Of a stretch of DNA of 64,000 nucleotides, positions 1 through 64,000 are shown piece after piece. The stretch's first letter is position 1, and each line of letters starts with the position of its first letter. Where the stretch lies: the sequence record KX011028.1; one strand, written 5' to 3'. The notes under the pieces were generated by a model that worked only from the letters and a program-made list of their open reading frames with translations, was not told the origin of the DNA and searched no databases. The translations under genes and the position numbers were made by a program. Origin of the DNA: Staphylococcus phage pSco-10.

Positions 1-657
1 ATGCAGTGATATCTACACCATCATAATTATCGTTCTTTACTTCCTTAGTAAATATTTCTCTAACTCTTTCAATGTTATCTACTAATTCATAAGCTACCTC
101 TTTAGGTTTAAATGCTTCTTCACCTTGCTCTACAAACTTACCTACTGTTTGTAGGTCTGATACAACATGACGTTCACTGTTTTTATTTACATTAGTATAT
201 TCAATACTGTACGTAGGTAATACCCAAACGTCATGAGAAGATGTTTCATTTTCAACTGTTACTTTACTTGGTACTCCTCTTACTTTACCGATAGCTGTAA
301 CATTTAATAAGTATTTAACTCCTAATTTACCTACAGGAATAATCATATCATAAGCATTATCAATAATAATGTTATTCATTCTTTCATAATACGGTTTTAC
401 TTCTGCTTGTTTAACATCTTGATATTTAATAATCTTACCATAATCATTTCTAATAGGTGTAGGTACTGCATTATAAAGAAAATCAATATCATAGTCTCTA
501 TTTGTTTTATCTCTCTTTAAGTTAGAACACTTCTCAAGTAATTTCTTAAGTGTTTTTCCATTAGGTGTATTTAATACATTAGATTTCACACTCCCGTCTT
601 TACTTACAGAAAAATGTTCTTCTCTAATGTGGTCGAATAAGATTAATACTTTCATTT
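1..657 (-). CDS. hypothetical protein, partial; only the N-terminal 219 codons are in the window and the gene continues beyond position 1
   Basis: ATG at 657-655 preceded by AAAAGGAGAGG; frame open to position 1; reads MKVLILFDHIREEHF...; has its own promoter. Not in the ORF track because there is no stop inside the window. Confidence 0.5.
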
Positions 658-685
658 AGTTCCTCTCCTTTTTTAACTTAATAAT

Positions 686-714
686 ACTATATCATATATT
701 TTAAACCCTGTCAA
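686..714 (-). promoter_or_regulatory. sigma-A-like promoter (TTGACA, 17 bp spacer, TATAGT)
   Basis: Minus strand reads TTGACA gggtttaaaatatatga TATAGT, then a Shine-Dalgarno and the ATG at 657. Confidence 0.45.
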
Positions 715-715
715 T

Positions 716-742
716 AAAAAAAGAAGAGAATTATTTCTCTTC
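716..742 (-). terminator. rho-independent terminator after the HU-like gene
   Basis: 8 bp stem GAAGAGAA/TTCTCTTC with a 4 nt loop, followed by T7 on the minus strand; it overlaps the stop codon at 731. Confidence 0.5.
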
Positions 743-1036
743 TTCATTAAGTCTATCAATAACCTCTTCTAGTTCTTTAAGTGGCTTAAATTTTATAGCT
801 TTTCTATCAGGTAAATGGAAATATTCTTTATTCAGACCATCCCATGCTTTTTTACCTTTTCTTTCAATAACCTCTATTTGTAGAAATTTATGGTTCTTTA
901 CTTTAGTATACCCTTCTTCTAATAAGTCTGAAATAGCATCTGTCTCTGCACTTAGTATTTCTTCTACATCTTGAATATAATACCCTGTATTCTCTGATAT
1001 CTTTCTTGCTATATCTCTTCTATTTGCTGTACTCAT
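731..1036 (-). CDS. HU/IHF-like histone-like DNA-binding protein
   Basis: 101 aa; the region ...IEVIERKGKKAWDGLNKEYFHLPDRKAIKFKPLKEL... resembles the HU beta-arm consensus R.GRNP.TGE.I.IPA...F..GK.LK. Confidence 0.7.
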   Translation of the reverse strand: MSTANRRDIARKISENTGYYIQDVEEILSAETDAISDLLEEGYTKVKNHKFLQIEVIERKGKKAWDGLNKEYFHLPDRKAIKFKPLKELEEVIDRLNEEEK

Positions 1037-1045
1037 ATAATCACC

Positions 1046-1642
1046 TTATATCTTAATCTTTCGTTGTTGTTTTAGTTTCGTAATTACATCGTCTACATCT
1101 TCAAAATCATGGCTACTTGTTAAGATATAGATATACATTTTCCATACTGATAAAGATACTCTAATTTTATCTGCAAAATCTACTTTATATTCAGGTTTTA
1201 AATCATAAGCTTCTCCATCAAAGAAATAGAATTTTTCTTGCTTTTCATCTACTTCTAGTATACGTGGGAATGATAAATGAACTTCATCTACGTTTGTTTT
1301 AATATCATGTAAACTTCTAATAATATCATAAGGGTTTACATAAGGGAATACCACTGAAATATCAATAATAACTTTTGTTCCCATGAATGATAAAGCTATA
1401 TTATCTACTTCTTTTGCAGTAAAGCCGTTACGCATACGATAAACAACTTCTGAATCAGGATGACTAGATAAGTCCTTTAATACATAATACGGTAATACTG
1501 AGTCTGTATAGTATGTAATTTTACCACCGTGCTTACATACCTTCTCTATAAGTCTATCATTATTGTATTTCTCATTAAATAACATATAATGATTTTCATC
1601 TCTCATGATGTATCGTCTAGACTTAGATATTAACTCATCCAT
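1046..1642 (-). CDS. hypothetical protein
   Basis: 198 aa ORF in the same direction as the operon; no recognisable motif. Confidence 0.5.
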   Translation of the reverse strand: MDELISKSRRYIMRDENHYMLFNEKYNNDRLIEKVCKHGGKITYYTDSVLPYYVLKDLSSHPDSEVVYRMRNGFTAKEVDNIALSFMGTKVIIDISVVFPYVNPYDIIRSLHDIKTNVDEVHLSFPRILEVDEKQEKFYFFDGEAYDLKPEYKVDFADKIRVSLSVWKMYIYILTSSHDFEDVDDVITKLKQQRKIKI

Positions 1643-1849
1643 ATTTTTTTCAATCTCTTCTTCATTACTGTGTGTGACTTTAATAGCCTCATTAATTTTA
1701 TCTTTATCTTTTGTGTGTATATTAAAATACCTATCACTATTATATATCGTTAATGTTTTATTCTTTGCGATATGTCATCTTCCTCTCATTAAAAAAATCC
1801 TACTACCTTGTACTATTATAGTATAGCACAGATAGCAGGAAATTCCAAA

Positions 1850-2182
1850 TTAAAGTGACTCTAATTCTTGTAATTGCATTGGTGTAACTTGGTCTTCATA
1901 TTTCTTAGCTAATTGACCGTCTTTATAACCTACTAACACTGGAGTACTCATAATATCAAAAAGCTTAACTGCTTTCTCTCTATCTACATCTTCTGCATCT
2001 AAATTAAGTGTTAAGATAGGTTTATTGATATCTCCTGATTCTTGGAACATAGGGATTACACTTTTTAAAATCTCACATTTACCACAATTATCTTGAGTAA
2101 TCATTACAATAACATCTTTCTTTTGTCTAATTGCTGTATTTAAGTCTACTAAACTATTCATTTTTTCCATCTTCTGAATCAT
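1850..2182 (-). CDS. thioredoxin/glutaredoxin-like redox protein (NrdH-like); the start is probably an internal Met
   Basis: CGKC active-site motif (ITQDNCGKCEILK); about 106-110 aa; lies next to the nrd genes. Confidence 0.6.
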   Translation of the reverse strand: MIQKMEKMNSLVDLNTAIRQKKDVIVMITQDNCGKCEILKSVIPMFQESGDINKPILTLNLDAEDVDREKAVKLFDIMSTPVLVGYKDGQLAKKYEDQVTPMQLQELESL

Positions 2183-2483
2183 CCTTTTCTAATGTTTTAA
2201 TAATTTCGGGAAATGAGTTAACTACTGTTGCTTTCTGTGCTTCATAACCTTCTGCTAAGTCAATAAGTTTTAATTGTTCTGAGCCGTAAGATAAAGTATA
2301 CATCGTCATATCATGCATAAACTCTAACTGAAATGACTTAGAAGTATCATCAGCTTTAGCATCCTTAGCGTTACTGAATAACTTCATAGGGTCATTTATA
2401 TCACTTACGCATGAAAACTCATCATGTTTTTTAAATAATGTTTCTGTTTTGCTTAATAAATCCATTGCTTCTTTTCTATCCAT
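2154..2483 (-). CDS. hypothetical protein
   Basis: 109 aa ORF, co-oriented, overlaps its downstream neighbour by 29 nt. Confidence 0.4.
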   Translation of the reverse strand: MDRKEAMDLLSKTETLFKKHDEFSCVSDINDPMKLFSNAKDAKADDTSKSFQLEFMHDMTMYTLSYGSEQLKLIDLAEGYEAQKATVVNSFPEIIKTLEKDDSEDGKNE

Positions 2484-2500
2484 AATATCTTTTCTCCTTT

Positions 2501-3550
2501 TTATAGGAATTCTTTAGCAATACTATATTCCTTACTATCTAAGAATGAGAAATCTTCATCTTTAATATCTTTGATATTTGTAGATTTTTCATAGTCTGCT
2601 TTACCACTAAAGAAATCAACATTTCGTAATCTATCTACATTAGTTTGATTTTCTACAATAGGGTTATACGGTTCAGGATTAAAGTAGTCTTCTCTACCTA
2701 GGTTTTGAAGAGCTCTGTTAAAGTTATACTGAACATAGTTAATTACGTCTTCACTTAATTCTAATGGGTCATATAGGCTATGTGTATATGCTACTTCATT
2801 AGTGTAAAGGATATCTAGTAATTCATAAGTTTCCTTATCTGCTAAGTTTTTCTCTTGTTCTGTTAAAAGATTATAATCATATTGAGCTGTTAATCCTACT
2901 GCTGAACCATGATAAGCTTCATCTTGGGTAATCTTATAAATGATAGCTCCTGATTGTGTCATCTGTCCTCTACCTGCAAGAAGTAGTGGGTAATAAAATC
3001 CTGAGTAGAATAATGCACTTTCTAAGAAGGCACTAGCTACTTTAGCCATATATCTATCGAATATAGTAGGGTTAGGTTTTAGTAACTGGTCATAGTAATA
3101 ACCAATAAACTGAGCTTTTACTTTTAAGAAGTCATTTTCTTCAACCCAAGTATCTAACAAATAACTTGTTTCTTTATTATTTAGTAATGTTGTAAAGATA
3201 TGACTATAAGATTTGGCATGTATCTCTTCCATACCACCCATAAACGCAAATACAGCCTGGTATTTAGGTCTTGGTTCATGATAGGATACTAAGTTCATAC
3301 CTTCCCCTCCTTGCTTTGTATCGAGCCCTGTGAGCCCTGCAAGGACTTTCTTATAAGTGTTCTTTTCACTCTCAGTTAAACTGTTCCAAGAACTTAAATC
3401 TCTTGATACATCAAACTCTTCAGGAGTCCAAAATTGGGAGATTCCTTGCTCCCAATAAATATCAGACATCCCGTCATCTTCAATATTCCAGTTTGTTGCT
3501 TTTAATACTGCATTTTTATTATGTTGTTTTACCTTTTGTGTAATATCCAT
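2501..3550 (-). CDS. nrdF: ribonucleotide reductase class Ib small (beta) subunit
   Basis: Di-iron ligand motifs EEIHAKSY and ...EAYHG..., plus the N-terminal ...NWNIEDD... signature. The likely start is the ATG at 3550 (MDITQ) with Shine-Dalgarno AAGGGAAA; the track's 3589 start would overlap the nrdE C-terminus. Confidence 0.9.
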   Translation of the reverse strand: MDITQKVKQHNKNAVLKATNWNIEDDGMSDIYWEQGISQFWTPEEFDVSRDLSSWNSLTESEKNTYKKVLAGLTGLDTKQGGEGMNLVSYHEPRPKYQAVFAFMGGMEEIHAKSYSHIFTTLLNNKETSYLLDTWVEENDFLKVKAQFIGYYYDQLLKPNPTIFDRYMAKVASAFLESALFYSGFYYPLLLAGRGQMTQSGAIIYKITQDEAYHGSAVGLTAQYDYNLLTEQEKNLADKETYELLDILYTNEVAYTHSLYDPLELSEDVINYVQYNFNRALQNLGREDYFNPEPYNPIVENQTNVDRLRNVDFFSGKADYEKSTNIKDIKDEDFSFLDSKEYSIAKEFL

Positions 3551-3563
3551 ATCTATTTCCCTT

Positions 3564-4532
3564 CTAAACCGAACATGTTTCACATTCAATAACAGAAAGT
3601 TTACGTGAACGTGTATAATATAGTGATTTTAATCCTTGTTCCCAAGCATAGTAGTATAGTGATACTAACTTATTAGTCGGTATCTCTGACTCTACATAAA
3701 GAATAGTAGATACTGCTTGGTCTGTGTGCTTCTGAACTACCGCACTTGTATTAATAATACGTTTATTATCAATCTTATAAGCTGTTTCTCCTTCATAGAA
3801 GAATTGAGTTATAGGACTTAGGTAAGGCATTGGGTAGTATGTCTCCATATCTCCATACTGTCTATTCTCAATAGCACTAGGTACAGGCATAATTGAGCTT
3901 GTAGCATTCTGTACGTATGATATAGATTGAGTAGGTGCTTCGGCTTTTCTATATCCATTATATAATCCATGAATTTTAACTGCTTTAGCCAATTCATCCC
4001 AATCATCTTGAGTTGGAATATAAATTTTACTTAATACTTTCTTAGCTTTTTCTGTTTTAGGTTGGTTAGACTCTCTAATATATCTTACAAAGTATTCACC
4101 TGTAGCATAATCAGATTTTTCAAACCCTTTAAATGGTTTACCTGTTTCTTTAGCCATTAACATAGAAGTTTTAATAGATTGGAAATTAATAGCACTGTAT
4201 AAACTATTTACTAAGTCTAATGCTTCTCTAGAACCGTAACTAATCATATTCTTAGCTAAAAGTCCATGTAAATTCATTGAACCTAAACCGATAGCTCTAA
4301 TGTCATCATTTGCTTTCTGAACACTAGGTAGATATGGTAAATCCATAATATCAGTAACTTTAGTTAATGCTCTTGTTCCGATATCTACAGATTCATTTAA
4401 TAAACCTTTTTCAACTACATTAACTAAATTAAGTGAACCTAATGTACAAACAACATCTCTATTAATAATATTCTTATTGCTGTGTGCATAAGGGTGTATT
4501 TCTGATACCTCTTGTAATTGTGAAATTTCTGT
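3564..4532 (-). CDS. nrdE: ribonucleotide reductase large subunit, exon 3 (C-terminal part)
   Basis: The frame is open upstream of the track ORF back to 4532 and reads TEISQLQEVSEI...VVCTLGSLNL...IGLGSMNLHG...CETCSV; it joins exon 2 (ending MSNLC) to restore the conserved NLC(S/T)EI motif. Confidence 0.85.
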   Translation of the reverse strand, partial: TEISQLQEVSEIHPYAHSNKNIINRDVVCTLGSLNLVNVVEKGLLNESVDIGTRALTKVTDIMDLPYLPSVQKANDDIRAIGLGSMNLHGLLAKNMISYGSREALDLVNSLYSAINFQSIKTSMLMAKETGKPFKGFEKSDYATGEYFVRYIRESNQPKTEKAKKVLSKIYIPTQDDWDELAKAVKIHGLYNGYRKAEAPTQSISYVQNATSSIMPVPSAIENRQYGDMETYYPMPYLSPITQFFYEGETAYKIDNKRIINTSAVVQKHTDQAVSTILYVESEIPTNKLVSLYYYAWEQGLKSLYYTRSRKLSVIECETCSV

Positions 4533-5473
4533 CCTGTATATTCAGTAATGGTCGTTAATCATTACCAGTTCTCTTATGAACTTCCTTATGTTTCCATAAG
4601 TGAGTAGACTATATCATTCTTCCTCTTGGGAAGTCCACCGTTTCGATTTAACAAGGCTTTATACGATTATTACTCGGTACCTTGACCACTTGGCTCTAAC
4701 CTTATCCCTTCACTTATGTGAATAGGTTACAGATAGTCGTTGGGCATTTAATATAAATTGTAATCATTTCTTTTCAAATTTTCTAGGTGTTAACCTTTTA
4801 TACTCAGGGTAATTATCAGAATCTAATCTATAACCAATTGTAGTATGTCCTATACCTAAAGTTCTAGATGCCTCAGATGTGCTCTCATATTTTATACCAT
4901 CTATCTCTATTGCTTTAGAGTTAGCTTTTTTTACAGAGTTTATCATCTTTTCTGTTTTAGGCTTACCGTACTGATGATTTCCTTGACCGCTCATTTGTTG
5001 CTTTCTCATCTCTCTAAGCTCTTCTTTTCGAGGGTTTGTTGTAAATATATCTCCTCCTACGGAAGATAATTTTACATTATAGTAATTATCATCATAAACT
5101 GCATTGGTTTCTAATATTAGTTCTTCCTCATCCTTTTCTAATTCTTCTGTCGTATAGTAATTTTTTATAATTTCTTTAGTAAAATTATTTTTACCATACT
5201 TCTTAATATCTTCTTGTAGATATCTTCCTGAACCTAAGTACTTTTCCCAATCATTTATTCTATTATAAAGAAATTTTCCGATATACTTTTTACCATTTAT
5301 AGAGCATGTAGTTATATAAACAGCTCCGATAGGTTTATTTTCCATAATATCACTCTCCTATGAGTGATTACAATTTATATATTTAGCAACGGATTACCAT
5401 ATCATTTGACGTAGGCTTCCCCGTTTTAGATGGATTTTTCGATAACGATTGCTCGTTAAAGGTGCATTTGTTT
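4533..5473 (-). ncRNA. group I intron (nrdE intron 2) containing a GIY-YIG endonuclease ORF
   Basis: The upstream exon ends in U (..UGU); the intron begins AAACAAAU followed by an internal guide sequence GCAC; an R-like CAACGACUAU and an S-like GAUAUAGUCUAC are present; omega-G at 4533; an in-frame stop lies 5 codons after the 5' splice site. Confidence 0.8.
4764..5345 (-). CDS. intron-encoded GIY-YIG homing endonuclease
   Basis: N-terminal GAVYITTCSINGKKYIGK (GIY...YIG pattern); C-terminal NUMOD-like repeats (GNHQYGKP; YESTSEASRTLGIGHTTIGYRL); Shine-Dalgarno AGGAGAG 8 nt upstream. Confidence 0.85.
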   Translation of the reverse strand: MENKPIGAVYITTCSINGKKYIGKFLYNRINDWEKYLGSGRYLQEDIKKYGKNNFTKEIIKNYYTTEELEKDEEELILETNAVYDDNYYNVKLSSVGGDIFTTNPRKEELREMRKQQMSGQGNHQYGKPKTEKMINSVKKANSKAIEIDGIKYESTSEASRTLGIGHTTIGYRLDSDNYPEYKRLTPRKFEKK

Positions 5474-5899
5474 ACACAAGTTACTCATTTTAACTTTACC
5501 TAAGTTTTTAAGAGGGTGGTTATCATTGGCATTATCAACATAGAATACGTAAGGATAACCTGATTCTAATTGTGTTTTAGCAATATCTGTCATGACTTCT
5601 CTAGCATCATGTTTTACTTTACCAATCTTATCATTAGTTAGTAGTTCTTCGTACCATTCATCAATGTTTAATTCATCTAGATACTTACCATATACTTTAT
5701 TAATATCATAAGTGTCAAAAGTATAGAAAGGTTTGCCTTCTTTAACTAATTCCATAAATTTATTAGGAATTGTAACACCAATAGATAATTTATCTAGTCT
5801 AACTGATTCACTGGCATTAATTTTCTTAGAACTTAATAAATCCAAAATATCATTGTGGAATATGTTTAAGTAAACTGCTCCACTTCCTTGTCTTACTCC
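5474..5899 (-). CDS. nrdE: ribonucleotide reductase large subunit, exon 2
   Basis: Reads GVRQGSGAVYLNIFHNDILDLLSSKK...GYPYVFYVDNAN...MSNLC, which matches the conserved KRRGAGAVYL..HPDI..F and NLC regions of class I RNR; the track ORF 5456..5845 is this exon running on into the intron. Confidence 0.85.
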
Positions 5900-6887
5900 C
5901 AGTTATGTTACGAATAGAATCGTTACTTCTATCCTTCTATATGTCACCATATAAGCTCAGACTATATCATAATCCTAGACGTTACTCTAGAATCCTCTCT
6001 ATTTCCAATCACTTGATTGTACTCTACTCAGTTATATTGCAATAAGCCCTCCCGGCGTAAAGCTCACTTTTCGATAGTCGTTGCACAAAATAACTTACCA
6101 ATTCATTAAATGTTTAAGTTTAACCCATCTTTTCTTACTTTTAATATGGTAGTAAATACTCTCTGTTGCTTTTGGTACTTCAGCTAGTATATAATTCTTG
6201 TCATACCCTTTATTTATCATATCAATTATAAGCTTAGCATCACTTTCAGTTATCGTTTTATCATAATTAACGAGTCCTGATTTATGTGCATGTGTATTAT
6301 TTTCTTCTATGGTACACCATTCTAGATTAAGTACACTATTATTTAATTTATCCCCATCTCTATGATTTATATACTTCTTACTTCTATCATTTTGAGGTAT
6401 AAAAGCCTTAGCTATTAATCTATGTTTAAATAGATACTTATATTTACCATTAACTTTAATTCTAAACTTGTGATAACCTTTTTTAATTTGAGAAGCTACG
6501 ACATAATTAAATTCTGTATTTACTAATCTACCATGATTAGTTATAGAGTAGTTTTTAAACTCTGTCTCTACTAGAATTTCAAAAGGTTCTCTTTTAAACT
6601 CAGGTAATCCCATTTTTACTTTAGTTAAGTTATTTTTATTTCGGTAATTTTGAATAGTTGTTTTAGGTATATCTAACTCTTTAGATAATTCCCTATCAGT
6701 CATAGTTAAATAATTATCTTTAATGAATTTCTGTATTTCTTTGTTTTCAGTTATTTTGCTCATGATTGTCTCCTTTTTTTCTTTTAGTATAGCATAAGTA
6801 TTACTAAAAGTCAAGTTTGGAGAGTTCCCATGAATTAAGAGAGTTTTTTAACCTATAATATCTCTACTATAGGGGGCAGTTTTATTT
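5900..6887 (-). ncRNA. group I intron (nrdE intron 1) containing an HNH endonuclease ORF
   Basis: The exon ends ..CAGGGU; the intron starts AAAUAAAACU with internal guide sequence GCCC; R-like GCAACGACUAUCG and S-like GAUAUAGUCUGAG are present; omega-G at 5900; an in-frame stop lies 1 codon after the 5' splice site. Confidence 0.8.
6095..6763 (-). CDS. intron-encoded HNH homing endonuclease
   Basis: NUMOD4-like YSITNHGRLVN; an HNH region NHRDGDKLNNSVLNLEWCTIEENNTHAHK; an N-terminal helix-turn-helix; the likely start is the ATG at 6763 with AAGGAG 6 nt upstream (the track start at 6814 is a TTG). Confidence 0.8.
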   Translation of the reverse strand: MSKITENKEIQKFIKDNYLTMTDRELSKELDIPKTTIQNYRNKNNLTKVKMGLPEFKREPFEILVETEFKNYSITNHGRLVNTEFNYVVASQIKKGYHKFRIKVNGKYKYLFKHRLIAKAFIPQNDRSKKYINHRDGDKLNNSVLNLEWCTIEENNTHAHKSGLVNYDKTITESDAKLIIDMINKGYDKNYILAEVPKATESIYYHIKSKKRWVKLKHLMNW

Positions 6888-7607
6888 ACCCTGGTCATAA
6901 ATACCTACTTTATGCTCAATAGCTTTAGCAAAAGCAATAACACCTTTACTTGAGTTAGGTCTATTACGTACTGGAGCACCTTTAGGTCTAATTCTAGTTA
7001 AGTCAATTGCAACTCCGCCACCATTAGAACTAGCGTTAGCTACACTATCTTCAACAAAGTTTAGAGACTCAATTGAATCATCTACTACAAATAGGTAACA
7101 TGAACTTAGTTCACCTCTATTGGCTTGTCCTGAGTTATTATACGTAGGTGTAGATGGTTGGAATGTTTGTTCCATAAGTTGTACTAGTAATTCTCTAGCT
7201 TTTACATAATCATTTTGGAATAGATATAAAGCTACTCGAACGTTATGTTGCTCATAATCTTCAACAAAAATAGGTTTCTCATCTTCATCATACTGTTTTG
7301 ATGCATAAGACTCATAAAACTTCTGACCTGCCATGAAACTAGGGAACTTAAAGTTAAAGCTGTAAGCTAACTTAGTCATTTCATCAATAATAGTATCAGG
7401 AACACTATCAAATATCTTATCATAAGTTCCTTCTTCTGTCAATACTCTAATTCTTTCTACTTCACTACTAAATTTTCTTGTGTTATCATCAATATATTTT
7501 AAATACTCATCTAAAGCTTCTTGGTCTTTATAGAGTTTATTTTTTCCATTATCATCTAATTGAGTTATCTCGTTGTTTAACTCAATCCATTTTCCATATG
7601 TTGCCAT
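6888..7607 (-). CDS. nrdE: ribonucleotide reductase large subunit, exon 1 (N-terminal part)
   Basis: N-terminal RNR large-subunit sequence with the SSCYLF loop and GGGVAIDLTRIRPKG, ending ...GIYDQG at the splice site. Joining 6888..7607, 5474..5899 and 3564..4532 gives one continuous 704-aa frame. Confidence 0.85.
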
Positions 7608-7621
7608 ATATCTCTCATCCT

Positions 7622-8053
7622 TTACGCTACTTTATATTTATTACTAAAGTGTTCTAATATTGGTTGTATCTCGTTAAAGTGTCCTGATTGCTCTACTTTA
7701 GCAATTAAAGGAATCTTAAACATCTCTGAAATCTTTGTACTTGCTCCACAGAAATTAGAGCCCCATTGTTTATTTCCTGTACCAATAACTTCTTTAGGGC
7801 TCCCATTAATTTCTAAGAATCTTTCTATTTGTTTAGGTATTGCACCTTTCATATAAGTAGGTGTTATTAGTATAAAAGGTTTATCTACTTTCTCTTTTCC
7901 ACTCTTAACTCTAAACGTTTCAAATGAATTATTAATATTAATTTTGTTTACTAGTCGTTCTGTTTGTCCTGTACCTGAAAAATATACAATTAACGGTCTT
8001 TCTTTACTTGTCATACTTATCTTACCTTCCTTATATATCACTAAGAAGGTCAT
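7622..8053 (-). CDS. nrdI: flavodoxin-like NrdI
   Basis: PLIVYFSGTGQTERLV matches the NrdI N-terminal motif; it sits directly upstream of nrdE; the probable start is the internal Met at about 8014. Confidence 0.75.
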   Translation of the reverse strand: MTFLVIYKEGKISMTSKERPLIVYFSGTGQTERLVNKININNSFETFRVKSGKEKVDKPFILITPTYMKGAIPKQIERFLEINGSPKEVIGTGNKQWGSNFCGASTKISEMFKIPLIAKVEQSGHFNEIQPILEHFSNKYKVA

Positions 8054-8639
8054 TAATCAATTCATCTTCATGCTTACTTACCTCAGATAAATTAGACTCG
8101 ACCTTCTTGTATGGTTTTACATCTTTTTTGTCGTAGCAAGATATAATATAAGAAGGTGTAAATGAGGTCAACCCACTCATGGTAGTTATAAGGACATCGT
8201 AAAAAAATTTGTCTTTTCTAATATTATCAATAATAAAATCTGTTCTCATAACAGGGTATTCATTATCTCTTAAGTCCTCATATACTTTTTCATCATAAGG
8301 TAAAGCAACGTAACTCTGAGCTCTATTTCTAGTAAATATTAAGCAAGGTGTCTTATTCACCTTGCTACTATCATTAATTACTTGTTCCCACCATGTGTGT
8401 GGCTCTCTATTGTTTAGAAGAACATTATCTATAGTCCATTCTTCTCTATGTTTACATTCAACTACTAAAGGAAAATTAGCTTCCTGAGGTACTACTATAT
8501 CTCCGACAGCATTATTATCTTTACCCCAAGAGGCACCACCTGATTGAGGAGACCTATTAAATTGATATCCCCACCAAGCAGTTAATTCTTTAGCTATTTT
8601 ACGTTCGAATGTATCTCCTTTTTTCTTACTGTTCGTCAT
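8031..8639 (-). CDS. PD-(D/E)XK-family nuclease-like protein (possible resolvase or recombination nuclease)
   Basis: 202 aa; candidate D...E.K motif in GDIVVPQEANFPLVVECKHRE. Confidence 0.4.
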   Translation of the reverse strand: MTNSKKKGDTFERKIAKELTAWWGYQFNRSPQSGGASWGKDNNAVGDIVVPQEANFPLVVECKHREEWTIDNVLLNNREPHTWWEQVINDSSKVNKTPCLIFTRNRAQSYVALPYDEKVYEDLRDNEYPVMRTDFIIDNIRKDKFFYDVLITTMSGLTSFTPSYIISCYDKKDVKPYKKVESNLSEVSKHEDELINDLLSDI

Positions 8640-9078
8640 TTTTCTTCAACTGAATTACTTTTTCATTGCTGTCAGATTCAGTTTCTTCTTGTACTTCTTC
8701 TTGTTGTTTTTGACGTAATTCTTCTTGCTTCTCTTTTAAGTAAGCTTCTCGTTTATCATTTAACTTATTCTTAGCTTTTTCAACTTGTTCTTGAGTTACT
8801 CCTAACTCATCTTCCATGATAATCATCATTAAGTCAATTGCATTGAATGCATCATTAAAATCTCCTGAAATCTCTTGAACTGTAATAGCATTAAGTACTT
8901 TAGCAATACGAGTTGCTTCTTCTAAAGAAACACTACGTGAGCCAATTCTATCCAACTGTTTAGCTGTTTTCTCATCAACTTGTTTACCATCAACAGTTCC
9001 CTGTACTACAGCTTCAATCCATTTCTCCATGTCTGCTTGACTAATACCTTTTGTGTGTGTGCTAATATTTTTTTCCAT
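8626..9078 (-). CDS. hypothetical protein (acidic, coiled-coil C-terminus)
   Basis: 150 aa ORF, co-oriented, tightly packed against its neighbours. Confidence 0.45.
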   Translation of the reverse strand: MEKNISTHTKGISQADMEKWIEAVVQGTVDGKQVDEKTAKQLDRIGSRSVSLEEATRIAKVLNAITVQEISGDFNDAFNAIDLMMIIMEDELGVTQEQVEKAKNKLNDKREAYLKEKQEELRQKQQEEVQEETESDSNEKVIQLKKNDEQ

Positions 9079-9416
9079 TATTCTTGTTCTCCTTTTTCTT
9101 CTTCATTTTTAGGTTCTTCTTGTGATTTATCAATTGATTCTTGAATGTAGTCTAATACATCTTCGTTAATAAGCTCTGCTTTATACAAAGCATCAATTAA
9201 AATATTTAAGTTTAACTCATTGTTGTATTCTAAGTCTGTCATTTGCTCATTAACACCTATCATAAGGTTAGTAATAGCTTTAGCTACATCTGTTAATGTT
9301 GCTGTTTCTTCTTTACCTATTTCTTCTAATTGATGTTGTCGTTGCTCATTACCAACTCTTAGAGCTGTAATGTATTCATCTACAAATTTTAAAATATCTT
9401 TTTTATTATTTGACAT
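9078..9416 (-). CDS. hypothetical protein
   Basis: 112 aa; Shine-Dalgarno AAAGGAG upstream; promoter at 9453-9481. Confidence 0.45.
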   Translation of the reverse strand: MSNNKKDILKFVDEYITALRVGNEQRQHQLEEIGKEETATLTDVAKAITNLMIGVNEQMTDLEYNNELNLNILIDALYKAELINEDVLDYIQESIDKSQEEPKNEEEKGEQE

Positions 9417-9452
9417 TATTTTTTTTTCTCCTTTATTAATTACTTAAGTACT

Positions 9453-9481
9453 AGTATAACATAAAACTCTTCTAAGGTCAA
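9453..9481 (-). promoter_or_regulatory. sigma-A-like promoter (TTGACC, 17 bp spacer, TGtTATACT)
   Basis: Seen on the minus strand upstream of the 9416 gene. Confidence 0.45.
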
Positions 9482-9483
9482 GC

Positions 9484-10551
9484 CTAAAGTTTAAGTTTTT
9501 GTTGTATTTTGTAACTTTGTATACTTTCAGGTGTTACTAGTACTCGATTCTGTTTTAGTAACTCAAAAGCTTTCCTTGTTCCCATATCATTTGCATCCTC
9601 GTCACCATGAGGTACAAAGTAAACTTTATTAAAGTGTGTTTTTAGCTTATAGGCTAAATCTATATTATTATCTAATGCATCAGTATCTAACATAATATAT
9701 ATTGATGTGTCTACACTAACATAATCAATTATTTTTTTTATTTGATTTTCTGTTACTTGTTTACCTAGTGTTGCTACCCCATATTCATGAAAAGTTAAAG
9801 CATCAAATACACCTTCAGTTATAACTAAGAATTTTTTCTTTCTTGCTATATTTAAATTAAATACGACATCTTTTCTTCCTACTTCATCTTGTTTAGCAGG
9901 AGCATTAATAGATTTAATATAAGGGTTTTTCTCTATACTTCGTGTGTTCCAATACTGATAGTTTCCATCATTATCATACGTAAAGAATATAATACTATTC
10001 CTTAATGATACTTTTGATTCCCCATCAACTTTATAGAAGCTCCCATTAATAACATAACCTATATTATTGTTAATGATTTGTTCTAAAGTTATACCTCTAC
10101 CTTTTAAGTATTTTAGAAAAGGTATAATCTCTCTATTATTTAAATTATCTTTTAATAATTTATATCCATCAGGTAATCTAGGTGGTTTAATACTAGTATT
10201 TCCTTTATCTTGGTGTACTCCTCTAAGCATTAATATAAGTTTCTCTGATTCTGTTAAATCCTTGTTATTAGTTGTAAGTAAAGGGGCTCTCTCTATATCT
10301 ATGTTCTTAGACTCTAATAAGTCAAAAGCTTGTTTACCTGTAATGTTGTAATAGGTCTTCATAAATGTAATCGGGTTACCGGATTCATCACATTTTTTAC
10401 AATGATATTGACCATTACTAGAGTCTAAAGCTTGCTTAACATAGAACTTATAACTTTTTTCTCCACAAAACGGACAACAGTATCTTAGCTCACCTATAGT
10501 ATTCTCTTTTGGTTCTCCTAATTCTTGGGTTAAAAAGTCTTCAAACCTCAT
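9484..10551 (-). CDS. DNA primase (zinc-finger plus TOPRIM)
   Basis: CCPFCGEK...HCKKCDESG zinc ribbon; TOPRIM-like VITEGVFDALTF and LDTDALDNN. Confidence 0.8.
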   Translation of the reverse strand: MRFEDFLTQELGEPKENTIGELRYCCPFCGEKSYKFYVKQALDSSNGQYHCKKCDESGNPITFMKTYYNITGKQAFDLLESKNIDIERAPLLTTNNKDLTESEKLILMLRGVHQDKGNTSIKPPRLPDGYKLLKDNLNNREIIPFLKYLKGRGITLEQIINNNIGYVINGSFYKVDGESKVSLRNSIIFFTYDNDGNYQYWNTRSIEKNPYIKSINAPAKQDEVGRKDVVFNLNIARKKKFLVITEGVFDALTFHEYGVATLGKQVTENQIKKIIDYVSVDTSIYIMLDTDALDNNIDLAYKLKTHFNKVYFVPHGDEDANDMGTRKAFELLKQNRVLVTPESIQSYKIQQKLKL

Positions 10552-10565
10552 AATATCCTTCCTTA

Positions 10566-11162
10566 CTATTTACTAATTTTTTTCATCAATAGTAACATAT
10601 TGTAAATCTGTCCTAGGTCACTATAAGTTACGTCTACAGAAAAATCACTCTCTTTAAGTGCTTCATTTAATTGTGACTCTTCTGATTTCATGTTAAAGAT
10701 TCTCAATTCTTCTTCTGTTTTACCTTCTAAGTACCTAGTAACAACAATAGTTTTAAGACTTTGGAATATAACTCCAATATCTCTGAACCCTTGTTCTACA
10801 ATGCTAGCATCATACTCTTCTGTTATAACAGGTAAACCGTATTGTTTAGCTTTCTCAATAATCTTTAAATTATCTTTACGTACTGCAGGGTTATACCAAT
10901 ACCCTATTCTACATCTATGATTATTATCTCTAATAATATCTAGGTCATTACTTTCTAAACCGTAAGACGAAGGTAAAGTAGAACGTAATCTTTTTAATTC
11001 TAAATACTCTCCATTTCTGCTTAACTTATACTCATAAGCATTACTTAAAGGATACCAATCAACTAAATTAGCTGTAGGTACATTCTCTATTGTTTTGTGC
11101 TCCTTATTACGATGAAACACATTAAGTGTTGCATTATCTTTATCTAAAATCTTTAATTTCAT
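10566..11162 (-). CDS. hypothetical protein; start is the ATG overlapping the HNH stop (TAATG)
   Basis: GGAGG lies 8 nt before the MKLKIL start; the track's 15-aa N-terminal extension overlaps the upstream gene. Confidence 0.5.
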   Translation of the reverse strand: MKLKILDKDNATLNVFHRNKEHKTIENVPTANLVDWYPLSNAYEYKLSRNGEYLELKRLRSTLPSSYGLESNDLDIIRDNNHRCRIGYWYNPAVRKDNLKIIEKAKQYGLPVITEEYDASIVEQGFRDIGVIFQSLKTIVVTRYLEGKTEEELRIFNMKSEESQLNEALKESDFSVDVTYSDLGQIYNMLLLMKKISK

Positions 11163-11743
11163 TATTTTTCCTCCAGTTTTATTTCTTCTTCTGTGGCATA
11201 ACGCCATTTATAATCTTTATGATATCCACCTCTTCTACCTGTACATTGTTGTGATATACTTTGATGTGTAAATCCACATCTATCAGCTTCCATCATAGAT
11301 TTAAAATATATCTTATCCTTACCATTTCTATGCTCTCCTATAATAGGAGTACCTCTGACATTATTTTTTATCTTAGTCTCAGATACCTTATTAATACGAC
11401 TACCGTAGGTATTATTATAGCTATGAGTACACCACTCTAAGTTATCTACTCTATTATTTTCTTTATTCTCATCTTTATGATTTATGCAAGGTAGATTATC
11501 AACATTAGGTAAAAAATGAGTAGCTACTAATTTATGAACCGTTACCGATTTTCTTTTTTTATTATCATATAAATGTACTACCATGTACCCAATACCATTA
11601 TTATTCAAAGATAAAATTTTCTCTTTCTTTTTCATCATATGGTTAGACCTTTTTATTAGCTTCTCTTTTGCCTTAACCCTACCATAATTAGAAATCATAT
11701 AATAGTTTTCATATCCTTCTATATCTTTCCATTCTTCTTTCAT
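11162..11743 (-). CDS. free-standing HNH homing endonuclease-like protein
   Basis: NUMOD4-like YMISNYGRVKA; HNH region NHKDENKENNRVDNLEWCTHSYNN; C-terminal NUMOD1-like FKSMMEADRCGFTHQSISQQCTGRR..YKWRY; its start overlaps the sbcC stop (TAATG). Confidence 0.8.
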   Translation of the reverse strand: MKEEWKDIEGYENYYMISNYGRVKAKEKLIKRSNHMMKKKEKILSLNNNGIGYMVVHLYDNKKRKSVTVHKLVATHFLPNVDNLPCINHKDENKENNRVDNLEWCTHSYNNTYGSRINKVSETKIKNNVRGTPIIGEHRNGKDKIYFKSMMEADRCGFTHQSISQQCTGRRGGYHKDYKWRYATEEEIKLEEK

Positions 11744-13662
11744 TATTTTTCCTCCAATTTTGATACTCCTTTTTCTTTTATAATTTTAATTGTCTGTTCA
11801 AATAAAGGAGCTAAACTTTGGTTATGAGTAATTACAAAGATAGTTCCTACTGTATTAAGTCTATCCTTTAATAACTTAATTACATTTTCACATCCTACAG
11901 TATCTAACCCATCAAAACATTCATCATAAAGTGCAATATTTGTAGATATCTCATCTTTACTCATAATTAAATCCTGAATTGCAAAGCTAATTGCTAGGTC
12001 AATACGTTTTTGTTCTCCTGCTGAGTTTGATTTGTATGAGCCTCCGCCCTTACTATTCTTAACAATAACATCAAACTTATCTTTTAGTTCTCCTTTAGCA
12101 TTCTTCACCTGAGTTTGGAATTCTATTTCAATATCTGAACCTGATAAAGTTTGAAGATATTCATTGGCTTTCTCATTTAAGAAAGGTGTAATAAAGTCTA
12201 ACACTACTGAACGTATACCTTTATTACTAAAAGCATCTACAGCTTGTTGATACTTACCTTTCTTACTTTCTAATTGTACTACATTTTCTTCATGTTTGTC
12301 AATAGCATTTTGTAATTCTTTTTTATCTTTTTCATGTTTTTCTTTGCTTGGCTCTTCTCGTTCTAATCCTTGAATAGATTGATGCTGATATTTCACTTTT
12401 AAATATGTTTTATTATTCTCTAATGAACTAATATCTGATTTAATCTTAGAAGACTCTTGAATGAGTCTATTAATCCTGTTGTTGTGTTCTCGTTCTTGTT
12501 GGTCTTCTTGGGACATTTTGTCTTTAATTTCTTGTGCTTTATTATTTACTTTATCAATAGCTTCTTTGTACGTATCTTTCGTTCCTAATAAACTAGTAAT
12601 CTCTTGTTTCTTACGTTCAATCTGATTATTGATATTTTCCTGCTCTTTAAGTTTATGAGAGTTATCTATAGGAGAACCACAAACAGGACAATGGTCGTTT
12701 GTATCTAACTGATTTAAGCTATTATTTAGTGTAGCTATCTCAGATTTTAGTACCTGCTCCTTAGTATTATAATCTGTATATACTTGATTTAATTCAGTTA
12801 ATTTATTAGAAAGTAAATCTAGGCTCTGAGAGGCTTTATTATAGTCCTCTGAATGCTTAAATTGTTCATTAGGTATTGTTGGTACCTGTGAAGTTAATTG
12901 CTCTATTTGAGCTTCTATTTGCTTCTCCTCTTGCTCTCTTAATCTATCTTTCTCTTTATTACTGTTTTCTATCTGAACCAATTGTTCTTTATATTGATTG
13001 TACTGTTCTACTTCCTTTTGAAAATATTCATCTTTTGTAGATAACTGATATCCTAATTTATCTATTTCTTGTCTTAGGTTATTTTGTTGTTCCTCTACTT
13101 CTTTAACTTTCTCTTTTGCTACATCTTGTGCTTGCTTATATACATCTGTTTTAGTAATGGATTCAAGAATCTCTTTCTTACCTTTATCTGTTGCTTGGGA
13201 GAACATAGGAATATCTCCTTGACCGTACATGATAGCATTAACATAAGTATTAAACTCAATCCCAAATAAATCCTGTATCTGTTTATCAGTAACATCATTT
13301 GTTGAGCCTGTAATTTCGTTACCATTAACAAATAATTTTACTTTGTTCTTATTCTCTTTATCCTTACGATAACGCTCAATTAAATAGCTATCTTCTCCAA
13401 TATCGAACTTAAGTTTAACAGATGTATTTTTCTTCTCAATATTATTTACTACATCATCTGCTTTTAACCCTTTTTCAGTTTTACCATATAAAGCATAAGT
13501 AATGGCAGATATTAAAGTTGACTTACCGGAGCCATTTGAATGGAATGACTCGTTAGATTTATTCTCACCCTCAATAAGTATTAAACCTCTATTCTCTAGC
13601 TCTAGTGTAGCTTCTTTAATTGCTAAAAAATTATTAACTTCTACTTGTTTAAATACTACCAT
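11743..13662 (-). CDS. sbcC: SbcC/Rad50-like recombination ATPase
   Basis: Walker A NGSGKSTL; long coiled coil with a CPVCGSPI zinc hook; C-terminal signature and Walker B (LALYDECFDGLD). Confidence 0.9.
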   Translation of the reverse strand: MVVFKQVEVNNFLAIKEATLELENRGLILIEGENKSNESFHSNGSGKSTLISAITYALYGKTEKGLKADDVVNNIEKKNTSVKLKFDIGEDSYLIERYRKDKENKNKVKLFVNGNEITGSTNDVTDKQIQDLFGIEFNTYVNAIMYGQGDIPMFSQATDKGKKEILESITKTDVYKQAQDVAKEKVKEVEEQQNNLRQEIDKLGYQLSTKDEYFQKEVEQYNQYKEQLVQIENSNKEKDRLREQEEKQIEAQIEQLTSQVPTIPNEQFKHSEDYNKASQSLDLLSNKLTELNQVYTDYNTKEQVLKSEIATLNNSLNQLDTNDHCPVCGSPIDNSHKLKEQENINNQIERKKQEITSLLGTKDTYKEAIDKVNNKAQEIKDKMSQEDQQEREHNNRINRLIQESSKIKSDISSLENNKTYLKVKYQHQSIQGLEREEPSKEKHEKDKKELQNAIDKHEENVVQLESKKGKYQQAVDAFSNKGIRSVVLDFITPFLNEKANEYLQTLSGSDIEIEFQTQVKNAKGELKDKFDVIVKNSKGGGSYKSNSAGEQKRIDLAISFAIQDLIMSKDEISTNIALYDECFDGLDTVGCENVIKLLKDRLNTVGTIFVITHNQSLAPLFEQTIKIIKEKGVSKLEEK

Positions 13663-14060
13663 TACTTATCTCCTTTCGTAACCCTAAAGAAACAATTATG
13701 AGAACCATAATCAATCCAATAATATTCATCATGTTCTACAATTCTATTATAGTAATGTTTTTCAAAATTACTATCTTCAAAAATCTTTTTCATTTTAGAT
13801 AAACCATCTTCTAAACCTTCAACATTACAAATGTTCTCTATTACTCCATCCGAATCTTGAAATTGTAAAATAGGTTTCTTTTTATCTAAATCTTTGTCCT
13901 CAACATTACTAATATCTAGTTTGTTAATCTTAGGTTTCATATCTTTAAACGCTTTCCATAAATCTTCTTTTACCTGTTCCCAATCTTCTGCTAAATTTTC
14001 TCCATCTGACCTGTTTAGATATTCTTTATACTTTCTCACTATAAAACCTCCTTCAAACAT
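13662..14060 (-). CDS. hypothetical protein
   Basis: 132 aa ORF between sbcD and sbcC, overlapping both. Confidence 0.45.
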   Translation of the reverse strand: MFEGGFIVRKYKEYLNRSDGENLAEDWEQVKEDLWKAFKDMKPKINKLDISNVEDKDLDKKKPILQFQDSDGVIENICNVEGLEDGLSKMKKIFEDSNFEKHYYNRIVEHDEYYWIDYGSHNCFFRVTKGDK

Positions 14061-15067
14061 TCAAGTATTTCTTGTTCTGATTCAGGTGTATATTGCTTAG
14101 CATAAGTACTAGCAATTGTTAAAGGGTCATCAGATACATCACTATCTATACGTTTCTCTACAGTATACTCTTTTTTAATCTGAACTTCAACGTTTCTATC
14201 CTTCATACTATCATCCATTTCTAGAACTTTAGCATGGTTTGAAGTACCAATAACTCTAATAAAATTATCCTCATCTACTAATTGCTCAAAGTTTTCAGGT
14301 ATATCTTCTCCCTGGATAGTAATAAATCTACGTGTATAAATTGGGATAAATTCTGTAGTCATCTTTTCTGTATCTATTAAATGTACACCATTAGCTTCTT
14401 GTTCATCAGAAAATGACTGTTGCATTAATGAACCTCCATAAAAATGGTTTGGGTTTTTGAAATATTGTCTTCTGTGGTAGTGTCCTAATAGAATGAAAGC
14501 ATAATTATCCGGTAATAAATCTTGATAACCAAATGCGCCTTCTAATCTGTGTGAACCTTTACCAGTTAACGACCCTTCTACTCCTAAGTGACCTACTAGA
14601 ATATTAACTTTCCCTAACTTATTACTACTTTTAATGTAATCTTTTATCTCTTCAGTCTCATCTCCGTAAGCACACATTGTTAATTGTACTGTATCACTTA
14701 AAGGTTCACTTCTTAGAGATTTAGTTACTTCTACGTTAGGTAACGTTTCAAATATATCTATACTTGAATCAGTATATAATGAGTTACTCACAGCATCATG
14801 ATTTCCTCTAACCATATAAACTTTAATGTCTTGGTTACTAGCAAATGTTTCAAAGACTTTATTATACACTCTAGTATCTACTGAATTACGTTTGTGAAAT
14901 AGGTCTCCTCCAAAAATAACTGTAGCTTCTTCTTCCCTAGCAATATCGAAAACTTTCTGTAATGCTTCTATCTGCTCTTTAAATCTATCATTTACATAAT
15001 CGTCATCAGGTTTTGCATAGTTTGTAAATAAGTGAAAATGACTATCAGTAAAAAATACAAACTTCAT
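14039..15067 (-). CDS. sbcD: SbcD/Mre11-like nuclease
   Basis: Calcineurin-like phosphoesterase motifs: FFTDSHFH, GGDLFH, GNHD, GHYH. Confidence 0.9.
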   Translation of the reverse strand: MKFVFFTDSHFHLFTNYAKPDDDYVNDRFKEQIEALQKVFDIAREEEATVIFGGDLFHKRNSVDTRVYNKVFETFASNQDIKVYMVRGNHDAVSNSLYTDSSIDIFETLPNVEVTKSLRSEPLSDTVQLTMCAYGDETEEIKDYIKSSNKLGKVNILVGHLGVEGSLTGKGSHRLEGAFGYQDLLPDNYAFILLGHYHRRQYFKNPNHFYGGSLMQQSFSDEQEANGVHLIDTEKMTTEFIPIYTRRFITIQGEDIPENFEQLVDEDNFIRVIGTSNHAKVLEMDDSMKDRNVEVQIKKEYTVEKRIDSDVSDDPLTIASTYAKQYTPESEQEILECLKEVL

Positions 15068-15099
15068 ATTAATCTCTCCTTTTAACTCTTTATAAAATA

Positions 15100-15128
15100 A
15101 TTATACCACCTAACATATAAAATGTCAA
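15100..15128 (-). promoter_or_regulatory. consensus sigma-A promoter (TTGACA, 17 bp spacer, TGgTATAAT)
   Basis: Perfect -35 and -10 hexamers on the minus strand, then AAAGGAGAG and the sbcD ATG. Confidence 0.55.
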
Positions 15129-15146
15129 GTGGTATATAGTAAAAAT

Positions 15147-16589
15147 TTAAATTCCAGGTAATCCTCCGAATGTGTTATTTATAGCTTCTATTTTATTATC
15201 TTTATCCTGGAATTTACTTGTATCTTCTTTTCCATTATCGGATAACAATTGAATATGTTCTTGTTTTTCTTCCGGTGTTTCATCTCTTACAATCATCTTA
15301 GTTGGTTCTACTTTAAGATTAACAAACCGTTCTCCTGTGTTAGAGCTGTTACGGATTTTATCTAAATATAATCTTAGGAAACCACTCTTGAATTCTTCAT
15401 CTTTTTGGTTTACTGCTAATGATACCTCAACAGCATTGACAATCTTACGAGAACCCTCTACATGCTCACTTGTAATGACATCTGAACCGTAAGCTCCACG
15501 GTTGGTCTGAGCTAAAGTCCAACATACAAATCCATACTGTTGTGATAATCTACGGATATCTTCAAACAGTTTACCGCCTGCATCTGACTCTGAGTGATAC
15601 TTAGCGTAAGGGTTTCTCATTAGATGAGGGTAGTCAATGATAACAACATCAATATTCTTATCTTTCTTAATTGTAGTATTAACAATAATTTGCTCTAATT
15701 GGTTTGGTGTAACTTCACCTGGCATGTGTTTAGAAATATAGAAGTCACCTAATAACTTTCTATTCTTCTGATAATGATTTTGTAAGGCACCATAAACTTT
15801 ACTATTTAAAGACATATCTTGGTTTACTAGTTGGTTTTTCTCTACACCTGCCATTTGTTGCTCTGCACGTAAAATCATTCTATCCATTTTTTCCTCTAAT
15901 GCAATATATAAAACACTTAGCCCACTCTTCACATAGTTTTTAGCTAAGTTAGAAGCCATTAATGACTTACCTCTACCAGTTGGAGCTATAATTAATCCAA
16001 CCTCTCCTCTTGCTATACCACCTTCAATGTGGCTATCAATAGAATTAAACCCTGTAGAGAATTTATTTGTAGCTAAATTACTTAATAGTTCCTGTTTCTT
16101 TTCAGTATCTTCGAAGAAATCAATAAATTCCCCGTTGCCTCCTGAAATATCACTTACCTCTATTTGTTTTAATTTATCTACAAGCTCATGTAAGTTGTCT
16201 GAGTCTTCTTGTTTATTTTCTGCAATAAACTTAACTAATACTTCCTTAGACATTTCTGTTTTAATATACTTTTCTATTTCATAGTTAACAGACTCATCTT
16301 TCTCATTAACATCTACTTTGTATAAATCTTCTAAGTAAGTTAAAGTTTTAGTTACTCTCTCTTCATCTTCCTTATTATTACCCATAAGCTGTTCTACTTT
16401 AATTGCTAATGCTTCATTTGACATCTTATCGGAAATGTGTGCTGTTCTCTTTATAGCTGTAAATAAGTAACCCATATCCTCAGACTCTGCTGAGAATAGG
16501 TTCTTAGGTAAGTTATCTAATACTTCTCTTGCAAAATGTATATCCTTCATTGATTTATGAAGAATAAGCTCCTTTATCTTTTTACTCAT
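15147..16589 (-). CDS. DnaB-family replicative helicase
   Basis: Walker A APTGRGKS; YIALEE; Walker B VVIIDYPHLM; LAQTNRG (DnaB C-terminal domain motifs). Confidence 0.8.
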   Translation of the reverse strand: MSKKIKELILHKSMKDIHFAREVLDNLPKNLFSAESEDMGYLFTAIKRTAHISDKMSNEALAIKVEQLMGNNKEDEERVTKTLTYLEDLYKVDVNEKDESVNYEIEKYIKTEMSKEVLVKFIAENKQEDSDNLHELVDKLKQIEVSDISGGNGEFIDFFEDTEKKQELLSNLATNKFSTGFNSIDSHIEGGIARGEVGLIIAPTGRGKSLMASNLAKNYVKSGLSVLYIALEEKMDRMILRAEQQMAGVEKNQLVNQDMSLNSKVYGALQNHYQKNRKLLGDFYISKHMPGEVTPNQLEQIIVNTTIKKDKNIDVVIIDYPHLMRNPYAKYHSESDAGGKLFEDIRRLSQQYGFVCWTLAQTNRGAYGSDVITSEHVEGSRKIVNAVEVSLAVNQKDEEFKSGFLRLYLDKIRNSSNTGERFVNLKVEPTKMIVRDETPEEKQEHIQLLSDNGKEDTSKFQDKDNKIEAINNTFGGLPGI

Positions 16590-18195
16590 AGTTATTAACC
16601 TCTTCCTCTACTAAATGTATAAGTTTATTATAATCCAACATACCTTCTTTTGTCAAGGGTATTTTATCAATTAAATTATATTTCTCTACAATATATTTTA
16701 CTTCTCTTAAGTTTACTTCATAGCCTAAATAATCTCCAAACATTCTTAGTATATAATAAGTAGAAGTATACTGTCTCATATAAAGGTACTCATTACCGTT
16801 CTGTTCTAGGTTTTGTATATCCATTCCACTAAGTGAATCTTTATCCACTCTACCGCCTAAGCTTAATGGTAGTAAGTCTTCTCGTTTAATACCATTATTT
16901 AATTGTTTATCATGAACAATATACTCTTTTTGCATAGTGAACATTGATAATCTTGCTGAAGGTGATATACTCGTTGGTGAATATTCATTAATTATACATT
17001 GTTTTACATATTTATTAATAATACCTCTTTCTTCCTCAGGTAAGTTCTTAACTTCCTCTTCAATCATAGAATTATATTGCAGTAATACAATATGTTTCAT
17101 ATTTCCAAATAATCCATAAGAAGCATTCTCAAGGTCTAAGGCTTGTTCAAACATTGTATCAATATCATGTAGAGTAGAATTTAACCCTGTAGTGTATAAT
17201 TGATGTAAATGTAATACAGCAGGATTCTTCACATAGTCTGAAGAATTAATAATACTATCTGTATCTCCTAGGTGTCTGTTGGTATTGTTAATACCTTTTT
17301 TTATTCCTTTAATATAATTATTATAGTTTTTAAAATACTTATCTGAACTAAAGAAGTTAGGAGAAGGTATTGGATTAGGGTGCATACCATTCTCATAATA
17401 AAATGTTACATTCTTAAACACGTTTTGCATATATTTAAATACATTAATATTTTTATCTTTTATTTTTAAATAAAAATTATAAAAGGTATTAAATGTTTTA
17501 CTACCAAAGAAATTATCACTTACACTATTTCTAGGTAAGTTCTGAATCATTTTATTTCTATAGTATTCAGACATATGTTGATGGTAGTCATACTCATCTT
17601 TAGTTGTGGCTTTACTCATTGCTTTAAGATGACTCGTATGTTTAGCATCCATATGAGAGATAGCGTATTGGTCATAAAGCTTACAAAGTATATATGCTTT
17701 ATAGAATCCTTCAGGGTCATAGGACATATTAAAAACTTCCCTAGAAGGGTAAGGAAGACCTTCTGAATGGAAATTCATATCAGATATAATCTTTCTTTTC
17801 TCATCTTTAATAGCATTATACTGAGTCATTTCTAATTTTGTACGTCTTCGTTGTTCTTTTCTCTCATATCTATATGAAGGGAAATGTTTCTCTCTAAGTT
17901 CTTTGGCATATTGTAAGTTTGAAGTGATAATGTTATCTTCAGCCTCATTAAACTCTTTTAACTCTTCAGTATTATAGTCTCTCACTAAAGTTATCACTAT
18001 ACCACCATTCTTACCTCTTTTAGACACAGTAACAATTTTATTTTCTTCTTCTAACTTTTTAAGGTTATTGGATAAAGCAGAGATGGAAACGTCTAGAGAG
18101 TCTGCTAGCTCTTTCTTAGTAGAAATATGAAATTTATTTTCTGTAGCATTTTCTTCTAGATACTGGTATAACTTTCGTTGTGTTTTTGTTGCCAT
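16582..18195 (-). CDS. putative replication initiation (Rep-like) protein with N-terminal winged helix
   Basis: 537 aa; the N-terminal 70 aa look like a helix-turn-helix/winged-helix; position between two helicase genes. Confidence 0.35.
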   Translation of the reverse strand: MATKTQRKLYQYLEENATENKFHISTKKELADSLDVSISALSNNLKKLEEENKIVTVSKRGKNGGIVITLVRDYNTEELKEFNEAEDNIITSNLQYAKELREKHFPSYRYERKEQRRRTKLEMTQYNAIKDEKRKIISDMNFHSEGLPYPSREVFNMSYDPEGFYKAYILCKLYDQYAISHMDAKHTSHLKAMSKATTKDEYDYHQHMSEYYRNKMIQNLPRNSVSDNFFGSKTFNTFYNFYLKIKDKNINVFKYMQNVFKNVTFYYENGMHPNPIPSPNFFSSDKYFKNYNNYIKGIKKGINNTNRHLGDTDSIINSSDYVKNPAVLHLHQLYTTGLNSTLHDIDTMFEQALDLENASYGLFGNMKHIVLLQYNSMIEEEVKNLPEEERGIINKYVKQCIINEYSPTSISPSARLSMFTMQKEYIVHDKQLNNGIKREDLLPLSLGGRVDKDSLSGMDIQNLEQNGNEYLYMRQYTSTYYILRMFGDYLGYEVNLREVKYIVEKYNLIDKIPLTKEGMLDYNKLIHLVEEEVNNYE

Positions 18196-18206
18196 CTCTT
18201 ACCCTC

Positions 18207-19955
18207 CTATTTTCCTAAGTCTTTTATTTCAAAATCTTCCTCTTCATAGATTTTCCTACGCTCATTAGAATGAGTATATAAAAATCTATTTGTCATATCA
18301 TTAAAATCAAATATTTGTGTTGTATTGTCATCTTTCTTCTTACGTAAAGCACGTCCGATGCGTTGTAGTGTCTGTCTTAATGATTTACCTCCTGCACCTA
18401 ATATTAGTGCATTAATACCGGATATATCTACACCCTCATCAATAAGTGATGTAGCTATCATTACTTTAAGCTTACCACTTCTCATGTCATTTAGTTTTTC
18501 TCTTCTAGTTTCAGAGTCTATTTCCCCATGTAAGAAGTAGTGTTCTACATCTAAATCATTTAACATTTCTGATATTGTATCTCCGTGTTCTATGAAGTTT
18601 ACAATGATTAGTGTTCCTTTATCTTGATTATACCACTTTTCTGTTAGTTTTGCAATAAGTTTATTCCTAAAATCATTATTTGTTATACCTTTATCATAAG
18701 CTTCCCTATAATCATCAATTCTATCTATATCATTAGGATTAGCTACTGGTATAATATTTATTGTCGGTCTAGCAGAATGACCTTCTTCAATCAAGAACTT
18801 ATTAGTAGTTCTAGCTATAACATTACCAAATAAGGCTTGTAGTCTCATCCATAGTAATTCATCTTTCTTATCTATAGAACCTGTTAGTGCAATCCTGTAC
18901 AATGCCTTTTCACATGTCATTAGGTTATTATACCATGAGTCTGATTTAGAGTGGTGTGCTTCATCAACTATCATAACAGTTACTGAATCTAGGAAGTTTC
19001 TCATATCTTGGTATTTATCATACTTCTTTTCATTCTTTTCTCTAACAACTTTTTGGAAATGAGCATTATGTTTCTTTAAGTTTAATAAGACTTCTGCATC
19101 AGTTTTACTGTTTTGGTAAATTAGCTCTAAAACATTTAGTACATTTTGCTCTACCTTTGTTTTAGGTGTTGTATTATCAAGTAATACTTTAAGTAATTTC
19201 TTTTGATTGGTACCACCTTCAAATTTAGGTAATATTTCTTGTGCAATCTTTTTACTAATATTTTGTTTAGGTGTGACTTTAACTCCTTGTGTAGGGTCTT
19301 TAAGATTTGCATTTAATGTAGGTATCATTACAACTGTAACCTGTTTAACATCAAATTTACCTGCCCCTACTTTACCAATAGGAATATTTAGTCGTTCTTT
19401 TAATCTGTCTGCAGATTGATGGAATATCTCTGTAGAGCCTGTGAAAAATGCTACTCTTTCTCCTTTTTCTAACTGAGGTAATAGTTGGTCTATAATACCA
19501 CTAGCAACTTCTGTTTTACCTCCATTAGTGGCTAAGTGGGCAATACCATTATAGAATGTTAAACTATTGTAGACAGCTTCGTATTGATAGTCTCTTAAAG
19601 TAATTTGACCAATATTATTATCGAGTAATGTTATCTCATCATCAATATCTTCTTCAGCTAAGAAACTCTCATCACGTTCATCAATTGTTTCAAACTGGAA
19701 ATTATATCTTGATTGTAACTCACCTAATAATAACTCAACTTTAAATAAAAGTCCAGTAGGAAATTTATCTTCCTCATAAACATAAAAGTCTACATACCCA
19801 TCCCAACTACCTCTTTTGTAAGCAGGGCTGTATTGAAATCCTTCTTGACGTGCTCCTATAGTCGTATGGACTCTCTTTAAAAATATATCTTTTAAGTATT
19901 TATCATCCTCCTCAAATTCGACATAGGTATATAAGTTCTTAATTCTTAATCTCAT
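18207..19955 (-). CDS. SF2 (DEAH-box) DNA helicase
   Basis: Motif I LATNGGKTEVA, motif II MIVDEAHH, motif VI QRIGRALR. Confidence 0.8.
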   Translation of the reverse strand: MRLRIKNLYTYVEFEEDDKYLKDIFLKRVHTTIGARQEGFQYSPAYKRGSWDGYVDFYVYEEDKFPTGLLFKVELLLGELQSRYNFQFETIDERDESFLAEEDIDDEITLLDNNIGQITLRDYQYEAVYNSLTFYNGIAHLATNGGKTEVASGIIDQLLPQLEKGERVAFFTGSTEIFHQSADRLKERLNIPIGKVGAGKFDVKQVTVVMIPTLNANLKDPTQGVKVTPKQNISKKIAQEILPKFEGGTNQKKLLKVLLDNTTPKTKVEQNVLNVLELIYQNSKTDAEVLLNLKKHNAHFQKVVREKNEKKYDKYQDMRNFLDSVTVMIVDEAHHSKSDSWYNNLMTCEKALYRIALTGSIDKKDELLWMRLQALFGNVIARTTNKFLIEEGHSARPTINIIPVANPNDIDRIDDYREAYDKGITNNDFRNKLIAKLTEKWYNQDKGTLIIVNFIEHGDTISEMLNDLDVEHYFLHGEIDSETRREKLNDMRSGKLKVMIATSLIDEGVDISGINALILGAGGKSLRQTLQRIGRALRKKKDDNTTQIFDFNDMTNRFLYTHSNERRKIYEEEDFEIKDLGK

Positions 19956-19986
19956 TTTAATCTCCTTATATCCTTACACGAGTTAT

Positions 19987-20015
19987 AGTATACCACAGAA
20001 TACTTATTAAGTCAA
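19987..20015 (-). promoter_or_regulatory. sigma-A-like promoter (TTGACT, 17 bp spacer, TGgTATACT)
   Basis: Immediately downstream of the terminator at 20017-20046; a Shine-Dalgarno and the helicase ATG follow. Confidence 0.5.
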
Positions 20016-20016
20016 G

Positions 20017-20046
20017 AAAAAAAGACTAGGAGTTTGTCCTAGTCTA
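20017..20046 (-). terminator. rho-independent terminator
   Basis: AGACTAGGA...TCCTAGTCT stem followed by T7 on the minus strand, after the stop at 20044. Confidence 0.55.
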
Positions 20047-21417
20047 TGGCATATTAATACCTATAATTCTTGTAACGTATTGTGTTTTACTGCTCTGTAC
20101 TGCACTGTCTACAATTTTCCAAGTTGTTCCTGAGAAGTTGATACCTACTCTATAAAATTCTGTAACAGGTGGTTTTGTATCTGTTCTATCTCCTGAAACA
20201 AAAGTTCCTGAGCAAACGTAGGTACCACTACCATCCAAGTAGAATTTATGACAAATTGTACCTGAATCATCATTACCTTTAGTCTTCTCTACTGTCTTAT
20301 GTTTAGTATAAACCTCTACATAAGAATAATTACTAATGTCATCTGAGAGATTCTTAGTGGCTCCTATAGATAAGAATGATTGTGCTCCAGTCCATAATTC
20401 TTTGTAAGATGGTGTAGTTTTTGGTGTAGACCAAGAACCACTACTAACAGCTCCAGTAGCAAACCTACCATCTGTACCTATAGCATAATATATACCATGA
20501 AGGTTACTTACATCTGTAACATCAGATAAATATAGACCTCTACAACTATTTGGTAATGGGGAACCAGGTACCCCATTCTGAGAATAAAAACTAAAGGTTG
20601 TTTGTCCTGTTTTCTGTATATGATTCCTTATAGCCTCTTCAAATGATATTCCTTCAGACTTATAAACGAGTAGATTAAATTTCGTACTTCCATCAGAAAT
20701 ATCATTTAGTATATATTTCTGCATATCAATAGGTTCAAATTCTTTTTTCCAGTCTGTGTATACTCCTGTAGGTTTCTTAATACTAGTGTACTCTTTACCA
20801 GTTTCAGAGTCAGTTAACCTAGCTAGTCTATTGTCATTAGAATCTACACTTAAATCTAAAAAACCTGAATCTACACCACTAGGCATACCTCCTGTCATTC
20901 CCATAACAAAATAAACACCTGGTGAAGATATATCTAAAATATTAGTACCTGTTATAACAGCATTTTTATTACTAGGTAATCCTTGAATAAATTGCCATTC
21001 TGAACTAGAGCTTCCTGAGACAAATCTATATAACGTTTTAATTTGATTATTGTTAGTAGATAATGTGTATAAATGTTGAACTACTTTACTAGAAGTATCA
21101 AGTGGTACTACATGTAATACAACATCAATAGACTCCATGTCAGGCTTATCTAATAATGTTGCTAATGTTCTAGCTCCGATATAATAGTAACCAGGTTCTT
21201 TTATATCTCTAAGAGCTGTTATGTTTCCATAAGATTTAGTTAATCCCTTATCATCAGTTAGTTTAATTTTCTGTGATTTATTAAAATTATAAACTAAATC
21301 ATCTGTAATGTCAAATATATTTCTTTCTTTTGTTAATTCTTCTCCAATGTTATTGACCTGAGTAGTCAGGTCTCTAATAACATTGTTTTCCGTTATTGTA
21401 GTAAAATTTAATGCCAT
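20044..21417 (-). CDS. putative receptor-binding / tail-fibre protein
   Basis: 457 aa; last gene of the tail module before the terminator; Gly/Ser/Thr-rich beta-rich composition; assignment from synteny only. Confidence 0.45.
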   Translation of the reverse strand: MALNFTTITENNVIRDLTTQVNNIGEELTKERNIFDITDDLVYNFNKSQKIKLTDDKGLTKSYGNITALRDIKEPGYYYIGARTLATLLDKPDMESIDVVLHVVPLDTSSKVVQHLYTLSTNNNQIKTLYRFVSGSSSSEWQFIQGLPSNKNAVITGTNILDISSPGVYFVMGMTGGMPSGVDSGFLDLSVDSNDNRLARLTDSETGKEYTSIKKPTGVYTDWKKEFEPIDMQKYILNDISDGSTKFNLLVYKSEGISFEEAIRNHIQKTGQTTFSFYSQNGVPGSPLPNSCRGLYLSDVTDVSNLHGIYYAIGTDGRFATGAVSSGSWSTPKTTPSYKELWTGAQSFLSIGATKNLSDDISNYSYVEVYTKHKTVEKTKGNDDSGTICHKFYLDGSGTYVCSGTFVSGDRTDTKPPVTEFYRVGINFSGTTWKIVDSAVQSSKTQYVTRIIGINMP

Positions 21418-21423
21418 TTATGA

Positions 21424-21798
21424 TTACCCCTTTTGACCTAAAAGTTGTTGAAGCATTTTCATCATAGCTTCTTGTTGCTGTCTCATAATCTCTAACTCTG
21501 CTTTTAAGCTATCGTATTGTTCTTTAGGTACAGTAAGTTGTTGAGACTCTTCGTCATTATCATTGCTTCGTGGTGGTACATAGTCTTTATTTTCTATAAC
21601 CTCTTCAGGCTTTTTATAATACAAATATCTTTCACAGGCAAAATTATCAAAGAAGTAAGCAGGTAAAATTTCCCTATTAACTTTTACCTGTCCGAAATCT
21701 GTGTCATAAGCACCTGCTGTTGTAAATCCTGTAATGTATTTACCTTCTCTTAGATGTAATACTATTTCATCTCTACCAATATCAAAGTATCGAGTCAT
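21424..21798 (-). CDS. hypothetical protein (possible fibre assembly chaperone)
   Basis: 124 aa ORF between two fibre-like genes; coiled-coil C-terminus. Confidence 0.35.
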   Translation of the reverse strand: MTRYFDIGRDEIVLHLREGKYITGFTTAGAYDTDFGQVKVNREILPAYFFDNFACERYLYYKKPEEVIENKDYVPPRSNDNDEESQQLTVPKEQYDSLKAELEIMRQQQEAMMKMLQQLLGQKG

Positions 21799-21811
21799 TC
21801 TATTTACCCTC

Positions 21812-23725
21812 CTAAAGTGTATTAATTCCTGCTATTCTATATATAGTTATTATTCCTTGAGCATTGTATCCTGATACAGATGTCGTATTTGTAGACCCGT
21901 TTAAAGTAACTTGTTTAGCCATATTAGGTGTAGCTGAAGTAGTTGTTGGGAAAGATAAATATCCTTCAAAAAAGTCTACCCCTGAGCCTGTGGAATCATT
22001 AGCTAGATTGAAATCTCTTATATATAAGTATGGCGTTGTAGGTGTTCTTAAATCTAGAAACATTGTTTTATAATGTCCTGCTGATTTTGTTATATACACA
22101 ACTTCCAACATATCATAGTTAGTCCAAGAGTCATTTAAAGGTATCGTATCTTTTGAGCCATAATCTAATGTACCTTCCCAAAGTATTGTAGATGTTCTTT
22201 GTTGTTTTAGAGGCTTCCAACCGTAATTATATCCACCATAATATAAGGTGTAAGGTATACCTTCTGAATCTGTAAATACCAGTTTAATAAACTTATTAGT
22301 ACTATTTGGGTCACCTTTATCATAATCTACTTGTATAGTTCCTCTAATAGAACGTCCTCTAGGTGTTCCCTCGATAGAGCCCTGACAATAGAAAGTATGG
22401 TAGCCTTGAGGTACTGTCATAATTAAGTCTTTTAGAGACATACCGTTTACATCATTCTCAAACCATGCATACTTAAAGTAATTTCTATTATCTACATCTG
22501 AAGTATAGTTATTTAATATTGATTGTTCATCAGCATACTCCGACCAATTTGACCAAATCTCATCGTATTGTACTTTATCGTCTTGATGTGTTATGAAAGG
22601 TGTGGCTTTATTACCTTTTTCTAATTTAGGTAAAGCATAATAACCTGTCATACCAGTACCTGTCCCTGAGTTAACAGTAGTAATACGCATAGCACAAGCA
22701 ATATACTTAGCTTCTGATTCAGGAGGTACTGTAGCTGTTACAGTAAGTCTTTGCCATTCTTTCTCTTTTAAATCTGCTTTATAGTATTTAGCACTTTGTA
22801 TAGAGGTGTTAACATCTAATAAATCATCAGTATATTTATCCACTTGTATATAAAACGCATTATCTTTCATTGCCTCTAAGCTAGGAACATACAAGTAAGT
22901 AGAGAATGTTAATTCTTCTCCAGGTTGTACATCTTTGCCTATTTCTAACCCTCTACTTCTAATAATAGGATATTTTGCTGTCCCATTGTTAGTCACCTTA
23001 GCTGTTTTATTCCCTTCGAAACTTATATCATTTGTAATTGAAGTATCAGATGTGTCTATTGTATCCCATTTCCAATTACTATTTCTATCTGTGTAAGGTT
23101 TTAAGTTATACTGTGTTTCCTCAAATAAACTATCTCTAAGTAAGTTAGGGTTTTGTTCTTGTACAGGAAGCTTTCTTATCATTTTAAATGTAGATGTAGA
23201 ATTAACAGGGTTAAACTCTACTAAAGACGAGACACCATTTTTACTTTCTTTATAATTAACCCATCCTGTATTTAAGTTCTCTTTAAGGGGATTAATTAAT
23301 GTTGCGTACTGAGTTGTAGATTCAGTAAGTTCTTTTACATTCAAAGTATTACCTTCATTGTATAAGTTACCTTCATCTAATTTAAAACTAATCCAATCAT
23401 ATACTGTTTTATCAGCATAAGTCTTAATATACATTTTATTACTATTAAATGGTGAATAATATACTTTGTAATAACGTGAATTTCTTTTATCTAACCGTAC
23501 GAATCCATTCCGATTTTCTCCTGGTGGGAAATTTGTAGAAGTTGTCACATAATAATTACCACTATCAGGAATCTTATCTAGTATATTATTAAAATCAGGC
23601 TGTGATATTACTTTTAAATCACTAGGATTAACCTCTGTTTTTAAGAAGTTACCTATATCATTTACCTTAGGATACATATCCTTTAACTTTTGTGTTTCAG
23701 TAAGAGGCGTGTAGTTAAATGCCAT
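21812..23725 (-). CDS. putative receptor-binding protein
   Basis: 637 aa; Asn/Thr/Tyr-rich; position distal to the baseplate genes. Confidence 0.45.
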   Translation of the reverse strand: MAFNYTPLTETQKLKDMYPKVNDIGNFLKTEVNPSDLKVISQPDFNNILDKIPDSGNYYVTTSTNFPPGENRNGFVRLDKRNSRYYKVYYSPFNSNKMYIKTYADKTVYDWISFKLDEGNLYNEGNTLNVKELTESTTQYATLINPLKENLNTGWVNYKESKNGVSSLVEFNPVNSTSTFKMIRKLPVQEQNPNLLRDSLFEETQYNLKPYTDRNSNWKWDTIDTSDTSITNDISFEGNKTAKVTNNGTAKYPIIRSRGLEIGKDVQPGEELTFSTYLYVPSLEAMKDNAFYIQVDKYTDDLLDVNTSIQSAKYYKADLKEKEWQRLTVTATVPPESEAKYIACAMRITTVNSGTGTGMTGYYALPKLEKGNKATPFITHQDDKVQYDEIWSNWSEYADEQSILNNYTSDVDNRNYFKYAWFENDVNGMSLKDLIMTVPQGYHTFYCQGSIEGTPRGRSIRGTIQVDYDKGDPNSTNKFIKLVFTDSEGIPYTLYYGGYNYGWKPLKQQRTSTILWEGTLDYGSKDTIPLNDSWTNYDMLEVVYITKSAGHYKTMFLDLRTPTTPYLYIRDFNLANDSTGSGVDFFEGYLSFPTTTSATPNMAKQVTLNGSTNTTSVSGYNAQGIITIYRIAGINTL

Positions 23726-23881
23726 CTATTTTTCTCCTCTCTCTTTCTTTAATTCATTAAGAAGTCTATCAACTTCATTAATTTTTTCCTTATATGTTCT
23801 TTCTAATTCCTTAATTGATTTCTCTTCAACAGTAGGAATAAACAGCTTAGCTTGAGAATAAGGGTCTCTAACTTCTCTAGG
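23726..23881 (-). CDS. small hypothetical protein (about 51 aa, charged/coiled-coil); below the track's size cutoff
   Basis: ATG preceded by AAGGAGAG at 7 nt; reads MPREVRDPYSQAKLFIPTVEKSIKELERTYKEKINEVDRLLNELKKERGEK; its stop abuts the next ATG. Confidence 0.4.
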   Translation of the reverse strand, partial: PREVRDPYSQAKLFIPTVEEKSIKELERTYKEKINEVDRLLNELKKERGEK

Positions 23882-23904
23882 CATATAAATCTCTCCTTAT
23901 TAAA

Positions 23905-23927
23905 TAAAGAGGGGTCAACCAACCCCT
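23905..23927 (-). terminator. possible terminator hairpin
   Basis: AGAGGGGT(caacc)AACCCCTCT; followed on the minus strand by a T-rich run, CTTTATTTAAT. Confidence 0.35.
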
Positions 23928-26900
23928 CTAGTTTTCATCCCTAGTAGTAACCATAAGTCTACGAACACGAGGACGTAAAAAGCTATTTTCAGTTGATAAG
24001 TCTAATCTAACTTGTAGTTTAGTATTTGTTCCTGATGATTTTACTTTCTCGTCAATGACGTAGCGTGTAAACTCATTGTTGGCTCTAGTAGTTGTAGGTG
24101 ATTTAGTAAATGTTTTCCAAGTTTTCCCATCATCATCAGAGTACTTAGGAACAACTTTAGTACCTCTAGGTAAGAAAGCTTCATAACTAAATCTTATTGT
24201 ATTGTAAGGAGCCTCTGTCATATCAATAGCTCTGCCGATATATGAGCCTGTTAATTCTGTTAAGAATGTAGTGAATGTTAAATCATTAGAGCTCATTAGT
24301 GGTGAGATATATCTATTTGATTCAAAAGTTGCTCTTAACTTAATTTGTCTTGCTAAACCTAAAACATCTAAGTCTTGGTAGTTACCAATAGGCTCCCATT
24401 TCAATTGGTCGAATGTTGTAGAAGATGCCATATCATCTAAAATAACTTTCATTTCCCATGTACATCCTGTTCTCTCAGGAGTTAAGTACGTAGACATAAG
24501 AACTATTCTATCTGCAGATACATCTTTAATTGGTTCGAATTCAATTGTTGCTGTCTCATTAAATTTAGAAGTATAGATACCAAATTTAAGGTCAGAGTTT
24601 TGATGTGGAGTCCATGTTGATGCGTTTGATGAGCTGAATAATACACCTTGAATGTAAGGGTTACCTGAGATAACCTCATTAGGTTTATCAATCTTAGGCT
24701 TAGTTCTAGTACCTACCCACATCGTATAATCACTGTTCTCAGTAATAATAACGATAGCGTATTCCTTACCGCCTTCAGCCATCATAGGGTCATCAAAGTA
24801 TACTCTAGTTTCAGCACTAGCATTATTAGATACTTTAATATCATCAGCATTCAGAACTGTTTCTGCATAGATTGTTTTATTAGGATACCCTTGGTCACCC
24901 ATACCTCTAATTTGGATAGTAACATTAGATTGTTTATCACCTTTAGAAGCAAAGTATAAACCTAGTGATGAAATAGTTCTGTTTTCATCATATTGGAATG
25001 ATTGTGCTAATGGGTCTACTAAGTTTACTGTTACACGAGTTCTGATAATAATATCTTGAACGGTTTTTTTACGTCCTTGAGCTGTGTAAGTTGTAGCACT
25101 TGTAGAGTTAGCATTCTTAAGTGTAACTTCTCGGTTACCGCAACGAATACCTGCAGGAATAGTAAATTTACCTTTAGCTGTTCCTTTTGCATCTGTCATG
25201 ATAGTTCCATCTTCAGAACCTTTTCTGTAACCAGTTGCAGGAGTAATAGGACATCTTACACCATCAAATAATAAATATAAGTTATTATCATTAGGGTTTA
25301 GTCCTTTAACTTCGAAGGATACATCTCTGATTCTGATGAACTCAATCATTTCTTCTAGAGTACGTTGTCCTCCTGATTCTAATAAAGTACCAGTACGTCC
25401 GTGCTCTCTATCGTAAGCGTAAGTTTCACCTTTCCACTTTTGCCCTGCATCTAATTGTAAATTAGAGTACAAGTAATGCTCAGTCTCACCATAGTAACTT
25501 TCATTATGTCTCCAAAATCGTTTCATAGTTACTTTCTTAGTTTTTTGTTCAGTGATTGTAACATTTTCAGTATCAATCCAGTTATCCTCACTAGGTGTTA
25601 GTTTCAATACACCTTGTTTATTAGGGATATTATAAGGGTTAACATTTAATGTTTCTGATGCTTGACCTTGATAGATTGTACGCTCTTCAGTAAATGGTGC
25701 TGAAATTAATCTACCCCAAATATGAGCTGTTGTATCTCCAGGAATAATCTGCGGTTGGTTAACTGCTTCTGTATAAGCTAAAGTAGCTTCTGCGTCTTCA
25801 AAACTAAATACAACACCAAAGTCAGGGTGTGTAATATCTGATTTATCTAGACTAATGAAACCTTCACTAAATACTGAACGTAACGTTAGAGGGTTCTGTC
25901 CTTCCATTGCACCATCATCTAAGGCATTTACTGCTTGGTTATACTCTAAGTTGTCTACTCTTGTTTTTACTTTTTGTAAGTCTTCCATAGATAATCTAGT
26001 GATTGCAAATGAAATACAAACTGCTTCATCTGAATCAGGTAATACTGTAACTGTACCTAATTGTAAATTCTCAGGGTCTGTATTTAATGGAGGTGTAACT
26101 AATCTCATAATGTTAGGCTCACCAGGTAATATTGCAATATCACCATACTTATTAATAAACACTGAATCTTTACGAGCCAAGTAGTAAGTATAGTCTACTA
26201 ATACTACTGTTTGGTCAATAGGTTTAGCTCCATTTGAAGGTGTAAAGTTAATGTACCATTTCTTACTTAACCCTTCACCTTGAGTTGTTACTTCATAATC
26301 TTTACCAACTTCCATACGTTTATTATATTTATAAGAAACATAGTATGAAGTACCGCCTGAGGGTTCTTGTCCTTGAGGTGACCAGTCAATCGTTTGACCG
26401 TCTGTTAATCTGAAGTCTTCTCCTTGTTTATATTCTTTTGTAGTAACTCCAGGGCTTGTTTCAGTCCAAACTTTTACAATCTCAAACGCTGTATTATTAG
26501 ATAAGAAGTCTTGACCGTCACCTTCTGCTCCTCTAGTAACTCGTTCTTTTTCAATAAGTACTTGACCTGTAACACGTTTTATTTCGTTTACAGGGCTATT
26601 AGCTAAACTAATAGAATTACTAGATTTATTGAAAACTGTACTTTCATTCTCTGCCGTACCTAAGTCATAAGATTTTGGTACACTAATTCTTGTTGATACG
26701 GGTTTATCTACTTTAAAACCTTTTACATAGGCTTTACCTGCATCTACAACTACAGAAACGTGGTCATCATCTTCAGCATTACCTTCTGAGAATAACTCAA
26801 AACCACTTACTTTATATGAACCTGATTCATCATAAGTACGTTCAGCTAATACTTTATTGATTTTATCCATCTCAGCATTAGTTGATTGGATGTATAAATC

Positions 26901-27389
26901 TCCGTCCATGAAAGTATAAATAGTTGCTGTAGTAGGGTCATTAACAGTTAATGACATCTTTTCTTCTAATCTATCTGCACCTTTAGAGAAGTAACTTGGT
27001 ACTCCACTAGTCTGATCTAATAGACTAGCATCTTCATCAGGTGTTATGATGCGTTCTGTTAACTTGATACCTATAGTTTCTTTACCTACTCCAGTTAGTT
27101 TAACTGAGTCATTGCTATCATAATATCTTATTTTACCATTGATATATACATAACCAGGATTGATTGTCAATACATTATCTTCAGATAATGTGAATCCAAG
27201 TCCTGATTGTTTATCTCCGTCTTTAAAAATAGCGTCTCCTAGATTTTTTAAATAATATTGGTCTATAGACTGCATTTCATTTAATTCTGCCTGTTGTAGA
27301 GGTCTATCAGGATTAAATAATACTTTTGTTCTATCTTTAGACGGGTCAAATCTATCTAAATAAGGTGAACCTTTAAAATTAATTGCCAT
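23928..27389 (-). CDS. large distal tail / adsorption-associated protein
   Basis: 1153 aa, beta-rich; position in the tail module. Confidence 0.5.
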   Translation of the reverse strand: MAINFKGSPYLDRFDPSKDRTKVLFNPDRPLQQAELNEMQSIDQYYLKNLGDAIFKDGDKQSGLGFTLSEDNVLTINPGYVYINGKIRYYDSNDSVKLTGVGKETIGIKLTERIITPDEDASLLDQTSGVPSYFSKGADRLEEKMSLTVNDPTTATIYTFMDGDLYIQSTNAEMDKINKVLAERTYDESGSYKVSGFELFSEGNAEDDDHVSVVVDAGKAYVKGFKVDKPVSTRISVPKSYDLGTAENESTVFNKSSNSISLANSPVNEIKRVTGQVLIEKERVTRGAEGDGQDFLSNNTAFEIVKVWTETSPGVTTKEYKQGEDFRLTDGQTIDWSPQGQEPSGGTSYYVSYKYNKRMEVGKDYEVTTQGEGLSKKWYINFTPSNGAKPIDQTVVLVDYTYYLARKDSVFINKYGDIAILPGEPNIMRLVTPPLNTDPENLQLGTVTVLPDSDEAVCISFAITRLSMEDLQKVKTRVDNLEYNQAVNALDDGAMEGQNPLTLRSVFSEGFISLDKSDITHPDFGVVFSFEDAEATLAYTEAVNQPQIIPGDTTAHIWGRLISAPFTEERTIYQGQASETLNVNPYNIPNKQGVLKLTPSEDNWIDTENVTITEQKTKKVTMKRFWRHNESYYGETEHYLYSNLQLDAGQKWKGETYAYDREHGRTGTLLESGGQRTLEEMIEFIRIRDVSFEVKGLNPNDNNLYLLFDGVRCPITPATGYRKGSEDGTIMTDAKGTAKGKFTIPAGIRCGNREVTLKNANSTSATTYTAQGRKKTVQDIIIRTRVTVNLVDPLAQSFQYDENRTISSLGLYFASKGDKQSNVTIQIRGMGDQGYPNKTIYAETVLNADDIKVSNNASAETRVYFDDPMMAEGGKEYAIVIITENSDYTMWVGTRTKPKIDKPNEVISGNPYIQGVLFSSSNASTWTPHQNSDLKFGIYTSKFNETATIEFEPIKDVSADRIVLMSTYLTPERTGCTWEMKVILDDMASSTTFDQLKWEPIGNYQDLDVLGLARQIKLRATFESNRYISPLMSSNDLTFTTFLTELTGSYIGRAIDMTEAPYNTIRFSYEAFLPRGTKVVPKYSDDDGKTWKTFTKSPTTTRANNEFTRYVIDEKVKSSGTNTKLQVRLDLSTENSFLRPRVRRLMVTTRDEN

Positions 27390-27409
27390 TTAGAATTATC
27401 TCCCTTTCT

Positions 27410-27946
<537 letters not shown>

Positions 27947-28004
27947 TCATCTGTTGTTTTCTTTATTAATATAACATGGTATACCCACTAAATATTACTT
28001 TATA

Positions 28005-28033
28005 AGTATACCATATTATTAACTTTCTGTCAA
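28005..28033 (-). promoter_or_regulatory. consensus-like sigma-A promoter (TTGACA, 17 bp spacer, TGgTATACT)
   Basis: Seen on the minus strand between the 28042 stop and the 27931 start. Confidence 0.45.
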
Positions 28034-28041
28034 CTTATTTA

Positions 28042-30600
28042 TTAAACTTTTCTTAATTCTACTCTTCTTACCTTAGATGTACCATCATCATATGGTCTGA
28101 TATAAAGTCTAACATCTGTATTTAACCTTGGGTTGCTTTCAGTAGACGCTTTTGCAATAAATTCTTTTTCAACATACCCATTAGATACTTCAGATGAAGA
28201 AATAGCTAGTTCACCAAAGTTAGGGTTGGAGTTGTATAAAGATATAAATTCTAAGTTCTCTTTAAAGTCCCCCTCAATAACAAGTTTATATCTTGTTTTT
28301 TCTTGTACAGGTTCGTATAGTTCATAGTCTATATACTGAGAGCGTGTTGCTGTTCTTTCAACAAATCCATTTTTAATAATACTTGTATTTGGTAACTGTT
28401 CAGATATAGAATCTACTACTTTAATTCTGTTATCTACATTGAGTGACTCTGCGGTTAGTAACTCTTCTTTTAGTTCACTTATTAATCTACTAGAACCTAA
28501 AGTCAATGGTTCAGTATAGTTAGTTAAAGTATAAGCTAACCTATCTAAATCAGTATAAGCACCTACGTCAAATAAAGTAGCTTTAATAACTTCTCCAGTA
28601 GCCCCGTCAAATACTCCACCTTCAGTATCTTTAACTATTTTCATAGAACCTAAATCAATATCGGATAATTTATCTATATCTTGCCATACAGCATTAAAGT
28701 AATCATTAGACATATTAGATAAGGAACCTTCTTGATTATTAAGTTCACCTAATTTAACATTCCAAATAGAACGTAATGATACTTTTGACATTGGATTTAT
28801 ATTAGAATAATCTACAGTCTGTAATCCATATAAATCTATTAATATATTAGGTACTATAGTTTCACCCTCAGGTATTTCAGTTAATGCTGTCAGTTCTTCC
28901 CAAGCATCACCATAATAAGAATATTCAAATTTAATATTTGGAATTAAAACATCACTATTTAATTCAAAACTGTGTATATTAGTTTTGACATTACCATATG
29001 ATAATATCAAACTATTAGAGTTATCTTCTAAAATAGTACTTGGGATATTATTAGTGTTATTATCTACAGTAATAATTTCTATATGATTACTTAGGTTATC
29101 AATATCTCCTGATACTCTTAGATAACCTATAGGCTGAAAACCTGTTTTACTTATAATATCTCCGTTATTCAGAGAAGTTAGTTTAAATGCTTCTACATAA
29201 GTCTCTCTAGATATATCTAAATAATTCTCTACTAATGCTTTATAAGGTTTTATTGTATAAATACTTCGTTCATAGTAATAAAACATTAAATCTAGGTAAT
29301 TAACTTTAATATCTACTGAATCTCTTCTACCCGCATTTATCTCTAATCTAGTAAACATATTTAATTCACTGTTTAGATAATCTTTTATATATCCTATATT
29401 GCTCCCGATATTTTTTTCATAGAAAGATAAGTTATTAATTGATACTGTAAGCCATCTATTAATAGAGAAGTCATAAACTTGTAATTTAATTTCTATACTT
29501 TCATCAGGAGGTAGTACAGCACTAAGATAGTAATCAATACTTAATTCTTTTATATAATCAGATACAATTCTTCTAGACTCATCAGATTGTAAATCTACCT
29601 GAGGTCTGTACTTGCTCATATAATCTCTAAAGTTAAAGTTATTGTATAAGTAAGACACACCGGAAGTAGTTTGCATATTAAGTTCTACTGTATTGTTATT
29701 CTTAATACTAGTATACATATAGTAGTCAGTAGGTACTTCTTGTCCTCTACCTTCTGTACTAGCACTTATTTGATTTACAGAAGATGTCATACTTGGGTTA
29801 TAAACATATGATGTTACGTATCCATAGTTAACATATTGTCTACCTACACTAGAGGAACCAGTTAAAACATCTAAGCTATTAATCAAACTATGATTTGTTT
29901 TAAAAATGTCTGATGAACTATTATCGTTATCTTTACTTTGATTCATATTCAAATGACCATAAAATGTATCATCATAACCTATAAATCTATCAAACTCTTG
30001 ATATGTTTCAATTTTAGGTAGTCCATCTAACCACTTAATAATTGCTCCGCCCCTAATAGTAGAAGCCCCATCATAAGTGACATATAAAGTTACACCTGCA
30101 GGTTTGAATTCATTAATTACATCTATAATTTCTACAGGGAAATAATCACCTATAGAGACATTAATAACAGCAAATCTATAATAGTATCCCATTAAATGGT
30201 CTTCTCCATTTAAATGTGATTTGTTAGTATAGAAAATATTTGTAAAAGGCTCATACACACTTACATCAATATCATCTCTACCTAAATAATCTTTTATAGC
30301 ATCTATTATAGCATTATTAGTTCCTCTTTTCAAGAGTAAGTATCGTATAATTCTTGCTCTATAAGTTGTATCATCTTCATTTGCTCTTCTATATACACCA
30401 AACCAGTCTCCAAATTTATCTAGATATTCACTCGTTGCGGTCTTTAGAGAAGACTGTAACTTACTTTCTATAGCATCCCTTTCTACTTGATTCATCTCTT
30501 CATTGAGTGCATCTATCAGAGCAAAGTTAGGGTCTTGATTATCTTTTGTATTTCTATTTCTTCTTAACAATGGATGAAGATTTTTTAAAAAATTAGCCAC
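28042..30600 (-). CDS. baseplate / tail-fibre structural protein
   Basis: 852 aa; downstream of a baseplate J-like gene. Confidence 0.45.
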   Translation of the reverse strand: MANFLKNLHPLLRRNRNTKDNQDPNFALIDALNEEMNQVERDAIESKLQSSLKTATSEYLDKFGDWFGVYRRANEDDTTYRARIIRYLLLKRGTNNAIIDAIKDYLGRDDIDVSVYEPFTNIFYTNKSHLNGEDHLMGYYYRFAVINVSIGDYFPVEIIDVINEFKPAGVTLYVTYDGASTIRGGAIIKWLDGLPKIETYQEFDRFIGYDDTFYGHLNMNQSKDNDNSSSDIFKTNHSLINSLDVLTGSSSVGRQYVNYGYVTSYVYNPSMTSSVNQISASTEGRGQEVPTDYYMYTSIKNNNTVELNMQTTSGVSYLYNNFNFRDYMSKYRPQVDLQSDESRRIVSDYIKELSIDYYLSAVLPPDESIEIKLQVYDFSINRWLTVSINNLSFYEKNIGSNIGYIKDYLNSELNMFTRLEINAGRRDSVDIKVNYLDLMFYYYERSIYTIKPYKALVENYLDISRETYVEAFKLTSLNNGDIISKTGFQPIGYLRVSGDIDNLSNHIEIITVDNNTNNIPSTILEDNSNSLILSYGNVKTNIHSFELNSDVLIPNIKFEYSYYGDAWEELTALTEIPEGETIVPNILIDLYGLQTVDYSNINPMSKVSLRSIWNVKLGELNNQEGSLSNMSNDYFNAVWQDIDKLSDIDLGSMKIVKDTEGGVFDGATGEVIKATLFDVGAYTDLDRLAYTLTNYTEPLTLGSSRLISELKEELLTAESLNVDNRIKVVDSISEQLPNTSIIKNGFVERTATRSQYIDYELYEPVQEKTRYKLVIEGDFKENLEFISLYNSNPNFGELAISSSEVSNGYVEKEFIAKASTESNPRLNTDVRLYIRPYDDGTSKVRRVELRKV

Positions 30601-30620
30601 GGCTTAAGTTTCACCTCTCT

Positions 30621-31667
30621 TTACTTTAGTTCTACTTTTATTTCTCCTGCTCTAATAATTCCTTGTGGTGGTACTATAATATTCTCATCTAAGTTATCAA
30701 ATGACACATCATAGATTAATACATCATCAATATTCATTATAGCTTGAATAAGGTCTGTAATTATTAGGTCATCAGAAGTTTTTAAATTATTTAAATAGCT
30801 TCTAATAACACCTTCAATATGTTTTTGTAATGTATCACCAATTCTAGATTTATTAGATATAGTTACTGTAGCAGAAACATTAACTTCTTCTTTTTCTACT
30901 CCCGTAACATCTAACATTATACCACTTGGTCTATAGTCTTGTAAAGCACTAATTATATCTTCTTTTAAAGTATTTGATAAATTACCATTTTTATCATGAG
31001 CAAACACTGTTATATGCCCTGTTTCTTCATAAACATAAACACCCTCTACATCAGGTATTTGTAACGCCCCGTATCTCACTGATTTATTAGTTGCTCTTCC
31101 TCTAGATTCTACAAAAGAGTGAAACCTACGCTTAAAGTCTTCTTGGCTCTCTTCTTTAGTTCCTGTATTAAAAGAGTATTCATTATTAACACTTCTAATC
31201 AAACTAGAACCTGATGCTATAGTGTTAATTGTTCCTTCAGGAACATTACCTGCAACTCCTGTTTCTTTACAATAAACTTCAACAACAATCTCAGTAGAAT
31301 CAGGCTCTGCATAATAATCAACTAATGTTTCAAATTGCTGAGGGTATTCTTGTCGTGTTGAAGTAAAAGTTGTTCCTGCAGGTATATACATTCTCATATC
31401 CAAGGGTTGATAGAATTGAATGGTAACATTACCATAAGCCCTTTTCGATTGTCTCTTTTGGAAATCAAAAGCCTCAATAATACCTTCTTGTATACCCCAA
31501 TCAATATTTTCTTTTGTCAAGATATAAAATTGCTCTATCTCTAATGCTACAGCTTCTAATAGTGAACGAGAAGCTGAACCAGGGGTAAAGTCTGTTATCT
31601 TACTTGTACCTGCCATTGTCTTATCCATTAATTTTGATAGTATGTTAGTTAATTTTCTAGTTTTCAT
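30621..31667 (-). CDS. baseplate J-like protein
   Basis: 348 aa; size and position after a gp25/W-like gene; assignment by synteny only. Confidence 0.4.
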   Translation of the reverse strand: MKTRKLTNILSKLMDKTMAGTSKITDFTPGSASRSLLEAVALEIEQFYILTKENIDWGIQEGIIEAFDFQKRQSKRAYGNVTIQFYQPLDMRMYIPAGTTFTSTRQEYPQQFETLVDYYAEPDSTEIVVEVYCKETGVAGNVPEGTINTIASGSSLIRSVNNEYSFNTGTKEESQEDFKRRFHSFVESRGRATNKSVRYGALQIPDVEGVYVYEETGHITVFAHDKNGNLSNTLKEDIISALQDYRPSGIMLDVTGVEKEEVNVSATVTISNKSRIGDTLQKHIEGVIRSYLNNLKTSDDLIITDLIQAIMNIDDVLIYDVSFDNLDENIIVPPQGIIRAGEIKVELK

Positions 31668-31681
31668 AATTTAATCCTTTC

Positions 31682-32386
31682 CTATTCAAATAAAGCAAAA
31701 ATTCCTTCCTCGTCTTGTCCTAAAACAAAATTTATTGATTCTTCAACAGATTTTATCTCTACTGAAAATTGTCCTGAATAAACATTACCTTGTATTTTCC
31801 AATCAACTAAGTTAGCTGATTTTACTCTATTATCTGCTGTTAATGTTCTCAATACTTCCATTTCAATTAATGTAGCTTGTTCAGGTATATTAAGACCAAA
31901 TAAATTATGCAAATCTGAACCATAGTTAGGGTGAAGCATTAAAGAACCTCTAGGGGTTAATAACCGTGCCTGTAATTGTTGCTTCATGTTGTCTATACCT
32001 TTTACAGTATCTAAATCCCCATTACCATTTGTACTAAATGCTAGTATATTATCACTAGTACCATGCTCATTAAAATATTTTTCATCTGCAGTAATATTTA
32101 AATCTCTTCCTAAAGCTAATTCAACTAATACATCTTTATCTCTAGAATTAATCTCTTTTGCAGATACATCCGTTAAATCAGATTCTATCGGTATAATAAT
32201 TGTATCCCCTGTAGAAGCTAGCCTTTCAGGGTCTTGCATTTTCTCTTCATCAGTTTCTACTATATAAGGATACTTTAAGTTATTATGTTCTACTAAGTCT
32301 ATCCAGTAACTAACATCCCCATAATATCTTTGTGCTATGGCTTGCATCGTTTCTTCATGTTGAACTATATGCTTCTTAAATCTCAT
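31682..32386 (-). CDS. baseplate protein with N-terminal LysM-like motif
   Basis: ETMQAIAQRYYGDVSYWIDLVEHNNL...GDTIIIP resembles the LysM consensus. Confidence 0.45.
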   Translation of the reverse strand: MRFKKHIVQHEETMQAIAQRYYGDVSYWIDLVEHNNLKYPYIVETDEEKMQDPERLASTGDTIIIPIESDLTDVSAKEINSRDKDVLVELALGRDLNITADEKYFNEHGTSDNILAFSTNGNGDLDTVKGIDNMKQQLQARLLTPRGSLMLHPNYGSDLHNLFGLNIPEQATLIEMEVLRTLTADNRVKSANLVDWKIQGNVYSGQFSVEIKSVEESINFVLGQDEEGIFALFE

Positions 32387-32910
32387 TATACGTTAGCCTC
32401 CTTTTTAATTAGAGGTAATTGTAATTCTATAGCACTAAAACATAAATCTAAGTCTCTTAAGTCTAGGACAACACTATTGTAATCATCATAGTTTCCTAGG
32501 TAATCTGCTACATAATTTAAATTTTCTCTTGTTATTCTAACATCTTCTTCAGTTAAATATTTTAGAGAACTTGGGTTTTCTACAAAACAATTAACGATAG
32601 CATATGCTTCAAGTACAATAGATTGAAGAATCATATACATTCTTGGGGCTTGTACTTTTAGTAACGTATTATTAGCTTTATGAATAATTGTATTATCATT
32701 AAATTCTCTTTCTAATACAGGTATATCATCTGTCTTTATATTTGTCAATACTTTTTTTGCTAATTCACTTAATTGTAGTTGTGGTGTATAAAATTTAGAT
32801 ACAAATGACACCTCTTCATCAAGTAAGTTCATATTAGATGCTGTTAAATCTGTGTCTAAGGCATTTAGAAACCTAAGTAATCCTTGGGGTTGTGGTATAA
32901 AATTATTCAT
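32386..32910 (-). CDS. hypothetical baseplate protein
   Basis: 174 aa ORF, start/stop overlaps its neighbours. Confidence 0.4.
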   Translation of the reverse strand: MNNFIPQPQGLLRFLNALDTDLTASNMNLLDEEVSFVSKFYTPQLQLSELAKKVLTNIKTDDIPVLEREFNDNTIIHKANNTLLKVQAPRMYMILQSIVLEAYAIVNCFVENPSSLKYLTEEDVRITRENLNYVADYLGNYDDYNSVVLDLRDLDLCFSAIELQLPLIKKEANV

Positions 32911-33701
32911 TAGCTAGATACACCTCCATCACCATAACCTATTATTAAAGCCATATTATCAATATTACCTTTTAATCCATTAGTAGATTGTCTAGGATTA
33001 TATACAGAGCTACTAGGGAAACTTTGCTTTAACCTATTACCCTCGTTTGTATTATCTCCTGTAGAGTTTGGTATTGTATTTTCCCTTCTAGATATTTCTT
33101 GATTATTTCTATCTCTCGTTTTACGAGCATTTTTATCTAACTCTTTTACACCTTCATCTACTCTTTGAGAAGCGTTAGGATTAACATTACCAAACTCTTC
33201 TGTTGTTACAGCACTTCTATCTGCTTCTGTTAATGAGCCAATAACTACTAATGTTATTTCATATCTAAAAAGTAACGGTTCATCTTTAGACCTAGATACT
33301 TTTAATCCTTGGGGTGCTAAGTGCACTTTATAGTAACTATCATCTGTAAAATTAAAGAATTGTAAGTAAGAACCGCTTACATTACCGCTACCACCTTGCA
33401 TAGCGTATTCATTAACTCTACTCTGTAACTCTTCCATTTTCTGCTTACCTGTTTTTAATCCATTTACTTCTCTAACTGGTCTAAATCCAGTAGTACCTGA
33501 GAAGTTAATAACTTCTATGTCTTTACCGTAATCTTCTATTACAATATCTGATTTTGTTTTAATTGCTGTTGTACGTTGTGGTGAATCTATTGTGTAATTC
33601 TCAGGGTTAACTTTAAATCTATACATATCATAACCACCGCCCTCTTTAGGGAAACGTAAAGCTATTCTATGAAGGTTACTTGTTCCATCTGATTGTGGCA
33701 T
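32910..33701 (-). CDS. hypothetical tail/baseplate protein
   Basis: 263 aa; Shine-Dalgarno AAAAGGAGAGG. Confidence 0.45.
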   Translation of the reverse strand: MPQSDGTSNLHRIALRFPKEGGGYDMYRFKVNPENYTIDSPQRTTAIKTKSDIVIEDYGKDIEVINFSGTTGFRPVREVNGLKTGKQKMEELQSRVNEYAMQGGSGNVSGSYLQFFNFTDDSYYKVHLAPQGLKVSRSKDEPLLFRYEITLVVIGSLTEADRSAVTTEEFGNVNPNASQRVDEGVKELDKNARKTRDRNNQEISRRENTIPNSTGDNTNEGNRLKQSFPSSSVYNPRQSTNGLKGNIDNMALIIGYGDGGVSS

Positions 33702-33773
33702 TTTATCCTCTCCTTTTTAGTATGTATATAAATCTCATACTACTAATATATCACGAACTAGTTTAAATTACAA

Positions 33774-33802
33774 CTAAAAAAAGACCTAAATTAATAGGTC
33801 TT
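33774..33802 (-). terminator. rho-independent terminator
   Basis: AAGACCTA(aattaa)TAGGTCTT followed by T7 on the minus strand. Confidence 0.55.
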
Positions 33803-33807
33803 TAATA

Positions 33808-36363
33808 TTAAATCTTTTTATATTCATCTAGGTAGTTTGTAAAGAATCCATCTACACCCATTTGTATTAAACTTTGCATTTCATCTGTTGTGTTTACAGT
33901 CCATGCATGTACTTTAAGTCCTTTACTATGTGCTAAGTCTACTAACTCTTTAGTTATAGTTGTATACTTAGGAGCAATAGCATAAGAACCATAACTTAAG
34001 CAATCGTCCATTTCTGCTTCTGAGAAGGTACTTGTTAAGTAAGCTAGAGGTATATTAGAGAATTGATTATGAATATTAATTAATGATTCTCTAGCAAATG
34101 ATTGTATAATTACTTGGAATCTCTCTGAACCTATTCCTATTAGTCCTTTTGCTTTTAATTGAGTTAATAACTCTTTATCCATATTAACATCAAATGGACG
34201 TTTAGTTTCTATATAGTATTTAACTTCTGTTCCAAAATGATTTAATACATCATCAAGAGATGGTATTGGTTCTCCATTAAGGGATGTGAAGTTAGTTTGG
34301 ATATAAGATAAAGTCATGTCTGCTACTTTACCTGTTCCTGTTGTTGTTCTGTCAATAGTAGAATCATGCATACACAATAACTTGTTATCTTTTGTCAATT
34401 GTAAATCTAACTCTATATAATCTGCACCTTTATCTAAAGCCATTTGATATCCTTTTATTGTATGCTCATCTGTATATCCAGTTGCCCCTCTATGACCAAT
34501 AAGCATAAAGTCTTTTTCCATAGTTTCAGTTTCTAATTCTATAGCTTCAATACTAAACCATGTATAAGGGTCTGCCCTAAATTGTCTGTCACCTTCTGAA
34601 TCTTGGTAAACTTCAAACTCAAAGTAATCCCCTTCTTTGACAGGGATAACTCCACTAGTACCGTTCTGAGGAGCTGTAGAGATAGCTACATCCCTTGTAT
34701 AAGGTAATCCTAGACTATAAGTACCATTCTTTAATATCCTAAGCATACGTTGTCCTGTAGCGTTAGAATCCCATAGTACATTACCTGCAACTCTTACTTT
34801 TGTTATTCCTTTAGGGATAACCAATCTAGTAGGGTTATTAGAATCCCAAAACTCTGCGTTATTATAAGTAACTTTACTCCAAGGTATTGGCATATATGTT
34901 TTCGGAGGTACAGTAACATTTTCCTCTAACTGTATCATAGCACCTATATGCTCTCCTCTATCTGAAATTATTTTATCTGCACTGTTATTATTGTTATTAT
35001 TGTTCTCTAATGCTGTTAACCTAGTTTTGATATTTGGTATTTCAGTTTTCTCTAGGTTATTAACTGTAGTTTTTAAATTATTAACATCTGTTTTCATACC
35101 AGGGAAATTCTGATTTACTTCATTAATAACAGTAGAAGCATCTTCATAAAAATCTTTAAAAGTCTCATCTCTAAATTTTTGGAATTGAGTTATAATACCC
35201 TCAGTTCTACCACTAACCTCTGATATCTGAGTTGTAAGTCTATTAACATCTGAAGTTGCTTTTTTAGATGCCTCTATAGACTCTTTTGTAGATTCTATTA
35301 ATTCTTCTAAATTATCCTTACCTACACCCTCAAGAAGATAGTTTATATCATCTAGTTCTTTTTTTATTTCATTTAAATTATTCATAGCCTCTGCTATACT
35401 CTCATCTAAGTTTTCTAGCATAGGCTTATCATCTATATAAATTCCTTCATCTGTAAATTCAAATTTATGCTTATCATTTTTAATATAAAATTTATTATCT
35501 TCACTAATACCATACTCAATCCAAACTTGAGCTTCATCTAACATTAGGTCATCATCTTGTTTAATAACCCTATAAGAACCATCACTTGACATTTCTTGTG
35601 TAGTTCTCTTCTGTGTTTCTGTATTTAAAACTGAAGCTCTGATATCTCCTCTTTCAGATATAAATAGAGTAGTTATGTGATTATCCGGCGTACCATCATC
35701 ATAAAAAACTCCTTGATGCTTGAATAACATGTTAGGAGCCTTTTGTATTCTAGGCTCAATTAGTGTCTTATTACCGTAATAAGAAGTAAATAAATCTTGA
35801 TACTCTGTTCCAGTATAGAAATCTGTTGCTTGAGGTTTCTCTTCTTCTCCGGATGTCATAGAAAAGAATGACTTACCATTAAAAGTTTTAATACTTGTTC
35901 CTTCACCATCATCATACTTATAATTTAAAGATGGAAGTATCTCATATAGTGCACTACTATATTTATAAACACTATCCGTATCAAATTTACCTCCGTCTAG
36001 AGGGTTAGTATTAATCATTTTATTTTGTTCATTATCACCATACACACTTAGAATAATAGGACTGTTTATATCATCATTTAGAAACCCTATTAATACTACG
36101 GAGCCCTCAGTAATAAGTGGTTTTGTACCAAATACACTTCCTTCAGGTGTTCTACCTATGAAAGATTTAGGATAAGGTACAGCTAGACTACCATCATCAC
36201 CTATACGGCTTCCTAAAGTCAAGTTATTAACCTTAACTTCTACTGATTGGTATTTATAGTTAATTTTACTAACTGTAGCTAAAACTAACCCTTTTACATT
36301 TAAATCATCTGAATCTACTCTTTTTAAACTTCTTCCCATGGAAGATTGGAATCTTACTACCAT
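33808..36363 (-). CDS. tail protein with C-terminal glycerophosphodiester phosphodiesterase (GDPD) domain
   Basis: C-terminal MLIGHRGATGYTDEHTIKGYQMALDKGADYIELDLQLTKDNKLLCMHDSTIDRTT is a canonical GDPD signature. Confidence 0.75.
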   Translation of the reverse strand: MVVRFQSSMGRSLKRVDSDDLNVKGLVLATVSKINYKYQSVEVKVNNLTLGSRIGDDGSLAVPYPKSFIGRTPEGSVFGTKPLITEGSVVLIGFLNDDINSPIILSVYGDNEQNKMINTNPLDGGKFDTDSVYKYSSALYEILPSLNYKYDDGEGTSIKTFNGKSFFSMTSGEEEKPQATDFYTGTEYQDLFTSYYGNKTLIEPRIQKAPNMLFKHQGVFYDDGTPDNHITTLFISERGDIRASVLNTETQKRTTQEMSSDGSYRVIKQDDDLMLDEAQVWIEYGISEDNKFYIKNDKHKFEFTDEGIYIDDKPMLENLDESIAEAMNNLNEIKKELDDINYLLEGVGKDNLEELIESTKESIEASKKATSDVNRLTTQISEVSGRTEGIITQFQKFRDETFKDFYEDASTVINEVNQNFPGMKTDVNNLKTTVNNLEKTEIPNIKTRLTALENNNNNNNSADKIISDRGEHIGAMIQLEENVTVPPKTYMPIPWSKVTYNNAEFWDSNNPTRLVIPKGITKVRVAGNVLWDSNATGQRMLRILKNGTYSLGLPYTRDVAISTAPQNGTSGVIPVKEGDYFEFEVYQDSEGDRQFRADPYTWFSIEAIELETETMEKDFMLIGHRGATGYTDEHTIKGYQMALDKGADYIELDLQLTKDNKLLCMHDSTIDRTTTGTGKVADMTLSYIQTNFTSLNGEPIPSLDDVLNHFGTEVKYYIETKRPFDVNMDKELLTQLKAKGLIGIGSERFQVIIQSFARESLINIHNQFSNIPLAYLTSTFSEAEMDDCLSYGSYAIAPKYTTITKELVDLAHSKGLKVHAWTVNTTDEMQSLIQMGVDGFFTNYLDEYKKI

Positions 36364-37250
36364 TAAATATACACCTCTTCATCAAATCTCATAACTCTTC
36401 CGTTAAATTCATTCCAATAATCATCAAGCTTGTATTTACCTATAGGTGTTTCATCTTTAGGGAATTTACCTATCATAGATATAAACTCCCCATCACCTAC
36501 ATAAATACCTATATTAGTATCACTTCTACCAAAGAATAATATATCTCCAACTATAAATTTACTAACATCTACTTTATACTTATGTCCTTTACCAAAGACA
36601 GTAAAAAATCTACCTTCCGTAAAGAAATAGTTAATATTCATAGGGTAAGCTAATTCCTCGTCTTCACTTAAATAAAGCCAATATAATAAATTATAAGTAT
36701 CTATATAAACATCTTTATCTGTTGCAAAAGGATTCTCTTTAGGAGCACCCTTGAACATATACTTTATATTTGATAGGGATTTAAGATTATCATTTAAGTC
36801 TAATGCTAGTATCGTACTTAATGGTACATCCTCATTAAATATATATTCTTCTTCCATATATTCCCCATACAACACATCTTGTATCTCATCAAAGTAATCT
36901 ATTAATAACTCTTGATTTCTTTCTATTAAATGAACTGTTAAAGTGGATAAAGAATCTGTAGGTATAGACCTGTTATCCGTTAAATAACTTACTTTCCTAA
37001 AACTTAATTCTGCTTCTATATCATATCCATTATTAGAAAATGATTCATATTGTACATGTTGAGGGCTAAGGCTCTGTATTACACCAACATAAGGTCGTAT
37101 ATACACAACCTTCTCATACATATCTTCTGTAGTTATTTTTTTAATTTCTTCGTCTTTTTCTTTAACTCTTTCCATAGTTAATACATCAAAATTAAATACA
37201 TTATCTATAAACTTATCAATAACATCTTTAGCTTCTTTATCTGTTGCCAT
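36363..37250 (-). CDS. tail protein with NlpC/P60-like peptidase motif
   Basis: C-terminal GDILFFGRSDTNIGIYVGDGEFISMIG resembles the NlpC/P60 His region. Confidence 0.35.
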   Translation of the reverse strand: MATDKEAKDVIDKFIDNVFNFDVLTMERVKEKDEEIKKITTEDMYEKVVYIRPYVGVIQSLSPQHVQYESFSNNGYDIEAELSFRKVSYLTDNRSIPTDSLSTLTVHLIERNQELLIDYFDEIQDVLYGEYMEEEYIFNEDVPLSTILALDLNDNLKSLSNIKYMFKGAPKENPFATDKDVYIDTYNLLYWLYLSEDEELAYPMNINYFFTEGRFFTVFGKGHKYKVDVSKFIVGDILFFGRSDTNIGIYVGDGEFISMIGKFPKDETPIGKYKLDDYWNEFNGRVMRFDEEVYI

Positions 37251-37263
37251 AAACTATCCTCCT

Positions 37264-39696
37264 TTATTTCTTATCATAAATGAATTGAGCATTTTTACCT
37301 ATAGCTGAACTCATGTCTATAGTTCTAGTACCATACCCATTAGGGGTAGCCCAGTTATGTTCAGAGATAAATATTTTTTTACCTCCGTCTAAAACTTTCT
37401 CAACAAAAGCAACATGACCATATTGAGCACTACCTCCTTGAACTCCTCTCTGCCATATAACACAGGCACCTTGCTTAGGTGTTTTACCTACACCATACCC
37501 TGCACTTTTAGCTCCACCAATCCAGTCGGCGGCATCCCCCCATAAAGGCACAGGAATGCCTAATTCACCTCTTCTGTTATAAGCATACCAAGTACACTGA
37601 TACTTGTAGTGTCGGTTACCTGGTTGAACAAAATTTGAGTCATGTTTAGGGAGTTTACCATTATATTTTTTAAGTGAATCTAAAGAGCCACCATCTTGGG
37701 TTCCTCCACTATCAGAACCACTATCCTTATCTCCACTGCTTTTCTTCTCTTCTACACCTTTTTCTTTAAGTTCTTTAGAAGTATCCTCACCCATAAGACC
37801 TCCCATGAAGTCCGATGATTGGTTCCATAGTCCTGCAAATCTGTGAGGGCTACCTTTACCATCTTCCAGGATAGCATCTTTTAAACCTCTAGTTACTCCT
37901 ACAGTGGTATAGTAACCTTGTTTGTAATCAAACGTATGTTCTACAGATTCAATGTAGAACTCCCAAGTGTCTCCTCGTTGCTTATCCTCGATAAATAATC
38001 TTTTACCTAAATCATATTTAGGGTCACCTAGAACAATAATATCACCTGCGTAAAAGTTAGGGTTACCATGATACCAATTAAATAACATTCTAGAGAACAT
38101 AGCTAAAGGACTATCACTTGCATCTGAGCCCGTATCAGTAGCTATATTACTCACACCTTCTATAGCTTTAAGGTATTTATCAAAAGCCTCATCATTAGGT
38201 GGTTCTCCTTTGTATTTAATATATTCATCTAGCAAAGTTGTAGCGTGTGTTTTATTACCAAAACGATATTTAGTTGTCAATTCTTTAAGTGCATCTTTTT
38301 TAGCCTTTTTCTTTTTCTTAGAATTATTAAAATCATCTTGTGTTTTAAACTTCTCTTTTAGTATACTCTTTAATTTATCTTTTGTCAACTTCGGTCTGTT
38401 ATCTGATGTTAATTCATCGTCTACTTTGTTACCTGTTATCTCTTCGTATTCTTTCTCTGTTACTTTTCCTTCTTTGACAAACTTATCTATAATTTTTTTA
38501 GCTTGAGCTTTTTTTAAGTTTTTGTATTTTGAAGATAATTTACTGGTATATTTATCTATACCTTTAGATACATTATCTCTTCCATAGTTACTTAAATCCT
38601 TCATAATTTTAGAATAAGTTCCTCTTTCAGTACCGTTATCATCACCTGAAGAATCTGAGTCTTCAGTAGCTGAACCTGATTTAGTACTAAGATAAATATT
38701 TTCTACTTCAAATTTAGTATACCCATATCTATCAGTCAATTCAGGGTGAAATTGTGGTTTAGAAAATACATCACCGTTAAGTTCTTTTAACATACCTGCA
38801 GGTGTAGCTGTAAATATAGAATATGTCTCTATATCACTTTTACCTACATCTTCTTCAATAAAGTCTTCAGTAGGTACTTTAATCATATCTAAAGCTCTCC
38901 ACTCAGTAGGATTAAAAGGTGTTTTTCTTAATACAAGTTGTGCTTTACCTGGTGTTTTTTCAGAGTTTTTGAAGAATAATTCATTAAAAGGTCTAGCTGT
39001 AACCATATCCATTAACTGTTTTAATGACCCATCAAAATTAGTAAACGCTGAAACTTCTGTAAGTTTCTCAAACTCATCCCAACTACTTAAATCATCATAA
39101 TCAAGATAATTATCTATTGTATTATATGTTTTTTCAGTGTAGTTATACTTCATATATGGTATGAATCTACGTATAATTCCTGTCATTACTTCATGGGCTG
39201 AGCTACCAGTAAATTTTACTTCATTATCTCCATCACCATCAATAAGCCAACCGACTTCAGGTAATACAGCTTGAACCTCTTGAATAACACCTAATCCAAA
39301 TTTCATAAATGGTTTTACAAAAGATTGACCTGTTATTCTAAATTGAGTTTGGTCGTTACCATAACTACCTACTTTTGATACTTGAGAGACCATACCTACT
39401 TGGATGAGTCGTTCTTGTCTTCCTTCTTTATCATTAGGGTCATCATTAGGAGTAATAAATATTCTTATAATATCATTAGCCATAACTAACTTATCCCAAT
39501 AAGTATCTCCTGCCATATTGATTTTGAAAACTGAACTATCATCTTCCATAGAGTTTTTAGTTTGAAATCCTAAAAGTTTAGCTCCAAATTCATCACCAGT
39601 ATAATCTCGTGTATCTTCAAATCTTAATGTAAATGTATTATCATCTGTAACAATTTCTATTCTTACCTTAGGTCTTCTTATTCTACGCATATACAC
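37264..39696 (-). CDS. tail-associated lysin with C-terminal CHAP domain
   Basis: C-terminal QCTWYAYNRRGELG (Cys) and GHVAFVEKV (His) match CHAP; 810 aa. Confidence 0.8.
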   Translation of the reverse strand: MYMRRIRRPKVRIEIVTDDNTFTLRFEDTRDYTGDEFGAKLLGFQTKNSMEDDSSVFKINMAGDTYWDKLVMANDIIRIFITPNDDPNDKEGRQERLIQVGMVSQVSKVGSYGNDQTQFRITGQSFVKPFMKFGLGVIQEVQAVLPEVGWLIDGDGDNEVKFTGSSAHEVMTGIIRRFIPYMKYNYTEKTYNTIDNYLDYDDLSSWDEFEKLTEVSAFTNFDGSLKQLMDMVTARPFNELFFKNSEKTPGKAQLVLRKTPFNPTEWRALDMIKVPTEDFIEEDVGKSDIETYSIFTATPAGMLKELNGDVFSKPQFHPELTDRYGYTKFEVENIYLSTKSGSATEDSDSSGDDNGTERGTYSKIMKDLSNYGRDNVSKGIDKYTSKLSSKYKNLKKAQAKKIIDKFVKEGKVTEKEYEEITGNKVDDELTSDNRPKLTKDKLKSILKEKFKTQDDFNNSKKKKKAKKDALKELTTKYRFGNKTHATTLLDEYIKYKGEPPNDEAFDKYLKAIEGVSNIATDTGSDASDSPLAMFSRMLFNWYHGNPNFYAGDIIVLGDPKYDLGKRLFIEDKQRGDTWEFYIESVEHTFDYKQGYYTTVGVTRGLKDAILEDGKGSPHRFAGLWNQSSDFMGGLMGEDTSKELKEKGVEEKKSSGDKDSGSDSGGTQDGGSLDSLKKYNGKLPKHDSNFVQPGNRHYKYQCTWYAYNRRGELGIPVPLWGDAADWIGGAKSAGYGVGKTPKQGACVIWQRGVQGGSAQYGHVAFVEKVLDGGKKIFISEHNWATPNGYGTRTIDMSSAIGKNAQFIYDKK

Positions 39697-39729
39697 ATAC
39701 TTCCTTTTATTTTTTATATGTATAAGAGT

Positions 39730-39758
39730 AGTATACTATGATACTACTCTTGTGTCAA
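39730..39758 (-). promoter_or_regulatory. consensus sigma-A promoter (TTGACA, 17 bp spacer, TATACT); the spacer holds a near-palindrome AGTAGTAT-CAT-AGTATACTACT
   Basis: Seen on the minus strand between the tape-measure stop and the lysin start. Confidence 0.45.
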
Positions 39759-39768
39759 TACAAAATTA

Positions 39769-42700
39769 CTAATAACTTCTTTTATGTTCATTTGCAAAGA
39801 TATCCATGTTACTATCTAGAACATCTCTAATTCTTCCTCCGATAATGTCTCCAGTTTCTTCAGGATTATTTCCACCTTGAACGTTAACATTAACTGTTAT
39901 TCTGTTAGTTGTAGAGGCATTAGAAGCATCGTTAGAGCCTGTGTAGTTAGAACCAGTAGTTAATATAGGGTTACTCATAGCTTCTTGATAAGTAGAGGAT
40001 AGAGCTCCTCCTCCTCCACCGCCAGAACCGCCTCCGCCATATTTTTTCTTATAGGCTTTAGCTTTATTGATACGGGTACTCATCATAGCCTCATTTGCTC
40101 CCATACGTTCAAACCCGTTAGCAAAGGCAGTTGCATTTTTCTCTAAACTAGCATTTTCACTCCATCCGGCATTTTTTAGCATATCTGAATCATAGCCGGA
40201 TTCCATTTCTTTCCATAGGTAGTCTAGTTGAACATCTAAGTCATTAGATTTTTTACCTTGTTTCTTAGCAAAGTTATCTAATCCTGTTTTTCTATCTCCT
40301 AACCACTGAGCAATACCAAATGCTCCACTAGAAGAATTTTTTGCGTTAGGGTCAAGTTTAGATTCTTGGTATAAGTTACCCATAACAGCTCCAACCTGAT
40401 TGTCAGATAGTCCTTTTCCTTTAAGGAACTTATAAATCTTCTCTGCGCCTTCACCGCCTACATCAGATGCGGAGCCTCCTGAATTTCCACCGTCTTCAGT
40501 TCCTCCATCTATATTAATACCCTTAGCACTCTCAATAATTTTCTGAGCTCTATCAAGTAAATCACTATAGATTTTAAGGTTCTTAGTTTCAGATTGGTTA
40601 TTCTTTTCTCTAAGCTGTTCTGCTGTCATTTTTTCTTTCTTCTTAGTATCCCCTTTAACACCTTTAACGCCTTTCTTCTTATCTTTACTATCTTCTTCAG
40701 ATGCTTCAGCGTCACTATCAAAGAGACCTGTTATACCGTTCCATGCTTTAGATAAAGGTTTTCCTATTAGAGAATCTTGGAATTTATTCTTACCGTCCTT
40801 ATCTCCGTTAGACCATCCTAGGTTCCATCCTTCTTTAGTGCCAGCTTTTTTAGCCATGTCTCCGACTTTTTCACCGACAGCTCCACCACCGAAGGAACCT
40901 ATAGCTCCACCTATTAAAGCTCCAGGTATTGCACCTACACCACCAAATAAAGCTCCTATAGAAGCTCCTGCTGATGCACCTGCCATTCCGCCACCCATAG
41001 AGCCTAATCCTCCACCGATAGCTTTACTATCTCCGGAAGCTAAGGCAGGTATTAGTGATAATGCAGATGTAGCAACACCTAAAACTCCGGCTCCTTTTCC
41101 AAGTCCACCTGCAAGTTTTCCTAGTTTTCCTAGTCCGCTACCGCCTGCTTTTGGTGATTGTGAAAGGATACCATTTTTACCTCCATCACCAAACTTATCA
41201 GCAAATTTACCATAGGCACCTTTACCTTTGTTTAATAAGCTACCGGTACCATCTTTTATTTTTCCACCTAGACCTTTGAAATTCTTAGGATTAAGAATAC
41301 TTCCACCGAATTCCGATTTACCAGTGTCAAATAAACCTTTACCGGTTTTTTTACCTAGGTCTTTGGTTCTTCCTAAGTATTCTCCCATAGTAAAATCTCT
41401 GTTTTTAGGGTTTAAATGGTCAAATAATCCCTTACCAGTTTTCTTAGTACTATCCCAAACACCTTTAAATTGTTCTTTTCCTGAACGAGAACCACCTTTT
41501 TTATTTTTACCGCCTAAAAGTTTATCTCCTAGTAACATACCGCCTGAAAGGGCTTCTCCTCCAAAGCTCTTAGCTTTTTCAAACATGCTACCTACTCTAG
41601 AACCACCGGAAGTTCCCCCACCATTAGGTGTTTTAGGATTATTATTAGCGTATTTTTGTCTACCAGGGCTTGTTCCTGGAGGTGGGGTTCCTCCTCCTTT
41701 ATTATTCTTACCTCTTCTTCCTAAAGCTTTAGCCCCTTTACCAATTAAATGACCTGCACCAAATTGAGATGCTGAAGCAAGTAATGAAGCTGTGAATGCT
41801 CCTATAGCTCCTATAGCTAAATATACAGGAGCAGGCAGTCCTGCTAAGGCACTATGAGCATCTCTTAATGGTTGAGCTAAATCATAAGTATCTTCTGCTT
41901 TATCATCCGTCTTAGCTTTATTTTGGTCATTTTTACCTGACTTAGACTCCTTGTAATCAGTGGCGTTATCTTCTCCTTCTTTTTTACCTTCTTTTTCCAT
42001 TTTCTTAGCTTTTTTAGCTAACTCTTCTTTAGATAATTTTCCGGATTGAGCATCTTTAAATATCTCATCAGATTGCTCCATAGTAAGGTTGGCACCTATT
42101 TCTTTCATACTTCTATTAAATAGGTATTTTTGTTCTTTTTCACTTCCACCCATTTGAGTAGCCATATCAGCCATATCTGTCAAGTTTTCAGGATTAGATA
42201 TCCCTTCATCCATACGTTTTTGTAAATCGTATCCACCTTCAAGACCTTGGTACTGTGTTCCCCATCCCATTGCTATACGAGCATAAGAACTATTCATACC
42301 ATTTTTAAGTCCTTGGTCTATACTATTAATAGCATTGGCACCTTGTTCACCTTGTAATCCTTTACTTCCTGACTCTGCAAAAGTAGATTGCATAGCAGTA
42401 AGATTACTCATTTGGTCTTTAGTTAAAGTTCTTCCTTCTCCTGATTGTTCAGCTATAGAACCTAATGCTTTAAGTTGCTCATCTTGACGACCAACCATAC
42501 CTGATTGTTTAATACCGCCTAGGAATGCATCTTGCATTTCCTTCATGTTATCGGAATTTACTCCACCAGTGTGCATTATTTGTCCCATAGACTCCTGATA
42601 AGCTTCTTGGTCTTGTATTCCTAATGAACGTCCTCCAATAGCAAGTTGTTTAGTTCCTGCCATTGTATCCTCATCACTTTTATGTCCTACTGATGATTCA

Positions 42701-43899
42701 TATGAAGTAGCCATTTTCAACATGTCAGTACTATTATAACCTAACTTATTATCAATTGACAAGTCTCCATAAGCATTTCTTACAGAATCTATATCCATAT
42801 TGTCTGAATTTTGACCTAATGATGTAACCATTGGTCTATTAGTTTCACTTAATGAAGCACCCTTCATGTATAAACCTGTAGCCATGGCAGTAGTACCCAT
42901 CATAGCATGAGAACCAATGGATGGTAAACGTTCTTGAACCATTCTACCGAAAGTTCCACGTTGTTGGTCTACATCTCTAGTTTGAAAATCTTTCTGAACT
43001 GAACCCTTATAATACTGAACAGTTTTATCAAGCTCTGCTCCTAATTTCTCATAGTTAGATATAAGTTCTTCTCTAGCTTTCATTTCCATTTTAATAGAAG
43101 CTAGCTCTTTTTCATACTGAGCTTTATTAATTTGACCACTAGCTCTACGGTTAGTCAGGTCTTGTTGTTGTTTACCGTAATTACTATATTGTTCTCTTGC
43201 TTGACTTAAATTACGTTGGTTTTGTTTTCTTTGACTTTCATAAGAATCTACCTTACCTAGCTCACTTCTAACTCGTGCCCCTTGGTCATATGTTAAACGT
43301 CCTGTTCCTTCTGAACGTTCCATATAACCTCTAGTCATATTACGGTTAGCTCTTAAACGTTTAGTATAATCTTTAGTAGCACTAGAGTCTTTACTAATTT
43401 TATTATATTCTTCTGTTACTTTATTTAAGGTTTTCTGTTCTTTAATTCTATTTTGAATACTTGCATCTGAGCCTATTTTTTGGTTAGACATTTTACTAAG
43501 ATTTTCACTAGTCTCATTAACAACTTTATTCATCTTAGCGTATGCTTTTTCAACTTCAGGGTCAGGTGCTATACCTTTAGATATATTTTCTTTTTGAAGG
43601 TCGTCTAAAGCTTTCTGCAACTCATTTATTTGTTTCGTAGCAGATTGAGTAGATTTAATGGTCTCGTCCATATCTTTAGCAGATACTACAGATTTACCTT
43701 CCTGTTTATCCATTGCATTCTGTACATTCTTAACTTCTTTAGCAATTACTTTTAATTTCTTCAAGAAATTATCTAAAGGGGCATCAATATTTTTAGATTC
43801 CAAGGAATCCATATAAAGTTCTATTGCCTTCAGACTATTTTCTAAATCCGAACTATCACCGGATAAGACCAATCTATAATCGTCATTCATTGCCATCAT
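39769..43899 (-). CDS. tape measure protein with lytic transglycosylase-like domain
   Basis: 1376 aa; coiled-coil N-terminus, Gly-rich repeats, and a C-terminal NQVGAVMGNLYQESKLDPNAKNSSSGAFGIAQWLG motif (SLT / tail-lysozyme-like). Confidence 0.85.
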   Translation of the reverse strand: MMAMNDDYRLVLSGDSSDLENSLKAIELYMDSLESKNIDAPLDNFLKKLKVIAKEVKNVQNAMDKQEGKSVVSAKDMDETIKSTQSATKQINELQKALDDLQKENISKGIAPDPEVEKAYAKMNKVVNETSENLSKMSNQKIGSDASIQNRIKEQKTLNKVTEEYNKISKDSSATKDYTKRLRANRNMTRGYMERSEGTGRLTYDQGARVRSELGKVDSYESQRKQNQRNLSQAREQYSNYGKQQQDLTNRRASGQINKAQYEKELASIKMEMKAREELISNYEKLGAELDKTVQYYKGSVQKDFQTRDVDQQRGTFGRMVQERLPSIGSHAMMGTTAMATGLYMKGASLSETNRPMVTSLGQNSDNMDIDSVRNAYGDLSIDNKLGYNSTDMLKMATSYESSVGHKSDEDTMAGTKQLAIGGRSLGIQDQEAYQESMGQIMHTGGVNSDNMKEMQDAFLGGIKQSGMVGRQDEQLKALGSIAEQSGEGRTLTKDQMSNLTAMQSTFAESGSKGLQGEQGANAINSIDQGLKNGMNSSYARIAMGWGTQYQGLEGGYDLQKRMDEGISNPENLTDMADMATQMGGSEKEQKYLFNRSMKEIGANLTMEQSDEIFKDAQSGKLSKEELAKKAKKMEKEGKKEGEDNATDYKESKSGKNDQNKAKTDDKAEDTYDLAQPLRDAHSALAGLPAPVYLAIGAIGAFTASLLASASQFGAGHLIGKGAKALGRRGKNNKGGGTPPPGTSPGRQKYANNNPKTPNGGGTSGGSRVGSMFEKAKSFGGEALSGGMLLGDKLLGGKNKKGGSRSGKEQFKGVWDSTKKTGKGLFDHLNPKNRDFTMGEYLGRTKDLGKKTGKGLFDTGKSEFGGSILNPKNFKGLGGKIKDGTGSLLNKGKGAYGKFADKFGDGGKNGILSQSPKAGGSGLGKLGKLAGGLGKGAGVLGVATSALSLIPALASGDSKAIGGGLGSMGGGMAGASAGASIGALFGGVGAIPGALIGGAIGSFGGGAVGEKVGDMAKKAGTKEGWNLGWSNGDKDGKNKFQDSLIGKPLSKAWNGITGLFDSDAEASEEDSKDKKKGVKGVKGDTKKKEKMTAEQLREKNNQSETKNLKIYSDLLDRAQKIIESAKGINIDGGTEDGGNSGGSASDVGGEGAEKIYKFLKGKGLSDNQVGAVMGNLYQESKLDPNAKNSSSGAFGIAQWLGDRKTGLDNFAKKQGKKSNDLDVQLDYLWKEMESGYDSDMLKNAGWSENASLEKNATAFANGFERMGANEAMMSTRINKAKAYKKKYGGGGSGGGGGGALSSTYQEAMSNPILTTGSNYTGSNDASNASTTNRITVNVNVQGGNNPEETGDIIGGRIRDVLDSNMDIFANEHKRSY

Positions 43900-43951
43900 T
43901 ATTCACCATCCATTTTAAAAAAATAAGGATGGTAGTATCACCTACCACCCT

Positions 43952-44488
43952 TTACATATACCAGTCATCATCCAGGTCTTCTAGTGCTTTATTAACGCTC
44001 TCTTGTGATATAGTAGCATCCTCTTCACTAGTTTTACCATTTCCTACTTCTTCATCTAGTTCTTCTTGTTTTCTTCGAATGTATTCCATCATAGCAAGAT
44101 GTTGTGTAGTGAGTCCTTCTGTCTCATCATTCAACTCTGCATCATTTCTCTTAGCTCTCTCTTCCTTATCTCTATCAGATAATTTAGCTTCCATCTGTTT
44201 AGCTAGGTCATCAGCATCTAAGAAATCAGGTACTGGGTCAAAGTCTTCATGAGATTCATTCCACCAACTACTATCATCATCTTCGAATTGGCTATCGTAC
44301 TTGCCACCTTTTTGAGCTTGTTTAAGTTGTTTATTATGTTCGTAAACATCTCTGTTCATATTACCAATAATAAACTCTATTTGATAGTCATCTAAGTCCT
44401 TAAATCTTTGCTCAGTAGGTAAAACATTAAACTCTTTCATAATAGCCCATAGATTTCTAGATAAAGGCTGTTTAACAATTGATTCCAT
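43952..44488 (-). CDS. tail assembly chaperone-like acidic protein
   Basis: 178 aa, highly acidic; directly upstream of the tape-measure gene; its ATG abuts GGTGGA with no spacer. Confidence 0.45.
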   Translation of the reverse strand: MESIVKQPLSRNLWAIMKEFNVLPTEQRFKDLDDYQIEFIIGNMNRDVYEHNKQLKQAQKGGKYDSQFEDDDSSWWNESHEDFDPVPDFLDADDLAKQMEAKLSDRDKEERAKRNDAELNDETEGLTTQHLAMMEYIRRKQEELDEEVGNGKTSEEDATISQESVNKALEDLDDDWYM

Positions 44489-44531
44489 TCCACCTAATCG
44501 TTCTATATCTTTATCTAGTGTTTCTATATTA

Positions 44532-44987
44532 TTAATAACGAAAGGAGTTTAGGAACCCTAACCAATCTTCATACATAACAGTTAAAGGATATAAGTTATA
44601 GATATCATCAGGGTCTTGGAATTCCTTAGGAACTTCAATACCTACTTCTTGTAATGTAGCTAACATTTGATAAGCTCTAATTACTTGGTCTGTTTGATAC
44701 ATATCCATACCACCTAAGTAAGCAGAACGTAACGCAAAGATATTACCTTGTTCACGTGCATTAGGTAATTTAATTTTAACTTTAAATCGTAAGTCTAGTT
44801 CTTCAAAGTTATACTCTTTTTCCCAAGTATCATTAACACCTTTAATAACTTTGTTAATAACCTGCTCTTTTTCTTTCTTGTCTTGGTATTTTAATTTATC
44901 TATTTCTTCCGGTGTCATTTTACTGACATCCTTTTTCTCTTCTTTTGTTTCTTGTACTTCTTGTTCCTTTTTAATTTCTTCTGCCAT
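44532..44987 (-). CDS. tail assembly chaperone-like protein
   Basis: 151 aa; position between tube and tape-measure genes. Confidence 0.45.
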   Translation of the reverse strand: MAEEIKKEQEVQETKEEKKDVSKMTPEEIDKLKYQDKKEKEQVINKVIKGVNDTWEKEYNFEELDLRFKVKIKLPNAREQGNIFALRSAYLGGMDMYQTDQVIRAYQMLATLQEVGIEVPKEFQDPDDIYNLYPLTVMYEDWLGFLNSFRY

Positions 44988-45119
44988 AATATGATATACC
45001 TTCCTTTTTTTAAATATTAATAAAGCCTACGCTTATCCGATTCAATATTAATATAACACGGACTAGTGTAGGCTTACTACTTTAAATATAGTATATCATA
45101 TTTTGTTTTTAAATCAAAA

Positions 45120-45431
45120 TTACTTTAAGTATTTCTCTGTACTTGTTAAAATTTCCTCTAAACTTTGTTTAATTTTATCACTATTTCTAAGTAGGTAAAT
45201 GTAGTATTCTTGTAATGAATCATAATACTCATAATTGATTGTTAAAATCTCTTGACCTTCTAAATACTTTTTAGTAATTTTACCTGCTTGCTCTGTTAAT
45301 TTTTTGTATTTATCTAAAATCTGATTGATTGCAATTGCTGTTGATTTACTTGTTACATCTACCTCTTTCGGGAATTTGTGTAATTCTACTTTCATCTCTT
45401 CATAAACTGCTCTTAATTTATCTTGTGCCAT
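45120..45431 (-). CDS. hypothetical protein
   Basis: 103 aa; consensus promoter upstream. Confidence 0.45.
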   Translation of the reverse strand: MAQDKLRAVYEEMKVELHKFPKEVDVTSKSTAIAINQILDKYKKLTEQAGKITKKYLEGQEILTINYEYYDSLQEYYIYLLRNSDKIKQSLEEILTSTEKYLK

Positions 45432-45464
45432 TTTATATCTTCTCCTTTAATTTGTTATATCTTT

Positions 45465-45493
45465 ATTATAATTTATTATTTTTAATTTGTCAA
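45465..45493 (-). promoter_or_regulatory. consensus sigma-A promoter (TTGACA, 17 bp spacer, TATAAT)
   Basis: Perfect hexamers on the minus strand. Confidence 0.5.
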
Positions 45494-45501
45494 TACTTTT
45501 T

Positions 45502-45696
45502 TTACATATATTTTAATGAGTAATAAACACCATTAATAATTAAACATGCTAAAAATTGAATTGATGTTATTACAACTAATGCTTTACTCATAGCTAGTGA
45601 TTCATTTGTAACTGTACCTCTACCATTTAATATACTTAATACAATAAATATAATACTTGATAGAATAAAGTAACCATTTACTATTGTTAATCCCAT
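45502..45696 (-). CDS. small membrane protein (two predicted transmembrane helices)
   Basis: 64 aa; hydrophobic segments ILSSIIFIVLSIL and LVVITSIQFLACLII. Confidence 0.4.
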   Translation of the reverse strand: MGLTIVNGYFILSSIIFIVLSILNGRGTVTNESLAMSKALVVITSIQFLACLIINGVYYSLKYM

Positions 45697-45708
45697 TATA
45701 ATTCCTCC

Positions 45709-46161
45709 TTATTTAATTGTCAAGCCTTTATTATAATAATCTAAATCTAATGTTTTGTGTGTATCTGTAATGCCATTATAGTATGTAGTTATTATTTTAC
45801 CATCTTCTAGGTTAATAACTAAGTACTGATAACTACTTACTCCTTCTACTGTTACAATAGTAGGGCTTTTAAAAATTACTCTTCTTTGTTTTTTACCATG
45901 AAAATCTGTAATATTAAATTCAATAATATTAAAAGATGCATTATTACTCTTGAATATAAATCCTAATAACTTACTAAAATCTATTTCATTTTTAATTTTA
46001 GTTTTACAATGGTTTGATAGTTCTAAATACTTATGTGTATTAATTGTATCTTGTAATAGTTTAACACATTGTTTCTTTTCCTGTAAAGTCATTTGAGTAT
46101 AATGTTTCTTTACTTGCCTATGTTTACCTGTTGTTCTTCTTTTTGACCAAAATGTAGTCAT
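45709..46161 (-). CDS. hypothetical protein; likely start is the MTTFW ATG 9 nt after AAGGAG
   Basis: ORF; Shine-Dalgarno spacing favours the second ATG. Confidence 0.45.
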   Translation of the reverse strand: MTTFWSKRRTTGKHRQVKKHYTQMTLQEKKQCVKLLQDTINTHKYLELSNHCKTKIKNEIDFSKLLGFIFKSNNASFNIIEFNITDFHGKKQRRVIFKSPTIVTVEGVSSYQYLVINLEDGKIITTYYNGITDTHKTLDLDYYNKGLTIK

Positions 46162-46312
46162 ATAATTCATCTCCTTATTTGTTATACTCTTAGTATATCA
46201 GCTTTAATATTCCTTGTCAACACCTTTATGTTTATTTTTTCTAGAATATTTTGTTTTATCTTTCTTAACTTTGGTTACAGGGTTAATATTCCATGTTGCC
46301 CTTGTATTACTC

Positions 46313-46341
46313 ATTTTACCTATTGTTTTTCTATTTGTCAA
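46313..46341 (-). promoter_or_regulatory. sigma-A-like promoter (TTGACA, 17 bp spacer, TAAAAT)
   Basis: Seen on the minus strand; drives the 45709 gene through a leader of about 125 nt. Confidence 0.4.
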
Positions 46342-46394
46342 GTTAATCCCTCCTTATTTATTATGATAGCATAACCCTTGATACTGGTCAAGGG

Positions 46395-47399
46395 TTATAG
46401 ATAAATAAATTTATACTTTTTACAATGCTTACTTTTACCTTTTAAAACTTTACTTATATTTGGTGCTGATGCATTAATTAATCTAGCTACTTCATTAACA
46501 GTACCTTCAACTGTTTCACCTGTAACCATATGTGTTCCTTTAATCATTTTCTTTTGGCTTCTTTTACGTGCTTCTTCAGGTGTATATTTGTATTCTTCAT
46601 CTACTAGTCTAAACATTTTGTTATTCAAAGTAAGTCTATCAATATTACCATATAAGTAAGAAGATACCCCTTTTATTCCGGTCTCAATTTCACACTCTTT
46701 AATAGAGTTAAATATAGTTTCTTCATTTTTATCTAAATCATACATAGCTATTGATGTTGTTTTTCTTGGTCTGTTTTTGATACTCTCTTCTTTTTTGATT
46801 CTTCTTGTCTCTACATAAGTCTTTCTTTCTAATTCCTGCTCTTCATTTACTAAACTAAACTTGTATCCTGATGTGGAGTTTAGTTCCCCGATTAAACATT
46901 TGTAAAAATTACTATCTGTAAGTTTATACTTATTGATAATATCATTATAACTACCTGTATATAAATAACGACCATTCTTTGTGTAGACATTAATATCACC
47001 ATCAAATTTTAAAGAAGTAGTGTACACTTCTACTGTATCAGGTTTCTTAATCTCTGTAAAATAGTTTCTTAAAATTTGATATACTTGCTCTAAGGTTTTA
47101 TTTTTATAACTTATATCTATATAAATTATATTATTGTTATCACAATATTCTTTTTTAATTCTATCAAGTAATTTTATTCTATCAAAATCTAAATTGAATA
47201 CTTGTCTATAATGTTGTTCACCCATATATTCAATACAATAAAATTTTCCTTGGTATTCTACTAAAAAATCCATTCTTTGTTTTGTACCTATGTTGTTCCT
47301 AAAAGAATATTCTCGTTTATACTTCATATTATTAAAACCTAAAATTGAATCTACTAATCGTTCCCCATGAGAACCTAGTACTTTATCTGAATATATCAT
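46395..47399 (-). CDS. free-standing homing-endonuclease-like protein: Vsr/PD-(D/E)XK-like nuclease domain plus NUMOD-like DNA-binding repeats
   Basis: N-terminal DFLVEYQGKFYCIEYMGEQHY...DRIKKEYCDNNNIIYIDI fits the Vsr / DUF559-like D...(C)IE.xG.QH pattern; C-terminal FNSIKECEIETGIKGVSSYLYG and VNEVARLINASAPNISKVLKGKSKHCKKYKF are NUMOD-like; ATG at 47399 with GGAAGGTG 6 nt upstream. Confidence 0.6.
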   Translation of the reverse strand: MIYSDKVLGSHGERLVDSILGFNNMKYKREYSFRNNIGTKQRMDFLVEYQGKFYCIEYMGEQHYRQVFNLDFDRIKLLDRIKKEYCDNNNIIYIDISYKNKTLEQVYQILRNYFTEIKKPDTVEVYTTSLKFDGDINVYTKNGRYLYTGSYNDIINKYKLTDSNFYKCLIGELNSTSGYKFSLVNEEQELERKTYVETRRIKKEESIKNRPRKTTSIAMYDLDKNEETIFNSIKECEIETGIKGVSSYLYGNIDRLTLNNKMFRLVDEEYKYTPEEARKRSQKKMIKGTHMVTGETVEGTVNEVARLINASAPNISKVLKGKSKHCKKYKFIYL

Positions 47400-47431
47400 T
47401 GATATCACCTTCCTATTATTAATATATCATA

Positions 47432-47460
47432 AGTGTACCATAACTTTTACACTTTGTCAA
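47432..47460 (-). promoter_or_regulatory. sigma-A promoter (TTGACA, 17 bp spacer, TGgTACACT) driving the endonuclease gene
   Basis: Immediately downstream of the terminator at 47462-47494. Confidence 0.5.
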
Positions 47461-47461
47461 T

Positions 47462-47494
47462 AAAAAAAAGACCTAACTTTTATTGTTAGGTCTT
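47462..47494 (-). terminator. rho-independent terminator ending the tail sheath/tube transcript
   Basis: AAGACCTAAC (aataaaa) GTTAGGTCTT followed by T8 on the minus strand; lies about 20 nt after the predicted tube exon 3 stop. Confidence 0.6.
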
Positions 47495-47517
47495 AATAGG
47501 AAATTTAAGTTCTAGCC

Positions 47518-47531
47518 TTATCTGATGCTGT
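47518..47531 (-). CDS. tail tube protein, inferred exon 3 (last 4 codons plus stop)
   Basis: After the omega-G at 47532 the frame set by exon 2 reads (u)ac agc auc aga uaa (Y S I R stop); placement is by alignment with the 3' end of intron A. An alternative omega-G at 47528 would give SSDKART. Confidence 0.4.
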
Positions 47532-47828
47532 CCTCTATACCCTATCTTTCGATATATTTTAAAGGGAGTAGACTATACCATAATCTTAATGTGTAACTAA
47601 GACTCACTTATTATAGTCGTTGAAGCTTCCCACTCTCGTAGGCTTGCCTGCGTATCATCTATTTTACTGTACTTAGGGTTTAACCTTATACTATACTAGA
47701 TATTTTTTCTGATTTCTCAACATTCAAGCTTACCCTTTCAGGTTACTTTGTAGTTATCTAGTCTTTAAGACTTTCACGCAATTTAAAGTGTTTTCTATGC
47801 TTGTCACCAAACATAGCCTCTATTAGTT
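47532..47828 (-). ncRNA. ORF-less group I intron B in the tail tube gene
   Basis: The exon ends ..CCUUU; the intron starts AACUAAUA with internal guide sequence GAGG (pairs with CUUU using G-U wobbles); a P2-like hairpin; P AAAUUGCGUGAAAG; Q UACGCAGGCAAGCC; R CAACGACUAUAAU; S AAGAUUAUGGUAUAGUCUAC; ends ...GGGUAUAGAGG. Confidence 0.7.
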
Positions 47829-47892
47829 AAAGGTAGCTAAACTCAATTTCTTCTGTTACAATTTCATTTGTCTGCCACGTCTCGTTGTAGTT
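47829..47892 (-). CDS. tail tube protein, inferred exon 2 (64 nt)
   Basis: The only open frame between the two introns: aac uac aac gag acg ugg ... uac cuu u, which reads NYNETWQTNEIVTEEIEFSYL; it starts right after a G (..UAAGUG|) and ends in U. Confidence 0.5.
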
Positions 47893-48225
47893 CACTTATA
47901 CCCTATCTCTCGATATATTTAAAGGGGTTAGACTGTCCCATGTCCCTTATTTCTAAGGTGACTACCTATTACAGTCGTTGAAGCTTCCCACTCTCGTAGG
48001 CTTGCCTGCGGATTTCCTATTGATTGAGTACTTAGGACATTAATAATGTGTCGTTAGTTATTAATGCTTTTATCTCACCATATACTATCCAATTAATTTT
48101 TTCTGATTTCTCAACATTCACGCTTACTCTTTCAAGTTACGTTGTAGTTTAATTGGCTTTAAGGTGTTCCCGCAATTTCAGGTATTATTCGACTATACAT
48201 TACTGTATAGAAGCAACAATTATTT
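47893..48225 (-). ncRNA. ORF-less group I intron A in the tail tube gene
   Basis: The exon ends ..GCCAAU; the intron starts AAAUAAUU with internal guide sequence GUUG (pairs with CAAU, G-U at the splice site); P2 hairpin CUAUAC..GUAUAG; P AAAUUGCGGGAAC; Q AAAUCCGCAGGCAAGCC; R CAACGACUGUAAU; S GGGACAGUCUAAC. The P7 strands are GACUG/CAGUC here versus GACUA/UAGUC in intron B, a compensatory change. An in-frame stop lies 1 codon after the 5' splice site. Confidence 0.75.
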
Positions 48226-48564
48226 ATTGGCACTACATCCGTGGTAACTAATAATAACTTGTTTTGTTAAGTTATCTACTACTAAAATATCAATGATATC
48301 TTTCTTAAGAATTTCTTCACCAAGTGAAGCATATCCTAAATCTGCAAAGTTTTCTTTTTTCATACGTAAACGTTCTACTGTAATTGTACCCTCATAACGT
48401 AAGTATACGTGTTCTTGAGGCATGATAGAACCGATTTCGTATACACCAGTTGTACCATATTCACGAGTACCTGATGCTGATTGTGCTCTTCCTACCGGTT
48501 TACCTTTAATCATAAGTAGGACGGTATTACCAGTATGGACGGTTTGTTTAGCTTCTGATGCCAT
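48226..48564 (-). CDS. putative tail tube protein, exon 1 (113 codons); the track ORF 48220..48564 runs on into the intron to give an artefactual ...SANK stop
   Basis: ORF directly downstream of the sheath gene; its 3' end is followed by the group I intron start motif. Confidence 0.55.
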
Positions 48565-48636
48565 CTGTATTCACTCTCCTAAAGTATTCAAATTATATTA
48601 ATAGGAGTACCCAATCTAGGTACTCCATCACCTAGA

Positions 48637-50400
48637 TTAGGCTTGTAATGTTTGTTGCTTGTAAACCAAGCTAACAGAGATTTTCTTGAAGCTTCTGATT
48701 GGGTAAACTGTCATTGAAATTCTTGCTTCGTTACCTTCAACAATAACTTGTACGTCTTCAGCAGGGAAGTCTTGAATTTCATTATCACGTTTCTTACGAC
48801 CCAAGTAAGATTGGATAAAGTCTTTAATGATTGAAGCACTTGTATTGATAGTACGAGTACCAATGAATTGGTCTTCAAGTTGAACTTTAAGCTCACTTAC
48901 TAAGAAGTCATTAGCTTCCCCAACAGCCATCTCAGCCTTAACTGGGTCTGACTTATCGTTGAATGTAGTTACGTCATCAACGATTCTGAAGAATGTATTA
49001 GTACGGTTACGAACAAACTCGATACTAATAATACCATTTTCATTTAATTCATCTAAATCAATTGACTCGTATACTTGGTCTAATGAACTTACAAGTAATG
49101 GTTTGAAAGTGATTGATTCACCAATCTCTAAACCACTTGCAAGACCACCTAACGCTACAGCTACCATATAAGCAGGTACATGGTTTTTACGTCCATCATC
49201 CATAACAAAAGTACCTGAGTTAGCTACTAATGATACACGTGGATTAGATAATGATGCTTGTCTACCGAACAATTGTTCTTTAGATTCATTAAATCCTCCA
49301 CCAACAATAGCTCTCATTGGTTCTCCTGCATCAGAACGTTCTTTAACGAAAGCAGATACCTCTGCATGAACTGATTGTTTAGATGATAATGGAACAATGT
49401 AGTATCCACCTTCATGTGCAAATTTCTCTAATTTATCTGCCCATGTAGCAGGTGGTTCACCGTTAGTACCGCCTTGTAACTTAGTTAATTCGAAAGGCTC
49501 GATAGTTCTAATAGGTGAAGTAGCTGTTACTGTAGCTGATTCTTCTCCTGCTTCAACTTCTACATTGCTTGGTACTTCTCCTTCTGCATTAAGTTGCTCA
49601 AAAGATACAATACCATTAAAAGCTGTTTGTTTTTCTAAGTCACCGAAGACTGCTTTAACGTATACAGCTTTATCTTTAATGTCTACATCTGATGCTTTAT
49701 CTAATTTACTAGATTCTAAGTTTTTATCTCCGAAAGGTGATAACTTAGCTTCAAAATCAGGTAATTGATTGATGTCTGTGATAATAGCATTAGTATAATC
49801 ATAAGCACCGCTAGTTAAATCATATGACTTAACTTCTTGGTCTCCAACTTTTAATACTAAACGACTTGCTTTTTGAGTTTCTTCATCATGTTCTACAGAG
49901 AAAGTTGCGTTAGCTTCTTCACCTGTATATTTAATTGTGAAGATATTACCGATATTATCGTAAACTTCATTGAAACGGTCATCTTGGAAAATTACTCTTA
50001 AACGTAATGAATCACTTAATGTGTTCTTTTCCAATCCTACTTGAATGTTATTAGCAACATTACCGTAGATTTGAGATGTAATTTTTAGTCCGCCAACTTC
50101 TGCTGTTGCAGGTTTAGCATCTTCAGTACGCATAGCTAAAATCTTACCTGCTGTATAGTTAGGGTTAGAACCCCATGCTAATTCAATTGCATCAAGTAAT
50201 TCTCCTGAACGGAATAAACGTTTAGCTTGTGCGTAGTTACGTAATTGATAAACTGTATTTGGTTCTCCGCCTTCTGCTGAACCGATTAAGCAAAGTACTT
50301 TTTCACTTGAACCTGCTGAGCCACCGATACCTGAAGTATCTACTTCAATAGATGTATGAGGACGGGTAATAGGTCTTCTTGGGAATGGTTCTACTGCCAT
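48637..50400 (-). CDS. tail sheath protein
   Basis: 587 aa; position after the neck genes and before the tube gene; size typical of myovirus sheath proteins. Confidence 0.7.
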   Translation of the reverse strand: MAVEPFPRRPITRPHTSIEVDTSGIGGSAGSSEKVLCLIGSAEGGEPNTVYQLRNYAQAKRLFRSGELLDAIELAWGSNPNYTAGKILAMRTEDAKPATAEVGGLKITSQIYGNVANNIQVGLEKNTLSDSLRLRVIFQDDRFNEVYDNIGNIFTIKYTGEEANATFSVEHDEETQKASRLVLKVGDQEVKSYDLTSGAYDYTNAIITDINQLPDFEAKLSPFGDKNLESSKLDKASDVDIKDKAVYVKAVFGDLEKQTAFNGIVSFEQLNAEGEVPSNVEVEAGEESATVTATSPIRTIEPFELTKLQGGTNGEPPATWADKLEKFAHEGGYYIVPLSSKQSVHAEVSAFVKERSDAGEPMRAIVGGGFNESKEQLFGRQASLSNPRVSLVANSGTFVMDDGRKNHVPAYMVAVALGGLASGLEIGESITFKPLLVSSLDQVYESIDLDELNENGIISIEFVRNRTNTFFRIVDDVTTFNDKSDPVKAEMAVGEANDFLVSELKVQLEDQFIGTRTINTSASIIKDFIQSYLGRKKRDNEIQDFPAEDVQVIVEGNEARISMTVYPIRSFKKISVSLVYKQQTLQA

Positions 50401-50426
50401 ATTTAATTCTCCTTATCTGAATGTTA

Positions 50427-50642
50427 TTATATATCTAATTTCCTACCTAGGTACTTCTCTAATGAGGGTAAGAATTCTTGCTCACTAAACAAATAATGAC
50501 TACCTTCCATATAAGCTTTAAACCCTGCTACTTGTGAATCCCTCATATTAAAAAGGGTTTTTGCAGTATCAAGGAATGTATCTATATGAACATAACCATT
50601 AAATTTAGGAGTGTTATTTTCAGGTGTCTTTTTTCTAGCCAT
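50427..50642 (-). CDS. hypothetical protein
   Basis: 71 aa ORF between a connector-like gene and the sheath gene. Confidence 0.4.
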   Translation of the reverse strand: MARKKTPENNTPKFNGYVHIDTFLDTAKTLFNMRDSQVAGFKAYMEGSHYLFSEQEFLPSLEKYLGRKLDI

Positions 50643-50643
50643 C

Positions 50644-51480
50644 CTACTTCCAATCCTTTCTTTCTTTAAAAGTTAGTTTATTAATATCTTGTGTAATAGT
50701 ATAATCCAAGTCTAGAGAACTTGTGTACTTAATAATTGTTGGTCTCCCAAAAATCATTGAGTCACCATCTTCTATTATTGGTGCAATATCACCAAAGGAC
50801 AAATTCTGTAATTGGAATGTTTGTTGCTCTTCTATACTATCTCTCATAGATATTAAAATCATTTTTAATACAGCATCTAAACATCGTGCAACATCTACAT
50901 TAAATGATAGACCTACAACTGTTACTTGTTCGTCAACTGTGAATCCTTTTACTAAACCTTTTGAATCATTTTTCTTCTCAGTAAAGATAATGTTAGCATT
51001 ATAATTCTCATAATCTTCATTAGTTTGATATCTAAATGATACTTTGTTACCTTCTACGTTAAGATTATCAAATTTTGCAAATTCAATATCTTCTACTTTT
51101 ATTAACTCTCCTATAGGTTTAGAAACAGTAAAAACTAACTTATCATCTTCTCTTATTGCTGTAGAAGATTCGACTAAGGTATCTCCTGTTGCCTCAAAGT
51201 AAGATGACTGAATACTCCCTAAAGAGTTTTTTGTCTCTTGTCCTTGACCTAACTGTATCAAGTAATGAGCTTCATAGTTATTTTTAAATTTTGGGAAGTT
51301 AAATCCTACCGTTACTTCATGTTGTGCATTTTTACCACAGAAAGCTTCTTTAAAGCTCTCTCTAGTTTGATAATCAAAGTCTTTTAAAACTTCATCTATA
51401 ATATAACAATTCTCTAGCACAGTGTTAAGTCTAGGCTTTATTTCTGATAATAAATATGAATCAACTGATGTTATTGCCAT
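50644..51480 (-). CDS. putative neck / tail-completion protein
   Basis: 278 aa; position only. Confidence 0.35.
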   Translation of the reverse strand: MAITSVDSYLLSEIKPRLNTVLENCYIIDEVLKDFDYQTRESFKEAFCGKNAQHEVTVGFNFPKFKNNYEAHYLIQLGQGQETKNSLGSIQSSYFEATGDTLVESSTAIREDDKLVFTVSKPIGELIKVEDIEFAKFDNLNVEGNKVSFRYQTNEDYENYNANIIFTEKKNDSKGLVKGFTVDEQVTVVGLSFNVDVARCLDAVLKMILISMRDSIEEQQTFQLQNLSFGDIAPIIEDGDSMIFGRPTIIKYTSSLDLDYTITQDINKLTFKERKDWK

Positions 51481-51498
51481 TTAATACTAACCCTCCTT

Positions 51499-52119
51499 TT
51501 AATTTAAATTTTTCATCTTCCAGTTCATTAGTTGCTTAACAGTTTTTAGAGTTGTTTTAGAGAAATTATTCTCATTAACTTTATCTCTATTAAGTATCCA
51601 TGAACTAGCAGGTGATTTACTAGAAACAGTTCTAAATATAAAGTAAGAAGACTGTCTCCCTCTTTTAACTTTAGTCATGTTGTGAGTCATAGGTTCCGGT
51701 TTCATTGATGGATGACTTACATTCTTTCTACGTCCTTCTAGATAATCAGTTATCTTAGAAGCTGAACCTGTACCTTTATTTACTTTTAATTTTCTCATAT
51801 CTTGATAAGTACTATTATTCATTCTACTAGTTTTAATGCGGATTGGTACAGTTAAATACCAACCTCCATCTTTACTAGTTTTCTTTTTAGATGAATGAGC
51901 AAACGCTTTTTTAAGGTCTACTACGCCTTCTTTTTCAAGTTTTTTCTCTGTTACTTGTAGATAAGTAGGCATACGTTTAATACTAGTATTCTCTACTTGC
52001 TGTGCTGTTGCTTGTAGCTTGTCAAGCACTTCTGAACGCATACCATCAATGGTTCTCTTACCTACCTGCTTATAGTTCTTATTTTTAAATAAGTTAGGTC
52101 TCTTTCCGTGAACTGGCAT
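51499..52119 (-). CDS. putative head-tail connector protein
   Basis: 206 aa; basic; position only. Confidence 0.35.
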   Translation of the reverse strand: MPVHGKRPNLFKNKNYKQVGKRTIDGMRSEVLDKLQATAQQVENTSIKRMPTYLQVTEKKLEKEGVVDLKKAFAHSSKKKTSKDGGWYLTVPIRIKTSRMNNSTYQDMRKLKVNKGTGSASKITDYLEGRRKNVSHPSMKPEPMTHNMTKVKRGRQSSYFIFRTVSSKSPASSWILNRDKVNENNFSKTTLKTVKQLMNWKMKNLN

Positions 52120-52997
52120 TATTTAAATGCACCTCCGAAGAATCCACCTAAATTACTAGGATTAGATGCCGAAGCTTTAGGGTCATCTACTTGAATTTCT
52201 AGGTCTTTTTCTATACCATCATTAACTTTATAAGGGTCTTGTAATACAATAACATCTTCCCTTTTAAGAAGTAATTTTTGGGGTAAGTTTTCAAATTTTG
52301 ATTTAGGTTGATTAAATTTAGTATACTGATAACGACTTTCTTTTAATATATCTGATACTACATATCTTAAAGTCATAAGTATCTTTAATGTAACTGTATG
52401 GTTCTCATATTTTTCATTTAAATACAATCTGTTATTCTTAATTTCATAATCTTCTTCGTAGACTGTACCATCTTGAGTGGCTATATAAGTTACTTCTTTT
52501 ACATCGTAGTATAACGGTATACCTTTTCTAATTCTATCTTTATTTACAAAATAAATCATTTGCTGAGGCATTAGTACTTCAGGAACAGTAAACCTATCTC
52601 TATAGGATATTCTCTTTTCTAATTGGGTTGTACCTATTGCAGTACCTGTATCTAATATCCCTATATCTAATTGGTTAGTTCCTTTCTCTTGAGACTGTAT
52701 TGCCATTATAGTCTCTTTAGGAGGTAAATAAGCAATCCCTTTACCATGACATCTAGGACAATCTACTCTAGGATGCCCTGAGTCAGGGTTAAGGCACGGG
52801 CAGAAATATGCTTCTTCCCATAGTACTTTTATACCTCGGTCATTAATAAACCTAATCATATCAATAGTATCAAACTCTAGTCTAGTAGTATACTTAGGTT
52901 TATCTTGTTCATCTGCTTGTGTTATAGTAGTATATGTTGTTGACTTATTAATAATATTAGGGTTAGAGTTGGCTCCTATCATATACGGTTTTTCCAT
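52119..52997 (-). CDS. putative head-tail connector protein with Cys4 zinc-ribbon motif
   Basis: 292 aa; contains CPCLNPDSGHPRVDCPRCHGKG. Confidence 0.35.
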   Translation of the reverse strand: MEKPYMIGANSNPNIINKSTTYTTITQADEQDKPKYTTRLEFDTIDMIRFINDRGIKVLWEEAYFCPCLNPDSGHPRVDCPRCHGKGIAYLPPKETIMAIQSQEKGTNQLDIGILDTGTAIGTTQLEKRISYRDRFTVPEVLMPQQMIYFVNKDRIRKGIPLYYDVKEVTYIATQDGTVYEEDYEIKNNRLYLNEKYENHTVTLKILMTLRYVVSDILKESRYQYTKFNQPKSKFENLPQKLLLKREDVIVLQDPYKVNDGIEKDLEIQVDDPKASASNPSNLGGFFGGAFK

Positions 52998-53010
52998 TTT
53001 CTAACCCTCC

Positions 53011-53919
53011 TTATAATCCTATCATATTATATCCAAAGTAAGCTCTTAGACCATCCAATAGTTCTTTTATATCTTCATTTATTTGAAGTATTTGAGCACT
53101 AGCTCCACCATACATAGCTGATTGAGTAGTTCCTATTGTTTCTGTAATACCGTCTACTTCTAATGTTTTATTAGCAATACCGGCACCAATGATTAAGTTA
53201 CCCCATACTTGGTATATTTCTTTCAATGCATATTTTATAACTAGCTGTTCTAACTCAGGAGGCATCTCCCAAGGTTTATTTCTTCCTGCTTTTTTACGTG
53301 GAAGCATACCTGATACATATTCTAGTCGTATCATTTGAGGTGCAAATGTTGCTCCTGATGGTGGGTATACACCTGCTAATTGAGGGTATCCATTGAATAC
53401 AGCATCATATGACATTGATTGTCCTGTTTGCATAAGTGCTGTAGGGAACAATTGAACATGACCGGCTAAATGCTCTACTTTCCACCAGTTAGCAGGGTAT
53501 TTATATATAGGTCTACCGTTAAATTGTAGCTGTAAGTTCTCTACCTGTAATATAGGTTTTCTGTAAGCATGTACAAACATATAGCTATTAAACTCTGTCT
53601 CATGATAATCTCTCATCTCATATTGAGTATCAGGTAGTATAGATATATCTAATGCTCTCTCAGCTTTACCTACTGCTCTTTCTAATATATGATTATAAAA
53701 CTCGTCACCCATAGGCTGTCCTGTATCAGGGTTTTGTACTACAATACCGAACATATAAGCTTTAACTGCATCAGGTGACCATCCATAGTCAGCTAATGTT
53801 AAGTTATCTATCTCCCTTACATCTATATGTTTAGGGTTACCATCAGGATGATAAGGATATTCATAGTTTAATGATTTTTCATAAGGGTCTAAGTCCCCTC
53901 CAAACATTGAGTTAACCAT
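53011..53919 (-). CDS. putative head completion / connector protein
   Basis: 302 aa; position after the major capsid protein region. Confidence 0.35.
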   Translation of the reverse strand: MVNSMFGGDLDPYEKSLNYEYPYHPDGNPKHIDVREIDNLTLADYGWSPDAVKAYMFGIVVQNPDTGQPMGDEFYNHILERAVGKAERALDISILPDTQYEMRDYHETEFNSYMFVHAYRKPILQVENLQLQFNGRPIYKYPANWWKVEHLAGHVQLFPTALMQTGQSMSYDAVFNGYPQLAGVYPPSGATFAPQMIRLEYVSGMLPRKKAGRNKPWEMPPELEQLVIKYALKEIYQVWGNLIIGAGIANKTLEVDGITETIGTTQSAMYGGASAQILQINEDIKELLDGLRAYFGYNMIGL

Positions 53920-53931
53920 TTAATTCACCCT

Positions 53932-54228
53932 TTACTTATTTTCATCTTTTTTGGCTGTTGTTTTACGTGCTGTAGATTTTCTAGTAGTGCTTGTAGATTT
54001 TCTAGTAGAGGCTTTCTTTTCCTCTTCTTTAGGTTCTTCTTCTTTACTAGTAGAAGCTGATTGTTTTCTAGTAGTTTTCTTTTCTTCTTCAAATTCAAAA
54101 CCTGGAACATTTGCAAACTCTTTTTCTTGTTCCTTAGTTAATCCTTTAACTACTCCGTCTTTATCAATCTCGACTGTACCATAAACAGTAGCCATTTTTT
54201 TATCTATTAATTTCTTATAGTATAACAT
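53932..54228 (-). CDS. small Lys/Glu/Thr-rich protein (histone-like low-complexity tail)
   Basis: 98 aa; C-terminal STRKSTSTTRKSTARKTTAKK repeats; preferred over the overlapping 53925..54116 frame. Confidence 0.4.
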   Translation of the reverse strand: MLYYKKLIDKKMATVYGTVEIDKDGVVKGLTKEQEKEFANVPGFEFEEEKKTTRKQSASTSKEEEPKEEEKKASTRKSTSTTRKSTARKTTAKKDENK

Positions 54229-54258
54229 ATTTATTGAGTCCCTTCAAGTTTATTTTAA

Positions 54259-54289
54259 TAAAAAAGGGATAAACCCTAAGTTTATCCCT
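54259..54289 (-). terminator. rho-independent terminator after the major capsid gene
   Basis: AGGGATAAAC (cctaa) GTTTATCCCT followed by T6 on the minus strand. Confidence 0.55.
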
Positions 54290-54319
54290 ATTCTCTTGTA
54301 TTCAGTTTTTCTTATTCTA

Positions 54320-55711
54320 TTAAACTGCGATATAACGAACGTTTTTAATACGAGCCCATTTTTTAGGAGCACGTAATGCTAATGCACCATACCATAATAC
54401 TGCAAATGTAATAGAAGCATTAATTTGAGCTAATGGTAATTTCATCATTGGAAGTAATTCGAATAAGTGAACTACTTGTGGTGACATTTCACCAACAAAT
54501 ACGTCTGCTGTTTCAGGTAATGTTTCGTTCTTATCTACGAATACGATTGAACCGTCTTCTTGTGCATCTTTAACTGGTACACGTTTGATTAAGAAATATT
54601 GACCAGTTTTCTTACCTTGACGGTAAATAGAAACGAATTGTGGTTGTTGTTGGTACATAGCGTTAACATTAATTGTTAATTTAACACCATCGTCAACGTT
54701 AGATACTGTAGCTGTTACTTCTTCAGAAGGAGCTGATTGAGCGTCATCTGAGTTAACGACTACTTTATATGATAATCCTGCACGGTCTTCTTCATCTTCA
54801 AAAGCACCTTTTTGCTTAGTTTCAACTGTAGCTGTAACTTTAGCAGGTTGTGGAGCATTTGGTAATGGTTGTAATGATTCATCTAAGATTAATTCATTTT
54901 CCATTACTGTAGAACCATGTAATTTAATGAATCCACGAGATGAGTAGAAACCATTTACACTGTAACCAGTATTAACGTTACCGCTGTTGTCTTGCATTAA
55001 TTGCATTTGACGACCTAAGATTGAGTTAACGAAGTCTGCATGTACACCGATAGGCATGTAAGCATCTGTAGCTGTACCGAAGCCTTTACCGATACGTACC
55101 GCTGCCTTATTTAAGTGGCGTTCTGTTAATTGTTCACCTTTAGCGTTAATTACGTTATTTTTGTCAATTAATTTAGCTAAACCATCAAACTCTAAACCTT
55201 CACCTTCAACTTCAGAAGTTAATGAAGCGTCACCGTAGAATGAAGCCCACTCAATTGTTTTTGCAACAACTGCGATAGCATCTTCTGTAAGGATTTGTGA
55301 TGGGTCAGCAATGTTATTTACTAAACCTGATGCAATTGACATGTTTTTAGTATCAGAAACGTATTTCATTGATACGGTTTTTTGACGGATATTTGGGTCA
55401 GATACAGGTGCTACTCCGATTTCTTTAACGAAACGAGAGTGACCTACGTTACCATGACGTAAATATTGGTCGTATTTTACTACTGTAGATTGAGCAGGAC
55501 GGCGTGAAATATCACGGTAGAAGATTAAGTCTTCATTAGTCCATGTTAACATTGTGATTTGGTCATCTAAAATTTCTCTACGTAAAGCTCCTGCGTCAAT
55601 TTGTGTATCAGGAGTGATTCCATAACCAGTTTGGAATGACTTTACTACGTCTTCTTGGAATTGGTCAGCGTACTTTTGTTGAACGTCTGACAGGTTCTTT
55701 TCGATAGTCAT
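54320..55711 (-). CDS. major capsid protein
   Basis: 463 aa; follows the portal-protease-scaffold genes; size typical of a major capsid protein. Confidence 0.75.
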   Translation of the reverse strand: MTIEKNLSDVQQKYADQFQEDVVKSFQTGYGITPDTQIDAGALRREILDDQITMLTWTNEDLIFYRDISRRPAQSTVVKYDQYLRHGNVGHSRFVKEIGVAPVSDPNIRQKTVSMKYVSDTKNMSIASGLVNNIADPSQILTEDAIAVVAKTIEWASFYGDASLTSEVEGEGLEFDGLAKLIDKNNVINAKGEQLTERHLNKAAVRIGKGFGTATDAYMPIGVHADFVNSILGRQMQLMQDNSGNVNTGYSVNGFYSSRGFIKLHGSTVMENELILDESLQPLPNAPQPAKVTATVETKQKGAFEDEEDRAGLSYKVVVNSDDAQSAPSEEVTATVSNVDDGVKLTINVNAMYQQQPQFVSIYRQGKKTGQYFLIKRVPVKDAQEDGSIVFVDKNETLPETADVFVGEMSPQVVHLFELLPMMKLPLAQINASITFAVLWYGALALRAPKKWARIKNVRYIAV

Positions 55712-55826
55712 ATAAATTTATCACCTTTCATTTGTGTTCTTTTTATTTTATGTAGGGTACAGTAAAATGTACCCTATTTATATTCTTTATTTACACCGTA
55801 TAATATAACACAACTTTGTGCGTTAA

Positions 55827-56768
55827 TTAAATTTGTGCAAAGTCTTTTACAGTTTTAATATCTTTCTCTGATGCATTAGTAGGGTCAGTGTTGATGTTCA
55901 AGTAAGATTGATAAGCTGATTGTAAATCATGCTTAGATGCTCTAGGGTCTTTAGCTTGTGCTTTATAAGAATCCATGAACTTAGTTCTTTCTTCTTGACT
56001 TAAACCTTTGAATGTGTCATCTTCTTGTACTGCTTCAGCTTCTTCTGTTTTTGCTTCTCCAGTTTCAGCTTGTTCTTCAGCATCTACTGACTTAGCAACA
56101 TAACCTTCTACTTTTTCTTGCTCTCCATTTGTAGATGTAACTGATTTTTCTACAGCTTCATCTTCAGCTTCATCAGTGTCTAATGATTTAGAAACATCTT
56201 CAGAACTAATATTAGAGATTTTTTCTGATAACTCATCAATTGATTTACTTACTTCATTTAAATCTTCTTTAGTAGCAAAGTTTTCTTTTTCCTTGTTTAA
56301 GTTTTCAAAAGATGTTAAGATAGATTTAAATACTGTTGTGATATCTTCATCAGAAATTGATTTAGAAGTTTTTTCCTTCTTATCTTCTTTCTTATCTTCA
56401 GTATCTTCCTCATCTTTATCTTCATCAGAATCTTTATCATCTTTTTTATTCTTACGTTTCTTGTTGTCTTTATCTTCTGTTTTAGTATCTTTATGGTCTA
56501 CAGGGTCATTAGATTCTTTAGCTGATTTCTCAACCTCTTCATCTTCTTTACCTTCAGACTCAACTTTTTCACCTTGCTCTTGTGCTTCTTTAGCATCTTC
56601 TTCAGTAACCTTTTCAGGTTCTTTAGCAGGCTCCTCAGTTGTTTCTGCTACTTGTTCTTCAGTAGCTTCTACTGTATTTTTTTCATCTTCATCTACAGAT
56701 TTAGAAACTGCCTCTTGAGCATTTAACTTATCATACTCTTCTAAAATATTTTGCATTTCTTTACTCAT
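55827..56768 (-). CDS. acidic low-complexity protein, putative scaffolding protein
   Basis: 313 aa, extremely Asp/Glu/Lys-rich; lies between the protease and major capsid genes. Confidence 0.35.
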   Translation of the reverse strand: MSKEMQNILEEYDKLNAQEAVSKSVDEDEKNTVEATEEQVAETTEEPAKEPEKVTEEDAKEAQEQGEKVESEGKEDEEVEKSAKESNDPVDHKDTKTEDKDNKKRKNKKDDKDSDEDKDEEDTEDKKEDKKEKTSKSISDEDITTVFKSILTSFENLNKEKENFATKEDLNEVSKSIDELSEKISNISSEDVSKSLDTDEAEDEAVEKSVTSTNGEQEKVEGYVAKSVDAEEQAETGEAKTEEAEAVQEDDTFKGLSQEERTKFMDSYKAQAKDPRASKHDLQSAYQSYLNINTDPTNASEKDIKTVKDFAQI

Positions 56769-56786
56769 AGAATGTATTCTCCTTAC

Positions 56787-57560
56787 CTATTCTAGTTTTT
56801 GTTTGTTTATATCCATTACTGCTAGTTCTGCATCTTTACGAGATAAACCTTTAGCTAGTTGTAACGTAAGGACTGATTCCTCATATCCCATACTATTAGA
56901 TTTACTCAAATCTTCAACAACGCCATTCCATACATCATTAAACTCTTTTAAATCTTTAATCTTAGTGACATACGCTAAATTTGTAATGCTAGATGCTATT
57001 TCTTCTTTTCTTAAAGCTCCTGCATCAACTTGAGTGTCAGGTGATGTACCGTGACCAGTTAAAAATGATTTCATAAAGCTTTCCCATGTTGCTTCAGGAT
57101 TAGCAGGATTTTTAACTAATGCAACCCCTGTTATCATAACTTCATCAATAACTCTATTGTCATTCACATTACGTTTTTTAACTGCACCTTCAATAGAAAA
57201 ACCTAAACGTCTTCCGCTACCTGATTTTTCTAATTTCTCAGCTAAATCAAGCATCTTAATAACATTTTCATCATTCTTCCATAACTTTGCTTCAATAAAT
57301 AAACCTTTTTCTATATCCACATAGCAATTCTCTGTAGGTATACCTACAACTTTATCACTTTGATGCTCATAATTAATGTACCCTTGTGATTTAAAATACT
57401 CTATATCTATTCCTTTAGGATTAACTATATCATTCTGTAAATCCATACTTGGAGTACTAGCCCATCCTGAAACGATAGAATACTCATTAGTATCAGAAGC
57501 TGTTGATACAGATTTCTTCAAATCCATCGGTACAAAAGCATTAAATTTTATTTCTTCCAA
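56787..57560 (-). CDS. prohead protease (HK97 U35-like)
   Basis: 257 aa; candidate catalytic His in ..YEHQSD.. and catalytic Ser in ..LGFSIEG.. Confidence 0.6.
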   Translation of the reverse strand: MEEIKFNAFVPMDLKKSVSTASDTNEYSIVSGWASTPSMDLQNDIVNPKGIDIEYFKSQGYINYEHQSDKVVGIPTENCYVDIEKGLFIEAKLWKNDENVIKMLDLAEKLEKSGSGRRLGFSIEGAVKKRNVNDNRVIDEVMITGVALVKNPANPEATWESFMKSFLTGHGTSPDTQVDAGALRKEEIASSITNLAYVTKIKDLKEFNDVWNGVVEDLSKSNSMGYEESVLTLQLAKGLSRKDAELAVMDINKQKLE

Positions 57561-57711
57561 AGGTGTCTACACCTCCACTTGTTATTTTATTTACTTTTAC
57601 GTTAATAATATAACAATAATAACTTGTAAGTGAAATATTAATATTTTATATGTATTAATATCAATTACATATAGTATACCATAGTTATTACATTTATCAA
57701 AATTAAATTAA

Positions 57712-57748
57712 CAAAAAAATAAATAAAGCCTAGATTTATTCTAGGCTT
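57712..57748 (-). terminator. rho-independent terminator
   Basis: AAGCCTAGA (tttatt) TCTAGGCTT followed by a T-rich run on the minus strand. Confidence 0.5.
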
Positions 57749-57753
57749 ATTAA

Positions 57754-58278
57754 TTAATGTTTAAATATTTCAATAGACCTGTTTATATAATAACTCGTTT
57801 TATTATATTTATCTTTCAATTCTTTCTTACTTAATCCATTGCAGTAATCTAAATATATGCTATATTTAATATCATCATTCTTACTTCTTATAATATAGTT
57901 TCTTAGGTTATGATAATCCTTATTTTTAAGTATATTATTTAACTTACTGTTTTCAACATTATTTAGTATAAAAGATAAATCACTGTAACTACAATTTATT
58001 TCAATATAATCTATATTTTTATTCTTACAATAGTTATATTTCTCTAAATCAGATTCCTTTGTTTTCTCATGATTCATGTAACCATTTAATTCTCTATAAT
58101 GCTGTAATCCATGAGTTTCTATAACCATATTTAATTTAGGTAAATAAAAATCAAACTTTCTATTAGGTAAATCTTTAAATACTTTTTGGTATTCATAATT
58201 TAAATTATTTAATTCTAGTAATCCTATCATTAATCTTTCAGGGTATGTTATAGTTGAACTACATCTGTGACATATCAT
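57754..58278 (-). CDS. Vsr/PD-(D/E)XK-like endonuclease; paralog of the nuclease domain of the 46395..47399 gene
   Basis: FDFYLPKLNMVIETHGLQHY...DLEKYNYCKNKNIDYIEI shares the D...IE.xG.QHY pattern; 174 aa; no DNA-binding repeats. Confidence 0.55.
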   Translation of the reverse strand: MICHRCSSTITYPERLMIGLLELNNLNYEYQKVFKDLPNRKFDFYLPKLNMVIETHGLQHYRELNGYMNHEKTKESDLEKYNYCKNKNIDYIEINCSYSDLSFILNNVENSKLNNILKNKDYHNLRNYIIRSKNDDIKYSIYLDYCNGLSKKELKDKYNKTSYYINRSIEIFKH

Positions 58279-58678
58279 ATTCTTCTTTATACTCTGAACA
58301 TATCATAGTATAAACTATTCCTACATTCTTAACCTTTCTAATAGTTCTTACAGTGTCACCATTAACTACTTCCTGCTCTCGATATTTAGCTTTATTAGGA
58401 GGATTAACTATTTTATTTATATTTAGTGTCTTTAAATCATGAGGGTCTATTACCTTAACATAATTATCATATTCAACTTTAACTTTTCCTTTATCTTCCA
58501 TATGATAAGTTACATAAAATAGACCCTTCTTACCTTTGTAATAAAAACTTACTTCTGTATTTAAACACTTTTTCCAATTTTTTCTAGGGGTATCTTTACG
58601 ATACCCACTATCACCTTTTTGTAAATAAGGAACGTTAGTTAAATCAATCCAATTATTATCTTTATATATAACTGACAT
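58259..58678 (-). CDS. hypothetical protein; start coupled to the portal stop (TAAGGAGGT)
   Basis: 139 aa; strong Shine-Dalgarno overlapping the portal stop; overlaps the downstream endonuclease ORF by 20 nt. Confidence 0.45.
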   Translation of the reverse strand: MSVIYKDNNWIDLTNVPYLQKGDSGYRKDTPRKNWKKCLNTEVSFYYKGKKGLFYVTYHMEDKGKVKVEYDNYVKVIDPHDLKTLNINKIVNPPNKAKYREQEVVNGDTVRTIRKVKNVGIVYTMICSEYKEEYDMSQM

Positions 58679-58698
58679 TTAATTTTTTTACCTCCTTA

Positions 58699-60393
58699 TT
58701 AGTGTTTAAAATCAGAAGACTTTTCACCTTTTTTACCTTGACCCTTGTTAGACGTTTCTGTTCTATAAACGTTTGTATCTCCTTTAATTTGGGAGTCAGT
58801 TCCTACTTCAGGGTTACCATCATTACTAGAATCTGCCGATTGACTGTCTTCGGAATCGTCATTATCTCCCTCTAGTAAACTCATCATCATTTGTAAACGT
58901 TCTTTTTGTTTACCATCATCATATTGTTTCTCTTGTTGTAATTGAGCTGTTGCTTGTAAGAATGAAGCATCTAAAATAATGTCTCCACCTTCAATAGGTT
59001 TCTTACCTTGCTCTTCTCTAGCCTCGTTTACTGTTTTGAATATTTGAGTTTCAAGTTTAAGGATATTAAGCTTATCTGTAGCACTCTTAGTATCTCCACC
59101 AACAAATTGGAAAGTATATTTATCTCCATATTCTGATATAATATGTCTATTAACTAAATCTTCGATAAATCTAAGTAAAGGTTGTAACCCTTTATTTTGA
59201 GATTGTTGTTGTTTTTTACCTGGGTCAGCCTCATTTAAAGTAGAGCCACCTTTAGAACCTGTAGCTCCTCCTCTATTAGGGAAACCAATTTCTGCAGGGT
59301 CAATACCATACAAAGCAGATATAATATTAATAAGATAGTTTAACCATTTCTCGAATTGCATATCATTAGCAGTAGGGGTCATATTAACAAATTTAATATC
59401 GTCTGCCATTACCACCGGAATTTGCCATGAACCATTGATACCTGATAAACTTGATTTCCATTCACGCTTAAAATTCTCTAATGCATGTTGTGATTGTTGT
59501 TGGTCTGAACGTATTTGTAAAATACCTCTAGTAGTACCACCGTGTGAGAAAAATCTATCATTAAATGATTCAGTATTATTGTAGGCAATAAATTCTTTCA
59601 TAGCTATCTCTACTTCTGATAATCCATATCCGGAAGAAGATAATTCAGTTCTAGGGTTTCTTATACCCATAGCCAATTCTCTAGAAGTAAAACTAGCCAC
59701 TACTCTTTTATCTACTACCTGAACAAATCTCTTGCCACCCTTAATAATTTTACCTTTTTTATCTGTTGCATAAAAAATAGTAGAAGGGTCTACTGCTATG
59801 AATTTCTCTAATCTAGTTTTATTGTTCTTACTAAATACTTTTTCAAAGTTAACCTGGTCATAGATATAAGTATCTCTAACAATTTTCTTACAGAAAGTTT
59901 GGAACGAGTCTCTGTCTACATCTTTATCTTTACCAGTATTAACAATAAAATCTTCTATACGTTTCATTTCTTCTTTTTCTTTTCTACCTGGCTCTGCATC
60001 TAGGTCTCTTAGTCTTACCTCAAAACCTAAACCTTTCTCTGAATATCTTGCAGGTTGACAATACATAGCTACTTGATTTGAACGTGTAAGTATGATAGCA
60101 TTAAGAATAGGGTTGTTACCAAACTTTTTCAAAACATCATGTAAATTATGTTCATTCTTCATGTAACTTCTCTTGTCTCTAAACTCAGGATTAGTATCCA
60201 TCATTTCTATAAATGGCTCTGCATAAGCCTGTTGCTGTCCGTATAAAGACTTAGTTAAGTCTTGATATTCTTTATTGTCTTGTTCTATTTTTTTAATGTT
60301 AGCTTGTAATCCCTCATCAATAGGAACCTGAGCAATAGTACTATTATTACTGTAGCTCTTACCTAATCTGAATTGCTTAAATAAATCTGCCAA
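58699..60393 (-). CDS. portal protein
   Basis: 564 aa; upstream of the prohead protease and capsid genes; size and synteny only. Confidence 0.65.
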   Translation of the reverse strand: MADLFKQFRLGKSYSNNSTIAQVPIDEGLQANIKKIEQDNKEYQDLTKSLYGQQQAYAEPFIEMMDTNPEFRDKRSYMKNEHNLHDVLKKFGNNPILNAIILTRSNQVAMYCQPARYSEKGLGFEVRLRDLDAEPGRKEKEEMKRIEDFIVNTGKDKDVDRDSFQTFCKKIVRDTYIYDQVNFEKVFSKNNKTRLEKFIAVDPSTIFYATDKKGKIIKGGKRFVQVVDKRVVASFTSRELAMGIRNPRTELSSSGYGLSEVEIAMKEFIAYNNTESFNDRFFSHGGTTRGILQIRSDQQQSQHALENFKREWKSSLSGINGSWQIPVVMADDIKFVNMTPTANDMQFEKWLNYLINIISALYGIDPAEIGFPNRGGATGSKGGSTLNEADPGKKQQQSQNKGLQPLLRFIEDLVNRHIISEYGDKYTFQFVGGDTKSATDKLNILKLETQIFKTVNEAREEQGKKPIEGGDIILDASFLQATAQLQQEKQYDDGKQKERLQMMMSLLEGDNDDSEDSQSADSSNDGNPEVGTDSQIKGDTNVYRTETSNKGQGKKGEKSSDFKH

Positions 60394-60396
60394 TTA

Positions 60397-60777
60397 CTAG
60401 TCACCTCTACTCCCTCTTACTGTAGTTAATACAACAGTGTTATTATAAGTTACATCTCTAATATGTTGAGGGATATTTATTTTAACCTCGAACGGTTCTT
60501 CAATGTAATAAAACATCTTTTTACTTTCCATAACAATATCATAATCTTCTAATAGTATATTATTATCTTTATCTACTAATATTACTTTATTGTCTTTTGT
60601 TGCTTCTAAAATCATGTATTTTACTTTATTTAAAGCAATAAAAACAGCTACGTGTTTTCCACCTATCTGTCTATAATAATCTACAATCTCTATCCAATTA
60701 TCTTGCATTCCTTGACCTTTAATGAAATCTTTTGCTTCATCCCATTTTTTATCTTTAGAGAATATCAACCTATTCAC
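60397..60777 (-). CDS. hypothetical protein
   Basis: 126 aa ORF immediately upstream of the portal gene. Confidence 0.45.
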   Translation of the reverse strand: MNRLIFSKDKKWDEAKDFIKGQGMQDNWIEIVDYYRQIGGKHVAVFIALNKVKYMILEATKDNKVILVDKDNNILLEDYDIVMESKKMFYYIEEPFEVKINIPQHIRDVTYNNTVVLTTVRGSRGD

Positions 60778-61154
60778 CGTCTTTTTTTATTTTTAAAGTT
60801 ACTCTTTTTAATAATTTTCATCATCTTGTACCATATTCCTCCAAGTATAGAACCTATAAAACTTATAGTAAATATAATTATAGGGTCATTAAATCCAATA
60901 TAATGTTCAGTATTTTCTATGGAATCTATTACATCATTTTTAATAAGTACAGATGTTGTCTGAAACATAGTTAAAACTATGTATGTGCCTATACCTATTA
61001 TAGCATAAATTACATACAAAACAAAAAAGTTTTTACTGGAGAACTTACTGTGAACAAAAACCATTAAAGTTAAAAGACATAAACAGGTAAGTACTACTGA
61101 TAGTGACGTTATAATATTCATTCCTACCAAAGTTTTCACCACCGTAATGTTCAA
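60774..61154 (-). CDS. membrane protein (3-4 predicted transmembrane helices)
   Basis: 126 aa; several hydrophobic helices; basic C-terminus KKSNFKNKKRR. Confidence 0.45.
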   Translation of the reverse strand: MNITVVKTLVGMNIITSLSVVLTCLCLLTLMVFVHSKFSSKNFFVLYVIYAIIGIGTYIVLTMFQTTSVLIKNDVIDSIENTEHYIGFNDPIIIFTISFIGSILGGIWYKMMKIIKKSNFKNKKRR

Positions 61155-61189
61155 TTTTTTTATATTTATCTCTTATTTAATATAGCAAA

Positions 61190-61215
61190 CAAAAAAGAGG
61201 AGTAATTACTCCTCT
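61190..61215 (-). terminator. rho-independent terminator
   Basis: GAGGAGTAATTACTCCTC palindrome followed by T6 on the minus strand; overlaps the stop at 61206. Confidence 0.5.
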
Positions 61216-62462
61216 TCAATTTTATCTTCGTTATCTGTAGTATTATCGTCCGGTTGTTCTTCCGGTTGTTCTGTAGTCTGCTCATCCTCTGATGTATCTT
61301 CATTTGTATCCTCTTCGTCCGCTTTATCGTCCGGTTCAGAAGGTTCTTCTACCTCATTTTCATCAGGGTTTTCAGACGGTTCTTCTTCATTTTCATCAGG
61401 GTTATCTGATGGTTCGGAAGGTTCTTCTTCATTATCATTACCTTCATCAGGTTTTTCGTTAGGTTGCTCAGTACCAGGTTCTGAAGGCTCAGGCTCAGGC
61501 TCAGGAGTTACTTCTCCTTCATTGCCCCCTGTATTACCATTATCTGAAGGCTCTTCTATTGGCGGTGGTGGCTCAATACTACCTCCACCACCTGAACCTT
61601 TTCCACCATCTGCATCTGTATATCCTGGAGGAGGTGGATTTGGATTATCTGTGTTATCTACATCTCCTGAATTATTATCTACTGTATTTCCAGGTAATAC
61701 ATCTGAAGGTATACCAGGTTCAACTGGATTTGGTATAGTAGGATTATCTGTTGGTACACTTCCAACTGAAGGGTTATCAGCAGGAGGTAGTATATCTGAA
61801 GGTGTAGTTGGGTTAACTGGATTTGTTATAATAGAGTTATCTGTTGGTACATTATCATTAGAAGCATCGATACCCTCTGATATACTATTTGCTGTGTTTG
61901 GGTAAACATTACTATCAATAATACCTAAACTGTCTGTACTAGGTGAATACTGTGATAGGTAAGGGGAACCTAATACACTAGTAATGATAGAACCTACTGT
62001 TTGTTTTTCATAACCACTGTTTGTAGGAACAGTTATTGTACCGACCCCGTCTTCACTAATAAGTATTTCAGGCTTGCCTACTTTATCACTAAACTCAATA
62101 TTATTTTTTACTAATATTAAGTCATCGTCACCCGTTACATCGTATATTTTATCTCTAGTTTTTTTATCTTCCTTTTGTCTTTCTTTTTTTGACTTCTCGT
62201 TATAACCCTTATAATTTGTTTCTTTTTTAACTTTCCTAAGCTCTTCTTCAGCTTCATTTAATCTTTTTACATATTTCTTTTTAGTATCACCATTATTATC
62301 ATCTGCTTTTTGATAAATCTCAACTATTCTCTGATATTTATCTTTATCTTCCTTAGCATCTTGATATTTATTAAAAAATATGGTAGTTATGACTACAAAT
62401 ATTGCGACCATAACCGTAATTATGGTTATTATTATCTCATTACCTTGTGGTTTCTTTTTCAA
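61206..62462 (-). CDS. membrane-anchored protein with Pro/Glu/Asp-rich repetitive C-terminus
   Basis: N-terminal transmembrane segment IIITIITVMVAIFVVITTIFF; C-terminal ...EPSEPSDNPDENEEEPSENPDENEVEEPSEPDD... Confidence 0.45.
   Translation of the reverse strand: MKKKPQGNEIIITIITVMVAIFVVITTIFFNKYQDAKEDKDKYQRIVEIYQKADDNNGDTKKKYVKRLNEAEEELRKVKKETNYKGYNEKSKKERQKEDKKTRDKIYDVTGDDDLILVKNNIEFSDKVGKPEILISEDGVGTITVPTNSGYEKQTVGSIITSVLGSPYLSQYSPSTDSLGIIDSNVYPNTANSISEGIDASNDNVPTDNSIITNPVNPTTPSDILPPADNPSVGSVPTDNPTIPNPVEPGIPSDVLPGNTVDNNSGDVDNTDNPNPPPPGYTDADGGKGSGGGGSIEPPPPIEEPSDNGNTGGNEGEVTPEPEPEPSEPGTEQPNEKPDEGNDNEEEPSEPSDNPDENEEEPSENPDENEVEEPSEPDDKADEEDTNEDTSEDEQTTEQPEEQPDDNTTDNEDKIEEE
61330..61440. repeat. 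imperfect tandem repeats of about 33 nt inside a coding region
   Basis: Repeated ggttcttcttcattttcatcagggtt units encoding PDENEEEPSE-like repeats. Confidence 0.45.
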
Positions 62463-62503
62463 TTATGATACCTCTTTTTATATAGTCTCACAATTCTTCC
62501 CTT

Positions 62504-62983
62504 TTATAAGTTATTAAGTTTTTCTTCTTCTTCTTTTCTAATGCGTTCTTTTTCTTCAAAGTCTTTGCTAAGCATAAATGAAATACTTCCTTGGAACTCA
62601 TTACCTGAAAGAATGTTACTTAATGCTGTATCTATAATAGCTACATCACCTAGCTCAATTGCTTTACCTAATTCTACATCTTTTCTGAATTGCTTGTTAG
62701 CTTCAAAAATATCAATGCGTTTTGAAAAAGCAAGTTTATACATCTTATCATGTAAATCTCCTGTTAATGGGTCATTTAATCTACTTTGAAATACCATTAG
62801 AGAGCCATCTAGACGTTGAGTTTCATCCATAGGGTCTTGTCTAAATACATTATAAGACTTGTATAATCTACTTACCATTTCACATAATAAGCTACTAAAT
62901 TCTTTAATACTATCTTCTTTCTCCTCTTTACTAAGTGGAGTTATTGATTCTTCTAACGTTAAATTATTTTCTTCTAAAGTCAT
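62504..62983 (-). CDS. hypothetical protein
   Basis: 159 aa ORF. Confidence 0.45.
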   Translation of the reverse strand: MTLEENNLTLEESITPLSKEEKEDSIKEFSSLLCEMVSRLYKSYNVFRQDPMDETQRLDGSLMVFQSRLNDPLTGDLHDKMYKLAFSKRIDIFEANKQFRKDVELGKAIELGDVAIIDTALSNILSGNEFQGSISFMLSKDFEEKERIRKEEEEKLNNL

Positions 62984-63162
62984 TTATTTCTTCCTTCCTT
63001 TTTTATCTTACCTTTAATATCTTCCTGTAATATCTTTAATAATTCAGTTGTGTTATCTATCCTACTCATACTAGACTTTATATAAAGTAATTTTATTATA
63101 ATATATAGTATGAATACAATAGAATAGATGATTATAGTGCTAAATAAAATCACTATAATCAC
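62980..63162 (-). CDS. small membrane protein
   Basis: 60 aa; transmembrane-like IIVILFSTIIIYSIVFILYIII. Confidence 0.35.
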   Translation of the reverse strand: MIIVILFSTIIIYSIVFILYIIIKLLYIKSSMSRIDNTTELLKILQEDIKGKIKKEGRNK

Positions 63163-63961
63163 CTAAGAATTGTTTTACATCTTTTTTTCTTAGGATGTAT
63201 CCATCTTTATTAGGTTTAAATCCTAAAGTTTTTAAATACTCTATAGCTTCAGGCAATTCTATGTCATACACAACTGCATTTTTATTTTCCTTAATACTTA
63301 AACGTAATAATTCCATAATAGCTCTTGCTCCTACGCCGTCTGAATCAGGTGAGCTTGCATAAGAGTCTAAAATTATATCATTTTCAGTTCTTTTAAAAGA
63401 TGTAATTCCTAATGTATCTCCATTATCATCAACAAACTCTTTGTACAATGATGAGTTTGTACTGACATGTGATACATCGACACCTTTTTTACTTAAACTA
63501 GATAATGAATTTGCTACCTTTTTAGGGTTTACCTTTCCTTCTTCACCATTCGAAATAGCTCTTGCTCCTACTGCACTTCTACTAACTTCTTCTTTTCCTT
63601 CTTGTTTTTCTTTACTATCATTATCTTTATTACCGTCTTCGTAAACTGTCATTTCCATTTCTTTACCATTACGAATAACAGTACGTTTAACCTTATTTAG
63701 CCCACTAAGATTTTTATCTCCACCTTTATGGACTATTTCAGGCTCTCTATTAGCATATAAAAAACAATCAAAGAAATTATCGAATCCTAGAGATTTATAA
63801 ACATGTTCATATTTAACATCTAAGGCATCACTATTTTTAGAAACATAATCTAAAGATAATTCCTCACCCAATAACAAATTCAATACACTTTTATTAATTT
63901 CTTCATTACTAATTGTACCATAAAATAATTTATTTGTCAAGTTTATTTCACCTCTATTCAT
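63140..63961 (-). CDS. hypothetical protein
   Basis: 273 aa from the ATG at 63961 (the track's first M is a TTG). Confidence 0.45.
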   Translation of the reverse strand: MNRGEINLTNKLFYGTISNEEINKSVLNLLLGEELSLDYVSKNSDALDVKYEHVYKSLGFDNFFDCFLYANREPEIVHKGGDKNLSGLNKVKRTVIRNGKEMEMTVYEDGNKDNDSKEKQEGKEEVSRSAVGARAISNGEEGKVNPKKVANSLSSLSKKGVDVSHVSTNSSLYKEFVDDNGDTLGITSFKRTENDIILDSYASSPDSDGVGARAIMELLRLSIKENKNAVVYDIELPEAIEYLKTLGFKPNKDGYILRKKDVKQFLGDYSDFI

Positions 63962-64000
63962 CAAAGTAGAATTGTTTATTTCCTTCTTGATTGTAATCAG

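Follow-up and report, generated by a model that had tools for sequence, protein, structure and literature searches.

The nrdE region of Staphylococcus phage pSco-10 raises the question of how a complete ribonucleotide reductase (RNR) large subunit can be made from coding information scattered over three separate reading frames. The window analyzed here, a stretch of 64,000 nucleotides from record KX011028.1, is Twort-like (Twortvirinae) Staphylococcus phage DNA. The initial annotation had reported three minus-strand ORFs, at 6882..7607, 5456..5845, and 3564..4346, each holding a consecutive part of a class I RNR large subunit, and had proposed that they belong to a single gene split by two group I introns. 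All three ORFs were found where reported. We consider it very likely, with a probability of about 0.93, that the phage carries an nrdI-nrdE-nrdF operon in which two mobile group I introns split nrdE and are excised to give a 704-aa NrdE.

Extension of the frames to the proposed junctions, 6888|5899 and 5474|4532, yielded three exons on the minus strand, where all features described below also lie. Exon 1 (6888..7607; 720 nt, aa 1-240) ends in ...YDQG, with T as its last base, and exon 2 (5474..5899; 426 nt, aa 241-382) runs from GVRQGSG to MSNLC, again with a final T. Exon 3 (3564..4532; 969 nt with its stop codon, aa 383-704) extends from TEISQ to CETCSV. All three are delimited by their ORFs and by colinearity with the intronless nrdE of phage vB_SauM_JDYN, with Pfam matches adding to the evidence for exons 1 and 3. 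Joining 7607..6888, 5899..5474, and 4532..3564 produced 2115 nt encoding 704 aa with a single terminal stop, which is the continuous frame that had been predicted. The joined gene equals the uninterrupted JDYN nrdE in length and aligns with it without gaps, at 97.7% nucleotide identity and 702/704 aa, a sequence match that far exceeds chance. Exact colinearity with intronless homologues was regained at both junctions, and the product remained in register with NrdE across each of them.

The identity of the gene is equally well defined. Pfam matched the joined protein to RNR_N, the all-alpha domain, and the barrel domain (E 1e-17, 1e-12, and 3e-139); exon 1 encodes RNR_N and lgN plus the first part of the barrel. 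The motifs SSCYLF, SNLCTEI, and CTLGSLN were all found, and joining exons 2 and 3 re-creates the thiyl-radical motif SNLC|TEI. Upstream of nrdE lies nrdI (7622..8053), a flavodoxin-like class Ib operon partner (Pfam Flavodoxin_NdrI, E 1.5e-24), and downstream lies the small-subunit partner nrdF (2501..3550; Pfam Ribonuc_red_sm, E 1.4e-65). Its RNR domains, active-site motifs, and nrdI and nrdF neighbors identify nrdE as class Ib.

The exact position of the splice sites required additional considerations. Comparison of the DNA alone leaves a one-base ambiguity at junction 2, with A after both boundaries, and allows a one-base leftward shift at junction 1, where GGT and GGG both encode Gly. The coordinates of the initial annotation are singled out by the usual group I pattern, with U preceding the 5′ splice site and G as the terminal intron base, and by the Twort and Twillingate annotations. 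As the initial annotation had stated, U (T in the DNA) ends each 5′ exon and G ends each insert. At exon position -4, alleles with an intron have a synonymous G (CAG GGU| and UUG UGU|), which makes P1 longer, and empty alleles have A. Intron 1 (5900..6887; 988 nt, group I, IA-type) thus delimited contains an in-frame TAA (6884-6882) two codons past its 5′ splice site, and intron 2 (4533..5473; 941 nt, group I, IA2-like with P7.1/P7.2) contains one (5458-5456) after six codons.

These stops bear directly on the possibility of inteins or other in-frame insertions at the protein level. Inteins often reside in RNR large subunits, and both insertion sites fall within active-site motifs. However, the stops located 2 and 6 codons after the junctions refute this reading, whose probability is practically nil; they also part the exon frame from the endonuclease ORFs, which have their own start, stop, and Shine-Dalgarno (SD) sequence, and no Pfam intein or Hint domain match was obtained. 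A different precedent comes from Aeromonas phage Aeh1, in which nrdA is reportedly split by mobE into nrdA-a and nrdA-b, with separate polypeptides that reassemble. In pSco-10, such an arrangement would consist of two free-standing endonuclease genes and three separately translated, reassembling NrdE polypeptides. Separate CDSs are indeed listed in the GenBank records of 184DA, OPT-SC01, JDF86, Golestan, and F1, and the first start codon of the listed ORF pieces lies downstream of the junctions. Yet exons 2 and 3 have neither a start codon nor a ribosome-binding site (Shine-Dalgarno) at the junctions, and initiation at the first possible starts (TTG 5845 and ATG 4346) would cost 18 and 62 conserved residues, with GVRQGSGAVYL and TEI...CTLGSLN among them. 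A fragmented nrdE is further contradicted by the complete, covarying group I core held by the inserts and by their homology to a Twort intron, whose locus is self-splicing according to the title of the report on it; we regard this alternative as highly improbable.

Homology to known introns argues for excision at the RNA level. Sequence comparison identifies intron 1 as a homolog of Twort nrdE-I1 (GenBank AF485080), which occupies the same ..QG|G.. site of the same host gene. The first 20 and last 13 bases are nearly identical (AAAUAAAACUGCCCCCUAUAG.../...CGUAACAUAACUG in intron 1 versus AAACAAUUCUGCCCCCUAUA.../...CGUAACAUAAUUG in Twort), the P1-P9 cores are homologous, and identity reaches 76-79% across the non-ORF parts. 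Both introns have an expanded P5 loop with promoter-like hexamers, as well as an SD and AUG in P5′/P4′. They differ in their coding content, Twort nrdE-I1 (429 nt) having only a 46-codon endonuclease remnant that corresponds to aa 1-12 of the HNH protein fused to aa 195-219, whereas intron 1 (988 nt) holds a full 222-aa HNH gene. The second Twort nrdE intron, which encodes I-TwoI, lies far downstream, at about aa 580-590, while intron 2 of pSco-10 is inserted at NLC|TEI. The title of the report by Landthaler, Begley, Lau & Shub 2002 (NAR 30:1935; cited in PMC3984707) describes both Twort nrdE introns as self-splicing. We infer splicing in pSco-10 from such homology, including that to Twort nrdE-I1.

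Intron 2 has closer relatives in other phages. Same-site introns of JDF86, OPT-SC01, Twillingate (MH321491), phiIPLA-C1C, and SEP9 (KF929199), which belong to Sepunavirus, Sextaecvirus, and related groups, share 82-96% nucleotide identity with intron 2, along with the SNLC|TEI site, the 941-nt layout, and a 193-aa endonuclease matching the intron 2 protein at 176-182/193 aa. The nrdE gene of Twillingate is annotated as "interrupted by intron," and the Twillingate and SEP9 copies are annotated as introns with a homing endonuclease; by sequence, intron 2 is homologous to these annotated nrdE introns. The same ribozyme core, combined with another P6a stem and an endonuclease gene that has diverged, occurs in SEP9, PT1-4, and Enterococcus phage EF1. 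Among 314 related phage records, most have neither insert, some have intron 1 only, and some have intron 2 only. The five phages named first carry the intron 2 type alone in nrdE, whereas pSco-10 has both, and no other case of both introns in one nrdE was found in the collections searched.

The inserts also show the architecture of group I ribozymes. The R/S-like elements noted previously are present on the minus strand, CAACGACTA at 6075-6083 and 4734-4742 and GATATAGTC at 5960-5968 and 4607-4615. Covariation was evaluated in alignments of ORF-deleted sequences, using structures derived from the window copy, which favors the named structure in the proportion of cells paired. In the intron 1 family, the named P1-P9 helices had 95.0% of cells paired and 27/70 compensatory pairs, a result as high in 0/500 shuffles, versus 35-48% and 2-6 compensatory pairs for slid controls. 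The corresponding values for the intron 2 family were 96.6% and 41/91 (0/500 shuffles as high), versus 33-46% and 4-6 for slid controls. P1, formed with an internal guide sequence, contains the U·G pair in both introns (GGGU|A with UGCCC in intron 1, GUGU|A with UGCAC in intron 2); this pair is invariant in 12/12 intron 2 family members, and the adjacent +1/guide pair covaries, changing from A-U to U-A in SEP9. P7 corresponds to CGACUA/UAGUC, of which GACUA/UAGUC is invariant and hence carries no covariation information. The omega-G (bases 5900 and 4533) is kept in all homologs examined. Unconstrained minimum free energy (MFE) folds of the ORF-deleted sequences recovered P2-P6a, P7.2, P8, and P9 in both introns and P7.1 in intron 2, with z-scores of -5.16 for intron 1 and -4.85 for intron 2. 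The extra helices of intron 2 between P7 and the 3′ strand of P3, an IA2 hallmark, each display compensatory changes (P7.1, P7.1a, P7.2, and P7.2a). In intron 1, P7.2 is supported by covariation, and P7.1 appears in the MFE fold at a position not fixed with confidence. The proposal of two group I introns was borne out by homologs at the same sites, by compensatory changes in both P1-P9 structures, and by a conserved catalytic core that comprises P3-P8 and P4-P6 domains, with P7 made by the R and S elements.

An Rfam scan of both intron intervals, which the initial annotation had suggested as a check, failed to support the proposal. The RF00028 (Intron_gpI) model had no match in the window at its gathering score, nor with the threshold relaxed to E<=10, as ORF insertions of about 600 nt break the model. 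Since the same scan misses the Twort nrdE record as well, this result is weak counter-evidence. Relatives did exceed the gathering score of 50: an ORF-less copy of intron 2 in DH2 scored 65.3 bits, and the helicase intron of Stau2, which is related to the core of intron 1, scored 91 bits. Because the model overlooks introns that carry endonuclease genes, even those of Twort nrdE that were published, by title, as self-splicing, homology to intron-less alleles is the more reliable detector.

Whether both introns splice efficiently also had to be considered. One or both might splice poorly, with nrdE decaying and the host RNR substituting for it, but no positive sign of this was found. Neither intron showed a convincing P10 pairing with its 3′ exon, and P5 of the window intron 2 contains a U·U mismatch. 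However, the exons are intact and free of frameshifts or stops, with 702/704 aa as in the uninterrupted homolog, every core helix is intact in the window copies, and near-identical introns are kept in many viable phages. Poor splicing is likewise highly improbable.

Each intron contains an intact endonuclease gene, and the expected pair of one HNH and one GIY-YIG gene was confirmed by Pfam, PDB-structure, and PHROG matches. The ORF listed at 6095..6814 within intron 1 probably starts at ATG 6763, defining a gene at 6095..6763 that encodes 222 aa in the P6a loop. Its product matches Pfam HNH_3 (35.8 bits versus a cut-off of 24.8, E 6e-9), PHROG 59 (E 8e-33), I-HmuI (PDB 1U3E, E 1.4e-8; HRDGDKLNN..NLEW aligned with HKDGNKDNN..NLRW), and I-TwoI (30% identity, E 5e-11). 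Counterparts in 184DA and PG-2021_35 are also 222 aa long, with 208-211/222 identical residues. I-HmuI, from the SPO1 DNA polymerase intron, and I-TwoI, from Twort nrdE-I2, align with the intron 1 protein through the HNH region (HxDG..NN...NLxW) but are only about 30% identical to it. The enzyme is an I-HmuI/I-TwoI-like HNH endonuclease that probably acts as a nickase.

The position of this gene suggests how its expression may be controlled. P5 has the SD sequence GGAGA (6773-6769) as its 3′ strand, and the ATG (6763-6761) lies within the 3′ strand of P4. A consensus scan detected a promoter-like element, TTGACT-17-TATACT with TG (6786..6814; 10/12 matches), in the expanded P5 loop, where the same bases are predicted to form a 9-bp P5a hairpin in the MFE fold. 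Promoter-like sites were not in excess in this AT-rich region (21 found versus 26 expected), and the one in intron 1 does not stand out statistically from that background. The hexamers recur in Twort I1 and in the Silviavirus recombinase intron. The placement of the SD and AUG in P5/P4 and the promoter-like P5-loop element are common to three intron lineages. The site is a possible internal promoter.

In intron 2, the GIY-YIG gene (4764..5345; 193 aa) lies in the loop that closes P6a, a 16-bp stem whose arms are 5380-5365 and 4766-4751, and its TGA stop forms the first three bases of the P6a 3′ arm. The protein matches Pfam SegE_GIY-YIG as an N-terminal domain (40.0 bits, cut-off 25, E 5e-10), I-TevI_DNA-bd as a C-terminal DNA-binding domain (41.1 bits, cut-off 27, E 2e-10), and PHROG 314 "homing endonuclease" (E 6e-35). 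The generic PF01541 model scored 17.1, below its cut-off of 22.6, and the I-TevI DNA-binding domain 1I3J was matched at E 0.055. The phage T4 td intron with I-TevI is a group IA2 intron. It resembles intron 2 in its location in a phage nucleotide-metabolism gene, its IA2-type core, the GIY-YIG gene looped out of P6a, the I-TevI-like C-terminal domain, and a hairpin covering the SD just ahead of the ORF. In contrast, the host gene and ribozyme sequence are different.

Within the two-intron reading, nrdI-nrdE-nrdF would be transcribed as a single pre-mRNA, and ribosomes running into intron 1 or 2 would be halted within 2 or 6 codons by the in-frame UAA. Each intron would adopt the canonical P1-P9 ribozyme, with U·G in P1, CGACUA/UAGUC in P7, and G as last base, and would excise itself through two guanosine-initiated transesterifications. 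The ligated message would then encode the 704-aa class Ib NrdE with its QGG and SNLCTEI active-site motifs intact. The P6a-loop genes would supply an I-HmuI/I-TwoI-like HNH enzyme from intron 1 and an I-TevI-like GIY-YIG enzyme from intron 2, predicted to cut, in mixed infections, those nrdE alleles of related phages that lack the intron; recombinational repair would transfer the intron along with short stretches of adjoining exon. Endonuclease production may be controlled in intron 1 by the placement of the SD and AUG inside P5/P4 and by a putative internal promoter within the P5 loop, and in intron 2 by the SD-covering hairpin.

Both introns belong to known kinds, to which pSco-10 nrdE adds another member, and the biological value of the locus is modest, consisting of a clean snapshot of intron mobility in which related phages have none or either and pSco-10 has both. 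The pSco-10 annotation should nonetheless describe nrdE as one three-exon gene with a 704-aa product; several GenBank relatives list its pieces as separate "ribonucleotide reductase" CDSs and "hypothetical proteins." We tentatively suggest that pSco-10 could be the first sampled nrdE to combine the full HNH-bearing form of Twort nrdE-I1 with a GIY-YIG intron at the catalytic-cysteine site and that, if the SD/AUG/promoter arrangement of intron 1 is functional, folding of the ribozyme and translation of the endonuclease might exclude each other. The endonuclease would in that case be made only from transcripts begun inside intron 1, which do not contain the 5′ strands of P4 and P5. An intron that has degenerated in Twort is present in the window with its endonuclease gene intact, and the two copies would then represent a matched pair for studying how endonuclease genes are gained, decay, and disappear in a cycle.

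The nrdE region and a separate 24-kb stretch of the window matched over 300 Staphylococcus myophages, members of Twortvirinae within the Herelleviridae, by megablast, the closest match showing 96.5% identity and no relative being identical. The three nrdE-like ORFs of the minus strand lie with nrdI (7622..8053) and nrdF (2501..3550) in a class Ib ribonucleotide reductase operon, and both they and the two endonuclease ORFs (6095..6763 and 4764..5345) were recovered where the initial annotation had predicted them. Joining 7607..6888, 5899..5474 and 4532..3564 gave the single frame that had been proposed, with 2115 nt, 704 codons and one terminal stop. Register was kept throughout, since the joined exons aligned without gaps to the uninterrupted nrdE of phage vB_SauM_JDYN (JDYN), also 2115 nt long, with 97.7% nucleotide identity and 702 of 704 residues identical. 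Furthermore, Pfam assigns the joined protein an RNR_N, an all-alpha and a barrel domain, the last with E 3e-139.

The exons are separated on the minus strand by inserts of 988 nt (intron 1, 6887..5900) and 941 nt (intron 2, 5473..4533). Judged by DNA comparison alone, each junction could be shifted by one base, and the junction coordinates were chosen by the U(-1)/terminal-G rule together with the annotations of phages Twort and Twillingate. With these coordinates, T is the last base of both upstream exons and G the last base of both inserts; each insert also contains one copy of both R/S-like elements, CAACGACTA and GATATAGTC, in the correct order. A truly fragmented nrdE, reportedly the arrangement of nrdA in phage Aeh1, is in practice excluded, given that no piece has a translation start at its junction and that the nearest starts would delete conserved motifs. 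Inteins are excluded by in-frame stops located 2 and 6 codons into the inserts. Loss of splicing is unlikely given that exons and cores are intact.

The structure of both introns was examined by replacing each endonuclease loop with GAAA, aligning homologues by sequence with MAFFT and counting the pairs of the structure named from the window copy. Standard pairs filled 96.6% of the cells in the intron 2 family (12 sequences, 91 pairs tested) and 95.0% in the intron 1 family (7 sequences, 70 pairs tested), with changes on both sides at 41 of 91 and 27 of 70 pairs, respectively. None of 500 shuffles matched the observed values in either family, and slid controls paired only 33-46% (intron 2) and 35-48% (intron 1) of the cells, with 4-6 and 2-6 pairs changed on both sides. 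Compensatory changes in intron 2 affect P1 (at the +1 pair), P2, P3, P4, P5, P6a, P7.1 and P7.2, as well as the 3' helices P8, P9, P9.1 and P9.2. P7 does not vary in either family, so that covariation speaks neither for nor against it. Independent minimum free energy folds of the ORF-deleted introns also returned the nested helices (z-scores -4.85 and -5.16). The presence of P7.1 and P7.2 between P7 and P3', the mark of subgroup IA2, places intron 2 in that subgroup and probably intron 1 as well. Covariation did not fix P7.1 of intron 1, for which the candidate stems of phage 184DA and the window disagree, and this helix was omitted from the tested structure. A search for P10 pairing of the guide regions with the start of exon 2 or exon 3 gave no convincing candidate. 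Taken as a whole, the claim of the initial annotation that nrdE contains two group I introns with two endonucleases is confirmed as an observation and supported as an interpretation.

Rfam scans gave no group I match, either over the whole window at gathering score or over 4300-7000 at E<=10, where only chance-level snoRNA matches appeared. The Twort nrdE control record, published as containing two self-splicing introns, was also missed by the group I model at E<=1, yet the same model readily detects ORF-less relatives; the negative result for the window is thus uninformative. The P6a insertions, each roughly 600 nt long, and the 48-nt P5 loop of intron 1 put these introns beyond the reach of the model.

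Both predicted endonuclease types held. The intron 1 protein matches Pfam HNH_3 and PHROG 59, aligns with I-HmuI (1U3E; E 1.4e-8) over the catalytic motif and shares 30% identity with I-TwoI, the endonuclease of the second Twort nrdE intron, while the intron 2 protein combines a SegE-type GIY-YIG domain with an I-TevI-type DNA-binding domain. Each protein is as long as its closest homologues, with which it shares 91-95% identity, so the two genes look intact. The loop of a perfect 16-bp P6a stem holds the GIY-YIG gene as a clean insertion, and the P6a 3' arm begins with the three bases of the stop codon of this gene. A CACUC-loop-GAGUG hairpin (5351-5366, minus strand) overlaps the Shine-Dalgarno sequence of the gene and is kept in all eight close intron 2 copies examined with the same endonuclease type, with a different loop in phage BE25; this hairpin may restrict how much endonuclease is translated from the pre-mRNA. 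A promoter-like TTGTAA-18-TATTAT element (5373-5344) was dismissed because it ends past the GIY-YIG ATG.

The HNH gene starts inside the ribozyme core, with the P5 3' strand as its Shine-Dalgarno sequence and its AUG in the P4 3' strand. The P5 loop of intron 1 contains a TTGACT-17-TATACT element that recurs in the first Twort nrdE intron and in a recombinase gene intron. A promoter function for this element is only a hypothesis, as the region has fewer such sites than shuffles and its bases also pair into a conserved hairpin at this element. We also observed a perfect 11-bp complement, AAUUCAUUAAA / UUUAAUGAAUU (6719-6729 and 6100-6110, minus strand), that joins the 5' and 3' ends of the HNH ORF and could extend P6a, drawing these ends together; it is not the longest stem in the corresponding regions of PG-2021_35 or 184DA.

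Intron 1 shares its codon boundary (..QG|G..), its ribozyme core and almost all of its first 20 and last 13 bases with the first intron of Twort nrdE (GenBank AF485080, intron 858-1286). Landthaler et al. (2002), cited in PMC3984707, describe the two Twort nrdE introns as self-splicing in their title. The Twort copy is shorter owing to an internal deletion in its endonuclease gene, leaving a 46-codon remnant ORF that corresponds to residues 1-12 and 195-219 of the 222-aa protein of the window, which therefore has the intact form of an intron that is degenerate in Twort. An ORF-less 247-nt intron of a Silviavirus DNA helicase gene (Rfam Intron_gpI, 91 bits) has a core related to that of intron 1, and further relatives of this core were found in a recombinase gene and an IMG/VR contig. 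The Silviavirus recombinase intron has the core, P5-loop hexamers and SD/AUG arrangement of intron 1 with only a 26-codon ORF remnant, so that the endonuclease has decayed twice among the known members of this lineage. Intron 2 is inserted directly 3' of the active-site cysteine codon (SNLC|TEI), and the site is the same in 11 of 11 homologues examined. At this site, the Twillingate record reads 'interrupted by intron' and lists a homing endonuclease of the GIY-YIG type, the SEP9 record gives a 'group I intron endonuclease', and phage vB_SpsM-DH2 has an ORF-less 358-nt copy that scores 65.3 bits with the Rfam group I model (gathering threshold 50).

Among 314 related records, the majority match the exons only and thus lack an intron. 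Intron 1 occurs with the exons in PG-2021_35, vB_SauM_EW1-9, EW13 and 184DA, and intron 2 in OPT-SC01, Golestan-105-M, JDF86, Twillingate, phiIPLA-C1C, BE25 and S2G3, as well as in the siphoviruses SEP9, F1 and PT1-4 and in Enterococcus phage EF1. None of the 314 records has both, and exact-pattern scans of IMG/VR, metagenome contigs and GTDB genome contigs returned no two such introns 415-432 nt apart. This patchy distribution of either, or both, is what mobile introns produce.

Exon sequences at the splice sites also differ between alleles, with CAG GGT|GGA GTA around intron 1 versus CAA GGY|GGA GTT in empty alleles, and TTG TGT| before intron 2 versus TTA TGY|. Exon position -4 (6891 and 5477) is thus a synonymous G in intron-bearing alleles and A in empty ones, the G lengthening P1 by one G-C pair; the difference might stem from co-conversion, from selection for splicing or from protection against the endonuclease. 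Moreover, the first 45 nt of exon 2 (5855-5899) hold a cluster of synonymous differences shared by none of the five close relatives compared, with or without intron 1, and the 90-nt bin 721-810 has nine differences from JDYN. Co-conversion with a donor that has not been sampled may account for this patch.

Twort-like phages have been known to carry group I introns in nrdE since 2002, and several records already annotate the intron 2 family. What is new is that both introns occur together in a single gene, and that the first Twort intron has a form with an intact endonuclease, a form also present in 184DA, PG-2021_35 and the EW phages, where it is not annotated as an intron. Annotation notes of JDYN and JDF86 cite pSco10_62 (nrdF), pSco10_64 (GIY-YIG protein) and pSco10_68 (nrdI), a numbering by which nrdF and nrdI of pSco-10 should be separated by five ORFs, so the two-intron layout may already be in the public record. 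Several phage records list the nrdE exons as separate CDSs and the endonucleases as hypothetical proteins.

Elsewhere in the window, the tail tube gene (47505-48564, minus strand), a homologue of Twort orf142, also has three exons (48564..48226, 47892..47830 and 47531..47505; joined, 429 nt and 142 aa). Its two ORF-less, group-I-like introns (48225..47893, 333 nt; 47829..47532, 298 nt) were not detected by the Rfam scan of the window; both are preceded by T, end in G and have P/Q/R/S-like elements and a long P5 extension. The layout is the same in phage SA3 (99.1% identity), and most relatives match the exons only. Directly downstream, a TTGACA-like hexamer near 47460 precedes a 337-aa ORF (46395-47408, minus strand) that looks free-standing rather than intron-borne; its matches are PHROG 7140 'intron encoded nuclease' (E 7e-100) and an I-HmuI NUMOD-like domain.

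Follow-up and report, generated by a model that had tools for sequence, protein, structure and literature searches.

The 3′ end of the tail-tube gene of Staphylococcus phage pSco-10, a Kayvirus closest to Staphylococcus phage SA3, contains two inserts that are very probably group I introns, whose removal restores the tube reading frame. The first-pass annotation had proposed two related introns without open reading frames of their own at this position, and this view is upheld by covariance-model matches, covariation, pairing between guides and exons, and restoration of the protein found in homologs, from which self-splicing in pSco-10 is predicted. The window analysed is a stretch of 64,000 nucleotides of phage DNA (sequence record KX011028.1), and the tube gene and the features downstream of it lie on its minus strand. 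Interrupted tube genes are already known in phage Twort and in Kayviruses; the insertion sites and the intron family of pSco-10 differ from those of Twort and phage 812. Kayviruses are leading phage-therapy agents, and in pSco-10 an essential late structural gene would depend on two ribozymes, while an adjoining mobile nuclease appears to drive exchange between genera. The arrangement bears on phage engineering, on recombination among therapeutic phages, and on how introns without reading frames spread.

Gene Layout and the Predicted Spliced Product

Tail-tube exon 1 (48226..48564; 339 nt) carries codons 1-113 and has the 3′ end ..GCC AAU. Intron 1 (47893..48225; 333 nt) follows CDS nt 339, begins with AAAUAAUU-GUUG, in which the guide occupies 48217-48214, and ends with ..GGGUAUAAGUG, its terminal G being 47893. 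Exon 2 (47830..47892; 63 nt) consists of 21 codons reading NYNETWQTNEIVTEEIEFSYL, and corresponds to the open frame of 63-64 nt that had been noticed between the inserts. Intron 2 (47532..47829; 298 nt) follows CDS nt 402, begins with UAACUAAUA-GAGG (guide 47820-47817) and ends with ..GGGUAUAGAGG, its terminal G being 47532. Exon 3 (47505..47531; 27 nt) reads ACA GCA UCA GAU AAG GCU AGA ACU UAA, that is, TASDKART and a stop codon. This true stop codon sets the 3′ limit of the feature at 47505 rather than at 47518, as had been claimed, and the frame after intron 2 closes after 8 codons and 10 nt before the terminator stem, rather than within 4 codons and about 20 nt before it. The strong terminator itself was found by a terminator scan at 47468..47494, as a 10-bp stem followed by a T run, and it aligns with the annotated terminator after the tube gene of phage K. 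Beyond it are a promoter-like site (47432..47460; TTGACA, 17 nt, TACACT, with TG upstream of the second hexamer), which is a consensus match only, with 10 of 12 positions agreeing in a consensus scan, and a free-standing homing-endonuclease-like gene (46395..47399) encoding 334 aa from an ATG at 47399. The unspliced 114-aa frame in the ORF list (48220-48564), with the C-terminus ..CSANK, consists of exon 1 and a single codon read into the intron.

When 48225-47893 and 47829-47532 are taken out, a 429-nt ORF results. Its product differs at one residue, T33 vs Q33, from the 142-aa tube protein of phage K, which has no introns here, and matches the phage 812 tube structure (PDB 8q01) across residues 1-135. 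Exon 1 encodes a peptide sharing 99% identity with the K/812 tail tube protein (PDB 8q01) over residues 1-113; exon 2 is colinear with K residues 114-134, all seven of its nucleotide differences from K being synonymous, and exon 3 encodes the C-terminus of intron-less phage K with all eight of its differences synonymous. The C-terminal peptides of the spliced product would include ..NYNETWQTNEIVTEEIEFSYLTASDK.., and comparison of the C-terminus with intron-less homologs shows that splicing would restore the K/812 tube protein. Every such homolog from Staphylococcus, Listeria, Enterococcus and Bacillus phages measures 140-143 aa. For one 142-aa homolog, TmpA, a mass of about 15.9 kDa has been published (PMC5618024), whereas the 114-aa product would have about 12.6 kDa.

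The first junction, ..GCCAAU/AACUAC.. (a slash between sequences marks the junction), and its guide GUUG had been placed correctly. The second 5′ splice site had been set at ..ACCUUU/, one nucleotide 3′ of its proper position: the last exon nucleotides are ..UACCUU, and the rejected junction shifts the frame off the conserved C-terminus. The product is therefore 142 aa, ending ..EFSYLTASDKART with a C-terminus identical to that of phage K, and not 138 aa ending ..LYSIR. An alternative junction one nucleotide upstream (..ACCU/UUAAC...GAG/GACA) obeys the U/G rules and yields the same protein, and is disfavoured only by a U-A pair instead of U.G and by lost homology with the sister introns.

In the splicing mechanism that we propose, one pre-mRNA would span the tube gene from its start codon as far as the terminator (47494-47468), and the two paralogous introns would each fold as a P1-P9 ribozyme, in which a 4-nt internal guide would pair with the last four exon nucleotides, so that the 5′ splice site falls at a U.G wobble. 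The exons would then be ligated, through guanosine-initiated transesterification and subsequent attack at the terminal G, into an mRNA for the normal 142-aa tube protein, ..CSAN/NYNETWQTNEIVTEEIEFSYL/TASDKART. The intron at site 339 is the sole tube-gene intron in phages vB_Sau_CG and KMSP1, and hence intron 1 presumably splices unaided; the intron at site 402 has different partner introns in Romulus and in L016. The two introns are to this extent independent of each other.

Group I Identity of the Two Inserts

The inserts form a genuine direct repeat, in which a repeat search found blocks of 110, 58, 39 and 31 nt, 358-394 nt apart and 72-90% identical. An identity of about 75% had been estimated for this repeat, and global alignment of the two inserts gives 77.8% over 293 aligned columns. 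The 360-nt repeat was not reported by Tandem Repeats Finder, presumably because of its divergence and a 35-nt indel. The longest ORFs within either insert reach at most 37 aa, in keeping with the description of both as ORF-less. The core elements named at the outset are all present on the minus strand, namely the P-like motifs AAAUUGCGGGAA and AAAUUGCGUGAA, the Q-like motif CCGCAGGCAAGCC, the R-like motifs CAACGACUGUAAU and CAACGACUAUAAU, and the S-like motifs CAGUCUAAC and UAGUCUAC, together with the compensatory pair in P7, GACUG/CAGUC vs GACUA/UAGUC. The accompanying remark that the window contains two nrdE introns is also correct.

In region-limited scans of the coding strand with the Rfam model Intron_gpI (RF00028), intron 2 scored 50.7 bits (gathering score 50; E = 1.4e-11), and intron 1 scored 31 bits (E = 1.1e-5), which is significant but under the gathering score of 50. 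Matches of this strength lie far beyond chance. Whole-window Rfam scans, in both gathering and E-value modes, found neither intron, while the region-limited scans find both; the whole-window negatives are attributable to speed filters, and are thus not evidence of absence. Standard whole-genome Rfam scans miss these introns for the same reason.

Further evidence of a conserved fold is provided by the intron family, the 13 non-redundant members of which share a P2-P9 structure, including the P3/P7 pseudoknot, with 95.1% of cells paired, as against 34-42% in slid-partner controls. Changes on both sides are seen in 38 of 73 pairs (3-8 in the slid controls), and none of 500 shuffles equalled the observed covariation score. 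Helices P3, P4, P5 and P7 each have every cell paired (100%) and show compensatory changes, and RNAalifold, applied independently, found 30 of 83 pairs to be compensatory. The covariation counts rest on MAFFT alignments and a hand-specified structure, and those for P2, P6a and P8 are underestimates, since these helices are partly mis-registered in the family alignment; P1, whose alignment register varies between sites, was scored by a separate script. Intron 1 retains every core helix in the family alignment.

The guides point in the same direction. That of intron 1, GUUG, is complementary to exon CAAU and forms the U.G wobble at the splice site; that of intron 2, GAGG, is likewise complementary to exon CCUU, the last U of which takes part in the U.G pair. 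For each of the 23 distinct intron/site combinations in the tube gene, guide and own exon form a U.G-anchored P1 of 4 bp or more, a level reached by only 25% of cross-site guide/exon pairings. P1 is just 4 bp in both pSco-10 introns, and P10 pairing, by inspection, is weak in both. Each intron follows an exon-terminal U and has G as its last nucleotide, at positions that alone restore the K protein. Assignment to subgroup IA2 was rejected owing to the lack of P7.1/P7.2: the gap from P7 (GACUR) to P3′ is 4 nt (UAAU) in both introns. By inspection, a distant family member, L086, has two hairpins between P7 and P3′; its tube-gene locus is most like Bacillus-phage tube genes.

Interrupted Tube Genes in Twort and Kayviruses

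The resemblance to Twort that had been suggested in the first-pass annotation is borne out, since Twort orf142 is the tail-tube gene (PMC11878797). Three group I introns, all of them self-splicing, interrupt it (Landthaler & Shub 1999, cited in PMC11878797 and PMC10136302), and in both phages multiple short introns without reading frames, separated by very short exons, lie in the same 3′-terminal region of the same gene. A nuclease gene, TwortORF018, is also located directly downstream, and the core domain of its product is 38% identical to that of the pSco-10 nuclease. The two systems differ, however, in several respects. Twort has three introns rather than two, at sites 345, 386 and 409 (the third inferred from a published 23-nt exon) as against 339 and 402 in pSco-10, and its introns 2 and 3 are subgroup IA2 introns of ~252 nt, whereas those of pSco-10 measure 298-333 nt and have a long P5 extension and no P7.1/P7.2. 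An nhmmer search did not link the pSco-10 introns to any Twort tube intron. Splicing has been shown experimentally in Twort and is predicted in pSco-10.

Closer relatives have also been described. Two non-coding tube introns with an adjacent nuclease gene were reported for phage 812 in 2019 (PMC6445280), and interrupted tube genes are documented in the Kayviruses 812, A3R, 676Z, Fi200W and P4W (PMC6445280); tube introns of the 812 type occur in PM36 and JS1 as well. Phages 812 and pSco-10 belong to the same genus, and share two ORF-less introns in the same gene, which in each is directly followed by a free-standing nuclease gene belonging to one PHROG family; phage K has neither the introns nor the nuclease gene. 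The sites in 812 (355 and 391) differ from those in pSco-10 (339 and 402), as do the intron sequence families, and the 812-type nuclease is 467 aa long as against 334 aa in pSco-10, the two being just 35% identical. For the first intron of 812, PM36 and JS1 (site 355), a 3′ splice site following an A would restore Trp119, and one following a G would delete this residue or shift the frame. The introns of PM36 are annotated, whereas pSco-10-type introns are annotated in none of the records examined.

The Downstream Nuclease and Its Proposed Role in Intron Mobility

The nuclease ORF of 334 aa was assigned to PHROG 7140, has no counterpart in intron-less phage K, and begins about 105 nt beyond exon 3. 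Its N-terminus is an EDxHD/Vsr-like domain with an I-Bth0305I/Vsr-like fold, followed in the same protein by three NUMOD/I-HmuI-like DNA-binding repeats, and residues E13, E30, D44, E57, Q62, H63 and D79 are invariant in 13 homologs. A PDB search at the sequence level gave no match, and a protein homolog search with the N-terminal 130 aa alone found none, while the full-length query found homologs. In comparison with I-Bth0305I (EDxHD family, PDB 3r3p), the pSco-10 nuclease is just 19% identical, is encoded by a free-standing gene rather than within an intron, and has a DNA-binding region made of I-HmuI-like NUMOD repeats.

Several observations bear on how the introns reached their sites. Intron 2 is 100.0% identical over 298 nt to an intron of the Silviavirus phages Romulus and Remus, whereas identity to Romulus over nt 1-300 of the tube exons is about 85%. 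Relative to phage K, exon identity falls from ~97.7% (nt 1-300) to 71.8% (nt 301-339) and 70.4% (exon 3), with every difference in the latter two segments synonymous. The flanking exons look co-converted. A nuclease gene lies downstream of 13 of 19 interrupted and 5 of 48 uninterrupted tube genes (counts not corrected for phylogeny), and 812 mutants lost both tube introns together with the nuclease gene (PMC6445280). Both introns are members of a single sequence family that has come to occupy at least four tube-gene sites (328, 339, 366 and 402) through changes in the guide. Having no endonuclease of their own, they would most likely be spread in trans by the free-standing EDxHD/Vsr-like enzyme. 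This enzyme would cut intron-less tube alleles in mixed infection, and repair would copy the nuclease gene, the introns and flanking exon sequence, which amounts to "collaborative" homing. The adjacent nuclease gene, the complete identity of intron 2 across genera and the exons that look co-converted are the grounds for this proposal, in which the target and the mobility role of the enzyme are putative, and to which we would give about even chances.

The homing system of F-CphI offers a parallel, sharing ORF-less intron(s) adjoining a free-standing homing-endonuclease gene, co-conversion-like exon divergence, and correlated presence or absence of intron and nuclease. F-CphI is Endo VII-like, whereas the pSco-10 nuclease is EDxHD/Vsr-like and its cleavage of the intron-insertion site is putative; pSco-10 combines a single nuclease gene with two introns, and its relatives have many alternative sites.

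It is also conceivable, if rather doubtful, that the introns are real and the nuclease is an independent selfish element, either an intron-less homing enzyme or a recombination-boundary nuclease, with the introns spreading by general recombination or reverse splicing. Six of the 19 interrupted tube genes, including the Romulus-type loci, have no downstream nuclease gene, and the five uninterrupted genes noted above have one; retargeting to four sites is easier via reverse splicing or guide mutation than with a site-specific DNA endonuclease, and phage nuclease genes often mark genetic-exchange boundaries, as outlined in PMC10448857. Against such independence stand the strong association of nuclease with interruption, the joint loss in the 812 mutants, the short distance from the last exon to the nuclease gene, and the co-conversion-like tracts in the exon flanks.

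Possible Exon Skipping and Non-Splicing Alternatives

Even if both introns splice, the 5′ site of intron 1 might sometimes be joined to the 3′ site of intron 2, and since exon 2 is exactly 63 nt, the skipped product would be an in-frame 121-aa isoform, ..CSAN/TASDKART. Exon skipping is documented for introns 2 and 3 of the homologous Twort orf142 (PMC10136302, PMC11878797), the two pSco-10 introns are 78% identical with near-identical cores, and P6 and P7 are fully paired in a hybrid that joins the 5′ half of the first intron to the 3′ half of the second. However, P3, P4 and P5 each gain one mismatch in this hybrid, the guides differ between the introns, differences of this kind suppress skipping in engineering work (PMC10136302), and a tube protein minus 21 core residues would have no evident function. 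We regard skipping as unlikely, and retain constitutive removal of both introns as the preferred reading.

A broader picture may be put forward tentatively, which we hold to be possible rather than probable. In the Herelleviridae, the final ~80 nt of the tail-tube gene would form an exceptional hotspot for introns, with 12 or more distinct sites across relatives, and one ORF-less family would have reached at least four of these through a 4-nt guide change. Cassettes of intron plus exon would have been moved between genera in trans by an EDxHD-type endonuclease, and the 63-nt exon would permit in-frame skipping to the 121-aa isoform.

That the inserts are decayed introns no longer able to splice, or simply a non-coding tandem repeat, with the 114-aa ORF product as the true tube protein, is very improbable: the GenBank records examined all annotate just a 114-aa (or 112/118-aa) ORF, a truncated protein of this kind underlies a published model for phage JS1 (PMC12977511), and intron 1 falls below the Rfam threshold, but exons 2 and 3 keep the exact K peptide although 15 of 90 nt differ, all synonymously, which indicates purifying selection on translation, while compensatory changes maintain the RNA helices, guide sequences follow the insertion sites, intron-less homologs across four host genera all have the full length, and the C-terminal residues belong to the solved 812 tube protein.

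Consequences for Annotation

The database records examined for this phage type all list a truncated protein of 112-118 aa, named "tail tube", "capsid" or "hypothetical", and several annotate spurious ORFs or promoters within the introns. A 2026 study modelled the JS1 tail tube from the 118-aa annotated ORF, and discussed the resulting "C-terminal truncation", with its missing beta-strands, as a structural feature of the curved tail (PMC12977511). The JS1 locus has the interrupted tube-gene architecture, and for this reason the reported truncation is probably an artefact of annotation from the unspliced sequence.

Organization of the Interrupted Tail-Tube Gene

On the minus strand, just 3' of the 587-aa tail-sheath gene, a 114-aa ORF (48564-48220, ending ..HGCSANK*) is followed by about 700 nt in which the ORF listing contains nothing longer than 37 aa. 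This stretch is built from two copies of a unit of about 300-330 nt, separated by 63 nt and 77.8% identical across 293 aligned columns, with a 35-nt insertion in copy 1, and a strong terminator (47494-47468, minus strand) and then a promoter-like site stand 3' of the second copy. The window belongs to a Kayvirus, and Staphylococcus phage SA3 is 99.2% identical to it across the tube region. In phage K the tube gene is an unbroken 429-nt ORF encoding 142 aa (..HGCSANNYNETWQTNEIVTEEIEFSYLTASDKART*), and since intron-less relatives are available for comparison, the junction positions are fixed. By this comparison, the tube pre-mRNA of pSco-10 would be spliced from three minus-strand exons, namely exon 1 (48564-48226, 339 nt), exon 2 (47892-47830, 63 nt) and exon 3 (47531-47505, 27 nt, encoding TASDKART*), with removal of intron 1 (48225-47893, 333 nt) and intron 2 (47829-47532, 298 nt). 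The spliced ORF differs from the K protein in a single residue (T33 vs Q33), and residues 1-135 of the 812 tail tube in the PDB (8q01 and related entries), the same protein as that of K, align with the spliced product.

The core motifs quoted for this region in the first-pass annotation were all found on the minus strand, and its first junction, ..GCCAAU|AAAUAAUU-GUUG.., proved correct. Its second junction was placed one nucleotide too far 3', which puts translation into a frame ending ..LYSIR* (138 aa), with loss of the conserved C-terminus. Exon 2 instead ends ..UACCUU and intron 2 starts UAACUAAUA-GAGG, such that GAGG, the guide, base-pairs to CCUU with the U.G wobble at the last U. A junction one nucleotide further 5' is compatible with the U/G rules and leaves the protein unchanged, but the splice site would then hold a U-A pair, and sister introns like that at site 328 of Romulus (..GGUU|UAACUAAAUA-GACC) would no longer align; 47830|47829 is therefore preferred.

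Group I Intron Identity

In region-limited scans of the coding strand, Rfam Intron_gpI matched 47839-47550 with 50.7 bits (E = 1.4e-11), just exceeding the gathering score of 50, and 48244-47909 with 31 bits (E = 1.1e-5). When the 64-kb window was scanned in one piece, neither the gathering threshold nor an E-value threshold gave any match despite the four group I introns there, all of which are recovered from sub-regions of 1.4-2.3 kb. The whole-window negatives are thus a filter effect, which is probably why the tube introns have been overlooked by annotation pipelines, and negative whole-genome scans with Intron_gpI are not to be trusted. The other two introns divide nrdE (3564-7607, minus strand) into three coding pieces (6882-7607, 5456-5845 and 3564-4346); they score 38.3 and 23.5 bits in the regional scan, and an endonuclease ORF lies within each (HNH_3 at 6095-6814, GIY-YIG/I-TevI-like at 4764-5345). 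By nhmmer, they are related to the 345-type and 391/409-type tube-gene families, not to the tube introns of the window.

Homologous inserts were gathered from other Twortvirinae tube genes in 80 IMG/VR loci and in GenBank records, their boundaries being set by a spliced aligner demanding an exon-final U and an intron-final G, and an alignment was made of 13 non-redundant sequences from the family to which the window's tube introns belong. With a five-sequence subset, RNAalifold returned P1, P2, P4, P5 with a four-helix extension, P6/P6a, P7, P8 and a P9 hairpin, with 30 of 83 pairs compensatory. In a hand-specified structure including the P3/P7 pseudoknot, 95.1% of 917 cells were paired across the 13 members, and 38 of 73 pairs showed both-sided changes, compared with 34-42% and 3-8 pairs, respectively, in slid controls whose 3' partners were displaced by 1-3 columns; none of 500 shuffles matched the observed covariation score. 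Pairing is 100% in P3, P4, P5 and P7, where the two window copies differ by compensatory changes, for example in P3 (UACCU/AGGUA vs CACUU/AAGUG), P4 (UGCGGG/UCCGCA vs UGCGUG/UACGCA) and P7 (GACUG/CAGUC vs GACUA/UAGUC). P1 is short and P10 weak in both introns.

An Intron Hotspot in the Tube Gene

Introns are concentrated in the 3'-terminal ~80 nt of the tail-tube gene of Herelleviridae, which makes this stretch a hotspot. Across the loci compared (L001-L097), at least 12 insertion sites are spread over ~80 nt, following CDS nt 328, 339, 345, 355, 366, 374, 382, 386, 391, 397, 402 and 409, and in-silico splicing gives a full-length tube protein in every clearly resolved case. The introns belong to several families, occur in Staphylococcus phages and in distant relatives whose tube genes are nearest those of Bacillus phages, and number up to three per gene (Twort, T2-102, L019, L025). 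With its own exon, each of the 23 distinct intron/site combinations forms a U.G-anchored P1 of 4 bp or more, a length attained by only 25% of cross-site pairings. The window's family occupies four sites with a matching guide at each: 328 (exon end GGUU, guide GACC), 339 (CAAU, GUUG), 366 (GAAU, GUUC) and 402 (CCUU, GAGG). Intron 339 is the sole tube intron in phages CG and KMSP1, and intron 402 has other partners elsewhere (328 in Romulus, 374 in locus L016), so that each window tube intron presumably splices independently in this essential gene.

The first tube intron of 812, PM36 and JS1 (site 355, 305 nt; 2855-3160 in the PM36 locus, L007, and about 1992-2296 in the JS1 locus, L097) has a strong 7-bp P1 (GAGACAU/GUGUCUC) and a strong 6-bp P10 (GGCAGA/UCUGCU). 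To restore ..NETWQT.., this intron has to end in A (..AAUAACA|GGCAGA), not in the canonical G; 3' splice sites after a G would either remove Trp119 or change the frame. The spliced 812 tube gene has been given as 426 nt, one codon less than that of K (Botka 2019, PMC6445280).

Signs of Mobility and the Downstream Nuclease Gene

Intron 2 has an exact counterpart (100.0% over 298 nt) in the Silviavirus phages Romulus and Remus, and exons 3 and 2 are 100% and 98.4% identical to theirs, while tube exon nt 1-300 and the sheath 3' end reach only about 85% and 78%. In comparison with intron-less K, tube nt 1-300 are about 97.7% identical, but the 39 nt upstream of site 339, exon 2 and exon 3 only 71.8%, 88.9% and 70.4%, respectively, and all 26 differences in these three stretches are synonymous. 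This pattern is as expected if the introns and co-converted flanking exon sequence came jointly from a divergent donor. In phage vB_SauM-T-SE-E4 (L092), the copy of intron 2 at site 402 measures 352 nt and has a stretch of 54 nt duplicated internally, within the P5 extension; in sequence this duplication matches the equivalent part of intron 1, suggesting recombination between the two tandem introns.

A 334-aa ORF (47399-46395, minus strand) starts 105 nt past exon 3, after the terminator and promoter-like site, and is missing in phage K, whose alignment spans a gap between 47455 and 46335. The ORF hits PHROG 7140 (annotated "intron encoded nuclease") at E = 1e-99, and Pfam finds in it only a C-terminal I-HmuI NUMOD-like module. 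An N-terminal core of ~115 aa is common to this ORF and the genes after the interrupted PM36/812 and Twort tube genes, with 35% identity overall to the PM36/812 gene and 38% in the core to Twort ORF018. Among 67 distinct loci with sufficient downstream sequence, a nuclease homolog follows 13 of 19 interrupted and 5 of 48 uninterrupted tube genes (Fisher p = 5e-6, a statistic that ignores phylogeny), and 812-derived mutants are reported to have lost the tube introns and nuclease gene jointly (Botka et al., PMC6445280). The arrangement is consistent with "collaborative" or trans homing as reviewed in PMC3984707, with a putative role for the nuclease. An alternative to nuclease-driven trans homing is plausible, in view of the six interrupted loci without the nuclease and the five uninterrupted loci with it. 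The latter (L030, L032, L033, L036 and L073) have a tube gene of 140-141 aa with a nuclease-core homolog about 1-1.6 kb downstream, and could reflect intron-less homing of the nuclease gene or intron loss.

Comparison with Twort and 812

Interrupted tube genes are a kind already known from Twort orf142 and Kayvirus precedents. According to PMC11878797 and PMC10136302, orf142 is the tail-tube gene, in which three self-splicing group I introns and exon skipping were demonstrated in 1999. Among Kayviruses, two non-coding tube introns and an adjoining nuclease gene have been described for 812 (Botka et al., PMC6445280). The Twort genome runs from sheath through a truncated tube ORF and about 1 kb of "non-coding" DNA to an "intron encoded nuclease", and the PM36 record labels its tube introns Intron_gpI. 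In the window, the insertion sites are different (339 and 402, versus 345/386/409 in Twort and 355/391 in 812), and so is the intron family, which nhmmer does not link to the Twort or 812 tube introns and which lacks P7.1/P7.2 and has a long P5 extension; the nuclease is also another variant (334 aa, versus 467 or 437 aa). Exon skipping in the window's tube gene would be in frame and yield 121 aa, but it is disfavoured by mismatches in the hybrid P3, P4 and P5.

Consequences for Annotation

Window-type introns are annotated in none of the carrier records examined, including SA3, HN01, CG, KMSP1, Romulus, BE25 and T-SE-E4. In the GenBank records of Romulus (L005, 1104-1252), BE25 (L091, 761-942) and T-SE-E4 (L092, 578-862), the introns contain predicted promoters or, on the opposite strand, small 'hypothetical protein' CDSs, and exon 1 is labelled 'capsid protein', 'virion structural protein' or 'hypothetical protein'; these features and labels are probably artefacts of unrecognised introns. 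The JS1 tail tube has been modelled from an annotated 118-aa ORF and read as having a "distinct C-terminal truncation", with the beta9/beta10 strands missing (mBio 2026, PMC12977511). At the JS1 locus (L097, PQ849840.1 16449-17582), the tube gene is interrupted in the 812 manner, by introns after CDS nt 355 and 391, and has an 'intron encoded nuclease' downstream of it. Since in-silico splicing recovers ..NETWQTNEIVTEEIE.. and returns the full-length C-terminus from the downstream exons, the truncation is probably an artefact of annotation.
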